A stretch of DNA of 61,797 bases, the filler included, from Dimargaris cristalligena (Eukaryota): NCBI GenBank assembly GCA_003614675.1. It is 3 parts of 3 records of this genome, joined end to end, with 100 filler letters (N's around TTAATTAATTAA, not from the genome) between each part and the next. Parts side by side here need not be neighbours in the genome. Positions count along the whole stretch, not along the records: positions 1 to 20,546 come from ML002694.1; positions 20,647 to 41,186 come from ML002695.1; 1 more part is not named here. One strand, 5' to 3'. Of this stretch, positions 1-61,797 are shown piece by piece; positions within the stretch are counted from its first letter, which is position 1; the number at the start of each line of letters is the position of its first letter. Position numbers and translations under genes: made by a program. The notes under the pieces are model-generated. The model saw only the letters and a list, made by a program, of their open reading frames with translations, was not told the DNA's origin and ran no database searches.

Positions 1-216
1 TGGGACCTTCTCTCCCTTTCTCTATTATCCATCTATCTTTTCATTTAGGCTTCCTCTTTCAAGTATAAATACTCCCCCTTGCTACTACCTCTTGGAACAG
101 CAAGTCTATCATCACCTTTCCCTTTTATCACCTACCTTTTTAAATAAAGTTCAGTTTTCAAAAATTTGAGTTTAGTTCTTTACATCCTATCTGTCCTACA
201 GTACCTGGCCTTAACA
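1..216 (+). mobile_element. Putative 3' part of an LTR-like repeat, truncated by window start
   Basis: AAGTATAAATAC at 61-72 is identical to 20672-20683 in the tRNA-adjacent LTR-like segment; AATAAA at ~143; possible ...CA end at ~216; no CpG in the segment. Boundaries are approximate. Confidence 0.4.
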
Positions 217-234
217 CCAGCCCAGTATAATAAA

Positions 235-493
235 TACTAAGACTAGGGGCTAGATAAATAGGCCAACTGGATGGTTGTAGGTATTCAGAAGACTCTGATG
301 GTAACTGAAAGAGTCTTTAAATCAGTACTTGAGTGATAAGTATAAATAGGCAGAGTCTAGAAGGGGAAGGGTTATGTAATAAGGGATGATCCCATAGTAC
401 TGGGGGTGACTATGGGAAAGTTAATATGGTACTATAAGGCCTAATATAGTTGGGCATTAAGTCAGTCAGATTAGGGATGATTAGATAGTCTGA
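235..493 (+). repeat. Dispersed repeat copy A (degenerate TE fragment)
   Basis: Aligns by eye with 22239-22498 at roughly 75-80% identity, e.g. shared GAAGACTCTGATGGTAACTG, ATCAGTACTTGAGTGAT, ATCCCATAGTACTGGGGGT. Confidence 0.85.
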
Positions 494-1960
494 TACTTTA
501 TACACCTATTTTAGAATTCTTCTAGATTACTATTTCTATGTCAGTGAGGTACAAATATTTGCCAAAGTTTTCCCTCTATACTATACATATGTAATGCGAA
601 TGATTTGAGGGGCTCCACTTTCTTATCCTTTGGGGTATCAGCAGGTAGAGGGGTCTCCAGTTTGCTGTTGCTGGATGGTTTGTCATATTTAGTTGTGTAG
701 TGGAAAGTATTAGACTCTGTTAGTTTTGAGGGGCTAGAGACTGAGGTAGCTTTAGGGAAGTTGCCAATGGATGTTCCTTCCATTACACTATACACTATTG
801 TCTTGCATGTTGTCATATTGTTGGATAATAAAAAATGAGTATAAAAGATTCAATACTAGGGAAATCAAAATTGAACAGAATAATAAAGGAATAAAAGGAA
901 TAAGAATAAGAATAGGAATTATTAAATTAAACAGACCTGCATAAAAGACATTGCCAGGGTCATCAGGTAATCCTTGTAAAGTTAAAAGTAGACATTTATT
1001 CTGAATTTTCTTAAATAAAAACTTATCTCAAACATAACCTGTCCTTAAAAATGAGGGGGCACTACTAGAATATATATAATAATCTGACTGAACTAAATAA
1101 CTATGACTAATAATAGTAACTATGGTGATTGTAGGCCATAAAAAGCTGCAATAGGGAAAAAACTAACCCAATGACTATGCTACGGCCACGGATATGTAAA
1201 TGCAAGTAAAATAATAATACAAAGTTGGAAGACTTGTAGAGGTGCTGTCTTCCCAAGCCTCCTTCAGGTCGGATATTGATATAACTGATGGAAATAATTC
1301 ATGCTAAAAGTTTATATGATGCAATCGCCAGATGGAATCCACCGAGTGGCTGGTTATTCCTGAGCCACCGCTCATAATAGGATTACCAAAATAGTGGAAG
1401 TAGTAACATGAAGTGGCTAATTGCTATGGGTCAAAGTCCCCGTTGACTTTGATGGCCTATAGTTTCATCAATAGTTAGTGGAAATGAGAATGTAATAATA
1501 AACAGGAAAACTGAAGGAAAGGAGAATCAGTTTGTATAATGGACTATAACAATACTTCCTCCACCGGGTTGTTCTCATTGAATGAATTTACCAACGTCCG
1601 GGGACCTCAAACTCATCCATGGCATAGTTAGTTCTTGGCTTGACGACCAGCGCCAACGCTTATGCGGCCTCGACCTGGCTGCCCATGGCAGTACACATAT
1701 CCGGGTTTAAAAAGGTTTAAAAGGGCACCTATTTATTTAAAGCGAAATCAGTGATAATATATAAATGTGAAAGGTAATAATAATGATAATAACATAGACT
1801 GGGCGTAGTAGTAAATTGGTAGAAAATAAAGGGCAATAGGCCTGAATCCATGGCCAACAAGAGAGCAGGTTATTTGGAGTACACTCGGGTCAGCCCACCG
1901 AAGCTTAATAAGTGTTCTGTGCGGGCCAAACTACATCCAATTGTATATTTGGTCCGGAAT

Positions 1961-2803
1961 TTAGCCACATCCGCTCCCGGGAGATCTATCCGATCGCTGC
2001 ATATGCATGTGATCCCAGAAGGGCGGCGGAGGAGGGGGCGACGACGACGAGCGATGAGCCGATGCTGCTCCCCATCCTCCCATATCCGACGGACTATTAC
2101 GAGCCATCGGGAACCAATTGGCATCCGCTCCGTGTCGGTTCGACTGGACCGGTTGATAATGCGGTGGGGAGAAGCTGGCGGCATTGTTGGCTGCCCTCCA
2201 GCCCATCTGATTCCCAAAACTACTGGGAATCCCGAAGAAGTTACCATAGTGATTGTCACTCCTTTCGAATGGACTCATGTCATTGGCGCGGCTTAATTCC
2301 TGGCCGGGCAATTGGCCATACCGGTGGGTGGATGGCACCGATGCCATCACTGGTGATGCGGGCCGGTGCAGGAATTGACCCGCCGCCATGGAAGGCGGGT
2401 AACCCTCGTCGCCATCATAGTAACCGTCACCATTGCCGCCGCCATCGTCCGAATCTTCATAAACTGTTTCGAGGTTCTGCATGGGTAGCAGATACGGTAA
2501 CGTAGGATTTCTAGTCACAGCGGCACTCCGGTTGTGACGGAAACGAAACCCGGCCATTCTATTGTTTAGGGCGTTGTCAAAGTCCAGGTGGCTCAGTCCC
2601 AAATGGGGTTCCACGTTCGTGACGTCCGGATAGGGGCCGGGCTCGCCAAATATCATTTGGCCCGACAGGTCCTCGAGGTCGTTGTAGTCCGAGAAGTGGG
2701 GGCTGGCAGGAGAATAGGAGGACCACGGATTGAAATTATTGGAGGATTCAGAGGCGGGCTGCTTACCCAATCGACGATTGGACATTCCGGAAGGTCGTTG
2801 CAT
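1961..2803 (-). CDS. Hypothetical low-complexity protein (280 aa), possibly the first part of a decayed gene or TE ORF
   Basis: ATG-initiated 280-aa ORF rich in S/P/G/N/D after a pyrimidine-rich leader; no recognisable domain; protein-like sequence seems to continue in another frame downstream. Confidence 0.4.
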   Translation of the reverse strand: MQRPSGMSNRRLGKQPASESSNNFNPWSSYSPASPHFSDYNDLEDLSGQMIFGEPGPYPDVTNVEPHLGLSHLDFDNALNNRMAGFRFRHNRSAAVTRNPTLPYLLPMQNLETVYEDSDDGGGNGDGYYDGDEGYPPSMAAGQFLHRPASPVMASVPSTHRYGQLPGQELSRANDMSPFERSDNHYGNFFGIPSSFGNQMGWRAANNAASFSPPHYQPVQSNRHGADANWFPMARNSPSDMGGWGAASAHRSSSSPPPPPPFWDHMHMQRSDRSPGSGCG

Positions 2804-5755
2804 GGTGGGGAGGTTACGGGGTGGTCAAGTGGGAGGTTAAATGGGGTTCAAAAAAAATCCAAAGAAAGAATAATAACACGTATGGGTCGCTGGGGTAAAT
2901 CGGAGGGATACGGTTCTGGAGAGGAATATAAGCCGGTGCTCATTAATCAAGAGGACTGGTAAGCCGGACGATAAGTAAACTGAATAGTCGAAACAAAAAT
3001 GGACAGTTGAAATACATGTGGTATATGGGTGACTAAAGGCTTGGGCTTTATTGAAAAGGTACAGACTTAGTAGAAATGTTACTGCGTTTCATAACCGAGT
3101 GGGTATGGAGGGGGGGTTTTATACCGGCGCGCCAAGTCCTGGAAATGGACTATTAAACAGCGATTATCTAACCGAAATGGTACTTCAAATGAACCAAGCA
3201 TACGTCGGACATTTCGAAAGCGATTGTGCGTACTGATTTCCAAGATGGGATTGCCAGATCATATGTCCTTTTTTTTAGTATACTTAAACATCTGGGCCAT
3301 GACCAGTGACAGGCCTAACACTGGTGTCGCTTTGGTTTCCAATTAGGATGTAAAAAAAGGGGGACAATGCGACCAGATGCTGGTAGAATTGGGATCAGTT
3401 TATACCGTGGGGAGCTTCGCGGCTACTTTCTCGATTCTATATCCTGCTAAATGAGCAATTAAATGAGTAATCGCTTGGATTGACCTGGCTGGTCTGTCTT
3501 TTGGGGTAGATGGAGGTGCCCATGGATCTTTAAACACCCTTGCCAACACATCCACTAAGGAGATGATGCTGTTGTGTTGTTCACAAACGCCCCCGTTCAC
3601 TACCGCCGCACCCACTATAACCCAACTGGCATAGTATAGCGTACCGAGTGGTTGGTAGGAGGGTGGTTAAAGTCAATGCGTTCATCCATTATACCTCCTG
3701 GTCATGGCCGGATTTTAGCCAAGTCAGTTGATCTGGAGGAGCCCGTTGATCGGCTTGGGTGGGAGTACCCCGTGTCAGTTTGTTTATCAGCGTCGTTACC
3801 ATTGAAGTCATATTGCTTGGGTATTCCCAGACTCTTGGGTTCATGAAAGGTACCTCCCCCCCCTAGTTCAATTGCCAACAAAAGGTACTATTGGCAATTA
3901 CGTGCTAAGGAATATTATATTGAACTCCACCATCCCACGGAACCGGGAATAATCTAACCGAACGGGGTGCGTGGACTGGTTTCGTTGGGCCCGTGATGGA
4001 CACTGTCATTTGTAATTACGTGCGCAGTAGGAAACGATGCATCTTTGAAAGTGCGCTGTTGGTGGTTATTTTTAGCATGACGGGGGAAAGGGGTGTCCGA
4101 TACGACAGTACGGGAAAGATGCGAGGCCAAAGTTGCTGTGGGAACTTACCAAGCTTGCAATCATACACCATCCTATACAGAGTGGGTGCGGATTCATCCA
4201 TCAGCGAACGCAGGAAGCCCACTACGTCTCATTTTCATAACTCCAAGGGTATTACACCTATTGATACTTTTCTGTAGTATATTTATTCGATAAATCCTTT
4301 TTGGGTTGCCTCTCCGAATATTTTTTTCCGGTGTTTATTTTTACTGGGGTCCACTATTTTAACACCAATGTTTGTACACCGCGGTCCGTAGACTCGGCTT
4401 GTAAAATGTAAGCACAATGCTGCCCTTCCCCTAATAGCCGCTTGGTGTGGAACTCCCTCGACTACAGTTTTTACTTCGCCAGTCAAAATCAACTTCCACT
4501 CCCAAACAATAGTGGTGAAACGACGCTTCCTTTACCTGCGACTGTAGGAAATGGTGTATTATACAGCTGCCCCGTAGGTGGTAAGCCAAAGGTGTCCGAT
4601 TTAATTATTTTAGCTGGACACAGCAATGTGCTTTGGACTGTAGGGGAGTCAGGCTGTTGGTAAAGAGCAGGTGTAGGCGTTATGACCGAGCCCGGGGAGG
4701 AAAGTGTTGGCAAGAAAAAAGGGACAGCTAGTTCATTGGACTGGAGGGGTAAGACATTACACCGATTAACCACTTCGAGATATATGGGGTTTTCCCCATA
4801 GATATTCGCCAATAGCGACCAGCGCGTTAATAGCGTCTGCACTTACAACTCCCTCCGACTGACCAAGGCACCTATCGTTATTCATAATACCATGCTCTCC
4901 GAGATGTTCCTTAAAGTAGGTTCTACAAGGAAAAAATACAAACCTTCCCTCCTTGTCTTTGGGAACCAACTGGCTTTTCTACTCGGTTCCTGAGCTGACG
5001 TAGAGGTTAATCATAGCCCCAAATCCACAATTAATTTAAAACCCTGCCCCGAATTGCTCCACCGTGTCAAGATGTTGGGTATCGTTGCTTAGGAAGGCGT
5101 ACTACACATGGCCATTCCAGAGCGGACGGGGTTGGGGAAGAATGTATGGTTGAAGTTGGTCGGAACATATTTACCCTCTAACCCCACAGTGATTAGTTCC
5201 GGGCTAACCCTTAACACTTTCCCACCCGAGGATTTGCCGTGGCCGCCAAGAAAAGAATGTTCTACTAGGGCCCCCCGGGTGTTGATCCTGCCCAGTGAGG
5301 TGGAACCTATAAAAGGAAGGAAAGGTACGGGAGGGGGGGAATACTGAGAACCAGTGTGGAAGGAGGAATGGAAACGCGGTGGGAATATAATAAATAGGTA
5401 TCTTATTCTGAGGCGCGAAGATACCATGGAAAGGCAGCGTGTGGTGTGTGCGGACTAATTGGGCAATCACGACGTCAATATAAAGATTATCCCATCACTA
5501 GCAGTCAATATAAGTAACCACCTCCAGATTAATAATATATATAATAATAATCTATTTTCCTGGGTGAGTGACACGAACAAGACAGGGCACGTTTATTATT
5601 ATTCAGAAGCCCTATTCCCCTCAGTGCCTTTCCTTTGCTCATTCTTATTCCGGACCATGTTTATTCTCCGACCTACTCTCCCATCAGCTTCTTCATAGCC
5701 AAGTCGGCATTTTCCTAGTATTATTTTTTTGTTGTAAACCCCCTTCTTCGCCACC

Positions 5756-7738
5756 ATGCCGGAGCTGGCCTTTTCTACTGCCGCCGTTGCCCGCTGGCTA
5801 CCGCTTATATGGGTCGGCTTTATAGTCTATTCCGAAATCCTACAGTTCCATTTCGCGTCACAGCGGTGCCATTGGCCACTCCCACCCAGTGTCGGTTTGG
5901 CCCGCTCCTCCGTTCCCCTTGACACTGCCACCCACGCCAATACCACCACCACCACCCCGTTCTCGTCTCCACTCGACCCTACCCTGTACAGAATTGCCAT
6001 TATTGCTGATCCCCAAATTACCGACTACTACTCCTACCGCCATACGGGTCTCCTGCTTTCCCTCACCAATTTCTTCACCGACCAATACGCCACGAAAAAC
6101 TATTGGTATCTACTCCAGGCCCAACGGCCCGACGCCGTGTTAATTCTGGGAGACTTGTTCGATGGCGGCCGCCACTGGGAAGATGTCGCATGGTACGAAG
6201 AGTTGGATCGATTTAGGCGGATTTTCCGCCTGGCGGACTCCCCGCAACAACACGGCCGGGACCGCGAATCGACCCCGCAGCTTCCCATCAATACTAATAC
6301 CGTCCCTTCGGTACAGGAATTGGGTGATCCACCGGCTTCAGTGCTCCCGGCGTATCATTACCGGCCGCTGTTCCGCTATGTCGCGGGTAACCACGATATC
6401 GGAGTAGGGGCGACTATCATTCCAGCTGCCGTAACCCGGTTTATACGCGAATTCGGCCCTCTTAACTATCGCTGGAGCGTGGCTGGGCACGATTTATTGA
6501 TCCTGGACAATTTGTCCCTGGAAAACACGAGCATTCCCGAGCTGGCAGCCAATAGTACAGCTTTCCTGGACCAAATGGAAAGGGAAATTCTCTCGAGTTC
6601 CGATTCTTCGACAGCAGCAGCAGAAGCAACGTCAATGGCGGCTCCTCATCCAGCGATGGCCCCCCGTCTATTGTTCACCCATATCCCCCTTTACCGACCC
6701 CCTCACACCGACTGTGGACCCCGACGGAATCGGGGTCACGAAATCAACCAAAAATTCGGATTTCAGTACCAAAACCTCGTCCGTGAACCCATAACCAACC
6801 GCATTCTACGACAAACCCAGCCCGAAGTGGTATTCACTGGTGATGACCATGATCAGTGTGAAGTTACTCATACCATATCTCCACCTCCTCTTTCCCAGCT
6901 GGACCGGGATGAAGTGAATCGAACAATTCCCGAGTACACTTTGGGGAGTTATTCCATGGCGGGGGGAAACACTCGACCCAGTTACACTCTCCTCACTTTA
7001 CACCACCACCACCTTCTACCACACCTCGCCCAAACTAGCCCATTAGCCAATGACCAGCCTGAAGGTAACGGTATTACTTCAACTGCCAGCATCAACGCGA
7101 GAACTACCTCCGATGTTATTTCTAATCCGGATCGAACCTGGGCGATTCAAATATGCCTTTTACCGGACCAGGTGGCCATTTTCATCCGCTACGGCGGCGT
7201 ATTTATACTCACCGTACTCTTCTTGGGCTACCGGGCTTACCGCCAAGTCAGTACTCGCTACTCCCAACATCGCCTACGCCATCCCCAAGGCTACGAACTT
7301 CAACTGGGCTCCATCGACGACCGTACTAGGGAGTCCCCCTCCAACACCAACACCAACACCCTTATCGGCTACGCTCATAAACCCCCATCGGATCGGTTGG
7401 AGCTTCTTCGGCCCGTGTCAGGTACACCTACTTTGCAACGCGGCCGATATGAGTTTGACGATGATCCGAACACTCCCACTAGTAGCAATCACGCCAACGC
7501 TGTCGTCACCATCGATCGAAACAGTGATTATGGTGGTGGGGGTGGTAGTGAGGCTAATGACCACATGGAGGAGGACGACGGCGTCGGCGATGACTGGCAC
7601 GTTTATGACGGAGGTAAGGCTGTCAGTCATAGGATTCTGCTGATCCAGTGGCTGCGGACCTTCGGTTGTTTTTTTTTCCTAACGGCTGCACCAGCGTTTT
7701 CTATGTTTGTATTATGTCACATTTATTTTCGGTATTGA
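5756..7738 (+). CDS. CDC1: Calcineurin-like metallophosphoesterase, Cdc1/MPPE1 (PGAP5) family, GPI-anchor remodelling; 660 aa, single exon
   Basis: Motifs IADPQITD, LGDLFDGGR, GNHDIG, LFTHIPL, FTGDDHDQC; one N-terminal and two C-terminal hydrophobic segments. Confidence 0.88.
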   Translation: MPELAFSTAAVARWLPLIWVGFIVYSEILQFHFASQRCHWPLPPSVGLARSSVPLDTATHANTTTTTPFSSPLDPTLYRIAIIADPQITDYYSYRHTGLLLSLTNFFTDQYATKNYWYLLQAQRPDAVLILGDLFDGGRHWEDVAWYEELDRFRRIFRLADSPQQHGRDRESTPQLPINTNTVPSVQELGDPPASVLPAYHYRPLFRYVAGNHDIGVGATIIPAAVTRFIREFGPLNYRWSVAGHDLLILDNLSLENTSIPELAANSTAFLDQMEREILSSSDSSTAAAEATSMAAPHPAMAPRLLFTHIPLYRPPHTDCGPRRNRGHEINQKFGFQYQNLVREPITNRILRQTQPEVVFTGDDHDQCEVTHTISPPPLSQLDRDEVNRTIPEYTLGSYSMAGGNTRPSYTLLTLHHHHLLPHLAQTSPLANDQPEGNGITSTASINARTTSDVISNPDRTWAIQICLLPDQVAIFIRYGGVFILTVLFLGYRAYRQVSTRYSQHRLRHPQGYELQLGSIDDRTRESPSNTNTNTLIGYAHKPPSDRLELLRPVSGTPTLQRGRYEFDDDPNTPTSSNHANAVVTIDRNSDYGGGGGSEANDHMEEDDGVGDDWHVYDGGKAVSHRILLIQWLRTFGCFFFLTAAPAFSMFVLCHIYFRY

Positions 7739-8075
7739 CCAGCCAACAAAATTACACATACACTTGTTATTCTCTTTAATATATATTTATATATTTATAC
7801 AAACTAATAATAATTTGACATATTGTTCTACACAAGATTTAAGTTTACTGGAACTGTGAACCATACACCGGGTTATAGAATTTCAAATGCCCTTATTAGG
7901 TAATTATCTCTAAAAGGGGTGCGATAACCACTGTAGTGTTTGTATGTATATTTATATAGATATGGCTGAAACAGCCCATTCTGATAAAAGTAGTAATAAC
8001 AGCAGGATATTGAATAGGATTGGTACACGATAGCTCCAATCCAGGGGGGGGGTGTAAATAACAAACAATGTCACA

Positions 8076-11000
8076 TTAGGGCTTCGCAAGCTGATGTACT
8101 CTTATTAGGCCATCCTCGCTCGCCGTCAATAATACATTCTGGTCGGCTGCCCAGTCAACACAAGTGATGGGCTGAGTGTGTCGTTTAAGGGTCTGAAGTA
8201 GTTTGCCGGTTTTGGTCTATTCAAAGTCAATGGCCGTTGTCATCAGGTTATAGCAGGGTAAACGAGTGGGTTAGTCAAGCACAAACAGGAACGGCATAAA
8301 TTACCAAGCGGAGGGAGGAGAGGAAAATGCAAGTACTAATGGATATGAACCTATATACAAGTAAACTACATACCACAAAAATAGCCGCCTGGAAAGGGTT
8401 AATACAGGCCACGCTATGTTCGGCATCGTCGCTCATGGCCACAAGATGAGGGTCCAAGGGCTCAAACTCGTTGCTTTCGGATATCTCGGTCGCGGTCCCG
8501 CTTACCGATGTTGACGTACACGTGCCCGGTTTATGGAGGGACCAGCGGGTGATCTGTTAAATATGTATTTAAAAGTAATGTCGACATGTGGCCATTAGGA
8601 CATGCGGCGCAATTAAAAAGGGGAAAAGAGTTTAGTGAATCCATGGTAATTCGTTTATGATATTCTAGGCTACCGGGAAAACAAAAATATATCAAAACCT
8701 TAGGGGTTATATCGGAACCAGTAGAGTGGCGTGAAATAGTATTATAAATCTAAATTTTGGTTAAACACACCTGATTACGAATATTAACACAGACGATATC
8801 ATTTTCGTCGAAGCTGAATACAGCCATACAGATTTCTTGGTTCTCGATTGTCCATTCGGTAATAATACTTAGTGTAATGACATCTAAAGAGGAGATTGGG
8901 TGTTGAGGCATTATTCAACCAACATAAGAGCAGTAATAATAATGAGCTAGATCCAGTGAATGGATTATGAGATGATTGTAGGTTTATGCAAATATAACCC
9001 TATGGCAATATAGCCATTGCAATACCCTAGACCATGAAACCAATTATCCGCATAAAATAATAAACCCGCCGACCAAGATAGTCTCCAGCAATGGTAGAAC
9101 ACTGGGTATGCTAATATTTAAATTAAATACACGGACTTACCAAGGATTCTAATTTTCCCGCAGCCTTCAGCAATCACCATAAGTTGACCATTGTGGTTAA
9201 AGCGGACACTACAGATTGGGGACATGGTATCGAATTCCAGGGAATTCTAAATCGATATAGAAAGAGGATAAAGACGCCAATATATAATGCAAGCAGGATT
9301 AATACACATAGTAATCAAGGAGTAATAACCAAAAGGGAAAGTGTTGGTTTCATGGGTTAACCGGATTTAGCATAGTCTCCTTTGGCACTCATATATTGTG
9401 TGGTTCACCTAAACATTGATTTGCTTATTTACCTGGTGGGCCCGGGTCTTCCAATTCCATGTAGATACTAAAGTACGCCTAGACAGGCTAGGTGAAATCG
9501 GACACGATGATGTCACGGACATGGACGTCGCCGATAAAGGCACCGACGGCGACGACGGTGTCTGCTGGTAGGAAGAAATTGATGGCGCTTCGCCGTTTGT
9601 TGACCCTGGTGAATGGGGTGGGGAGTCAATGGACGGAAAAAGTTGGAGGGGCGATGTAGGTACTTGGTCAGCGCCACCGCTCCCAGAAGCAGCCATATCA
9701 GTAGATGGTGAGGTAGGATGGTGGGAAAGAGATATGCTAACCAGTAATGCAGCGCTACGGGCGCAGCATAGGTGAGTCAGCCGGGGGTGGCGGTTAGGAC
9801 AAACAAACTCGTGTACCACGGCTTTAGTTTCGGTGCTGTATATTTTAATGAGTCCAGAACTGGTACCAATAAATAGTAGTACTTTGCTCGCTTTGGGTTC
9901 CCATTCTACACAAGTGACTTGGGGAACAGTGGTAATCTTCACGTTGGCTTTGGTAAGGGCGGACGAAGGGCTCCAGACTCTAAGGCGGGATGAAATGAAG
10001 TAATCGGGAGGCGGATCAATAAGCAAATATAGGATTGATTAAATTACTGGAATTTGATCAAATACCGTGGCAAATGGCACAGCTATGATGAAGAAATATG
10101 AAGCTGGCAGTACATCAGATTAAATGATGCATTATATTAAGCGAACTTACTTGATGATACCGTCTGTATCGAAACTTGCGATCAGATTGCCATCAATTGA
10201 GAACCGGGCATCTACAACTTCCGACGAATGTTCCTGGTAAATTTCCTATTGGGTGAAGTCGACATTCCGTAAAGTGGTATGCAATTGGGTTTTGTGGTGG
10301 AGGTTACTAGCATCGTTTACTATGGCGTGATCGATCAGTAGCTGGGGTACATACCCTCATTAAACCCTACCATTGCTGCACAATCTAGAGGGGTTTCTTA
10401 CCTGGCTAGTGATTGTATAAGGCACATTTTCCATTATTGGCAGCGAAGACACCGACCGAATTGACCGCCGGTCGGCCGCATCCGTTGACTGGGTTGCCTG
10501 CCGACTAACCTCCAAATCTGATACGCGACTCGAAAAGGAGTGGCTTTTGGATAAACTATCGCGGACTGATTCGGGTGGGTGATTTTGCCCGGTAGACCGG
10601 CCCCAGAATCCCCGGATACCCTCGGAAATGCTGGCCCTGTCGATGGATTTGATAGGAAGTCCAACCATCGATGTTGACGTTGATGTGGCAGGTGCCGGGG
10701 GTGGTGGCTGTGGAGGGGTGCTACATTCCGGATGATCCGAGGAGTTGGTAGAACTGGACATGGCTGTAGCTACAGCGGCAGCTGTGGCAGCAGCAGCGGC
10801 GGCGGCTGATGTGTAATCCAATTTCCGTTGAATAGCCCGAGTCTGCATAGTGCTGGTTTCCAGTTGACCACGAAGTTGGCGCACCGTCGCCTTGAGATTC
10901 TGGATTTCGGTTTGCATTGATTTTCGGTTTAGAAAATCAATTTGGTAGCCTAATAGACCGGGTAGGGCTAGAATTACAGTCACCGAGAAATACCAAATCA

Positions 11001-12453
11001 TGGATTGGGTTGGTTAGCCGTGGGCTGAACCTAAACGGGTGTAGTGAGGCGTATTGACAGTATACTGACACATCCTGAGAAGGTTAACTTAGAATATTGG
11101 CTTACGCATATGTTTGAAGACGGTGTCAATGAAGTTCCGCAGTGACGTGCGGAAGGTCTCTTGCCATTGGGGTGTGAAGTAGAGGCGAAAATAAGGGTCA
11201 TCCTGAGGCATAAGGACGTAGGGCAGAGCTACGGGCGATTGGAAGACGGCGGTAAGTCGAAAACCAAGTATAAGATTTTGGTTAAGATGGGAGCGTATTA
11301 GAGAATGCGTAACTAAAAACCGGCTGGTCAAATCAATTACTAAGGCCTTGCATAAAAGTCTAAAATCGAACAAAAGGGCGGGGATATATTCTAAACATGC
11401 TTACCGAACCAGCGGGTCCATTCAGAGGTATGGATCATTTCGGGTGCGTATATTTCGAGACATTCCAGTACTTTGGTTCGCGCTTTTTCTTTGAGGGCTG
11501 AAGATTTGGGGAATAGGTAGCCGTCAATAGGAAAGGAACGTGTTGTCAGACATATGGGCATCGCGTAAGCATGAATATACCAAAAAGAGGGGAGCGGTGT
11601 ACAACCCAATTAATTTCGGAGATTGCCGGAGTTCATAGGTTTGTTATTAATATTGTTGGGTACATTAAAATCATACGTGACGTAGAGGTTGTAATGCGAG
11701 CAATGAAGGGACATACCAGTAATGATACAGTATCGCACCAATTCTTGTTCGATGAACCGAACACCGGAACTGTATTTCTCCTCGAGTCGCGAGAAGAAGC
11801 GGAGGTCCAAATAGCGCCAGTAGCCGATGACCCCCTGAATATCCAGGCCGGCGACCAGGTCAATGAGATGCTGGGATATCTTCTCCGGCTAGGTGGGCAT
11901 TCCCGAAATATATATAAAGTAAGCCATTGTTATACACCAAGGAGGAGTGAAGTGAAGTTGAATGAATCATGCATACACAAGGGGAGGGGGCACAATTAGA
12001 CAATATAAGGATACTAAGGGGGGGTGTATGCGCATACAGGAATACGTCAAGGCCCCTCGGGTAGCTTTAAAGGACAATACAATATCAGACTCGACTAACT
12101 TACCTGGAAACCTTTATCCTTGTCCAGTCGGTTGTCGGTGTCAAAGGCCTTTAGGGTTGTCGTAAACCCCCGAAACTAGAAGAGCAGCCATGGGTGACAA
12201 GGTCGGAGTTAATGCAAACAAGTCAATGACCAGTTGGATGGGTATACAGGGATGGGTGCCCCAATCCTGCGCCCATGCCAGCGGCGATGCGATTCAGTTT
12301 AAGTTGTGCAACCGCTGGCTACCGCCATACACCACTGGACGGGACCAATGGCAGAATGGCTCCTGTAATGCTCGCTGAAAGAGAGTAACTGAGCTTAATA
12401 CTTACGACGAGATATTCTCGGATGAGCTCGTCAACGTAAGGCACGGAGTTCAT
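8076..12453 (-). CDS. WDR91: WD repeat-containing protein 91 homolog, 12 exons, 751 aa
   Basis: Manually spliced with phase-consistent GT-AG introns: exons 12453-12406, 12175-12104, 11888-11717, 11497-11405, 11228-11106, 10967-10402, 10245-10151, 9979-9433, 9246-9141, 8883-8771, 8553-8374, 8216-8076. N-terminus VDELIREYLVFRGFTTTLKAFDTD..DKDKGFQ, WTRWFALPY, then WD40 repeats (EHSSEVVDARFS; HTQPITCVDW..LLTASEDG). Confidence 0.9.
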
Positions 12454-13809
12454 GGATACCAGACGCGATGGGGAGGAGGAGTGTGTGGTATGAGGGGGGT
12501 TTGTAATATGAGGGATTGAGAGGGTAAAGAAGGAATCGAGAGCAGGAAGTTGGGGGTATGAGATGTAACGAATGGAGAGGGCGGGACTGTTCGTTGGAAG
12601 GGATGGTGGTGAAGAATTCAAGTGAGGGTTGTAGTTGGAAATGTCCACAACGTCACTTTCTCTCCTAGTAGTATATTATTTCTCGTTCACTCTATCACAC
12701 TGTAACTTGTTCTCTATTCACCTTGCTGTAGCACAGTCCTCTACTATGTTTTACTCCGACGTCATCCTATTCCTGACGCTTTGCCCATATCGAATTCGGC
12801 TGATTTAATGACTTTCCCTATAAGTATATTAGCTATGCTGGAAAAGACTGACCTATTTCTCTATGGGTTAACCAGCTGTTAGTCGGTGGTATACAGCATA
12901 CCCATAGTAGAGAGCGGCCGTGATAACTACCGCTTCCATGCCCACTAAACGAAGAACACCTTTCACCCTTGGGTAGTGTGCAAAATTGAGGGGACGACTT
13001 TCAAAACATTGTCACATTTATGGCACTCTAGACGTTTAAAATTGCTCAAAAAGAAGCAGCGTGTGAACATTTACGGATATCGGAATGGATAAAACCATGA
13101 CTCATTTGCGTATTCCTGACTAAAATGGGCCAAGGTTTTTTGGTGGAAAAGAGTGTTGAGTTGAAGCAGGGAATTGGGGAGGATAGATGATGTGTAAAGA
13201 ATAGGCAATCCCTTCCTCCCTTGAGCTCGCTTAGGTACATTCCTCAGGGAGAGGGACCCGGGCGGGGTTGCTTGGTCTCTGGGGGTCAGGGTCCACGCCG
13301 GCAATCGACCAATGGCCGGGAGCCAACAAAGCCTCCCCCTTTATTGTGCGGCCAATAGTCCAGCCACTCACCAAAACGATGGGCGGGTTATTTCTATTGG
13401 GTTGCGGAAGGGGTATGTATTTTTAGCCCTGTAAATGATCCTATGCCATGTTGATATGTGGTCCCCCCGCTAAGATCTCTGTGTATGGGTGTTTAGCGCG
13501 TGTACTTCACTCCACATTTCACATACACAGTGTGGCTCAAAAAATGGGTCGAGCATATAGTATATATTGCCCCCATTTCCTCTCCGACTAGCCAGCTCGC
13601 CTTTTCCTACTATTCACCTAAATATTCCCTACACAATTCGGTCCGCTGTCATCATTGCTAGCCGATTCTCATATTTTATAGCCTCCACTAGTAGTGCGCC
13701 GCAGTTCGTCGTCAGTAATTGTGACCGCTGTCCGCCTATCCTTCGACGGCCTTTTTTATACTTTCGCTACCCCCTTCGGCCATTCGCTCTCCCCCCTACA
13801 CTTCACTCC

Positions 13810-15711
13810 ATGCGCTTCTCCTCTGCCGTTTGGGCATGTGCCCTGGCGCCGACTCTACTGGCCTCCACTTCCTGGCGGCCCGCCTTCGCCCATGACCAGG
13901 ATTTCTTTGACGTGCCCGCTGTACAGGCCCATCTCGACGCCGCCCAGGCCAGTTTCACCGCCGGGCGATACCAGGAGGCCCTCGACACCGATGCCACCCA
14001 GCCCCTCATCTATTTCAAACGGGCCGCCGTGTACTTGTCCAAAGGCCGGTCGGTGGCGGCCTTGGCCGATTTGAACCAAGCCCTACAGCTGAATCCCAAC
14101 TTTGAACCCGCCCTGACCCAGCGGGGCAAACTGCTGACCCGACGGGGTCAGTTTGGTCAAGCCCGGGCCGATTGGGAACACCTCCAAAAATTGGCCAGTG
14201 CTACCCCCCCTTCGGAAGAGGCCCAAAAGGCCCTGGACCAGCTCCAGACTGCTGAACGGGGCTTCGAGAATACCAAGGCGGCCTTGGAAGCGGCGAAATA
14301 CTCTCGCTGTGTCCAGACTAGTTCGGACGCTCTCAAAATCGCTACCCAAATGACTGAACTCTACGAGCTGCGCGCCGACTGTTACCTTCGCCAAGGAAAC
14401 GCCGAGAAGGCTGTCGCAGATTATAGGTAAGCCTGCCTTTCGATACGTAATTATATTCCTCGTCTCAACAAAATTCTGCTTCACCAGTCTGTTTAAGATT
14501 AGCCTGCCATTAGTTACACTTACCTTGAAGCTACCAACCCCCCCCCTAATGTGATAAATCATTTTCTGTTATCATTATATGTTTTTCCCTGGGACTACCA
14601 CTCCAGCCGAGCCGTTCAAATCGACTCCTCTCAATTAGCTGTCGTCCGCAAGGTCTCCCAACTCTACTACTTCATCATGTATCAGCCCACCAAGGCTATA
14701 GCCGCCATTAAGATCTGCCTGAACTCAGATCCAGACAACAAGGCGTGCAAGGCCATCTTCCGCCAGATTAAAAAGATTGAGAAGCAAATCCAGGCCGTGG
14801 AAAAGGACTACAGCAAGAATAAGTTCAACACCGCCGCTAAGACCTTGACCGCCTTCCATTTGGCCCAGACCAAGCGAAAGGGCGAGGACGAAACAGCCCC
14901 CCAGGGCCTGATCCAAGAACTGGAAGGTCAGGTGCGCGAGGTTCTCGCCCAATTGGGGGTCCCCGCTGACTTAAAGAAGTCCTCCAAAGCAGCGGACGGT
15001 GCCGTGCCCGAACGACTCCTAGCCAAACTGCATGCCTTGGCTTGCCGCTGTTTCGCCGGCTTCAAGAAAAACGAACCCGGTGTCACCTGGTGCACTTCGG
15101 CATTGGATCTATCCCCCAACGACGCTGAACTCCTGCTGCTGCGTGCCGATATGTACCTTGCCTTGGAGGACGGTGAAAAGGCCTTCCAGGATTTGAACCG
15201 GGCCAAGGACCAGCAGGCGGCTGGTACCGCCCAGCTCAACACCCAACAGCAGCGCGAGCTCCAGCAGAAGCTCCACAAGGCCCAGCAACTCCAACGCCAG
15301 GCCCAACGCAAAGATTATTACAAGATTCTTGATGTACCCAAAGACGCCACCCAAGCCCAAATCAAAAAGGCCTACCGTAAACTGGCCCAGAAATGGCACC
15401 CGGATCTCTACAATGGTGATTTGAGCGAGGCCGAGGTCAACGCGAAGATGGGTGAAATTAACCTGGCCAATGAAATTCTGTCAGACGAAGAGAAGCGGTC
15501 CATTTTCGACCAGGGTGGTGACCCAGCCGATCCGACCGGTAACAATGGAGCCGGCGGCGGTGGACACGGCGGGGAGGGCGGCTTCCATCACTTTGCGGGT
15601 GGTTTTAACCCCTTCGGTGGGGGTGGTGGCGGTGGTGGAGGTTTCCCGTTCGAAGGTTTCACGGCTGGCGGCGGCGGTGGCCAACAATTCAAGTTCCACT
15701 TTAACATGTAA
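13810..15711 (+). CDS. DNAJC3: ER-lumen TPR + J-domain co-chaperone (DNAJC3/P58IPK, Dnj1/Jem1-like), 2 exons, 573 aa
   Basis: Exons 13810-14426 and 14607-15711 (GTAAGC..CAG); signal peptide MRFSSAVWACALA; TPR repeats; J-domain DYYKILDV..WHPD; G/F-rich tail ending QQFKFHFNM. Confidence 0.9.
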
Positions 15712-15842
15712 ATGCTCTAAGCCGAATTCTTTCCCTCTGGTCGGAATGGTCCCCCAATAATCTGTTGCCGTGAAACGACATGCTGCAATAGTCCGTATTG
15801 GGGCTGGAAACATTTGAGCTCGGTTCGCCTACCTCTTATTGC

Positions 15843-15867
15843 CTCTCTCTCTCTCTCTCTCTCTCTC
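15843..15867. repeat. (CT)n microsatellite
   Basis: Run of CT dinucleotides in the DNAJC3 3' region. Confidence 0.9.
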
Positions 15868-16859
15868 CTAGGCATATATTTATTCGGTCAGTTAAACGAC
15901 TGTTGAATTTCCTGATTGCCAACAGGCTTGGTTAAGACCCAACAATATCCTTTACTCTAATGACACTAGAAGGGATACGTATAGATGGTAATTATCTAAT
16001 CAGTCTCTTCGGTAGTTTTCCGTGGAGTTGATTTCGCTTTTTAGGTATATATAAATATACATATATATATATCTTCGATTATTTCGCCAGCATTGATTTC
16101 CCATCACCGCGGTCTTGTTATTTTGACACGTACTTTACAGGCCTTGTACATTGCCATATTAAATCATCTATTTTTTAAAAGCTTCATAGTAAGAAGTCCT
16201 TTACTTGATACGGGTTGGACTGCTTGTATCTTTAGAGCTCTCAGTGAGTGGGATGGACTAGCAAAGAGAGTCTGGGCATTTAACGCCTTAGAATATATCT
16301 ATAAGATTCAAAATTTTAAAATGGCAAGTGACATACTCCACATTGTATATTAAGTAGGTCTATAGGCCCACTACATATTACCATTGCCATTGAAACTGTA
16401 GTTTATGGTAGATGGCCTTAATTATAAGTGTTATGAAAATTACAAATGGGCGTGGAATCATAGACTGCGAAATCATAGAGCCCGACCAAGCGAAAGTTAC
16501 GTCCAGCGAAAGATATATTTTCCATTATTGCCCCACAGCACTATTTGTCAGCGCTAACCACCCAACTCCGCCCACCATTTGATTCGCAGCCTCCATACGC
16601 CTTCGCTTACTGGCTGCAATAGTATAGTATAGAGTCTTTACCCCGATCCTCTCACCCTCCTGTCCAGCATCAACCGAACTTGTTTCCTCGATTCCAGTTC
16701 CCATTTACTTCTTCATCTCGATTACCACCTCACTTCCTTTATTCGTCTATATAGCTCCAACTTTCTTCATTCCATTTTCACCAAGGTTTACCTTACCAAT
16801 AGCCACCCTTCCCCGCTCCCCCCACCCAGTCTCGTTCCGAGTCGACCTAATTTGCTACG

Positions 16860-17893
16860 ATGGCCCCATCTCTCAAGTCCGGTGAAGTCAATTTGGGTGT
16901 AAGTATACCAAACCTGTGTGGCCAATGCAGGAACTTCCGCCTCTCTCTACTCATCCCACGATAGGGCCTGGGGCGGAGACTGCTTCTTAGCTATAGCACA
17001 TCGGGCTGAATTGGTCTCGGGGTATCGAATCCGGTTCATTGTTCTTATAGGCCCAATCTCCCGGTCTCGGTACTCCCCCCAATATAGTGAATGACTTTGG
17101 GCCACCCTGGCACCTGCCTGGTTCCCGCCTACAAAAACAGCCATGTAGTTTGCGTCAACCCTCACTGTGTGCCTGGCTCGTAGCCCCCTCCCTTTCCCCC
17201 TCCTCCCATCCCCCTTAGCCCAGTGAACCAATCTAATGCATCTGTATTTCAAATACCCATCCCCCCCACACACATTTCATCACCATCTAGACCACCATTA
17301 TGGCGGTCGTTTATGACGGCGGCGTCATCATCGGTGCCGATTCGCGTACGACTACCGGCTCGTACATTGCCAACCGAGTGACCGACAAGTTGACCAAAAT
17401 CCATGACCGCATCTATTGCTGCCGTTCGGGCAGTGCGGCCGATACGCAAGCCGTTGCCGACATTGTCCACTATTACACCCAAATGTACCAAGTCCAGCAC
17501 AACGCCGCCCCCACCACCCAGGTTGTTGCTTCCCTCTTCCGTGAACTGTGCTACTCCAACCGCAACAACCTCATGGCGGGTATCATTGTAGCCGGCTGGG
17601 ACGAACGCGTCGGCCCCTCCGTCTACAGTATCCCATTGGGCGGCAGTATCCATAAACAGGCCTACGCCATCGGCGGATCCGGATCGAGCTATATCTACGG
17701 TTACTGTGATGCCAATTATAAGGATCATATGAATCGGGAGGAGGCCATCGATTTTGTCAAAAAGGCCATTGCGTTGGCCATGTCCCGCGACGGATCCTCG
17801 GGTGGTACGATTCGTTTGGCCGTGATTACGGAAGGAGGCGTCGAACGAATGTTCGTACCCGGTAATCAGCTGCCTACTTTCTACGAGGGCTAA
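16860..17893 (+). CDS. PRE3: 20S proteasome subunit beta-1 (Pre3/PSMB6), 2 exons, 213 aa
   Basis: Exon 16860-16898 ([13 protein letters not shown]) + exon 17291-17893 ([56 protein letters not shown]). Confidence 0.95.
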
Positions 17894-18643
17894 GCGGAAA
17901 TTCGCTGTGCTCCCTCACTTGCTTCTACAAATACGTTGGTCCCCAAGTCTCGTTTTTTTTTGTTTGCGTGGGTACACCCATGAATGGGGCCAGGAGCGTC
18001 TGAACCGGACTGAGCGGACTGCGGCAACATTAACTCGTTTATGGATTTCGTTTTCCTGGGATTTCCATCTTCTAGGTTGGATTATAGCCTAATCCAACCA
18101 GCCTCACTGAATCCCACATATCTCCCCCCCTTTTTTTATTAATATTCCATTTACTTTTCCTTTACCAGTTTCTTATTCCATTCCATTAACGTTCGACTGT
18201 AATTTTTATAAAACTGGCTGACACTTCCTCTCAGAATCGGGGTTACTTCTGTGAGAGGATATTTATCGAAATTAGCTTAATTGGGATACTCTGACTACGT
18301 ACATCTCTGTGTTAACAGTTAACTATAGTATTCAGGCTGGATGACTGAAGCTAACTACGATACCCACTGTTGACTGAATATGGCTGGTCGAGGATTTAGC
18401 TGAATTTATAAATAAAATGCCGACACATCAAAACGCGTTAGAAAAAAAAAGATATAGAAAAAAACAAGAAAGGAGAGGTGCGAAGCAGTCATGCCATAAG
18501 ACAAGCGTACCAGACTCTACGGAAGTAGGTATCTTCTCCTAGAACATGTAATCTATCTAAAGCCGGAACAATCGATAACGACTGATGGGTAGTATAGCTG
18601 GGTCCTTCTCGAAGGAGGGAGAGAGTCCAATGGCGGAGTGCTT

Positions 18644-19364
18644 TTAAAAATCGTCGCCCCGGCGGGGAGGCTTGAAGTTGGGGTCCTCGAATTGCCGGGC
18701 CCAGGTCATGGACGGGATCCAACGGCGCGGATACGTCATGCGTTCCTCTTTGGCGGCTGAGAAGGTGAACATCATGAACACCGTAGCCGACAGACCGGCG
18801 AACACGATAGAGGTGTTGGTTTTCCAGTTGGGCGGGTTGGTCCACCAACCACCGGTAGGCGACCTTAATGGGGAGAGAGGTAGAGCGGGTGCGATGATAT
18901 TAAAAAGGGAAATAGAGGGGATTAGTTCAAGGGGTTCATAGAGTAAGTGGGTAACAACTGTACATACAGGCCGGAAATCTAATAACTATATACGTCCTCA
19001 ACCCCTAGCTATAAAATGGTGGGGTGTAACTAGGGTTGGCATTGAATCACCATGGGGTAGACCCTCTCTAATACAGGGAGCGTTCGGTTCAACGAGCCAC
19101 TCTTAACAGTGAACTTACCAGACGTGCTTGGGGTAAATGTAGCGTTTTCCTCCACCCTAATTTATGGAATAATAACGTAAAACAACAGGGCACAATGGTG
19201 AGTTGGGGTTAGTTGGATGGAGCATGCTGCTGTTCAAAGTATATATATATATTTATGTGTGAGACTCAGCACGATGCGGCCGATACGACGGCGACCGGGC
19301 GAGTTCCCAATGGGTGGACAGCAACGAGATTTGAGAGGATTCAAAGGAAAGGGCCGCCTACCAT
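18644..19364 (-). CDS. Mitochondrial complex I accessory subunit, NUUM / NDUFC1(KFYI)-like, 3 coding exons, 86 aa
   Basis: Exons 19364-19362 (ATG only), 19156-19119, 18863-18644 give MGGGKRYIYPKHVWSPTGGWWTNPPNWKTNTSIVFAGLSATVFMMFTFSAAKEERMTYPRRWIPSMTWARQFEDPNFKPPRRGDDF; YPKHVWSPxGGW..P.NWK.NT motif plus one TM helix. Confidence 0.8.
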
Positions 19365-20120
19365 GTTGTTACTTTGAAATGGAACAAGATTATGTTGGTA
19401 GGATTAGAATACAATATATAAGGTTAAGCACAACGATAAGGGTGCATCAATTTGGGTAAATACTAAAGAGAGCCAGGCTGAATCAATTAACTGGAATGGT
19501 CGCAAGGCGATGTAAAGAAGGTCAAAGGAATCAGCAGCACCTGGGAGATTGATCCAAGGCTGAGCAATCTCCTCCAAGTATGCAGTACCTATTTGGTACA
19601 TTGTAGGTCTAGGTGATTCACATTTGTACCAAATGCCCCAACCTCTTTCTCCCACCTTTCTCTCTGTGCTACACATTCCCTTACTATGTAGAAACTAACC
19701 ACCACCCCGCCAGCCCAACTATTTAGCTACTTCGAAAAACTAAACTAGTCGCTAACTTACTAAACCACAGTATGTTCCTGTCCCCCTATTTTGCCTATAA
19801 GAAGTAAAAGAGCGGATAAATTTAGCCATGTTAAAGAAAATTACATCGATAATGTTAAACCCTTTCGAACTGCGATTACGTTTCACTTTCCCGGCTTGTC
19901 CTTGGTGGAAAATATATATAACATCTTTAAGTAACGTCACATCATCAGTTTCTTTCGATAAGGTAAAAAGCGGCGAATTACCTGGCACAAAAAGGGATTG
20001 CATCCCCATTTCTCTCAGGCACGACTCACATAATTCCAAAATGTATATCAAACTAGTTACAAATTGGTCATTCATTTCTAGCAAAAAATCGGTGGATGCC
20101 AATACTCAGTCTGAAGAAAA

Positions 20121-20194
20121 TGTCAAGATCCGGGATCGAACCGGAGACCTTGCGCGTGTGAGGCGCATGTGATAACCAACTACACCATCCTGAC
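20121..20194 (-). tRNA. tRNA-Val (anticodon CAC)
   Basis: Reverse complement GTCAGGATGGTGTAGTTGGTTATCACATGCGCCT-CAC-ACGCGCAAGGTCTCCGGTTCGATCCCGGATCTTGACA folds as a cloverleaf with A/B boxes; T-run follows. Confidence 0.95.
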
Positions 20195-20208
20195 TTTCCT
20201 AATTGTGT

Positions 20209-20546
20209 TGTGACAGGTACTGAACACCCTTAAGCTTTGGTGATGTCACCGATGATGTACCTAACGTCCATTAATCAAATTACTACCGTTTTACTATATT
20301 TAGCTTAGTTTATCAATTGCAATGTCATATCATAGCTATATCCATTTATCACCTTCTATATCATAGTTATATTTCGTTTATCACTTTCTGTTTTCATTCA
20401 TCTCTTTATATATCATTAGTGCAGCGTATTTACCTTTTATCTGAAGTATACAATAGCAGAACCAGCGTAGATAGAATCATCTATTATATTTACTGCCCAA
20501 TATTTTCGGGGTATAAATACCCCTTCAAATCGCAACCTGAATAAAA
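20209..20546 (+). mobile_element. LTR-like segment (5' part), truncated by assembly spacer
   Basis: Begins TGTGACAG; AT-rich; GTATAAATAC...ATCGCAAC...AATAAAA block at 20511-20546 is homologous to 20674-20710. Confidence 0.55.
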
Positions 20547-20646
20547 NNNNNNNNNNNNNNNNNNNNNNNNNNNNNNNNNNNNNNNNNNNNTTAATTAATT
20601 AANNNNNNNNNNNNNNNNNNNNNNNNNNNNNNNNNNNNNNNNNNNN
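20547..20646. other. Artificial 100-bp assembly spacer
   Basis: 44 N + TTAATTAATTAA (20591-20602, stops in all six frames) + 44 N. Confidence 0.97.
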
Positions 20647-20836
20647 GTAGGCTGAACTTCAACCACCTCCTAAGTATAAATACCTCCAAGAATCGCAACT
20701 CTTAATAAAACATCTCTTTTTTCATTCTTCTGAACTGTACCGGTAGTTTTACCTACAGTTATCTTTAGTTCGATTTTACTACATCTTTTGACTATAAGGC
20801 ATTCCCGCCTATTATTATACTAGCCATTCTGCCACA
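20647..20836 (+). mobile_element. LTR-like segment (3' part), truncated by assembly spacer
   Basis: TATA/polyA-like block at 20674-20710; ends CTGCCACA (20829-20836), a 7/8 inverted match to TGTGACAG at 20209. Confidence 0.55.
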
Positions 20837-20854
20837 CCACAATAAAAACAAGAT

Positions 20855-20925
20855 GCATCGATAGTTCAATGGTAGAATTTACGCTTCCCAAGCGTAAGGC
20901 CCGGGTTCGATTCCCGGTCGTTGCA
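20855..20925 (+). tRNA. tRNA-Gly (anticodon CCC)
   Basis: GCATCGATAGTTCAATGGTAGAATTTACGCTT-CCC-AAGCGTAAGGCCCGGGTTCGATTCCCGGTCGTTGCA cloverleaf followed by a T-run Pol III terminator. Confidence 0.95.
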
Positions 20926-20989
20926 CTCTTTTTTATTATCTTCCATGGGGTGGAGAATTGAAAATGCTATGAGAACCACTCGATATGAC

Positions 20990-23400
20990 CATTTATAAAT
21001 AAAGTGCTACTGTGACACAGATAGATGGCTACAACTAGTATTTTTATACATACTTCACTAGCAATTGTTAAAATTTGTGGCCAAGTAGAATATCTAATTT
21101 TGTTGTTCATTAGAGAACACATCCTATTAAAATATCAATCTAGAGTCCAGCCAGCACCCATTACTATATAGATGTTACTAGTTGATGGACTTATAAAGAT
21201 AATGTGGATATAGGTATGCATGAATAGATTAACAATTGAGAGATCATTCTGGTAATATTGGGATGTTCAATCTATTTAATCAATTCAAACCAATCATGGA
21301 AACCTATCTATCACACTCTATACAACTCATGAAGTCTAATATTTTGGTTAATAAGGATATGCCAATATTTTAGTGACATGAATTTTCCTTATGATTGGTG
21401 GGCCTGGGCCATTAATGTAATGAATAGAGCAATGTACCACCTCTACAATTGGCTTCAAATAAATTATATGGGCTGAGTATCCCTGTATACAGGAAGATAG
21501 AATTAATGACAACTAATTTGGCAATCCTTAGACACAAATTCAAAATGGGTCTATGCAAAGTAGGCTAAATTCTGAGGTAGTGATATGCTATACTTAGTAA
21601 TAGCTAGAATTAAGAGCCCCACTCTAATTAACTGATACTTCTTAGACTTAGTCAAGCATTTTTACCCTATTCATAATGTAATAAACCTATATATTATGAT
21701 ATGAAGTTGACTAAGAGTATGGGGTGTAAAATTTAGGAATGTAGTTCATTGAGCTTATAGTGTTTTGCCACTCCAATTGTTAGTGAAGTTGTCTGGGAGT
21801 TAACATAACTTAATATTGTATCAGCTATTCCATTACTCATTTCACATAGTTCAAATCTAAGCTAGTAGCCAATTGTAGGGCTTTAATGTGCTCTATTATT
21901 TAATATAACTATTATACTGTCACCCAGGTTAACCACCCTTAGTCTATCAAGAGTCCTGAGGATAGGCTTCTAATGGTAGGTGGGGCTTAGACTTGGCCAA
22001 GCAGGCTACTAACATCAGGTATAGGCACAGTACTAACTAATAAAGGCTAAGTATAGTTATATTCAAGGGATGTGCAGTGGGCACACTTACTAGTTAGTAC
22101 AAGGGAGTGAGCATATATTAAGCTTATTAAAGTAAACTAGAGGTAAGAATAAGTTAAGGAATCTAACTGGTCCCAATGGGGCCCAGTTATATATATATGT
22201 AGGGATAGCTCTTGAGGGAGGTCCCAAGGGAAGACTACTACTAAGGCTAAGGTATAGGTAAATAGGCCAACTGGGCAGCCACTAGTATCTGGAAGACTCT
22301 GATGGTAACTGGAAGAGTCTTCGGATCAGTACTTGAGTGATTAGTGCAAAGAGCTGGAGTACAGAAGGGGAAGGGTTATATAATATAGGGTAATCCCATA
22401 GTACTGGGGGTGGACTATGGGAAGGTAAATATAGTACTATAAGGCCTACTATAGTTAGATACTAAGCCAGCTGGATTAAGGTGAATTAGATGGCCTAACA
22501 AAGGATGTCAGTCTATTAAAATGATAGAATTTTATAGGAACTTTATTTTTATGGATTTGGATCAGATATCTTATATATTTAGCAGGTGGCTTTATGGTAC
22601 TACACTCTCCATGGCTGATCCATATATTCTTCCAAGACCAATGGATTACCTGAACTGCCTTTACTAATAGAAACTCGTAAGACAAACTCATGTCTACTAG
22701 ATTATGATATATTGCTGTGATAGGATTAGCCCTCATGATAGATGCTTACTTCTAGGCATAGGAATTTAATGTCTAAATAGGACAGGTTTTTTCACTGGCT
22801 CTCAAATGATTGGAATGATTCCCTAGTTTCTTACAATTGGTAGTACAATTTAAGTTTTAGTAATAAAGCAGACTATCAAAGATACTGGTGTTGGTACCAA
22901 TAGGCACATGCCTTGACTATGAAGTAGTGACTTGATAGCATAATTGCTCAACCCACCCAGTGCCTATACACCTTTGATTATACATTAGCATTTATGTGGA
23001 CACCTAAACTACTGTCCACCCAACCCCCTGCCAAAGGCTTAGGCCATCCTTACACTCAACTGGATGTATAATTAATATCAATGAAATTGTAAATTACCTA
23101 GTGTAATCAGTAGCTGATATACCCCAATGCAAACCTATGTTTTTGCCTCCAATTGACATTACTACTGCGGTGCCTGATCACTCAATTTCCCAATAAAAAA
23201 GACTGAATAGGTACTAATAGAGGTGGAACATCTATTCATTGGGTTTATTGTCGCTGTGGTGGTGTGGATATAAGAAAAGGCACCTCAGTGCAAGGTACTG
23301 AAAAGGGGGGGTTTAAAGGAGAGAGTAAACATTTGAACTAAGCTGTCAGCCCCAATGGGAACTTTGTCAGGATATGAGTGTGAGGCTTGGGTACCTTGAA
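20990..23400. mobile_element. Degenerate, CpG-depleted transposon-remnant region
   Basis: AT-rich, about 4 CpG in 2.4 kb by eye, no intact ORF, contains repeat copy B. Confidence 0.6.
22239..22498 (+). repeat. Dispersed repeat copy B
   Basis: Same-orientation homolog of 235-493. Confidence 0.85.
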
Positions 23401-24468
23401 GGCGTCCGAGGCAGAGATTGCTGATGTCTTAATAATGCAAATACCTCGGGATTCCATCAGGAAACTAATTAGTTATTGCCTAATTGCGCTATATATCAAT
23501 CACTTAGACCAGTGGCATGGCTGATAACCTCAGGACCCCGACCTCCTCCGGGATTACCGCATGCGACACTTTTTAGGAATAAAACTCGCACTTAGTTTCG
23601 CACCAACTATCATCTGAAATGTTATACCGCTACATTGGACTTTTCCTACACGTGTTTTATCTATTGAATATTCACTAGTACCTAGCAGCTACTGGCTATG
23701 TTTCAATTAACATTGGCGAAATATTCTAGTGAGCCGTGGAGATTTATACCCAATACGGGCGCTAGACGGTTCAGGAGCCCTCAATAAAGCCGACATGTTA
23801 AATACATGCTATGCTATGTTGGGCGAGGATACGATTTAATACCAGGTTGGCTATATTATGTCATTATGTAGATAACGCACACCAGGGGATATAGGGGATA
23901 CGCGTGCATAAGGAAACAATTGGGCGAGTAGGTTTAGTCACATCAGCCGGGGCACTGATTACATCTCTATCATGCAATATACTGCGGGGGCATTACAGCT
24001 GGGGGAGTATACAACGCTGAATGGGTGTCCCTTCAATTTTCCGTAGCGGAATTAATAACGTGGCCTTGTATAGCGGGCCAATATTTACCACGGCCTTCTT
24101 CCTTGCATGGTTCGCAGTAGTCATTATTGTCAGCCCAGGCGTCGGAAGTAACCCAATAAGCCCTATGGAGAGAGACGGAGACGGAGACAGAGTGAGAGAT
24201 TCTCTTTTTTCTCACTGATCTGGCCGAGCTATATTGTATTCCCTTTGGCCCTGCAAACCAGGTCTCTCCTTCTCTTCTTTTTACTCGTTCATCCGTTAGT
24301 TGCATTAGCCTGGCTAGTTGTTGCTCCAGTGCGTGTTGTGTATAAAGGTTGCTCTGTTTTTTTTTTGCCTTACTGTATCTTCGTTTGTCGTCATCTATTT
24401 TTAGGCTGTTTCTTACCTCTTCATTTCCCGGGTATCCGTTGTTTCATTAATATCCCAGTCTATCCACC

Positions 24469-25976
24469 ATGTCTTCCTCCGAAACCGATAAGAATGTCGA
24501 GCTATGGAAGATCAAGAAACTGATCAAGAGTCTGCAAATGGCCCGAGGGTAAATGCCAGAGCCAAGTGCGGCCTAAATCTATATCCGGTACTCTACCGCT
24601 TTCATCCGGCATTCATCTGGCCCTAATGTATCCGCACCCCCTAAGGCTGCCCCACCTACTCACCGCATGTTCGACCCATTTTCCTAACCCTCCACCGTCG
24701 CTTCCATATTCTATTTAATCCTGTCCCCGATACCCCCACTTCCGCTGATTCTCACTTTAGCAATGGTACTTCCATGATCTCGCTGGTCATCCCGCCCAAG
24801 GACCAGATCTCCCGGGTCGCTAAGATGTTGGCTGACGAATACGGTACCGCGTCCAATATCAAGAGTCGGGTGAACCGCCTGTCCGTCCTTTCCGCCATTA
24901 CCTCGGCTCAGCAAAAACTCAAATTGTACAACCGGGTTCCCGAAAACGGTCTGGTCGTATACTGTGGTACTATCATCACCGACGAGGGCAAGGAAAAGCG
25001 GGTGAGCATCGACTTCGAGCCCTTTAAGCCCATCAACACGTCCCTGTACCTGTGCGACAATAAGTTCCATACCGAGGCCCTGTCTGAACTCCTCGAGTCG
25101 GATTCCAAGTTCGGTTTTATCATTATGGACGGTAACGGTTCGCTCTTCGGTACCGTCTGCGGTAACACTCGGGATGTTATTCATAAGATGACGGTTGAGC
25201 TGCCCAAGAAGCACGGTCGTGGTGGTCAGTCCGCCCTTCGTTTCGCTCGGTTGCGCGAGGAAAAACGCCACAATTACGTGCGTAAGGTAGCCGAGCTGGC
25301 CGTCCAGTTCTACATTACCAACGATAAAGTCAACGTCACGGGCCTTATTTTGGCCGGTTCCGCCGATTTCAAGACTGAACTAGGTCAGTCCGATATGTTT
25401 GACCAGCGCCTACAGGCCAAGATTATCAAGACCGTCGATGTGTCCTACGGTGGTGAGAACGGGTTCAACCAGGCCATCGAGCTCAGCGCGGAGGCCCTGG
25501 TCAACGTCAAGTTCGTGCAGGAGAAGAAACTCATTCAGCAATACTTTGACGAGATCTCACTGGATACTGGCAAGTACTGCTTCGGTGTGGACGATACCCT
25601 CAAGGGCTTAGAAATGGGCGCCATTGAGACCCTCATCGTTTGGGAAAATCTGGATATCAACCGGATCATCATGAAATCGTCGACGGGCGAGGAGATTGTG
25701 AAGCACCTGACCAAGGTCCAGGAGAAGAACCGCGAGGAATTCCTCGACAAGGATACCGGTGCCGAGATGGAGGTGATTTCCACCATGCCTATGCTCGAGT
25801 GGCTGGCCGAAAAGTACAAGGACTTTGGTGCCAACCTCGAATTCATCACTAACCGCTCGTCCGAGGGCGCTCAGTTCGTCCGGGGTTTCGGTGGTATCGG
25901 TGGGCTTCTGCGTTACAAGGTCGACTTCTCGCAGCTGGTCTTCGACGAAGACGACGAAGACTTCTGGGAAGATTAA
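24469..25976 (+). CDS. SUP45: Eukaryotic peptide chain release factor 1 (eRF1), 2 exons, 431 aa
   Basis: Exon 24469-24548 ([27 protein letters not shown]) + 24761-25976; GTS, TASNIKS, YLCDNKF and GRGGQS motifs all canonical. Confidence 0.97.
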
Positions 25977-26735
25977 GTATTTGACTTGGCTGGGCACGCC
26001 GCCTCTTTCCCATAAGCACTGGTTGGCCCAACCATGACAACGTGCCACCTGTCTAGTTTCTCTTTATATTCTATTTTTTTACTCATCTTCCATGTCGGTG
26101 TGGTTTCGACATTCGTGTGTATCACGCACCGTTTCCATTGCACTTTCGGTGCGATAGTCGATCTATATTGTGCATTTGATTTCCATTAGCCGGTTGGTTT
26201 TGGATTTTCGGTATTAACTTCCCATATTCATTGTCATTGTTATTAAAATTGAAAGGATGTTGATACCAATGGCAGAATGAACCTCCCTAACTCCTCATTC
26301 AAATTGGCAACAACGACAGCAAATGCCTTAGTCGAGTCTATACATTAGTCGGTATTTCGGATTACCGGGAGATGCCTTGTATTGCTAAAGTGAACCTAGG
26401 GCGGTGCCCTTTTTATGGGCCGTTTGCCGATACGCAGTGCTGGATCTCGGCCAATTACATGCCTTTATTCAGTCCGACCAATGGTTGAGCCACATTACTG
26501 TACGGTAGTAGTACTCTAGCCCTAATTTGGGGCAGAGTATAGTTGTAGAGCTATTCTCACAATACACATCGCATAATTGGCAGGGTTGAGATTTCCTGTT
26601 TGCCAGCATCATTTTCAAGTATCTATCGCAGCCGCCCCTAGCTTCCCATAATAATCAACTAAAGCAATGATAGAAATCCAATCAAGGTATACCGGTTTAT
26701 TGTCCCATATAGCCTAGCCCACGAGTACCTTTGAT

Positions 26736-29390
26736 TTACGACTCAAAGACCTCGGGATAGGACGTCTGGATAATGGTGGCGACATCTTTCATAAACTGGA
26801 CTGGTTCGGGATGGCCCTTCGCCAAAGCCATCAAGGATTTAACTTGACGGGCGTCCATGAGCATTCCGAATTTCCCCCAGTCTCGCACCAACTGGAGCAG
26901 GTCGGCCCACTGTTGGTCAGCCGCTAGGATGGCCGCAAACTGGACCAGATTGGCGGTCCCCAGGTTCCACTGGGACCGGTCCCGGGTCAATAATGCCGCC
27001 ATGTTGAGCTGGGCGGTCTGGACCAAATTGGCCCTCTGACAGCAGGCGAGGAACACCTTGAAGGAAATGGGATTTGGGACCACCCCCAGACTGTTCATGA
27101 CATTCCAGATTTGGAGCACCCGCTCCGTGTCCTTAATCTCTTCCGCGCAAATCATGAGGTAATTGCACACACTGACATTGGGTAGCAGCCGCTCGGTAGG
27201 GAGCGACAACTGTGATGGCGACATGGTCTGCGAAGGCCCCTCCTGGTCGGCGAGATGATGTGGGTCGGACTTATGGTGATACTGCCGCAACATAGCCTCC
27301 CAGGCTTGCCAGGCGCGATTGAATTGGTCACCCCGGCACATGATGGGAATGATAAGTTGGTAAGTAGTCGACGTCGGCTGAACGGCGAGACTCTGTAGCT
27401 CACGGTAGAGACCCCAGACCTGCTCGGCTAGTGTCGAGGCGGTCGGCGCATTATGGGGGCCACTCCCACTGGATGTAGAGGAGTGGGAATTCTCGGGCCG
27501 GTGGCGGCTGAGGGCGGCAATCGTATACTCAAAGGTCTTGGCCGTGGGGCGGAGGCCCAGGGCGATCAAATCCCGGTAGAGCTCCAGGGCTAGTTTAGAC
27601 CGGCCGAGTCGGCCACAGTGTAGAAGTATGGTGTTGTAGAGTGGCAGTTCGGGGGCCACCTGGATGGTTTCACGCATGATCATCAACAGCCGCCGGGCCC
27701 CATCCAGGTTACCGTCCCGAGCCACCCCCGTGATCAGCATCGAATAGGTCGCCTGATTGGGGGTGATGTCCTGGGCTATCATCTCGTCGTACAAGCCCAT
27801 GGCAGGTGAGAGCTGGCCCGTATGGATAAAGGCGTCGATTAAGGCATTGTAAAAGTAGCTGGTGGCTGGAATACCGTGGGTTTTCATGTACTTCAATAAG
27901 CGCAGGCCCTGGCCGAAATCCCGCCGCTTCAGCAGACTGTACAATAGGGTCGTAAAAGTTTGCGGCTGGATGGGTACCTTTTCTTGGGTCATGAGGGTCA
28001 GTAAACGGAACGGCTCCAAATCCAGAGTGCTTAAGACGGTCTTGCTTGGATACACCCCAGCCCGCAGCATTTGAATAAAGAGAGTTTCAATCTGGGCGTC
28101 AGTGAGGGTGACCCGGGTCTTCAGGAACAGCGTACTCCACAGATGCACAACGGCTACCTCGTCGGCACGATTGCGCATTTCGCCAATCTGACTCATGTAT
28201 TTCTGGGCCAGGCGGGTGTCGCCGATACGAAGATAGGCTTCGGCGAGGCAGGCCAGGATCACTGGGGTGGGCGATAAACCCTCCTGGTTCACCATTTCTT
28301 CGAAATAGGATATAGCGAGCGACAAGCGGTTGGCCATGGTGCAGGACCGAATCACCATAAAATAGGCCAGTTGGTCCGGTTTGATATCCCGCTCCACCAT
28401 GCTCGCGAACAGCCGAGTCACCCGGTTCGCCTTCGTGGGGTCTAAATGGTAGAACCCGTTCATCAATACGGTATAAATAATGACGTCGGCGCTTAATCCC
28501 CATAGAAGCATGCGGTTCAGGAGCTGCTCGGCCAACGAGGGGTGTCTTCGGGATGCCAAGGCCCGGATCATGATAGTGAATGTGGTCGCCGTGGGTCGGA
28601 ATGGGTTCGCTGGCTCGGCGGTTGCACTATCAGCGGTGGAGGGTTCGGCTGATGGCGACTGGGACTTCTCGATCACCGAATCCCACCATTGGCCTCGGAG
28701 TCGGGGCCATTCCTGGGCCAGGTCTGGGTGTGCTCGTTCGGCTCGCTCCATAACGGTGGCGAATAGCTGCTGTTGGTGGCTTAGAACAAGCGCAGTACGG
28801 GGGGCCAAGGTTTGTAAAGCCCCCAGAACGTAATTATAGTCGGCTATGGTTAGGTCCTTCTTTTGCTGGTCGGTAAGGCCGTCGTAGATATCCCAAGCCA
28901 AACTCGCTTCTTCGGGCTTGAGGTGATGGAAAGGGGAGTTGGTCGGTAAAAGGGCTGAAGTCGCCGCTGGGGTCTGCGCCTCACCCACCTCACTGTCGAT
29001 CTGCTGGCTAAGGTCGTGTTGTGTATCGTCCGGGTTCCCGGTTTCCTCTTGCGCCTTGGGCGCCTGGGGTAAATCCCTGAATTCTTCCGCAATGGGCACT
29101 AAACGATCAGACTGGGTCGACGATTCGGCCGAGAGACTCTCTGACGACTCATTTTCCGACTGGGTTATCGTGTTGGTAGAACTCGAGGCCGAAGGGTGGG
29201 GTTCGGTTTTAAGGCCTCGCGTCGTACTCAGTGGTGGCCGATGGGTGGGGATTGCCCGGGCTGCCTTCGATCCCAGAAACAGGGCATTTTCCCCAATGGG
29301 TAGAGGGGCCGACAGGTGGTAATGCCGAGTAGAATTACCGGAGAATCGGCCGAATCGATTCAAGGAATTTAGCAATATGTTTCGGGGCAT
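26736..29390 (-). CDS. Pentatricopeptide-repeat (PPR) protein, probably mitochondrial, 884 aa
   Basis: Tandem ~35-aa PPR motifs (e.g. FYNALIDAFIHTGQLSPAMGLYDEMIAQDITPNQATYSMLI); Arg/Ser-rich, acid-poor presequence-like N-terminus. Confidence 0.9.
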   Translation of the reverse strand: MPRNILLNSLNRFGRFSGNSTRHYHLSAPLPIGENALFLGSKAARAIPTHRPPLSTTRGLKTEPHPSASSSTNTITQSENESSESLSAESSTQSDRLVPIAEEFRDLPQAPKAQEETGNPDDTQHDLSQQIDSEVGEAQTPAATSALLPTNSPFHHLKPEEASLAWDIYDGLTDQQKKDLTIADYNYVLGALQTLAPRTALVLSHQQQLFATVMERAERAHPDLAQEWPRLRGQWWDSVIEKSQSPSAEPSTADSATAEPANPFRPTATTFTIMIRALASRRHPSLAEQLLNRMLLWGLSADVIIYTVLMNGFYHLDPTKANRVTRLFASMVERDIKPDQLAYFMVIRSCTMANRLSLAISYFEEMVNQEGLSPTPVILACLAEAYLRIGDTRLAQKYMSQIGEMRNRADEVAVVHLWSTLFLKTRVTLTDAQIETLFIQMLRAGVYPSKTVLSTLDLEPFRLLTLMTQEKVPIQPQTFTTLLYSLLKRRDFGQGLRLLKYMKTHGIPATSYFYNALIDAFIHTGQLSPAMGLYDEMIAQDITPNQATYSMLITGVARDGNLDGARRLLMIMRETIQVAPELPLYNTILLHCGRLGRSKLALELYRDLIALGLRPTAKTFEYTIAALSRHRPENSHSSTSSGSGPHNAPTASTLAEQVWGLYRELQSLAVQPTSTTYQLIIPIMCRGDQFNRAWQAWEAMLRQYHHKSDPHHLADQEGPSQTMSPSQLSLPTERLLPNVSVCNYLMICAEEIKDTERVLQIWNVMNSLGVVPNPISFKVFLACCQRANLVQTAQLNMAALLTRDRSQWNLGTANLVQFAAILAADQQWADLLQLVRDWGKFGMLMDARQVKSLMALAKGHPEPVQFMKDVATIIQTSYPEVFES

Positions 29391-29995
29391 GGTGATCTAA
29401 TTAAAAAAATACTAGGCGCTACTTTAGGCAAAGGCTGGCCATAAAATTGCCCTAAAATTTCTTGGGGGAATGGTTAAAGTGGTGTGGATCGTCAAACAAA
29501 AAAAAAAAAGGAAAAGAATCTAGGCACTTCTACCCTAACGACTACGGCTGAGCCTATTGTGGGTCTCTATTACTTACAAAAACCACCAATCTTCAACCTG
29601 GTCAAATGGTTATGTATCTTAAGTGTTACATTCTACTCCGTAAATTATTAATGGGCTAGGCATATCAGACGGAGTGGACCGCCCAGATAACAGCGTGGCA
29701 TTTCATGGTTATTTAGATAAGTTACCCCAAACATGTAACAGCACTATTGATCATCCAAGTGTATTAAATCTATTGTGGGTTCGGGAATATATATATATAT
29801 TGGTAGGAAAATAATCAAAAGAGACAAAGGGTCCATCACAAACAACGATCATTTAACATTCTAGACTTCGAAGGCATGGTGAACTGAAATCAGACACAGC
29901 AAGTGGGCCGCGTATGCTACAAAATACCTTTAAAAATAATCAAATAAAACAGTGGACCGGGTCTATCCATAGCCAGACCTCATTTCCGAGCCAAG

Positions 29996-31288
29996 TTAGG
30001 CTGACTTCTTAGTGTCCACAAAACGGGATCGCAAAGCCCGGATCATCTTGGTGAACCAAATAATATTGAGGATATTCAATGAAACCAAAGACAAGACGAT
30101 GCTAATCGAAAGGTACAGTGGGATTCTATCCATGTTGAAGTACACGGAAACTGTTGGGTTTTGGGGTCAAGGTAAACGAGGTAGGAAAGGGTTAGACACG
30201 CGCATATTCTATTGACGGCACTTGTGGACCGGTTGATCTTCCCGGTAATATATGACCAATGTGTAAGGTAAATATAATGGATTGGACTTACGGTAGAGCT
30301 TCACGCACCAGTACATGCCATAGGACAGCCGCGAAAAGAAGAAGGTGGAGAGAAGGGCAATGCCGTTCACCAGCTGGAGTTTGCTACCTGTCAGCCCCAG
30401 TTTGTCCATAAACCAGTGGAGGTTAAGGAATGGGGTGCTCATTTCATTGAGGACCAGGATTGGGGAGTAGTAGTTGAACAATGGGCGCTACAGGTGCGGA
30501 AGATTAAGAGTGTAATAACACATTCCTTGGGCCAAAGTGTGAGCCAACGTGGGAAATCCAAGTGAGTGTGAGGTCGAGTTTTGGTAAATATTGTAAATAG
30601 GTATGGCTCGGATTGAGCAGTGCCATTAATTATCCGGTATAACAAATTCATGTTGGGGAGTAATGGTGGCTCACTTACGAAGACAACTATGCCGAGGTAG
30701 AGGCCAATTATGCCGTGCAATACGAAGCCCGGTCCCCAGATTTTAACGTAGCGCACATTGATATAGACATCCCATACAAAATATCTTTGGTATGGAGCGA
30801 AGACGTTAATGTGTAGGGGGGATTTAGATAGAAATAGATTGATGGGTATGCATGATTAAGATTAGCAAGGAACCAGATAAGTATCGGCTAAGCCGGCTAA
30901 GCAAGCGCAGTCTGTCCAGCCAAGCTAAACACCAGGGGAATGGGTGTGTATGTATTATATCTTACCCTAGAGTAATGGCCAAGTATTGGCTGGCCTCATA
31001 CAAATAACCGAACACCGGGTCTTTGGCTAGCTCAGGGTCATTGATCCAGGGGATACAAAGTGCAGTGGCGAGAACAGCATGGACCAAGGCGACCACCCGG
31101 CTATGCCAATTGATTTTCTGAATAGGCTTGAACGCAGCAAACGTCTGCGGGAACACCAGCGGCGAAAGTCGGACCGAAGCCTCGTAAAGGGCAAACCAAA
31201 AGACAGTCGACGCGACGAATAGGGGCAAGTGTTCGGTCAATTTGGAAGACCCGATACTTCGGGCCAAAAAGTCAACCACAGCCTGCAT
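29996..31288 (-). CDS. TLC-domain membrane protein (TLCD4/TMEM56, Tda4-like), 4 exons, 259 aa
   Basis: Exons 31288-30966, 30784-30679, 30487-30292, 30150-29996; motifs WHSRVVALVHA, GYFVWD, GFVLHG, EMSTPFLNLHWFMDK, FFFSR, LNIIWFTKMI. Confidence 0.9.
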
Positions 31289-33042
31289 GGTCCGCTGGAA
31301 TGGGTCGGGGTGAGAGGGGGGAACGAATGCGACAATGGCTAGATGGGAGAAGAGGGGGAGTACTCCAAGTCAAGCGGGCGGCCTAGATGAGAGAGGGCTG
31401 GGAAGTAAAGGTATTATGGAGCTCTATCTTTGGATACTACGGTTGGCCAATAAGGAGAACTCCGGGATAGTACGGGTGGTGAACAAACCTAGTAGACTAA
31501 CAAGGCTTACTTTAGGCAAAATAAACTAAACTTGACTTAAAGAGGGATATGTTTGGATAATATAGCTAAACTGAGAGTAAACACCACCATATAAAAGGTG
31601 GTGAACGACAGATGTTATTCGATTTAAATCGATTAACAAGGCTCCTCCTCCACATTGTATTTATACAGGCAACTCTGGTCCTCTCCTCAGGTGATGTGAG
31701 GTGTGGGGGTCTTGTGCCCAACATAGCCCAGCGCTTGGTTGGATTGGGCTTCTTCCCATATCACCACCACCCGCTCTTTTAAAAACCATAGTATATAGGT
31801 GGGTTTGGTGTCACTGTAGTTTCCCCCCATTAAACACTATGGGGGGCGCAGGAGGAGCCTGTGGCAATCCCGCCGATAATCACCAGGTCTAAAATAGCCA
31901 ATGCGGGGGAACCACCACCACTATTCATAAAAAGGCCCCCTAACATAGTGTGCCCGCATCCCCCTCCCTTCATCCACGCATGGCGGCGTACTATTTAACC
32001 ACCATTCAACGACTTGCTGCTTTTATAAGGTATCCACTATGGCACCTGCCATTTCGGCCCCTACAGCTACCCCAGTTGAGGTCCGGCGGGCTTCAACACT
32101 CGGTCGGGACTAGGCGAGGATGTTGGCCGCTACCCGTTCAGTTTAAAATAAAAGAACCAGATCCTTACGTTGCGCACCAAAGGAAGGTAGAGTGAGTTGG
32201 GCCGGTTGTTGACATGTCCTGTCCACCAAGCTGGTCAGAGAGGGCAGCGTATTGACTGTGCTGCACTCACCCTGATCAGAAATTGTACACCCTTGCACAA
32301 TTGTGGCCAAAGTAGTAGTAGAGCCCCATGACCCACGCCAACAGCAACCCCTTGATTCGCCCTGAAACACCCCACAGACCCTTCTTCTCAAGTGATCTGG
32401 CCAAATGTAGTGCTGGACAAATACTCCTCCAAGATAGTCTACATGTCGCCCTTGAAAGTTTTAAAGTGGTAAGTATAAAACGGTACGACCTGGCCTAAAA
32501 AGGATCGAGTCTCGTGAAAACCCCCCTTAGAGCCATAAAAAACTCTCGGTAGGTCGGATGTTACGTGTTGGGGCTACTGGGGCTTTGTGTCACCACTCTC
32601 TTTGCTGGGGACCATGGTGGGCGTTACTATGGATTCGGCCGGGATTGGTATTCTCCATGACGCACTCTCTATAAAATCGCATTTTATTTATAACGTAGGA
32701 GGCACCAATCCATTGCACTAGAACGGGTGAATTTTATAATTACTATATTGGTGGGGGGGGGGAATACAGCTGTACTATTTGCTATACCGCCCCCTATACA
32801 ACTAAATACGGGAAAGTAATTGAAAACTATATATTTCGTCTGGCCATTTAGGACTATTGATACCAAAAATCCGACAATTAAATATACCATGGCTAAACGG
32901 AATACATTTAGTTGACATTATAGGGTGTTAAAATTAACGTGTATAACCCAAGACATTTAAATAAAGAACATATGGGAGAGATTCGACCCAACGGCGCCGT
33001 AAAATTATTTCGGGCACATGAGATTGCTCACTATTCGTAAAA

Positions 33043-33057
33043 ATCACGTGTCACGTG
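33043..33057. promoter_or_regulatory. Tandem RTCACGTG E-box pair (bHLH site, Cbf1/USF-type)
   Basis: ATCACGTGTCACGTG in a long intergenic region. Confidence 0.35.
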
Positions 33058-34610
33058 CCATGTATAATGTAAAAGTATAGTAGTTAAAGGTTTTACGTAA
33101 GAAGACTGCTTTCAACTGGTGGGCACGGAAGCAACGAACTCGAGAAGGACAGAGGAACGGGACTAGTACGCAAGTAATTAAGTGCCAACGTAGTCGATGG
33201 TTTATATTTTACTGGATAGCTGTACTAACATCTAGTTATAACTATAAACTTGGGCCATGCTACCCAAGTCCCTGTCTAGATATTTTAGTTACTTAACCAG
33301 CCATTGAACTAAATAGACGAGAAGCGCCATACGGTTGCTATTCTGATGTGTATTCCTCAAATACATGTGTCGTGGTTTAATAAGTCGGCTTAATAGATAA
33401 ATGCGGGCCTTATTAATAGGCAGTGTAGCGCTGGGGTTAAAGTAATAATAATACTGATACATCACTTTTAGGGCGAGGGAAGAATTGGATGCTCTGGTTC
33501 TTAACTTATCCACTCTAAAACACCCCATATTTTTACTTTCTGGACTCCCTATTGGCAATTTCCTCAAAACTACCTCCACGTATATGATGACTAACGAGAA
33601 CCTACTTGAAGTACCGGCATGATTGGCATCATGCAGCAATTCGAGATATTGTTCTCGCTTTCTCGATACCCGACTGATCCGATCAACATGAAAATGATGG
33701 TTTGATGTCTACGGACAAACCGATTGATGTTCCCCTTTAGATTAAAATTATCCAGCAGTTGGGTCTTGAAACGACAGAGAAAGTCCGATATGTCGACATT
33801 TCAACAACACTATCGGTTCTGACTCCAAACTCCTCCATCGCCCAAATCGTGATCTACATTCCCGCTTCTCTTCCTCCTCTCCCTCCCCTCTACTTTGTCC
33901 CCCATCTTGCAAGTAGTGTGTCCAAAGCCGTTCGATTGGCATCAATTGCATTGTTTAGAGGAAATCATCCTATATACTAATAGCTGAGCGGCTTGTCTCC
34001 ACTTCGGAGGGCGGACTCTAATGTGAGACGGCGGTGAAGGGATTGAATTACCCTCTTTTCTCTCCATCTGAGCCGGATGACTAGCCATATCGGCGGCGAT
34101 CACTAGATGGTATTTGTGAAAATCCGTTCTTTCGCGTATTATTCGGATCCTCAGACCAAAAGAAGGGACATTATATCTGTTCCGTCAACTTATCCGCACT
34201 GATGTAATGCCTATACTCCTGGTACTCTAACGTTGAGAAGTGGGGGAGATGCGTTGGCTATGTTTCGGGACAATGGCTTATAATATTGGAAAGTAAAGGA
34301 GGGGGTGTAGTGAACATTGCCGGCATTACTCTTCGTAAGTGTCGAGCATCGCGTAGGAAAGAACAGACTCGCTTTTCGAGAGACCGAGACTGTAGATAGA
34401 GGTCAGATGGAGCACTGCCGTTCGCCCGGATTTTATATATAAGTGGGTAGACGGCTCCACTGTTACCCTTATCAAATCGTACTACTGTTCATACCTTGAC
34501 ATCTTACATAACCTTGACCATCTACATCATTTTACAGTGCTCCTTCTCTTAAATTATTTACTCCTACACAGTCATACATACCCTTCCGACTTTGTCTTAG
34601 CCCATTCAGT

Positions 34611-34883
34611 ATGCATAGCCCTATTTTGACCGCTCTCCTAATTTTTGCCGGGCGTCTGTACTCTGTAGCTGAGGCCTTTCCCGGCGTTACTCCTCCTAGT
34701 CTGGCCGGTCGCCAGCAAAGTAACACCCGCCCCCAGCCTACCAATACCCGTATCAACAATCGCCCTCAATCGCAAAATCGTGTCAAACCTGGATCCACCA
34801 AGCACCCAGTCGCTACTGGACCTGCCCATCTCGCATTCGTACGCCCTGGTGCTGCTCAGAACCCCAAAGCCTTAAGATTGTAA
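34611..34883 (+). CDS. Small putative secreted protein, 90 aa, no recognisable family
   Basis: TATATATAAG at ~34434, C/T-rich leader, ATG, signal-peptide-like MHSPILTALLIFAGRLYSVAEA, then basic P/Q/N/R-rich sequence. Confidence 0.6.
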   Translation: MHSPILTALLIFAGRLYSVAEAFPGVTPPSLAGRQQSNTRPQPTNTRINNRPQSQNRVKPGSTKHPVATGPAHLAFVRPGAAQNPKALRL

Positions 34884-36599
34884 TCCCCCACCTCTCCACC
34901 CCAGTGGATTGCATCGCCACCACATGTGAAGTACCAACTGGCTCGACTCGGGCTTCAACCGATCCGACCATGCGGTTGGAAACATCCCCACCCCCAAGTT
35001 CCGGGGAATTACTGGTGTGCCATGCAAATTAACATGAAAATAACAACGCCTGATGACTTCATTCGCATCTGCATCGGGTGGGGGTGATTAAGTGCAGCAT
35101 TCGTATTCCATTGGCATATTATGCGGTAACTTAGTTTCGTCCATCATCGCTCATCGATGCATTAAATTCGATCCCATTTGCGGACCATTATTTACCACCC
35201 ACTGGCTATATGAAATAAAATAAAGTCCGGGATATTCGGTTTTTTCAGCTAATTTAATGTAGCGTTTCTCGTATCAATGGAATTGGTGGGTCTCTTTAGT
35301 ACTTGAGATCTCTAAACAACCGGAGTTGGGGTTGGGCCTATAAACTCCCCAAACCAGTATTCAAAGTCGCCATTATTCTGAAAAGGTATATACAGCTGGA
35401 TTGTACGAACAATCGAATCAAAACGTATCAGTTTTTCATTGGGTTTTAGTGAATAAGTTTCAGCGAAAACAGATTGTCCATAGTGGGTCTTCTCTTTTTT
35501 TGGAAAGTGCTATCATTAAATAATAAAAACTCGGTTAGATTGTACTATGGCTTGCATCTTTGATATTAACTCGTGATTGAAGAGCCAAATCCAGGAAAAC
35601 ATGAAGTAGCCTTAGCGCCCCTCCCGAACTGTATTGGAATCGCTGAGGCGGGTACCTTGCTTACAGGCAAGGTGTTACTCGAAAGGACAGAAGAACTGGC
35701 TTCGGAGGGGGGGGGGTGCTGAATATTTTCGTTAATGAGATATGTAAGTGCGGAATGGGGAATCGGACTGTATCAATATCAATAAGAGTAACAAGATATC
35801 CTAGGAGGTTACCAGCAAGAACCAAGACCACGTAGAAGAAGGCCAAGAAGTTCTTCATCAGAACCTATTATGGTCTGCTCATCATTAGTGGCCTAATCTT
35901 GGACCAACCCATTGTTTCAGAGTTTCTAGTCGAGCGCTGTCATTCTACGCCAGATAAGTGGATAATACATGATAGGCTAGGGGTTTCCAGCAACCCGAAC
36001 CGATGCAATTTAATGGGCGTACTAGCATTAGCAATAGCCAAATCATTCGACATAGCCAGTGCGAGTCAGGGGAGTTTTTTTTTATATACTGTTGACGAAA
36101 TCGATTACAAATGTATATATGTGGTTCTGAATGCATGATGATAAAATTTATTTGGCCAAATTACTTTTCGTTATGCACTTGGGTTGAACCTCGCCTATAT
36201 ATAATATATATATTCATATTCTTAAGAAATAGACTGGCGACTAGTAGGACTCTATTCACCGAGAATATTTCTCCCCAAACATAACCTATTCCGTAATACA
36301 TCTTTTAATTAAAACAATTTCCCATCCACCAAAGGCCGGTGGGAACCAAGACGCGCGGTACTTCTGAAACAATCCACAGCCCTGCCCCAGTCCTGTGCTA
36401 CTGCTCCGTTGCCCCACTACCGCCCGCTTTCCTTTACGTTGGGTTAGAAGGTTCCGTTGCGTTTTTTCTCTGCATTTACTTAGTCAAACCCCTCTCAGTC
36501 CCAGGTTCTTCCTTTATTATAGTTTATTCTTCTTATTTGCATTCCAATACCTACGTGCCACCTTTCCCCACCCTACTTAGCGTACTGTTTTATACCCCA

Positions 36600-37205
36600 A
36601 TGGTTGCCCGCGTCGTTGTTCTCATTTCGGGCCACGGTTCCAACCTCCAGGCCATTCTCGATTCAGCCCAGTCCGGACGACTGGCTGGCCTGGTCGATGT
36701 TGTGGGTGTGGTGTCCAACCGGAAGCGCGCCTATGGGCTTGAGCGGGCCAAGAACAGCCAAGTCCCGGCCGAGGCCTTCACGCTGGCGGCTTTCCGGGAG
36801 CAAGGTCGCTCCCGCGAGGACTACGACGCAGCTCTGGCTGACCTCATTGCCACTAAATACCGACCCGATCTGGTGGTCCTGGCGGGGTGGATGCATATTC
36901 TGACCCCTAGCTTCCTGAGCCGGTTCCCCAACAAGGTCATTAACCTGCACCCGGCTCTCCCCGGCCAGTTCGATGGCGCGAGAGCCATTGAGCGGGCGTA
37001 CGAAGCCTCGCGTCAAGGGTTGATCGACCATACGGGTGTCATGGTGCACCACGTTATCCCAGAAGTAGACCAGGGCGCACCCATTGTAACCCGAACTGTC
37101 CCCATCTATCAGGTCGATACGGTTGAGACGCTGGAAGAGCGGATACACGCGGTTGAACATGATCTGTTGATTGACGGCATCATCCGGTTTCTAAACCGCC
37201 AGTAA
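36600..37205 (+). CDS. ADE8: Phosphoribosylglycinamide (GAR) formyltransferase, 201 aa
   Basis: Starts at MVARVVVLISGHGSNLQA; motifs LVVLAGWMHIL, INLHPALPGQFDG, GVMVHHVIPEVDQG. Confidence 0.96.
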   Translation: MVARVVVLISGHGSNLQAILDSAQSGRLAGLVDVVGVVSNRKRAYGLERAKNSQVPAEAFTLAAFREQGRSREDYDAALADLIATKYRPDLVVLAGWMHILTPSFLSRFPNKVINLHPALPGQFDGARAIERAYEASRQGLIDHTGVMVHHVIPEVDQGAPIVTRTVPIYQVDTVETLEERIHAVEHDLLIDGIIRFLNRQ

Positions 37206-37544
37206 GCCAATTGGGATGAATCCCATACGCTTTCAACAAAAGGAATATAGCTTACTAACTGGTACGTTCGCCTGCGAGTTGAATTACCACCCAGCCCCCA
37301 GGCAATGTTTATATGCGCATACACCTAATAAATGCGCATGGGCGATGTTTTATCTTCAATGCACTATTGGACTGAGGCTCCGCATTATCGTTAGTGATCC
37401 GGTATTATTAATTATATAAATCAGAATAATCTATTTCAAACTTGCAAAAAGCTAATTCAGTTCAGTCAGCCCGCCTAACCGGGTGTCGATTAGGGGGTGG
37501 GGGATACGGATTCCAAATGGTACTGATAATAGTGTTGATATACA

Positions 37545-38615
37545 CTAAGGGGTCGATGGAACCTCGGGGGCCAAATCGGGTTCTTTGCCATCGCCGCAGT
37601 CGGCCATGTCGTCAAGAGTTTCGACAGGCGCTGGCTCAGGTGGAGAGGATTGTGGCACAACCAATGGCTCTTTCTCCGGATGGCTTGACGAGCTGGGTAA
37701 ATCGAACCTTTCGAGGGGAAACCCGGTGAGTTCGCCCCCTAGCTCGTTTGCCGTGGGGCTAGTAGGAGATGGGACTTTGCGGATACGGGATTTCGGAGTT
37801 TTGATGGGCCGAGACGCCGGAGGCAATTCGGGCAGTGGGGGAAAGTCCGCCGCTGGGGCATAGCGGGGATCAGGGGTAGCGGTTAGGGAAAGGTTCTCCA
37901 GTACCCGCCATGCCACTAACGCAGCGAATACTTGCCACATGATGGACAGCATGACAAACACGGCTGCGGTAGGTGCCGACCAGTAGTACATGTAGAAGCG
38001 CAGGCCGGTAAACTGGACGTCAAAATGGGCTGTGGCACTGTAGGTCTGTAGGGCTGGGTTGCTGAGGGTCACGTACATGTGGGTGATTGGATTATGCTTC
38101 TGGTCAACCATGTTTTCGAGCAACACAATCCGCAGTTCCTGGGCCTCGCCGCCCCAGCCCAAAAGCAGGGGCACGGCCCGCATGAAGGTGGCGAGGGTCC
38201 GGGTGATTGTAGACTGGTAGTGTAGGAGTCCGGGGCGGTTGGAGTGGTACACGGTTTGGTTTTGACTGTCTTTCAGGTCAGCAGATACCATGAAATTACC
38301 CAGTTGACGGTTGGTGGAAGAGGTGGGCAGGCGGAGACGGAGGCTAACCACATAGCCCTGGGCACTGGAAAAGACCTGGCTCTCCCCATCGGGGGCGATG
38401 GGTACCAAGGCGACGGCGGGCTGAGGGAGCGCGGCGTAGTTAAAATAGACGGGCAGTTCATGCGAGAGTTGGGGTATGAGGAGGTAGTAGAGCGAGGCGT
38501 ACGACAGAAGGGCGAAGAAGACGGCGAGGCCTACGGCCAACGAGCCAACAACGGCCCGCACCGACCAGTATTTGGTTCGCTCCACGTCGACGTAAGCAGG
38601 GAGCCAGTTCAGCAT
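37545..38615 (-). CDS. Seipin (BSCL2/Sei1 family, lipid droplet biogenesis), ~356 aa
   Basis: Two TM segments flanking a luminal domain (HELPVYFNY, Y.VSLRLRLPTSSTNRQLGNFMV, FTGLRFYMYYW); first in-frame ATG at 38615. Confidence 0.9.
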   Translation of the reverse strand: MLNWLPAYVDVERTKYWSVRAVVGSLAVGLAVFFALLSYASLYYLLIPQLSHELPVYFNYAALPQPAVALVPIAPDGESQVFSSAQGYVVSLRLRLPTSSTNRQLGNFMVSADLKDSQNQTVYHSNRPGLLHYQSTITRTLATFMRAVPLLLGWGGEAQELRIVLLENMVDQKHNPITHMYVTLSNPALQTYSATAHFDVQFTGLRFYMYYWSAPTAAVFVMLSIMWQVFAALVAWRVLENLSLTATPDPRYAPAADFPPLPELPPASRPIKTPKSRIRKVPSPTSPTANELGGELTGFPLERFDLPSSSSHPEKEPLVVPQSSPPEPAPVETLDDMADCGDGKEPDLAPEVPSTP

Positions 38616-39064
38616 GGCGAAAGAAAGGGACACAATAGCGGGCAAGTAGGGTAGCCAACCCGCAAGGGAATGGGGGGATATAGAGGGTGAGGAGGGTGGG
38701 AGAGCCAGCCATGCATTGTTGCCTATCGACAGACACCGCCACCACCATGGGAGAAAATTCTGCTAATTCTAAAAAAAAAACACCCCCCGCTATACGAAGC
38801 ATTCCCGTATTGTGTGCACCCGAAACCCTTTTCCCCGCCACTTTATAAGCGGTAGGTTGAACACCCCGTCCGAGTCACTCGGTTCCTAGATCCATTCTTT
38901 TTTCACTCACGACTCTCCTCAGTTATTCATTAACTGTTCATTGGCATTTAGACGCATTCTCGGTTGGTGAGCTCCTTAGTTGCCTGATCTTAACAGCTTT
39001 ACAACACACCCCATACTTACCCCTCCCCCAACGTCTGACTCCGCTAAAGGCTCAGACAAACGCT

Positions 39065-39986
39065 ATGCCCAAGAATAAGGGAAAGGTACTTAGGCTCTGC
39101 TACATCTTACTCCTTGCTTAAACCGTATTCCCCAGATCCGACCTGGACCCTTTCGCTTATCTCATACATAGCCAGCCCCCACTCCGCGTTCTGCCATCTA
39201 AGGATGTCCCTATTGTCACCCTTATCCTCTCACCGTTAACATCCAACATTTTCCCATCCATACTCTCCCCCTTCGGCATCCCTTTCCTCCCTCCACACTA
39301 GGGCGGTAAAAACCGTCGTCGTGGTAAGAATGAAAACGAAGGCGAAAAGCGTGAACTCGTCTTTAAAGAAGAAGGGCAAGGTAAGAAATACTCCGCTAGT
39401 ATACTACGCCAAACTCACCTATTATTCCAACTGAGATAAGGCCCAAATCTACTTCCCAACTCGTGCCTAACCCCCCTCCCCCATCTCCCCGCACACCCAC
39501 CCGCCCCCTAACCGTACCTTCCTATGCACAGAATATGCCCAAGTTACCAAAATGCTCGGTAACGGCTACGTCGAGGCTCAGTGCTTCGACGGTATTAAGC
39601 GGATAGCGCATATCCGTGGTAAGATGCGCAAGAAGGTCTGGATCAACCAGGGCGATATCGTCCTTCTGTCGCTCCGCGATTTCCAGGATGATAAGGCTGA
39701 TATTATCCTCAAGTATAACGCCGATGAGGCCCGTAACTTGAAGACCTACGGTGAACTCCCCGAGTCCGCCAAGATCAACGAAACCGATACCTTCGGTGCC
39801 GACGAAGAAGAAGTAGATTTTGATTTTGAAATCGATGATGTAAGTCTACCCGTCCACATATGCCCTGTGCACACTTACATTTACATTGCCCTTGGAGCCA
39901 CCCCTTGGCCACTTGGTGTATTTATTTATCTAACGGCATTATCTAACCTATTATATTCTAATCCATATAATGCTCTATAGATCTAA
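39065..39986 (+). CDS. TIF11: Translation initiation factor eIF1A, 4 coding exons, 137 aa
   Basis: Exons 39065-39085, 39302-39380, 39532-39839, 39981-39986 give [46 protein letters not shown]. Confidence 0.96.
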
Positions 39987-40905
39987 TCGATGCAAACTTC
40001 TCCACCGGTCCCTAATACAGCTCGGGCTACCATCCTGTACCCCGCACCACTCAACAGCCTTGACGGTGTGGCAGCTGGTTATCCGAACCTCTGCGTCTAT
40101 CTGCCCGCTTTTACCTGGTTGCCCAAAGCTTGTATTATACCACCCCCGTCTCCCCACCAGTCCCCCATTTTTGTTTGGGCCTGATATGCTCCCGTCCGTG
40201 GCCATTGGGCGCACCCTTTACCTGCCCCTACCCATTTCGGGCTTTTACCGGCCTTGCTTACGACATTGGCTGGCTATCTGTAGGCGTTCTCGGTTCACAT
40301 ACCGCCGGACACTCCACTATTTCAGATACCGCCTGTCCATACTTGTATCCTGTTTCGTAAATACCCTCACATGGGTTGCAGCTGTTTGTCCGGTGACGAC
40401 GCCAAGTCTCGTCCAAATAAAACCCTCCTTACTTCCACTCCCATCCCCATCCGTATTTGTTATCAATAATTGGCATCGTTACATTAGCCAAGTCACCCAA
40501 GATAGGGTATAATGAGGCATCCATACTGCTTCAATGTAGATACCAGAGTGATTTGCTAGAGTGGATTAAACAGGACTTATATTCAAGTTAACGGGGGGGA
40601 GGGTTAGTGAGCCAACCCACCACGATCTTAGAAAATGAACCGGACGAGACTTCCTTTGGGGGAAATGTAATAGGCTGATGGGAATGAGAAAACAAAACCA
40701 AACGAATGTGCATTGGAATAAGGGCTAAGGATATATATTTATAGAGCCTTGGTTATTGAATCCCGAGAACAGAAGATGTTACCGTTGACCACCGGGCTCA
40801 TTTTTAATGGCAGGAAAATAGGGAATAGGAAGGGAGTAAAATAATAGGCAAGCAGCTCTGATAACTGGAGGAGCGGGGGTGAGGGTAAGAGTAGGGGTGG
40901 GGGGT

Positions 40906-41186
40906 TTACTGGTTACCAGCGGCGGCACCGGCTTCGGCGGTTTTGGCATCATCGCCTTCCTCATCCTCTTGCTCGAAAGTGTTAAGGGGCACCGAGTACA
41001 AGCGAAGCAGCGGCTTGGCGGGGTCACGGGCGATGACGTATTTGCCTTCGGGCAGCTCCAGGCACAGATCCACGATGGCCTTGACAATACCCCAGGCGTT
41101 GGGCAGGGACACATTGAGTTGCCGGGCCAGTTCGGTGGGCTTGTAGCTCTGCACGGCCAGTAGGGCGTGTCGCTTGTTATCGCGCG
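40906..41186 (-). CDS. EIF3D: Translation initiation factor eIF3 subunit D, C-terminal fragment (5' part lost in gap)
   Basis: QSYKPTELARQLNVSLPNAWGIVKAIVDLCLELPEGKYVIARDPAKPLLRLYSVP followed by an acidic tail. Confidence 0.9.
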
Positions 41187-41286
41187 NNNNNNNNNNNNNN
41201 NNNNNNNNNNNNNNNNNNNNNNNNNNNNNNTTAATTAATTAANNNNNNNNNNNNNNNNNNNNNNNNNNNNNNNNNNNNNNNNNNNN
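41187..41286. other. Artificial 100-bp assembly spacer
   Basis: 44 N + TTAATTAATTAA (41231-41242) + 44 N. Confidence 0.97.
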
Positions 41287-44200
41287 CGGAATTGGGTGGA
41301 GTGGTGCCTCGGGACGAACTCGCCGGGGTGCCAGGAGTGGTCAGGGAAGTACTTACAGGTGCCGAGCCTGGGATAGGACGGGAGGAGGCTGGCAAACGCT
41401 CCATACTACTGACAGCCTCATCAATCGTCAATTGGGTGGGCAGGGATGCATAGGGGAGGGGGCTTGAGAAGGCATTGGCTGGTAGACCTGTGGACGACGA
41501 CAATGGAAGGCTTCCCCCCTCGGTAGCGATTGCGCTCCGAAGAAGCCCGGCAGTCAGAGGGGAATTGGGCGTACTGGGGGTGGAGGTGATGCCCTTGTTG
41601 ACGTCGTTGAGAAGGGTCACATTTTTGTAGTTGAAAGAGTCAAACTGGGAATCGCTGGGGGGCGGGGGTGGAGAGATGCGCAGTGCAGAGGAGAAGGCAC
41701 GCTTGCTCATATTCAGAGCGGGGGGGCAGAGGCCGTCGTCCAGGTGGGAGTGACTGGACCGATCCACCCGATCGAGTTCGGAGGACGTATCGGAGGATGT
41801 AGGCGATAGGGAGAGTTGAATCTCTCTCTCATCGGCCACAGGGCCATTAACTGGTCCCTGCAGTGGGGAGAGAGGGCCGGGAGCGGGCGGAGTGGCCCCC
41901 AAAGGCATGGCCCCTGGTATGACATTGGACCGGGAATTGCGCTTGGAGGAGTGCCGTGATAATTGAGGCGACCGGTTTAAGCTGGCTCGGCGAGAGGCCG
42001 GGTGACTGTCCAAGAAGAGCAAGTCCGGCAGGGGTGAAGTGGGAATGGACGGCGACCGGTAGGAGGAAGGGGCGGTAGCCACTGCTGCTGATAGGGAGAG
42101 GGCGGGAATACCACTGCCATAGTGGGTGTACCGGGGAGAACCCGGTGGGGTGCATTGACTGGGCCCAGACTGGGAGTGCCGCATCCGGAAGGAGGAGTTG
42201 GACCGAGAAGGGGTCACGCTTCGGCTGGAGTTTTGACTGTTGTGAGGGGACAGGCCGGTGGGAGTACGCACTGCAGGTGGGATTCCGCTGGAGGACGGGT
42301 TACCCCACACTGACGGGGTGAAGGCAGGGCTTGAGGTGTGCGAACGTAGGGACTTGCTAAACACATCACCGTCACTATTGGAGTTGGGGTTGTTGGATTC
42401 CACTATGGAGGGGTGACGCTTAGCCGAAGCAAGGCTACTGGATTGAGGGGTTGCACTTCGGCCAGGGGCCAAGTCCGTCAGTAAGGGGCGGGTGACCGCC
42501 ACTGGGGAGGTCAGCTGCCCAGTCGTTGGTAGGTGAGCCATGGAACTGGAACCTCCCAAGGGATAATAGTCCTGGCCACTTGAGGGACGGCGAGAGTTGG
42601 AGACAAGCGACGACTTACGAGAGCGGGGGCCGGCTAACGCAGCACCGAGATCGGTGTAGGAAGCCGAGAGGTGGATGAAATTCTGGCTCCCATCCGCGCC
42701 GTCATTGTAAATAAAACTTGAGCCCTGGACATTTCGGGCGCTAATATCGGAGAGGCGCTGAATATCAGGGCGGGCGTTACGTAGCTCAAAGTAACTGGTA
42801 TCGAGATTATCCTCGGGCTGCGGGAGAAATGGGGCATCCTGTTCGTGGAGATGGTCCCAATCCACTCCCCGATAGAACGGATGGGACTGGATCTGGCTGA
42901 TGCCAAAGCGCTTGCGAGGATTCTGCTCCAACAGATGATTGATCAAATCAATCGATTCTTCGGTTAACACAGGTCCATGGGAGTCGTCCGAACACTCACT
43001 CCCATCAGTGATATTGCTATCATCATCGTCAGCAATGGAGGTGGGGCGGGACCCCAGATCTCGGTCACTGCCCTCGCTGCTACTCGGGGGCCTGATTTCC
43101 TCCTTTAATTTGGATAGACCCGGTGGCGGGGGGGTAGCTCGAGCTTCGGGCAGGAGGACTAAGGAGCTTGCGGGAAGGGGACTTTCCGAGCGAGGACTAG
43201 CGGGCTCGGGCAGGGGAGGCCAATCAATGTCATGATTAAGAATATTTTTGAAAATGGCCTGGGGGGACTCATCGGTGAATGGCGGGTACCCGGTGAGGAA
43301 CTCAAAGACACAGACTCCAAAAGCCCACCAATCAACTTCGTGGTCATCGCTGGTCCCCAGTAGAAGCTCAGGGGCTAGGTAGTCGGGGGTACCCAAAAAG
43401 CGAGGGTCCCGCTCCGACTTACTAGGAGTGGCCGATCCAGGGGGGGAGTGCGAATGCTTGAGACCCCGGGCTCGGTGACGGCCGCCAGGTGTTTGATTAA
43501 CCGGAGTTGCCATGGCCAGCCAACTTGGTACCGACGAAGCGCCCCCGCCAGCATCATAGGCCTTGGCTGCTTCAGGGCCGGGTTCGGTCAGGAGAGGAGT
43601 CAAGGTGTGATCGGCCCCCTTGACCCGGATTTGGGAAAGGCCAAAGTCGGTCAGTTTAATGTGACCGCGGCCGTCAATTAGAATATTATCGGGTTTAAGG
43701 TCCCGGTGGATAATCCCATTCTGGTGGAGACTAGCGAGGGCCAGGGCCGTTTCAGCGGAATAGAACTGGGCCATGGTCAGGTCGAAACCCCCCATCCCCT
43801 GGACAAGCGAGCCCAAATCCCCACCGATGAGATATTCCATAACCAAGTAGAGATAGTCAGTGGAGTGAAAAGCGTAGTAGAGCTTCACCACGTAGGGAGT
43901 CTTCATCAGGGACAGTACCTTGCGTTCGGTTAGGGCCTGGGCAACCATATTCTTGCGAATCATATCGGCCTTTTTGAGCATCTTAATGGCAAACAGGTCC
44001 GAAGTGGTTTTCTTGCGACATAGGTAGACCTTACCGAAGGCCCCCCGAGAGATTTGCTTAAGGAGTTCGAAATCCTTGATGCTGGGGAGTTTCAATGGAG
44101 CGGCAGGTAGGACGGCCTGTGGAACAAGGCCCGTATTAGGCGGCGGAGGCATAGGCTGCATCGTCGAACCCATTGAACCAGTGGACGAAGCATCATCATG

Positions 44201-46868
44201 TCCAGTTGGGGAAGGTGGGCGGGCCACCGGGATGGGGGTGGAAACGAGAGAGGGCGATCGGAGGCTATAGTGCTGGATCGAAGGGGTTGGGGCTATGGCA
44301 GGACGCGGCGGGGGAGGAGCGGGATCCACGATGGGGTTGGCCGGTTGGGCGTTGGGATTGGAGGGTTTCCGGAATCCATGCCGGAACATGGCGGCAAACA
44401 GAGACATGACCTTGTTAGGTCCAGACGAGGCTGACGGGGGGCCCGACGGACCGCCGGAGCGAGACCCGGTGGTAATCCGGCTTGGGGGCCCCGTGGAGGA
44501 GGAACCGGCCGAGTCGGGGAAATAAGAGGTGGGGTCGGCACCCGTCTTGCGCCGCTTGAGCCAGGACGTGGGTCGGGGCTGTTCCTTGACGGACCCCTGG
44601 CTGCCGTCGGGTGTAGGTACCGGCTCACGGGCGGGGGACGCCTCCTCAGAGCGCAGAGTCCGGTGGGATTCATCGGGCCCTGCGGAGGAGAAGCGGGGGC
44701 GGGCGGGATGGTCTTCGTCATTATCAGACGGCCCAGTCTCGGCAGTTCGAGCATGGCTGAGATTGTGCTTCCGCATCCGGGGCGGGGGGGCCGCCAACCG
44801 ATAGGTCACGGCCATTCCCACCCTGGACATGCTGAAGGTAGGAGGGACTCGATGGACTATTGATACCGCTGGAGGAGGGGGAGGACCAGGTTCGAATTCT
44901 ATGGTCATATTCATGGAGTGATGCTCGCTTCTCCTTAAGGATGACTAATACCTTTTTGGCCAGGTAAAGAGTTTCGGGGTCAATCGAATGGACCGGACAG
45001 TGTCGATCCTGGTATTTACTGCTGGGATCTGAAGGTGCAGGTACAATGGGAGGGTGGGCACGGTCGATGAGCTGAAGGAGCTCACCTTCGTACTTTTTAT
45101 ATTTCTTAACCGCATAATGGAAGGGGGAGCCGTCGATTCGAATCAAGCGCTCGGCGACTCGAGCAACTAGATCAATATCTGGTAACCCAGCCTGGTCCAA
45201 TAGCCTACCACTGCTGGCCAGCTCCAGATGACGGGTTTCAGCCGCAGCAAGCAGTCGCTTGAGTCGCATGTTGCATTCGTGTAGGTAAAATTGGTACTCT
45301 TGCGTAATGGCACAATGTTCCGAATGTATCTCCAGGTCTTGGCGCGGCACATGGGTTTCGCAGATGCGACACAGCACAAGGTGGGGGTCGACCTGGGTAC
45401 TGATTTCGAGAGCCCGCGCCGACTTCTCCAGGGGATTTTCACCGGGGGGCACCCAGGACCCAGTGGTTAAGGAATTGGTCTCCAGACTTGAGGCCATTTC
45501 CTTTGCGGCCCCGTCGCCACTTTGGTGATTGAGTAGGGAGTGTTTGTCCGAGGAGTGGGTGGGCTCGGATGGTAGGGCCGAGAGGACAGGCTGTAGGGAC
45601 ATGCGCTTTTGCTGCTTCAGGCGCTCCTTGGGTTGAATGATAGACAAGGGACGAAGGGCGAAGAGGTTATTACTAAGTTTGCCGGAACCGGCAGAGGCAT
45701 TGGGAGTGGAAGGTGGATTGGCCAGGGCCACCGAGGCGGCGAGATTGTCCGCCCTTGAGCTGGTACCAGGAGCGGAGGAGAAGGTGATGGTGGGTCGGGT
45801 CATGACGGGGTCGGCCGGTGAAGTTGGATAGAGGAGGGGCTGGGATTGGCATTCATCCGGGGAGGTTAGGGAGTTCTTGACAATACGGGGAGAAGACCAG
45901 GGCGGGAAATAGGACGACTGCTGGTACTGGGCCGGATCGGGGGATACGGTGTAGCTTCGGTCCCGGGGGCCTTCCGGGCCACTATTGCGCCGGACCCCCT
46001 CCCGCTCACCGAGGGCGGGACCGTGGGGAATCCCCCGCAGACCCCCGCTTCCGTACAAGGGTGCAGAAGGGGGAGGACGCATATCCAGGTCAACGGAAGG
46101 ATCATGGTAGGTTGAGATACCCTGCATCGAATGGATTGACGATTTAGTGGACGAAGCGGTACGGGAGTGGGCCTTCCGCGAGAGATGGGTGTGGACAGTC
46201 GAGGGTGAGGGGGGCATGTAGGTTCCAGCAGCCAGAGTTTTGGGATATTGGCCGGGCACGAGGGGGCTGTGGGGAGTGGTGGTTGATGACGAACGAGATG
46301 AGCCTGACCAACGGTTCCCAGACGGGTTAATCTGGAGCGAGTTCCGAAGGGTCTTAAAAAAGCTTTTGACGGGTCGGAGAGGCTCGTTAGTCCGGTTTGG
46401 GTGGGTGGTACCGTTGCGGGCGGTCGGCCGCTCCTCGTCCAGGCTGTAGCTTCGTTCAACGCCGAAATTAGGGCGCTGATGGGCAGGATATACCACTTGA
46501 AAGGGCGACAGCTTGACATCATCGCCCCCTGGAGTAGCCGTATGGATCGACCGCATGGGACTGGGGCTGGCGGAGGGCCCACTGGGAGATAGAGTGGGAG
46601 GGGGGGTAGCTACGGTGGGGGCAGCGTCGGCAGAGAGTTGCCGTACGAGGGGCTTGTTGGACCATGGAGCCGACGCCCGCGGAAGCGTATCGTATCCAGA
46701 GGGCGAGCTGAGGGGTGGAAGCGCGTGCTGGCTCAAAGCAGGTGCCTGAAGGGATTGGCGCCGGGTGACCAAAGGGGTAGAAATGGCCGTTGGGGGATGG
46801 GCTGGGCCCTTCGCAGCGGGAACCCCCGCCGGGAGGTCCGTGGGGTTAGAGTTGGAGCCGGGGTTCAT
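41287..46868 (-). CDS. AGC Ser/Thr kinase, Greatwall/MASTL-Rim15/Cek1 family, with C2HC zinc finger; split by a frameshift near 44784-44790 and 3'-truncated by the gap
   Basis: ORF 46868-44724 carries CRICETHVPRQDLEIHSEHC; overlapping ORF 44914-41287 carries ISRGAFGKVYL, FAIK, HRDLKPDN, DFGLS, a long activation-segment insert, GTPDYLAPELLLG and an AGC tail (PFLPQPEDNLDTSYF; FDSFNYKN). Confidence 0.88.
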
Positions 46869-48090
46869 TCAAAGGATGTGGAAGGTATGGAATATGAACT
46901 ACAAGCGAGACACTATGAACGACTAAGAAATACAGTGGAGGGGAGGGCGTTTACGGACACGCTAATCGAAAGAGAGGGGGGAGAGACACCAGTAGTTCGG
47001 TAATTAGGCCGGGACGGGGGGGGAGGGGCAAATAGGCGGTAAAAATAGCCACGCCGGTGGTGCAGGCAGGGCAAACCAGCTGGGCAGTCGCACGTACACA
47101 GAGACCGATACAAACGGGAAATAAAGACGAGTAAAAAAGAGCGGAAACAAGGGCGTGGTGACTAGCCTACCGGCAGCGGTATTTCCTGGGGGACGAGGGG
47201 AAAGGCATGCGATAAAGTCAGATGCCAACGGGACTAGGCCGAGTGGGGACGAAGACTAGGCGGAAGAAGTAACGAGGTCCGGAAGCTGATGCGGGGCGGA
47301 AAAAGGGACCGACGAGGGTCGAAGTTGGGCGAAAAGCAATGGAGACTGAACGAGGGTAATTGTAGTGGAGAAAGGGAGTGGAGCAGTTGGCAGCCGGTGC
47401 GTTTTAGTAAAGGAACTCTCCCTCGCAGCTGTAAAAGGGGCAAGCCAAATGCGGTAGCATATACGCTGGGTGCGCATTCATTCACCCATATAAGCAGCAT
47501 ATAGCCCAGGAAAAAAAACCACGCTGTGGGATACTCAACCGCATACAAGCAGCCCCTCCTCCATTATTCCAGCCCATGCTGGGAGACTACCGTGGGCCGC
47601 AGGAATATAGAGCACCCTCGCACATCGACCCAACAAGCGACCTGGGTCATCGTTGACGGGAGTGGGAGCCGGTTAGCTGAGCAAGGATTGCCCCATTTTT
47701 GCACCGCCCCCGGCTGCCTGCCCTTGCCACTCAAAAAAAAGGGAACCTCTCTTCTTGTATGGCTTTTCTTTAAAATACGCTCCTATAATAGATAATGTGG
47801 TACTGTTGGCTGATTTGGTTGAGTAGTAGTGACGCTTCATTCGTCCACCCATTCGTGGAACAGGCGGTTGCTGCTACTCCATCCTTCATTACACGTTCGC
47901 ACCCATATGGTAGCATTGCAGGCTCCCCCTTTTAGGCTCCCGGATGTACGACGGTGTTTTAGGGGCGCCATAGCCGTGCTTTATCTCTTGCCAGTCCCGA
48001 AAATACCCACACCGCCGTCATCACCACTTCCCGTGGCCAAGGGGGGGAGGGAGATGGAATAAGGTGTGCAGACAGGGTAGGGCCAATACC

Positions 48091-48143
48091 ACTCTACTAC
48101 TACTACACTATACTATACTCTACCATACCATACCATACCATCC
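48091..48143. repeat. Compound simple repeat (CTA)n / (TACCA)n
   Basis: ACTCTACTACTACTACACTATACTATACTCTACCATACCATACCATACCATCC. Confidence 0.8.
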
Positions 48144-51100
48144 ACTCATCATTCAGGATCGTCTCAGCCAGGTACACAGTTGAATACTCTTCCCCCATTA
48201 TCTAAACCACAACCACAACCATATCCCGTTCCAGTCTCCTCTATTTAGCCGTCTGCAATGATTCACTGCGCGCTAACCTTTTTATTTCATTAAGTGCGCC
48301 CAGCCCCCCCCCCCCCTGACTCGTGTACTTCATTCTCCCCCATACTGCCATGCCATTCGCTGGCATTAGAACCTGGAATACCCTAGTCTAACGCAGGCTG
48401 TTCGGAGTAGGCCACGTAGCCTGATTAGGAGGGACTAGTTCTCTAGTCGGGCTGAGAATAGGCCGACGGAAGATGCAAGGTCGAGCGACGAGATATACTC
48501 CGTGGGTGTGGATTTTTCCCTGGAAAGGTGCAGGAGCCAAAGTGCTACCCAGTAAATATTCAGTCTGTTTAGCAACAAGCGAATGGGGGCCGGTGTGTGG
48601 GAGGGAAACAGACTGGGAAAGGGAAGGGGGCGCGTGTTACTCGATATTAATTTCTCCATCCCGTAGTTTGCGACCAGCTGCTGGTCGATGGTGGGTGAAC
48701 CCTGACGGCCCACTCATCCAAGTCCCACGTCAACCCATGACTTAGTTAGCCAAGTGGAGTGGTGGGAGGGACTGCTCACGTCTAACAATGGGCGAACGAT
48801 GCCAAGTATAACAACGGCCCCTTATAAAGACCATTCCAAGCTACACCAGGGCCAACCCACCGGTTCGATCTAGGCGTCGCTTGGTCTTTGGCCGGTCGTC
48901 GAAGCTAACCCTAAGCTACACACCTTCCTTTTCATTTCACCATCGGTAAGTCAACGATATTGGTAGATTTAGGGGGTGAATAGAAAGGCTAATGCCTCTT
49001 CGATACACTAGGAAATGGCTTGGTTTCAACAGGTTTTACATCCCCAACCGCCCAGTTGGTGTCAGCATTACATGATTTGCCCCAAGTGGCGAGGATGGAC
49101 CTGATGACCTTCAATGACCTGCGACTTGGGAGGTTCCGCCCTGTCATTCACTCATGCCCCCTCCCTTCTACCATGAAATCCACCCTGAAACACTTATTAA
49201 CTGGAGCGGGGGCAGTGTTTGCGGGGGGTCTCGCTTTAGGATAGGCTGGCATGGTCAACTGTATTCGCAAAAGTACTGTGGTGATGTGGCCCTAGCAACG
49301 ATTTCTAAACGCAGATAATAAGCCTGGGCCGACGATCCAGCCTCAGTGCTGTATATCCTTGTATAATTCAGCTCCATCAAAAAAAAAATAGCACCCACTT
49401 AAACAAACCTACTGGGACAGAGCGGTGCCAATTCCTTTCCTTTGGGCCACCGTCACCCTCTCCGGTTCTAATTGTTTCCAAAAATACCAAAACAACAGGT
49501 TCGCCGGCTCCAACACGTATAATAAGAGCTATACTGAGGTTTAACATGACGCTGGCCCTGGGAAGGCCGAATTGCTTTAGTGAATAAATAGGATACCTAT
49601 GGCTTGGATTACTGTATTCAGTCCCCCGTCTCCTATTTGGCAGCCGTGGTGCTCCGAAACTGCCCATCTGCTACCGCGGTCGGACTGGGATGTTCTATTT
49701 TTTTTTTTGGCTGTAGGCTGGTTCGCAATAGGCCAATCCATGTAGCCCTTGGAGCACGCGTCGCTCCTTCGAGCAAGCTAGTTCGTGGAAGCCGTTACTG
49801 GATCGGCCGAGTTGAAGGGTCGCACAAAGAGAGAAAGCTTCGCGACGATTGTTTGGGGCTCCACTCCAAAACTCCATGACTATACGTCATCTTCTCGAGA
49901 CCCAAAAGCTAAGATTGGCCAAAAACGGCAGATAGGGCGGGAGCATCTGACCAATTTTCTCCCTCGGGCCGGCATTTGACCAAATGGGGGGTCTGGGGTC
50001 TCTCTGGGACTGAATAAAATACCACTTGGGCAAGGCAGTGCTTGGGTATGAGGTCAATTGGTAAATTTATATAATCATATGGCCATTGCAGCGCATGGGC
50101 TATTAATACAGTATAATGGCGTACTGCGTCACCCGCGGCAGTGCCCTCTCTCTCCTCTAGGCAGAGCGGATACAATATATCCACTCCCCACATATAATCC
50201 CACCGACCTATCTACGGCTTTTGCGGGGGATTGTAAAACCACCCATGCCCAGAATAGTTCCCCTCAGACTCATGGGAAAGGCAGTCCTATAGAATGCCCA
50301 GATTTCACAGTGGGCCGCTCAATGACCATGTTGGCTGGCCCTTGTCAGGGTGTGGGAAATGTTATCTGAAATTGACCCAACCATGCTGGCGCATGGTATT
50401 GTCGTGCCCATCAGGTGGAAAAGGGGGTCGTTTCGGTGTAGCTCAAAGCCGTATAAGGGTGTGGAAAGGTGCTGTTGGAGTCGCCTAATAGAGCTGGTGT
50501 TGAGGGCTCACTCACTTGATTCGCCGTAGCTCGAAGGTTTGGCACTGGCAACGATTGGTACTGGTGTAGTAGCTTCGCTCCCCAGCTTTGGAGGGGACGG
50601 CCCAGAAGTTCATTCGTATCCAGTAACATTTACATTACACTAAACCTGATGGATTCGATTTGATTCCGGTCACCCAAATATGGCGACCAAAGGCGGACGG
50701 AGAACCTAAGCTGACGGGTGGGTCGGGGTAGTTCTAGTAGTTACCCATTGATGTCCCCATCGCTATGGGAGACCTGGTGGGGGCTCTATTTAGGATTTAT
50801 TTATAGCTTAAGTGATAACTATCAAACCACCGGATCCGGCCATCTTCATATATGAATGGATAATCAAGCCAATATCGGCGAAGTTGTAGAACGGACCGGG
50901 AAATCCCGAACTGATTGAGACGGCAGGCCCAGTCGGATATTAAATGGACTGAACTTCGCACCGACGCACACATGCGAGCCTCTTGCCTTTTTCGAACAGC
51001 TTGGTGACGGGCTTGTAGGCATCGGCCAGGAACCTACACGCACCTACCACAAAACTCCAGTGTACCGCAGTTTCCTGTTAGTAAAAAGACCGTGGTCCTT

Positions 51101-51332
51101 AATGGGGTGGCTGGGTTGAATGGTGTGGTTTTGATTGCATGAACTTACCTCACAAGTGGGACGACTTCTGAAGATTGAGCGATTCTCCCTCTCAGATACC
51201 CGATAAACTTTCCCACAGGGGCGTTTCTTCCCCACAGCCAAGGAATAGAAGATACCTCCCCACACAGCCCGCCTAGGCGGGGTTCCCAACTACCTTTCTC
51301 CCCGCAACCGTACACGCCCCCATTCGTTCACC

Positions 51333-53438
51333 ATGCCCCCCATTCGAACCCAAGCAGCCCGTTGGTCGCCCGTGCTCCAGGATGTCTTCGACCCGATAGA
51401 CTGGACTCCGCCCAAAACTGTGAGCCTATCGACTCCGAACCCGTTCGGCACAACTCCGACCCCTTTGTTCAACTCGGCGCCTCCTATTCCCAACTCCTAC
51501 CCCACTCCGCCGAGGGAGTCTCATACACCATGGCTGAAAACTTCTCCGACCGCCCCAGTCCGCCCCTCGCTTGCCCCTTACAACCTCTCCGCCGTCTACT
51601 CGTCCTTGGGCAAGGACCCCCCCGGCCCGGTGATACAGAAGCACGTGCTCACCCCGCCTCGGCCCCCGCCTTTAACTGCCCCACCCGCCAACGGACCTGC
51701 CACCCCGGGTATTCACCGCATCTACTGGATGCCGCCTCCGAACTGCCATTTCTACCAACTATCCGGTCCCAGGTACCACCGCCTCCGGGAAATCCAAGCC
51801 GCCTCCGGTGTCAAACTCTGGTACGATGCCAGTGATCGCCATGTCCGCATCGAGGGCACCGCCAAGGGCGCTAAGCTGGCGCGCAAAATGTTGGCAAATC
51901 TGGTCATATCCCAAATCCCGAAAACCGCGGTTGAAAATGGTCTCACCAGGAAGGTCCAGCCCCAGCCCCAACCCTGCCCGCAACCCCTGGCGAAACAGCC
52001 CCGGACCGGCATGGTCTATTCGGGTAGCATTCAGGCGAACCTTCCTCTCCCTTTGCGACAGGGTGACGTTGAGCTACTTTGGGGCCCCAACAATGGCGTC
52101 CATGCGCAGGTTATTGCCAAACAGTACCAGTGCCATATTGCCATCGACCCACAGCAGGGCACGCTCCAGCTGTCAACGACTGACAAGACTGGTATACACC
52201 GGGCCTTTACCCGTATCCAGCAACTCCAGGCCGTAGGCACCTACCTTCTCAATCCCGACGAGAACCGACTGTGTCTGCTCGACCCTCCGGCGGTACCCAT
52301 TGACTTGGAATTCGTTCGCCCCGATTATGTTATCCGGGCGTATCCCCATCGCCGCGCCGAAGTGGATAATCCCGAACTGCGCATCCTACGACCGGTAGCC
52401 GAACCCGACATCTACATCTCGGAGTGCAATAATACTCCCGACCAGCGGGTGGCTAATATCATCGCCAACAATAAGGCGGCGTTATACGAGGCCCTTACGA
52501 GTGGGCTGGAGCAGATTCGGGCCTTCCACGGCCAGGTAAGTCTGAAGCTCTGGTTCGGCCAAGTGGGGTTTACCAGCTACCCGCTTAACGTCGCAATCGA
52601 CTCTACGAAAATGGCCGAGCGTATATTGCCCGACCGGCGCATCAACTCCCTATTCTGTCGCGACATCTCGTATGAGCCGACGACTGCTCACCGCCTCCTG
52701 TCCCGGATCCGTCAGTTTGCCACTCCGAAAAGCCGAGATCCGCTCCCTTCCCACTACAACGTGTACTGCCAAAACCACGATCTCAGGACCGTCGAGGCCG
52801 AGGGACACCCGCCCATCTTCATCATCAACCCCACCTTTGAAGCAACCGGCACTACAAGAGTCACCTACCAAGACCCATCCCGTTGGGCGGCTTGGGTACC
52901 GCCCGTCACCCTCGTGGACGGGCATTGCTGTGCCCCTTCGGGCCTTATGGATTGGCAGGTGGGCCTCGAGACTCAACGCAAACTGAGTGTGCAATCGGAC
53001 ACGCCCCAGGCCCAAATCGCCCGGTGCCTTGCTCTGACGGACGGGAGGCTGCAGTTCCGCCACAACGCAACCACCCTGGTGATGGCCGTCCGACACGAGC
53101 TGCGCATGGTTTATCAGTGGGGGGACTGGACCATCCAGATCTCGCTGCTGGAATGGTGGGATTCGCTGGCCCACCCCGTCAGTGGCTACTTGGCCACCAT
53201 GCAAAGCCAAACTCTGGCGGCGGTGCCGGACTTTACAACGTACTCCGTCTCCCTTTCGCACAAGCAGTGGGCAGCGGTCTCCGAACAGCACTTCACCTCC
53301 GAGTTGGGGAACCATGTTGCATATGAACCTAGCGGCGTGGTATCCAAGGCCTGCCTTACTGAACTTTGGGCGCGCGCTCGGTTCCTTGGCGAAATCATCC
53401 GTGAAGAATCGGAGAAAGTCCGGGCCTATGCGGAATGA
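51333..53438 (+). CDS. Uncharacterised 701-aa protein with a Pro-rich N-terminus, two KH-like segments and a beta-rich C-terminal domain
   Basis: Single long ORF; KH-like patterns LSGPRYHRLREIQAASGVKL..VRIEG..AKLARKML and LWGPNNGVHAQVIAKQYQCHIAID..LQLST..RAFTRI. Confidence 0.7.
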   Translation: MPPIRTQAARWSPVLQDVFDPIDWTPPKTVSLSTPNPFGTTPTPLFNSAPPIPNSYPTPPRESHTPWLKTSPTAPVRPSLAPYNLSAVYSSLGKDPPGPVIQKHVLTPPRPPPLTAPPANGPATPGIHRIYWMPPPNCHFYQLSGPRYHRLREIQAASGVKLWYDASDRHVRIEGTAKGAKLARKMLANLVISQIPKTAVENGLTRKVQPQPQPCPQPLAKQPRTGMVYSGSIQANLPLPLRQGDVELLWGPNNGVHAQVIAKQYQCHIAIDPQQGTLQLSTTDKTGIHRAFTRIQQLQAVGTYLLNPDENRLCLLDPPAVPIDLEFVRPDYVIRAYPHRRAEVDNPELRILRPVAEPDIYISECNNTPDQRVANIIANNKAALYEALTSGLEQIRAFHGQVSLKLWFGQVGFTSYPLNVAIDSTKMAERILPDRRINSLFCRDISYEPTTAHRLLSRIRQFATPKSRDPLPSHYNVYCQNHDLRTVEAEGHPPIFIINPTFEATGTTRVTYQDPSRWAAWVPPVTLVDGHCCAPSGLMDWQVGLETQRKLSVQSDTPQAQIARCLALTDGRLQFRHNATTLVMAVRHELRMVYQWGDWTIQISLLEWWDSLAHPVSGYLATMQSQTLAAVPDFTTYSVSLSHKQWAAVSEQHFTSELGNHVAYEPSGVVSKACLTELWARARFLGEIIREESEKVRAYAE

Positions 53439-54322
53439 CGTTCTTCTGCCTAGCCGTTTGTTTGTCCTTCTATCAATCCATCTACCTATATGTATATATA
53501 TAACCCTTGTGAAATCGACTATCAATTACATCGGTCCATCCGCGACCCTTTGCAATTTTTTGTAAATTGCTATAGTCTAGCCTCCTTGTATCTATTGCTA
53601 GCGCGCATCGGCATACCTGGCACGCCAATTCATTAAATATACTGCACATTTAACCGTATCATTTTAGTACTTACGAGATTGGCGATATCTTACATTTTAT
53701 GTATGGAAATAATAGGTGGCTATTGAAGAGCCACTTGTAATGTATGTGTCGGAGGCCTTTCAGATGAAGTAGAGTTTTATTTAAAGTGAATCTAAGGCAG
53801 GCGACCTTTTGGTCATAATTGCTATCCACAGGGAACATGATAATGGGTAATTTGGTCAAATCGGAGGCCTTTCAAAGCCAAGTGCACTATTACCAGTTTG
53901 AACTAGCTGGTGCTACAGTATTTGCCCCGAAACCGAACATAGCACTGGGTTTATATCCAGGTTATTTGGGCACATTTCTATTTGTGACGTGAAAGTTGCT
54001 GACTGATGGAGAACACCACCTTCCGCTCCCAGGACTGCGGATCCCAAGCCTGTGGTTAGATGGTCAGGAAGCTACCCATTAGCCCTCCGCTGTAAAAGCC
54101 TACTTACTGGAGCCATCGGAATTTCTCCAACTTTGCTGGCCCCAAGGCCCACCCCCCCCCTTTTTACCCCAATTCACTCGTTCATCTTTGCCCATTGTAC
54201 TAATTGAGTCGGCTGTTGCGATTTATTTGGTTACCAGCTGGCGTCAACGCAAATCGCATATGTGAAGGGCCATCCCATTTACTTTCCCTCCTTCCCTCCC
54301 CACCCCATTCCCACTGGCCCCA

Positions 54323-56515
54323 ATGACCACGAATCCACCCCGTTCCCGCTTTCTGTATGCCGCCGGCCTGGCCTGCGCCATTCGCCTGGGCCTTTACTAC
54401 CTGTCCCCCGAACTCACCCAAACCCTGGGCCAGCGCATCGAATTCGTAACCCCCTTGACGAGCTTCAAGCGAATGACCGAGGGCCTTCACCTCCATGCGG
54501 CCGGGTTCGATCCCTACGACGGCAATCTCTATTTCCAGCCCGCCCTCTACCTCCCGCTATTCCAGGCCCTTCGGACCCTGCCCCCGGTCTTTACCATGGT
54601 CTTTTTTATGGCTATGGACGTGCTCGTGGCCTACCAGTTGGTCTGGATAGCCGCTAATAAGTTCCGGCGCACTTCGACCCGGGTGGTAGGCGATAAGACC
54701 CCCGCGGACCCATCCTGCAATTTTCCGGAAGATATCAATTTGCCGCTTCAGCCTGAATCGCTCGCATTCTTCTATTTACTTAACCCCCTGACTATCTTGA
54801 GCTGCTTGGCACAATCGACGCTTATTATTAATTCGTTCGCTATTGTAACGGCTCTCCGTAGGGCTCTCGAAGGTGCGTTACCTCAAGTCACCCAGTCTTC
54901 TCAGATGGTGAATTTCTAGTTGTTGCCCCGCTACCAGAACCTGTATTCCGCCTTTTATAATTAGAATCATAACACTGCCGACTCACTGATTGTCTAACTC
55001 CAATTCACTTCTTCCGTACTCTTCCATATAGGCCGTCTCATCCAGTCCATGTTTTGGATCGCTGTAGCGTCCTACATCAGTTTTTACCCCATTATGCTCT
55101 TATTCCCCATCGGCGTCCTATTGATTAATAATCAGCCTAACTACAAGGTAACTGCCACGCGTACTAGTTTGATTATGGGTACCACACATGTCTACTGGTA
55201 TTAGTATTGTAGATATATACCCATGACCACTTTTCATAGCTAACTGTTTCCGAAAATTATGATTCGCTGCCTTTAATTCTTAGCCCATTTTAATGCGGAG
55301 TCTGGGGGCCTTTGCTGGATCATTGGTAGGCCTTCTAAGTCTCTCGTACATGGTCGTGGGCTCATTCGCCTGTCTAACCTCGCCACTGAATGTCATGTAA
55401 GTATAATTGAAAGATAATATGAGAAACCAACCCAAAATTATCTACAATTGGGCGAGGGTCTGTGCCAGATATTGTACTGCCGGAGCCAGGCGAGTTTGTT
55501 TGGCCGCTTAAACAGTTCTAGTTAAACATCGGCAACTGCCTGTTGCATTGGTACAATTGGGCTAACTTGATTTTTGCTGCATCTACTTTTGATCATACAC
55601 ACCGAATCATCCCGGTCACGCAAAGATTGTTGGTGACTGACTTAACACCTAACCTGGGTGTATATTGGTACTTTTTCATCGAGATGTTTGACCATTTCCG
55701 GTCATTTTTCTTGATTGCGTTCCAAATGCACACCTTCATCTTCGCCATTCCTGTGACCATCCGATTCAAGTAAGTGCGGATTGCCTTCGATTGAAGCTTT
55801 CACCTTGCCTGGCATATCTTTTCGTATTTAGTATATGGCTTGTCACCGCCAGAACATTTTGTCGTATGTGTAATATCGGGCCATCGCACTAGTAGGTCAA
55901 TTTCGAAAGCATTCTTTTTTATTCAGTCTAACACCTTTGCTTATTATACTGATATACCATTTGTTCATTGGCCATTTATTAGGAACCAACCACTCTTTGC
56001 TGCAATTATCATTTTGGGGATTATGACCCTGTTCAAATCGTACCCTTCCATCGGCGACATGTCCCTACTGCTGGGGCTTATCCCGCTATATCACGAATTA
56101 TTTAAATGTTAGTATTTGATATATGTCTGCCTTTTATTATCGAAACCACCTAATTCTCTGGTCTATAATCACTCATCAATCCAATAGTGACTTCAGGCAT
56201 ATTTAGATCGACTAACCAATTTTTATTAATTATATTGCCCATATTCTACGTATGCCTTTAACAATTCGGCTACCAGACATGCGCTATGGCTTTGTGTTGA
56301 TCAACGCCATGATTTACGCACTAGTCCTCGCCCCCCTCTTTTGGCATTTGTGGATATACCAAGGCTCAGGTAACGCCAACTTCTTCTATGCCGCCACCCT
56401 GGTCTATGCCGCCTCCCAGATCCTGCTGGTAGTTGATTTGACCAAAGCCCAAATCAAACGCGAGCTCAACCGACAATACCCAGCGGTTCGCGACAAGTTA
56501 GTCGTCCAAGAGTAG
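54323..56515 (+). CDS. GAB1: GPI transamidase subunit PIG-U/Gab1, 6 exons, 428 aa
   Basis: Exons 54323-54872, 55032-55147, 55284-55396, 55626-55769, 55983-56107, 56277-56515; motifs RIEFVTPLTSFKRMTEG, YLLNPLTILSC, DLTPNLGVYWYFFIEMFDHFR, FKSYPSIGD, HLWIYQGSGNANFFYA. Confidence 0.95.
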
Positions 56516-56692
56516 CCAACTGGAAGATGCATACATCGCTATCGAAGCTATATTCAACTCAAGGATTGTTGGCCCCTTTTTAAACGATGGAATTATGACA
56601 ATCCATGGCCCACTTTAGTGTAATAAAATATATATATATATAACTAGGCTAATAGAAGTTCGCCCCAGTATGGGGTAGGGAAGCACCGGGAT

Positions 56693-57273
56693 TTATCCCC
56701 GGTAGGTGGGCTGCGGCTGGGTATATACCATGGGCCGACCGTAGGCGTCGTAGGCGGGCTGGTACATGTTGGGAGGAGCACCCACCGCGGGCTGGGGTAA
56801 GCCCTGGTTAAGAGGACCGCGCTTGCGGTATTGCTGTTGGGATGTTGACAAAGAGTGTGTTTATAATTGGTGCAATGGCATAGTGAGGAATAAGGACAGG
56901 CGAGGACAACAGCCGGCCATTAAATTATACCATATAAGTAGTAACTCTAGTGCAAGACTGGTTTTCGGCAAATAAATAACTATCATCAACTCCACCTATT
57001 TTTACACAATCAAGAAGGTCCAAATATTATTTTCTTTGATTCCTTATTTTTTTAGGGAATAGCGGGACTTACATAGTAGAACGAGGCGCCCAGGATAATC
57101 CAAAACCCGAAGCCGAAACCCACATAGTAAAGGTACTTCTTCTTGGGGCGGAATATAAGGCCAAGGATGCCCACCACGAGGGCGGCGACGCTGAAGAACA
57201 GGAGCATGCCCAGAACGACGTTGCGACCCCGATTCAGGGTGCTCTTTTGGGTGAGGTTTTTAAAGTGGTCCAT
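56693..57273 (-). CDS. Small two-TM membrane protein with Pro/Tyr/Gln-rich tail, 2 exons, 113 aa
   Basis: Exons 57273-57073 and 56833-56693 joined by a phase-0 GTAAGT..CAG intron; two hydrophobic helices, then QYRKRGPLNQGLPQPAVGAPPNMYQPAYDAYGRPMVYTQPQPTYRG. Confidence 0.75.
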
Positions 57274-57325
57274 GGTGATATTCGACGATTACTCTTGGGA
57301 ATATAGAGTTGCAAAAATGGGAGAT

Positions 57326-57349
57326 GATATATATATATATATATATATA
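57326..57349. repeat. (TA)n microsatellite
   Basis: Run of TA dinucleotides just upstream of the two-TM gene. Confidence 0.9.
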
Positions 57350-60300
57350 ATCAGGAGGTGGAATGGCCCGGATTGAAATAGCAAAAGTAAGTATGGTTCA
57401 GCGGTGAAAGATGTAAGAATAAGTAAGTTTGAAAGGCGACAGGATGCCCCACCGTTTAATAGCTGAGCCAGTGGCATGACTCTAGCCGCCCTTAAGCACC
57501 ACCATGGCAAGACCTCGACAGGGCGGAGGATAAATGCTATTGTTATGACAAATATCTTGGCAATGCTCCCGCTAAGGGTGATACGGCGACATCCCGTACG
57601 ACCATCAAGGGAGGACTCGGGAGACGAGCATGTCCAAACCTATTGGTGTTTACGTGTAAAAGGGGCGTAGAACGGAGCAAAAGAGAGAAATACGGAGAGA
57701 GAGAGAGAGTACACGATGGGCCTCGGAAGCCTCTTCTGCTCTGGAGAGGGTACGCTGGACGGAGCTCTATCTGGGCTGTCGAGGAGCCAAGCCTTCTATT
57801 TACCCGACGTCAATGAATACATGTATATACGGGTGCCCTTTGGACGAGGTGGTTTTAATCTTGGTGTGTCCGGAGCTCGTTGGTGTTTTGATATATCTTC
57901 TGTCCTTCAGACAATAAAGTGAATCTACTAAGCATGCAGGCGTTAAAATGACCCAAATATTGTGGCAATGTACGACGTAAGGTAGGACTCGCACCACCTT
58001 GATTCGTCACCACTGCCATTAGCCGATGATAATCATGGCAATTGGGCCCTAAGAGAAGTAGCGAAAAAAAATACGGCAGCGGTTGGCCTTGCCATGGACA
58101 GACCCTCTTTATTCTTGCCTGTTACATAATAACTATGACCAATTTAATGTCATTGCAATCGGCCAACTCAGGCTGAGATGGTTTACGTAAGAATGCCTTA
58201 ATCAAGCACTGACCCTGCCAAACCCGAGAGAGTAAATAGCCAATATATCATTATCCCTTTTTAGCTGGAGTGGACGCAGCAATCCCCTGAAGAGTACTTG
58301 CAGGTATTTCGATGGAAGAATCCGTGTATTTCACCGCACAGTAATTACGGAAGCCCGTCTCACCGACTGCTTGTACGAGGGGTGATTTACCGTGGCTACT
58401 CTCGTTACTCTGATATTTTCACAACTGGCGGCCGGGTTTCTTCTTTTGGAACCCCGCACACTAGTGTTTGATGCAGCAACGGGTTTTCATGGACTATGCC
58501 CACTCGATTTTTGTACGAGTTAACTCTCATCCATACCGCCACCTCTGCGCTATTCGAGTATGTTGAGGGACTCTAATTGACAAAAGGTGGGATAAAAAGC
58601 CATGGCATGAACCCGTTATGATAAACAGTGAATGCTGAATATACGGCCCCAAAGTGGAAAATTGCAGCCCCTTGAATAGAAGGGCCTTGGTAAGATTAAT
58701 TTACAGTGATTTTGTCGATGTGACTTGTGGCAAAGTAGTAATCCCCCTCCCACCTATCCGCTGCTGTATGAAGTCATGACAATGCTTTTATATATCATGC
58801 GACATTAAGTCAGCGTATATATCATTTCACTGGATAATCCGTATAACCCAAGGTAGCTTGGTGGGCATATCGCGCGGATCCATCCGAGCCCCAGAGGTAT
58901 GGTTCGTAGGATGTTCTTTAATACCACCCCACCACGGCAACGGAATGAATAAAGCACAGGTTGACAGTCACGGTGGTGATTCTTTTTTAAAGTAGTATGA
59001 AGCTGAATAAGGCCAATAAGAACACCATCGACGAGCAGAAGGACCCGCCCCCTAAAGGAGACGGACCCCACACCCCGTCTTGCTGCACGAGGACTCCACG
59101 CGAATGCAATATCCAGGACGGTGTGGATATGGGGCAGGCTTGCTGTGGGGATGGTTTCCACGCGATGCCACGTGCAGCCGCGGGTGTACAATAGGGGGGA
59201 ACTATACTCCTAATTTGATAAATCTGGTATCAAGGGGAGGGGGGGAAGTAAAGATCTGAGTTGGCCAGTGGTGTTCATGTAAGAGTGTGAATCATGATCA
59301 GACAGATATGGTTCAAGGATTTAGAAGAGGATGGCGCCAACCCCCCAGGGGAATGGAAGGCATAGGTCTTTACGGGTGCATTTGGTCGATGGTCGCGATG
59401 TATGTGGGTGAAATTCGGCCCAGCTGTATAAGGTTTTAAATGATAACTGTATGGAAGATTTATTTTTAACCAGCAATATTTGCTTCATCCAATGGATTTT
59501 TCGTTATACAGCTCGGTTGAACCTCTCCCATGTTTATGGAGCGGAAGAGAATATGGCCGGCCGAGATTGCTGGCCGGATGTACAAGGGTCAACCAATAAT
59601 GGCCGGGTACTGTATAACGACCGGCCAGGCGACAACCAACCATTACAGCTCCATGCGCCGTTTACATGATCATTGTACTCAGATGAAGAATGGGCTGGGC
59701 TTTATTCGTCACCCTCGTCTCCTTCGAAGGGGTGGTAGTTGGCTGGTCTGCAGGATGAAGTACCTTGGATGCCCTTCTACCCTTCCATTGTTGTATCCTC
59801 CCACCATTAATATAGCCAAGTGGAATCGACTCCTATTCTGGGATACGGGAAGCCTAGTGGCTGATTGTCCCTTATATTTACGGTAATCGAGCCATCTCTC
59901 TCCATTCTCTTCACGAAAATGGTCTCGTTGGTGGCCATTGAAGGGGTGGGCCGGCCGTGGTCTTCTTCCCGAACCACGAATGGCCCGTCCCAGCGAATAA
60001 TGGAAGCAGCGTGGGGGACCCGGCTCCTTCTCAATTAGGGTTAATCATGGTGGAGGTAAAGATGGCCCACAGTGGGGCCGATTGGTTCCTTGAAGGGAGA
60101 GTCGCTTGATTAATGGGGATGGGCAGTATCAATTCGGCCGAAAATCCCCATCCATCAGCCTAAGATTGCCAATATATCAGCAACGTGGCCAACGGCAAAT
60201 GTAACATGCCCTACACTCCGACGCACAGGAGGGAGGGAACTTACCCTTTCCCCCCTCTCGCACATGGCCCAACTGGCCAATCCCCAAGGAGATTCCCCCC

Positions 60301-61298
60301 AGCGACCTTCAATATCGCCGCTGAACCATACAACGTGGAAGTGCGTGGTCCAGGGGAGCTACATGGACGGGGAGGCCAGGCCCGATATAATCGTTTCCCA
60401 TAATGACGGGGGAGGGGGTGGTCAACCCTCTGGTATGCATGTCTCCTTGGCGGGGCTGCGCTGCTATATTCTACTGGCGGTGTGGAGAGGGCCGGACCTT
60501 TGTGGTCTTCCCCTCCTGAACTGACTGTAATCTATAAAAAAATCCGGCAAAGGCCTCATAGCCGGCTGCACGCCAAGGCCAGACCAGGATTAACGGCGGC
60601 CACCCCGAATGCCCTCGAGGACGGATGCCGCCTTACTATTGTCCGGGCCGGCCCAATCCCAGCACCAAAGAGACTTGCCGCCGCCCGCTTTTGCCTCAGC
60701 CTCGAAGAGGCCCCGCGCTGAAAGAGATGGGGCAAGCCCCCCTCACCTGACTCAACCCCGCCCTTTCGGAGAGCTGTTCACCTGGCCACGCCTTCCGGCT
60801 CTTCCTTCTCGTTATTACGAATGAGGAGGAAGGCGGTAAGCGGGGTTAACTTACTTCAGATTCAATGTCCTAATAATAATGCTAAGTGGAGGCAATGGGA
60901 GCGGTCTGTGCAACACCCAGAATGTTGGTGATGGTCCAAACCCAGTGGTCTCGTGTGTGACACGGCTATGGCGGAACTGACTGCAGCGCATATTCAGTCG
61001 CCGAGGCCGTGGCTGCAGCCCTTCAACAGCCGACGAAGCGATCTGTGGCTGGGTTAGTTGTCTGACTTGCTGAGCGCTCATGGTCCAGGCAAAAAACCAC
61101 CTACTCCGGGGCGGTGTGTGATGGCGATGGATGTCCCCTGAACCCTTTCCTCCATCCCAGCAGGCTCATTGGGGCCGCCTCGTGCCGGCTTCGGAGTATT
61201 GCTACTGGGATGTTTTCATTCGCCACCTCCGCCGCATAAAATAATGTCCCTCTATGCGCATATAGCCTGGCCGCCCCCCGCTTCATCCGGCCATCCAT

Positions 61299-61310
61299 TA
61301 TATATATAAG
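61299..61310 (+). promoter_or_regulatory. TATA box in a GC-rich promoter
   Basis: TATATATATAAG followed by a pyrimidine-rich leader with (CA)n/(CT)n repeats at ~61372-61412 and an ATG at 61539. Confidence 0.55.
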
Positions 61311-61538
61311 GTCCCCCGCCGCCCCTCCCCTCGGAATCCCAGACCAACCTCCGCCTCCGCTGTTTTTTTATCTCACTCACACACACACACACACTCTCTC
61401 TCTCTCTCTCTCCCCCCGCACACGAGACTCGCCTGGCTCTTTTGACTGGATACCCTTTATTAACACCCCCCCTCCCTTATTCCCACCCAACTATCCCTTC
61501 CGCCCGTATCTTCTTTGCTTTTGTCTAGTATTAGTACC

Positions 61539-61797
61539 ATGGCTTTCCAGTACAGCACCAACTACTACACTCCCGATATTCTGGCCGAACGCCTGGGTTC
61601 CATGTTTGTATCCTCGCCCGCCCACGCCGCCGTTACTCCCGACACCCTCTACACCTCCGGTCATAATGCCGAGGGGTTCGCCCCATACCAGGTTGACGAT
61701 TCCCTCCCCGAGTCCTACAGCCCTCGTCGTCGTCGTAACGGCATGTGTGACCTCAACGACTCCGTCCGTAACTTCTTCGCTGCCGGTGCCTCCGACT
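61539..61797 (+). CDS. Hypothetical protein, N-terminal part (runs off window end)
   Basis: ACCATGG context; open frame MAFQYSTNYYTPDILAERLGSMFVSSPAHAAVTPDTLY..PRRRRNGMCDLNDSVRNFFAAGASD with mostly C/T-ending codons. Confidence 0.65.
   Translation, partial: MAFQYSTNYYTPDILAERLGSMFVSSPAHAAVTPDTLYTSGHNAEGFAPYQVDDSLPESYSPRRRRNGMCDLNDSVRNFFAAGASD

Follow-up and report, generated by a model that had tools for sequence, protein, structure and literature searches.

A candidate LTR retrotransposon family that integrates upstream of tRNA genes in the fungus Dimargaris cristalligena

Introduction

Transposons that insert next to tRNA genes are the textbook case of a "safe haven" in compact genomes. 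The closest described systems include two LTR elements, Ty3 of Saccharomyces cerevisiae (Ty3/gypsy, Metaviridae, with the sigma LTR) and the Ty3/gypsy-like DGLT-A of Dictyostelium discoideum. As described in PMC5911963, a contact between its integrase and TFIIIB places Ty3 1-4 bp upstream of the tRNA start site, and with the help of Tfc1 it is inserted in both orientations. For DGLT-A, the reported position is about 15 bp (13-33 bp) before the start of the tRNA coding region, and both orientations occur (PMC5006619, PMC5911963); the element contacts Tfc4 (TFIIIC) through its RNase H (PMC6101501). D. discoideum is described as having no full-length copies of DGLT-A, and the element is thought to be inactive there (PMC5911963). 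The other tRNA-targeting LTR elements to be compared are Tj1 (Schizosaccharomyces japonicus), Tyl3, Ylt1 and Tyl6 (Yarrowia lipolytica) and beta/Tca8 (Candida albicans), all of which come from ascomycete yeasts and none from an early-diverging fungus. In Table 1 of a 2018 review, all of the tRNA-targeting LTR elements are from either ascomycete yeasts or Dictyostelium (PMC5911963). According to the accounts cited here, tRNA targeting in the ascomycete yeasts and the dictyostelid amoebae arose several times, by different protein contacts (PMC5006619, PMC5911963, PMC6101501).

This report deals with a stretch of DNA from Dimargaris cristalligena that is 61,797 nucleotides long and that will be referred to as the window. 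D. cristalligena is a fungus that parasitises other fungi, and its lineage split from that of the yeasts near the base of the terrestrial fungi. The original prediction, made from the window sequence, was that two tRNA genes each have an LTR-like terminus at the expected Pol III start site and that these termini belong to a retrotransposon that targets tRNA genes. As described below, this idea as a whole is partly supported, and its core holds for the left gene, tRNA-Val.

Sequences and Public Contigs

Five public runs of one organism contain the left contig of the window at 0.96-0.98 of the sampled words. Contigs from four runs, which we call X1, X2, X4 and X5, were mapped to positions 19000-20546 of the left contig. 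A single sample underlies X1 and X2 and may be the one that was assembled; X4 and X5 derive from other samples, that of X5 belonging to another study. The contig pieces described below are the 32 listed of 410. Flanks were judged by eye to be tRNA-like from U8, G10, A14, GG, A21 and the pairing of the D-stem.

Two tRNA Genes on Separate Contigs

Two tRNA genes were found by ARAGORN in the whole window, a tRNA-Val gene and a tRNA-Gly gene, and Rfam recovers both of them at the places and on the strands that had been predicted (Table 1). Each gene is followed by a T-run: the one after tRNA-Val, on its own strand, appears on the plus strand as GAAGAAAA at 20114-20120, and the one after tRNA-Gly is TCTTTTTTATT.

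What had been taken to be a gap between the two LTR-like segments is really an artificial contig joiner, and an identical joiner is present at 41187-41286. The two joiners indicate that the window consists of three contigs that were glued together. Therefore, tRNA-Val and tRNA-Gly are on different contigs, and their opposed directions and the spacing between them, which had been described as two genes pointing away from each other, have no biological meaning. Two independent insertions had been favoured over a single element; this is right, but trivially so, since the segments are on different contigs. A single element spanning the "gap" was rejected because the gap is artificial and because the segments differ upstream of a TATA block that is described below.

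The 16 ORFs of at least 150 amino acids in the window belong to housekeeping families only (proteasome, eRF1, DnaJ, PPR, seipin, formyltransferase, PIG-U and others), with no reverse transcriptase or integrase among them. The eRF1 gene, at 24762-25973, is 87-92% identical to those of other Dimargaritales and 100% identical to two D. cristalligena entries.

Table 1. Features of the window near the two tRNA genes, and tRNA-like flanks of public-run contigs that stop matching at the repeat edge
Feature	Position	Strand	Basis or run	Remarks
tRNA-Val(CAC) gene	20121-20194	minus	ARAGORN; Rfam RF00005	59.9 bits
Spacer, presumed native tRNA leader plus target-site remnant	20195-20205	none		11 nt, TTTCCTAATTG; between tRNA-Val 5' end and repeat edge
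LTR-like repeat, 5' part	20206-20546	plus	Public-run contigs	341 nt; ended by contig end
TG terminus of left repeat	20206-20216	plus		TGTTGTGACAG
Tandem duplication in left repeat	20327-20389	plus		32 nt
Artificial contig joiner	20547-20646	none		44 N + TTAATTAATTAA + 44 N; non-genomic
Related LTR-like segment, 3' part	20647-20839	plus	Sequence likeness	193 nt; begun at contig start
Putative CA terminus	20829-20839	plus	Mirrored left terminus	...CTGCCACACCA
Spacer, putative LTR end to tRNA-Gly	20840-20854	none		15 nt, CAATAAAAACAAGAT
tRNA-Gly(CCC) gene	20855-20926	plus	ARAGORN; Rfam tRNA	66.2 bits
Thr-like flank	20197		X1 and X4	Spacer 12 nt
Ala-like flank	20196		X2	Spacer 9 nt
Asp/Glu-like flank	20208		X1 and X2	Spacer 10 nt

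A High-Copy Repeat Upstream of tRNA-Val

The k-mer depth of the unique flank at 19000-20091 is 45 in X1, 80 in X2, 123 in X4 and 177 in X5, and in the bins that cover the tRNA gene the depth is 296-1700. The tRNA-Val unitigs (20119-20194) have a depth of 848 versus 177 for the flank in X5 and of 629 versus 123 in X4, which corresponds to about 3-5 copies of the gene sequence. Since the depth of the tRNA is merely 3-5 times that of the flank, the tRNA is not part of a high-copy repeat.

The DNA beyond the gene has depth sums of 14,079-77,463 in the bins at 20196-20546, where summed contig depth is not equal to copy number. Exact unitigs are also very deep: the unitig at 20242-20366 has a depth of 9337 in X1, which is 207 times the flank, and the unitig at 20235-20397 has a depth of 9335 in X2, which is 117 times the flank. 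The left segment, which had been predicted to be part of a repeat, is multi-copy by this measure, and the number of near-identical copies is roughly 100 or more.

The repeat has a sharp edge. Twenty-six contig ends stop matching at 20196-20208 (among the 24 listed of 51 loose ends), and 18 of the 26 listed ends stop exactly at 20206 (five in X1, seven in X4, four in X5 and two in X2). The flanks at 20206 are mutually unlike, with an agreement of 0.52-0.67. Ends that stop at exactly this base and that have unlike flanks indicate that the repeat starts at T20206, with TGTTGTG. This edge lies 3 nt before the core end originally placed at 20209, and its distance to tRNA-Val is 11 nt and not 14 nt. 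The left segment combines multi-copy dispersal with a constant, sharp terminus, as LTRs do.

The copy number of the tandem duplication inside the left repeat differs among the copies of the repeat, as judged from a joint at 20315-20356 and from loose ends at 20341 and 20393. U3 regions often vary in the copy number of such tandem duplications. A motif like the terminus is also present within the repeat, at 20480-20502. A nested second insertion that starts at 20503 was considered and rejected, as the exact 60-mer unitig at 20468-20527, with a depth of 8667 in X2, is as deep as the repeat is elsewhere. The CpG O/E of the left repeat is 0.93, and an exact 25-mer of it has 0 matches in metagenome contigs.

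tRNA Genes at the Repeat Edge

Five of the 26 listed contig ends can be read singly, and these represent three distinct flanks. All three of them are, by eye, the reverse-complemented 5' halves of tRNA genes: one is Thr-like, one is Ala-like and one is Asp/Glu-like (Table 1). In addition, X4 has a second tRNA-Val copy (a loose end behind 20194) in which the gene is identical and has upstream of it a similar spacer of 10 nt, then TGTTGTG and then a different sequence. This copy looks like a related repeat family at the equivalent spot.

At no fewer than four different tRNA genes, the edge of the repeat and the 5' end of the gene are 9-12 nt apart, and the tRNA always points away from the repeat. 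Termini confined to a few bases upstream of different tRNA genes are known from Pol III-targeting elements. Thus, for the left segment, the predicted link between the TG end and tRNA genes stands, and the motif next to tRNA-Val is part of the repeat rather than a promoter box standing by itself.

The remaining 21 of the 26 listed ends were combined into consensus lines with CAA-rich ends (...CACAACAACAT and similar), and no tRNA can be read in these merged flanks at the expected spacing. Most of the readable diverged copies may not be beside a tRNA in the same orientation. CACAACA is the reverse complement of the first seven bases of the repeat, and it resembles CACACCA, the end of the right segment. 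The CAA-rich flanks may be head-to-tail LTR junctions with ~4 nt between the LTRs, or they may be the far side of insertions in the opposite orientation. Head-to-tail junctions would be expected if new copies land at a constant distance from the tRNA and push the older LTRs outward.

A Related Segment Upstream of tRNA-Gly

An inverted match of 13/15 between 20202-20216 and 20829-20843 had been predicted and is present in the sequence. The motif CTGYCACAMCACAAT has only two matches in the window, even if two mismatches are allowed, and a match as good as the one between the 40-nt stretches adjacent to the tRNA genes was obtained in six of 5000 shuffles and in six of 5000 random pairs of 40-mers from the window. 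The left terminus, TGTTGTGACAG, and the reverse complement of the right terminus, TGGTGTGGCAG, are identical at 9 of 11 positions. The TG start is seen on the left copy and the putative CA end on another, related copy on the other contig. By mirroring the left edge, we infer that the right segment ends at A20839, which is 15 nt from tRNA-Gly.

Both sides had also been predicted to have a common TATA plus polyA-like block, and the two blocks (20511-20546 and 20674-20710) are indeed 81% identical over 37 nt, with a BLAST E value of 0.003-0.005; the block has two matches in the window versus 0.01 expected. The block includes TATAAATA at 20512-20519 on the left and at 20675-20682 on the right, and AATAAA at 20540-20545 and at 20704-20709, respectively, so that the TATA to AATAAA spacing is 28-29 nt in both segments. 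We predict that the TATA would be the promoter and the AATAAA the poly(A) signal inside an LTR. Between the two segments, the TATA/AATAAA block is direct and the terminus is inverted, as is expected of LTRs in the same orientation that are seen from the 5' end in one case and from the 3' end in the other. The TATA to AATAAA direction points away from the tRNA on the Val side and towards the tRNA on the Gly side. This arrangement would mean that insertion occurs in both orientations, as it does for Ty3 and DGLT-A.

The left and right segments have in common just the 37-nt block and the terminus, and self-BLAST of the window finds no further copy of either segment. The CpG O/E of the right segment is 0.74. 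We infer that the right segment is also a repeat from its likeness to the left segment and from the contig break within it. Each of the two contigs stops within its segment, presumably because the short-read assembly broke in so common a repeat.

Interpretation and Alternatives

The explanation that we prefer, with a probability of roughly 0.68, is that these segments belong to a family of LTR retrotransposons whose insertions fall at a set position upstream of tRNA genes, in the manner of Ty3 and DGLT-A, with one end per copy in view. The window shows neither a second LTR nor gag-pol, and likewise no polypurine tract, primer binding site or target-site duplication. With one end per copy and no coding part in the window, the segments could also come from a tRNA-gene-targeting mobile element of some other kind, for example a non-LTR element with a defined tRNA-facing end, a TIR DNA transposon or a MITE. 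Non-LTR elements with a fixed position upstream of tRNA genes are described at about 50 bp and at about 4 bp (PMC5006619), and TRE5 at 44-54 bp and in the opposite orientation (PMC5911963); short terminal inverted repeats would fit a DNA transposon. TRE5-A and the other dictyostelid non-LTR elements (~4 or ~50 bp) are like the present repeat in having a fixed place and a fixed orientation upstream of tRNA genes, but they have neither TG...CA inverted termini nor a TATA/AATAAA LTR core. Unlike TRE5-like elements, the repeat has an edge that is sharp and constant, that starts with TG and that has an inverted counterpart, and neither terminus has an A-tail or a simple repeat. TATA followed by AATAAA at a conserved distance in segments that otherwise differ is the usual core of an LTR, for which a MITE or the 5' end of a LINE would have no use. 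Moreover, in the related segment the terminus at the far end is inverted, and the inner block is in direct orientation. Taken with the apparent TG...CA ends, these features make a non-LTR element or a DNA transposon unlikely.

The 21 listed flanks that are not readable as tRNA would fit a common dispersed repeat that does not target anything and that is found near tRNA genes by chance or because it survives in harmless AT-rich intergenic DNA. However, four different tRNA genes have the same terminal base at a distance of 9-12 nt and share one relative orientation, the second tRNA-Val copy with its related terminus adds to them, and retention bias would lead to loose neighbourhoods and not to a 4-nt window, so that we consider a repeat of this type quite improbable. 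CAA-rich motifs occur around Pol III start sites in the tRNA genes of yeasts and in plants. The spacers begin with CAAT in the tRNA sense at tRNA-Val, at its second copy and at tRNA-Gly, as they might if tRNA genes had CACAAC(A)CAAT as a native element upstream, at the start site, and the match were unrelated to repeats. However, 11 of the 15 motif bases are inside the repeat, and only the outer four (CAAT) could by themselves be native leader; furthermore, contigs with unrelated, non-tRNA flanks begin matching exactly at 20206 and continue for 70-110 nt. These results largely refute the native element for the left gene, and overall we find it hardly credible. A SINE, or a duplication of a tRNA together with its flank, was rejected as well because the tRNA points away from the repeat, because its depth is raised only 3-5x and because different tRNA species carry the repeat.

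A Proposed Mechanism

If the segments are LTRs, each tRNA gene would abut one end of an LTR, either a solo copy or the outer of the two LTRs in a full element. Two related retrotransposon families would be represented, both inserting ~9-15 nt upstream of the mature tRNA 5' end; the predicted identity of the segments as LTRs comes from the putative TG...CA ends, the short terminal inverted repeat and the internal TATA followed by AATAAA. In such a layout, the 5' LTR would supply the promoter and the 3' LTR the poly(A) signal. The AATAAA would be at or before the transcript start in the 5' LTR and would, for that reason, be used in the 3' LTR only. By analogy with the known systems, the integration complex may be tethered at tRNA genes through TFIIIB or TFIIIC of the Pol III pre-initiation complex, and integration may take place at or beside the Pol III start. 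Repeated insertion at one gene, together with LTR-LTR recombination, would then give rise to solo LTRs and to head-to-tail LTR arrays.

The near-identical copies suggest recent activity. More tentatively, D. cristalligena might harbour a recently or currently active LTR lineage in which Ty3-like targeting evolved on its own, with near-identical copies numbering in the hundreds in a ~30-Mb genome, with head-to-tail arrays at Pol III starts and possibly with a tether that is unlike those of Ty3 and DGLT-A.

Comparison with the Known Systems

The candidate family is like Ty3 in that an LTR end abuts many kinds of tRNA genes within an upstream window of a few bases and in that solo LTRs would be left behind. 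It differs from Ty3 in its host, which is a member of the Zoopagomycota and not of the Ascomycota, and in copy number, which is in the hundreds by depth whereas yeast has few copies. The distances also have different reference points, the 9-15 nt reported here being measured from the mature tRNA 5' end. DGLT-A is likewise an LTR element that is located shortly upstream of tRNA genes; however, its host is an amoebozoan that has no full-length copies, whereas the Dimargaris copies are near-identical. One of the cited papers concludes that high copy numbers are the exception among tRNA-linked elements (PMC5006619), and the very high copy number of the left repeat contrasts with that conclusion as it is given there.

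Judged by the listings found in literature searches on Zoopagomycota, Kickxellomycotina, Dimargaris, Mucoromycota and early-diverging fungi, there is no report of tRNA targeting in Zoopagomycota or Dimargaris. A term search of the main text of two genome papers finds no mention of tRNA and a single, general mention of transposons. Apparently, this is the first such case outside the yeasts and the slime moulds. As judged from its sequence features, it probably belongs to a familiar kind of element, found here in a lineage that is new for that kind.

Conclusions

The Kickxellomycotina genomes are described as small (20-30 Mb for the Dimargaritales) and repeat-poor (2-6%), and it is in such genomes that targeting of tRNA genes is believed to be advantageous. 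The repeat also has a practical consequence in that it presumably breaks the draft assembly at tRNA genes; therefore, the neighbourhoods of tRNA genes would be systematically truncated in this genome. If it is true, the Zoopagomycota case would provide a distant fungal lineage in which to test whether tRNA targeting is an old or a convergent trait of fungal Ty3/gypsy elements, and it would also bear on the question of which Pol III factor serves in the targeting.

Copy variation in the left repeat

The high-copy, LTR-like left repeat (20206-20546) was compared with contigs from public sequencing runs that match positions 19000-20546 of the left contig; the points at which these contigs depart from the window sequence are referred to here as loose ends or joints. 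The tandem duplication within the repeat varies among the copies, with a 40-nt skip and with units gained or missing in the public-run contigs, as indicated by a joint at 20315-20356 and loose ends at 20341 and 20393.

The repeat also contains a terminus-like motif that is similar to the 3' terminus of the right segment, the related LTR-like segment upstream of tRNA-Gly(CCC). Other copies read ...CTACCGCACAAT or ...CTACCACACAAT at this motif (loose ends 20477 and 20487). The motif was considered as a boundary of the repeat and ruled out, because an exact 60-mer that spans it (20468-20527) has a depth of 8667 in run X2. An old duplication of the terminus within the repeat may have given rise to it.

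Among the loose ends listed before 20203-20206, most flanks of the diverged copies have CAA-rich endings (...CACAACAACAT and ...CACAACAACAA), as read from merged consensus lines rather than from single copies. These flanks resemble the 3' end of an LTR followed by about 4 nt, in which case the LTRs would form head-to-tail arrays.

Features of the left repeat and joiners between the contigs
Feature	Position	Location or type	Composition
Tandem duplication	20327-20389	within left repeat	32-nt
Terminus-like motif	20480-20502	within left repeat	TCTATTATATTTACTGCCCAAT
Joiner	20547-20646	artificial	44 N + TTAATTAATTAA + 44 N
Joiner	41187-41286	artificial	44 N + TTAATTAATTAA + 44 N

Contig joints and CpG-poor stretches

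The two joiners link the three contigs of the window, the middle part being 20,540 nt, and any feature read across either of them is an artefact. The eRF1 gene of the second contig (24762-25973) is also present on an 88,847-nt contig of a second D. cristalligena assembly, and genomes exist for D. verticillata, D. xerosporica, Tieghemiomyces parasiticus and Dispira species.

Directly downstream of tRNA-Gly is a CpG desert (20981-23250), whose only CpGs are at 20981, 22322, 22676 and 23168 and which holds the longest CpG-free gap in the window (1341 nt); over 20927-22400 the CpG O/E is 0.04 and the GC content is 0.355. None of the 14 ORFs of at least 45 aa in the desert has a Pfam match, and a search for internal repeats there found none. 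The desert may be an old element decayed by methylation. The LTR-like segments upstream of the tRNAs are not depleted in CpG (O/E 0.93 for the left repeat and 0.74 for the right segment). The second longest CpG-free gap, 586 nt at 597-1183, falls in the first, AT-rich part of the window (GC 0.379 over 1-2000).

A second tRNA-Val gene

A loose end behind 20194, the 5' end of tRNA-Val(CAC), leads in public run X4 to a second copy of this gene that is identical in sequence. It is preceded by a similar 10-nt leader, then TGTTGTG and then sequence unlike the left repeat. The arrangement suggests that a further family of this type occupies the same position.
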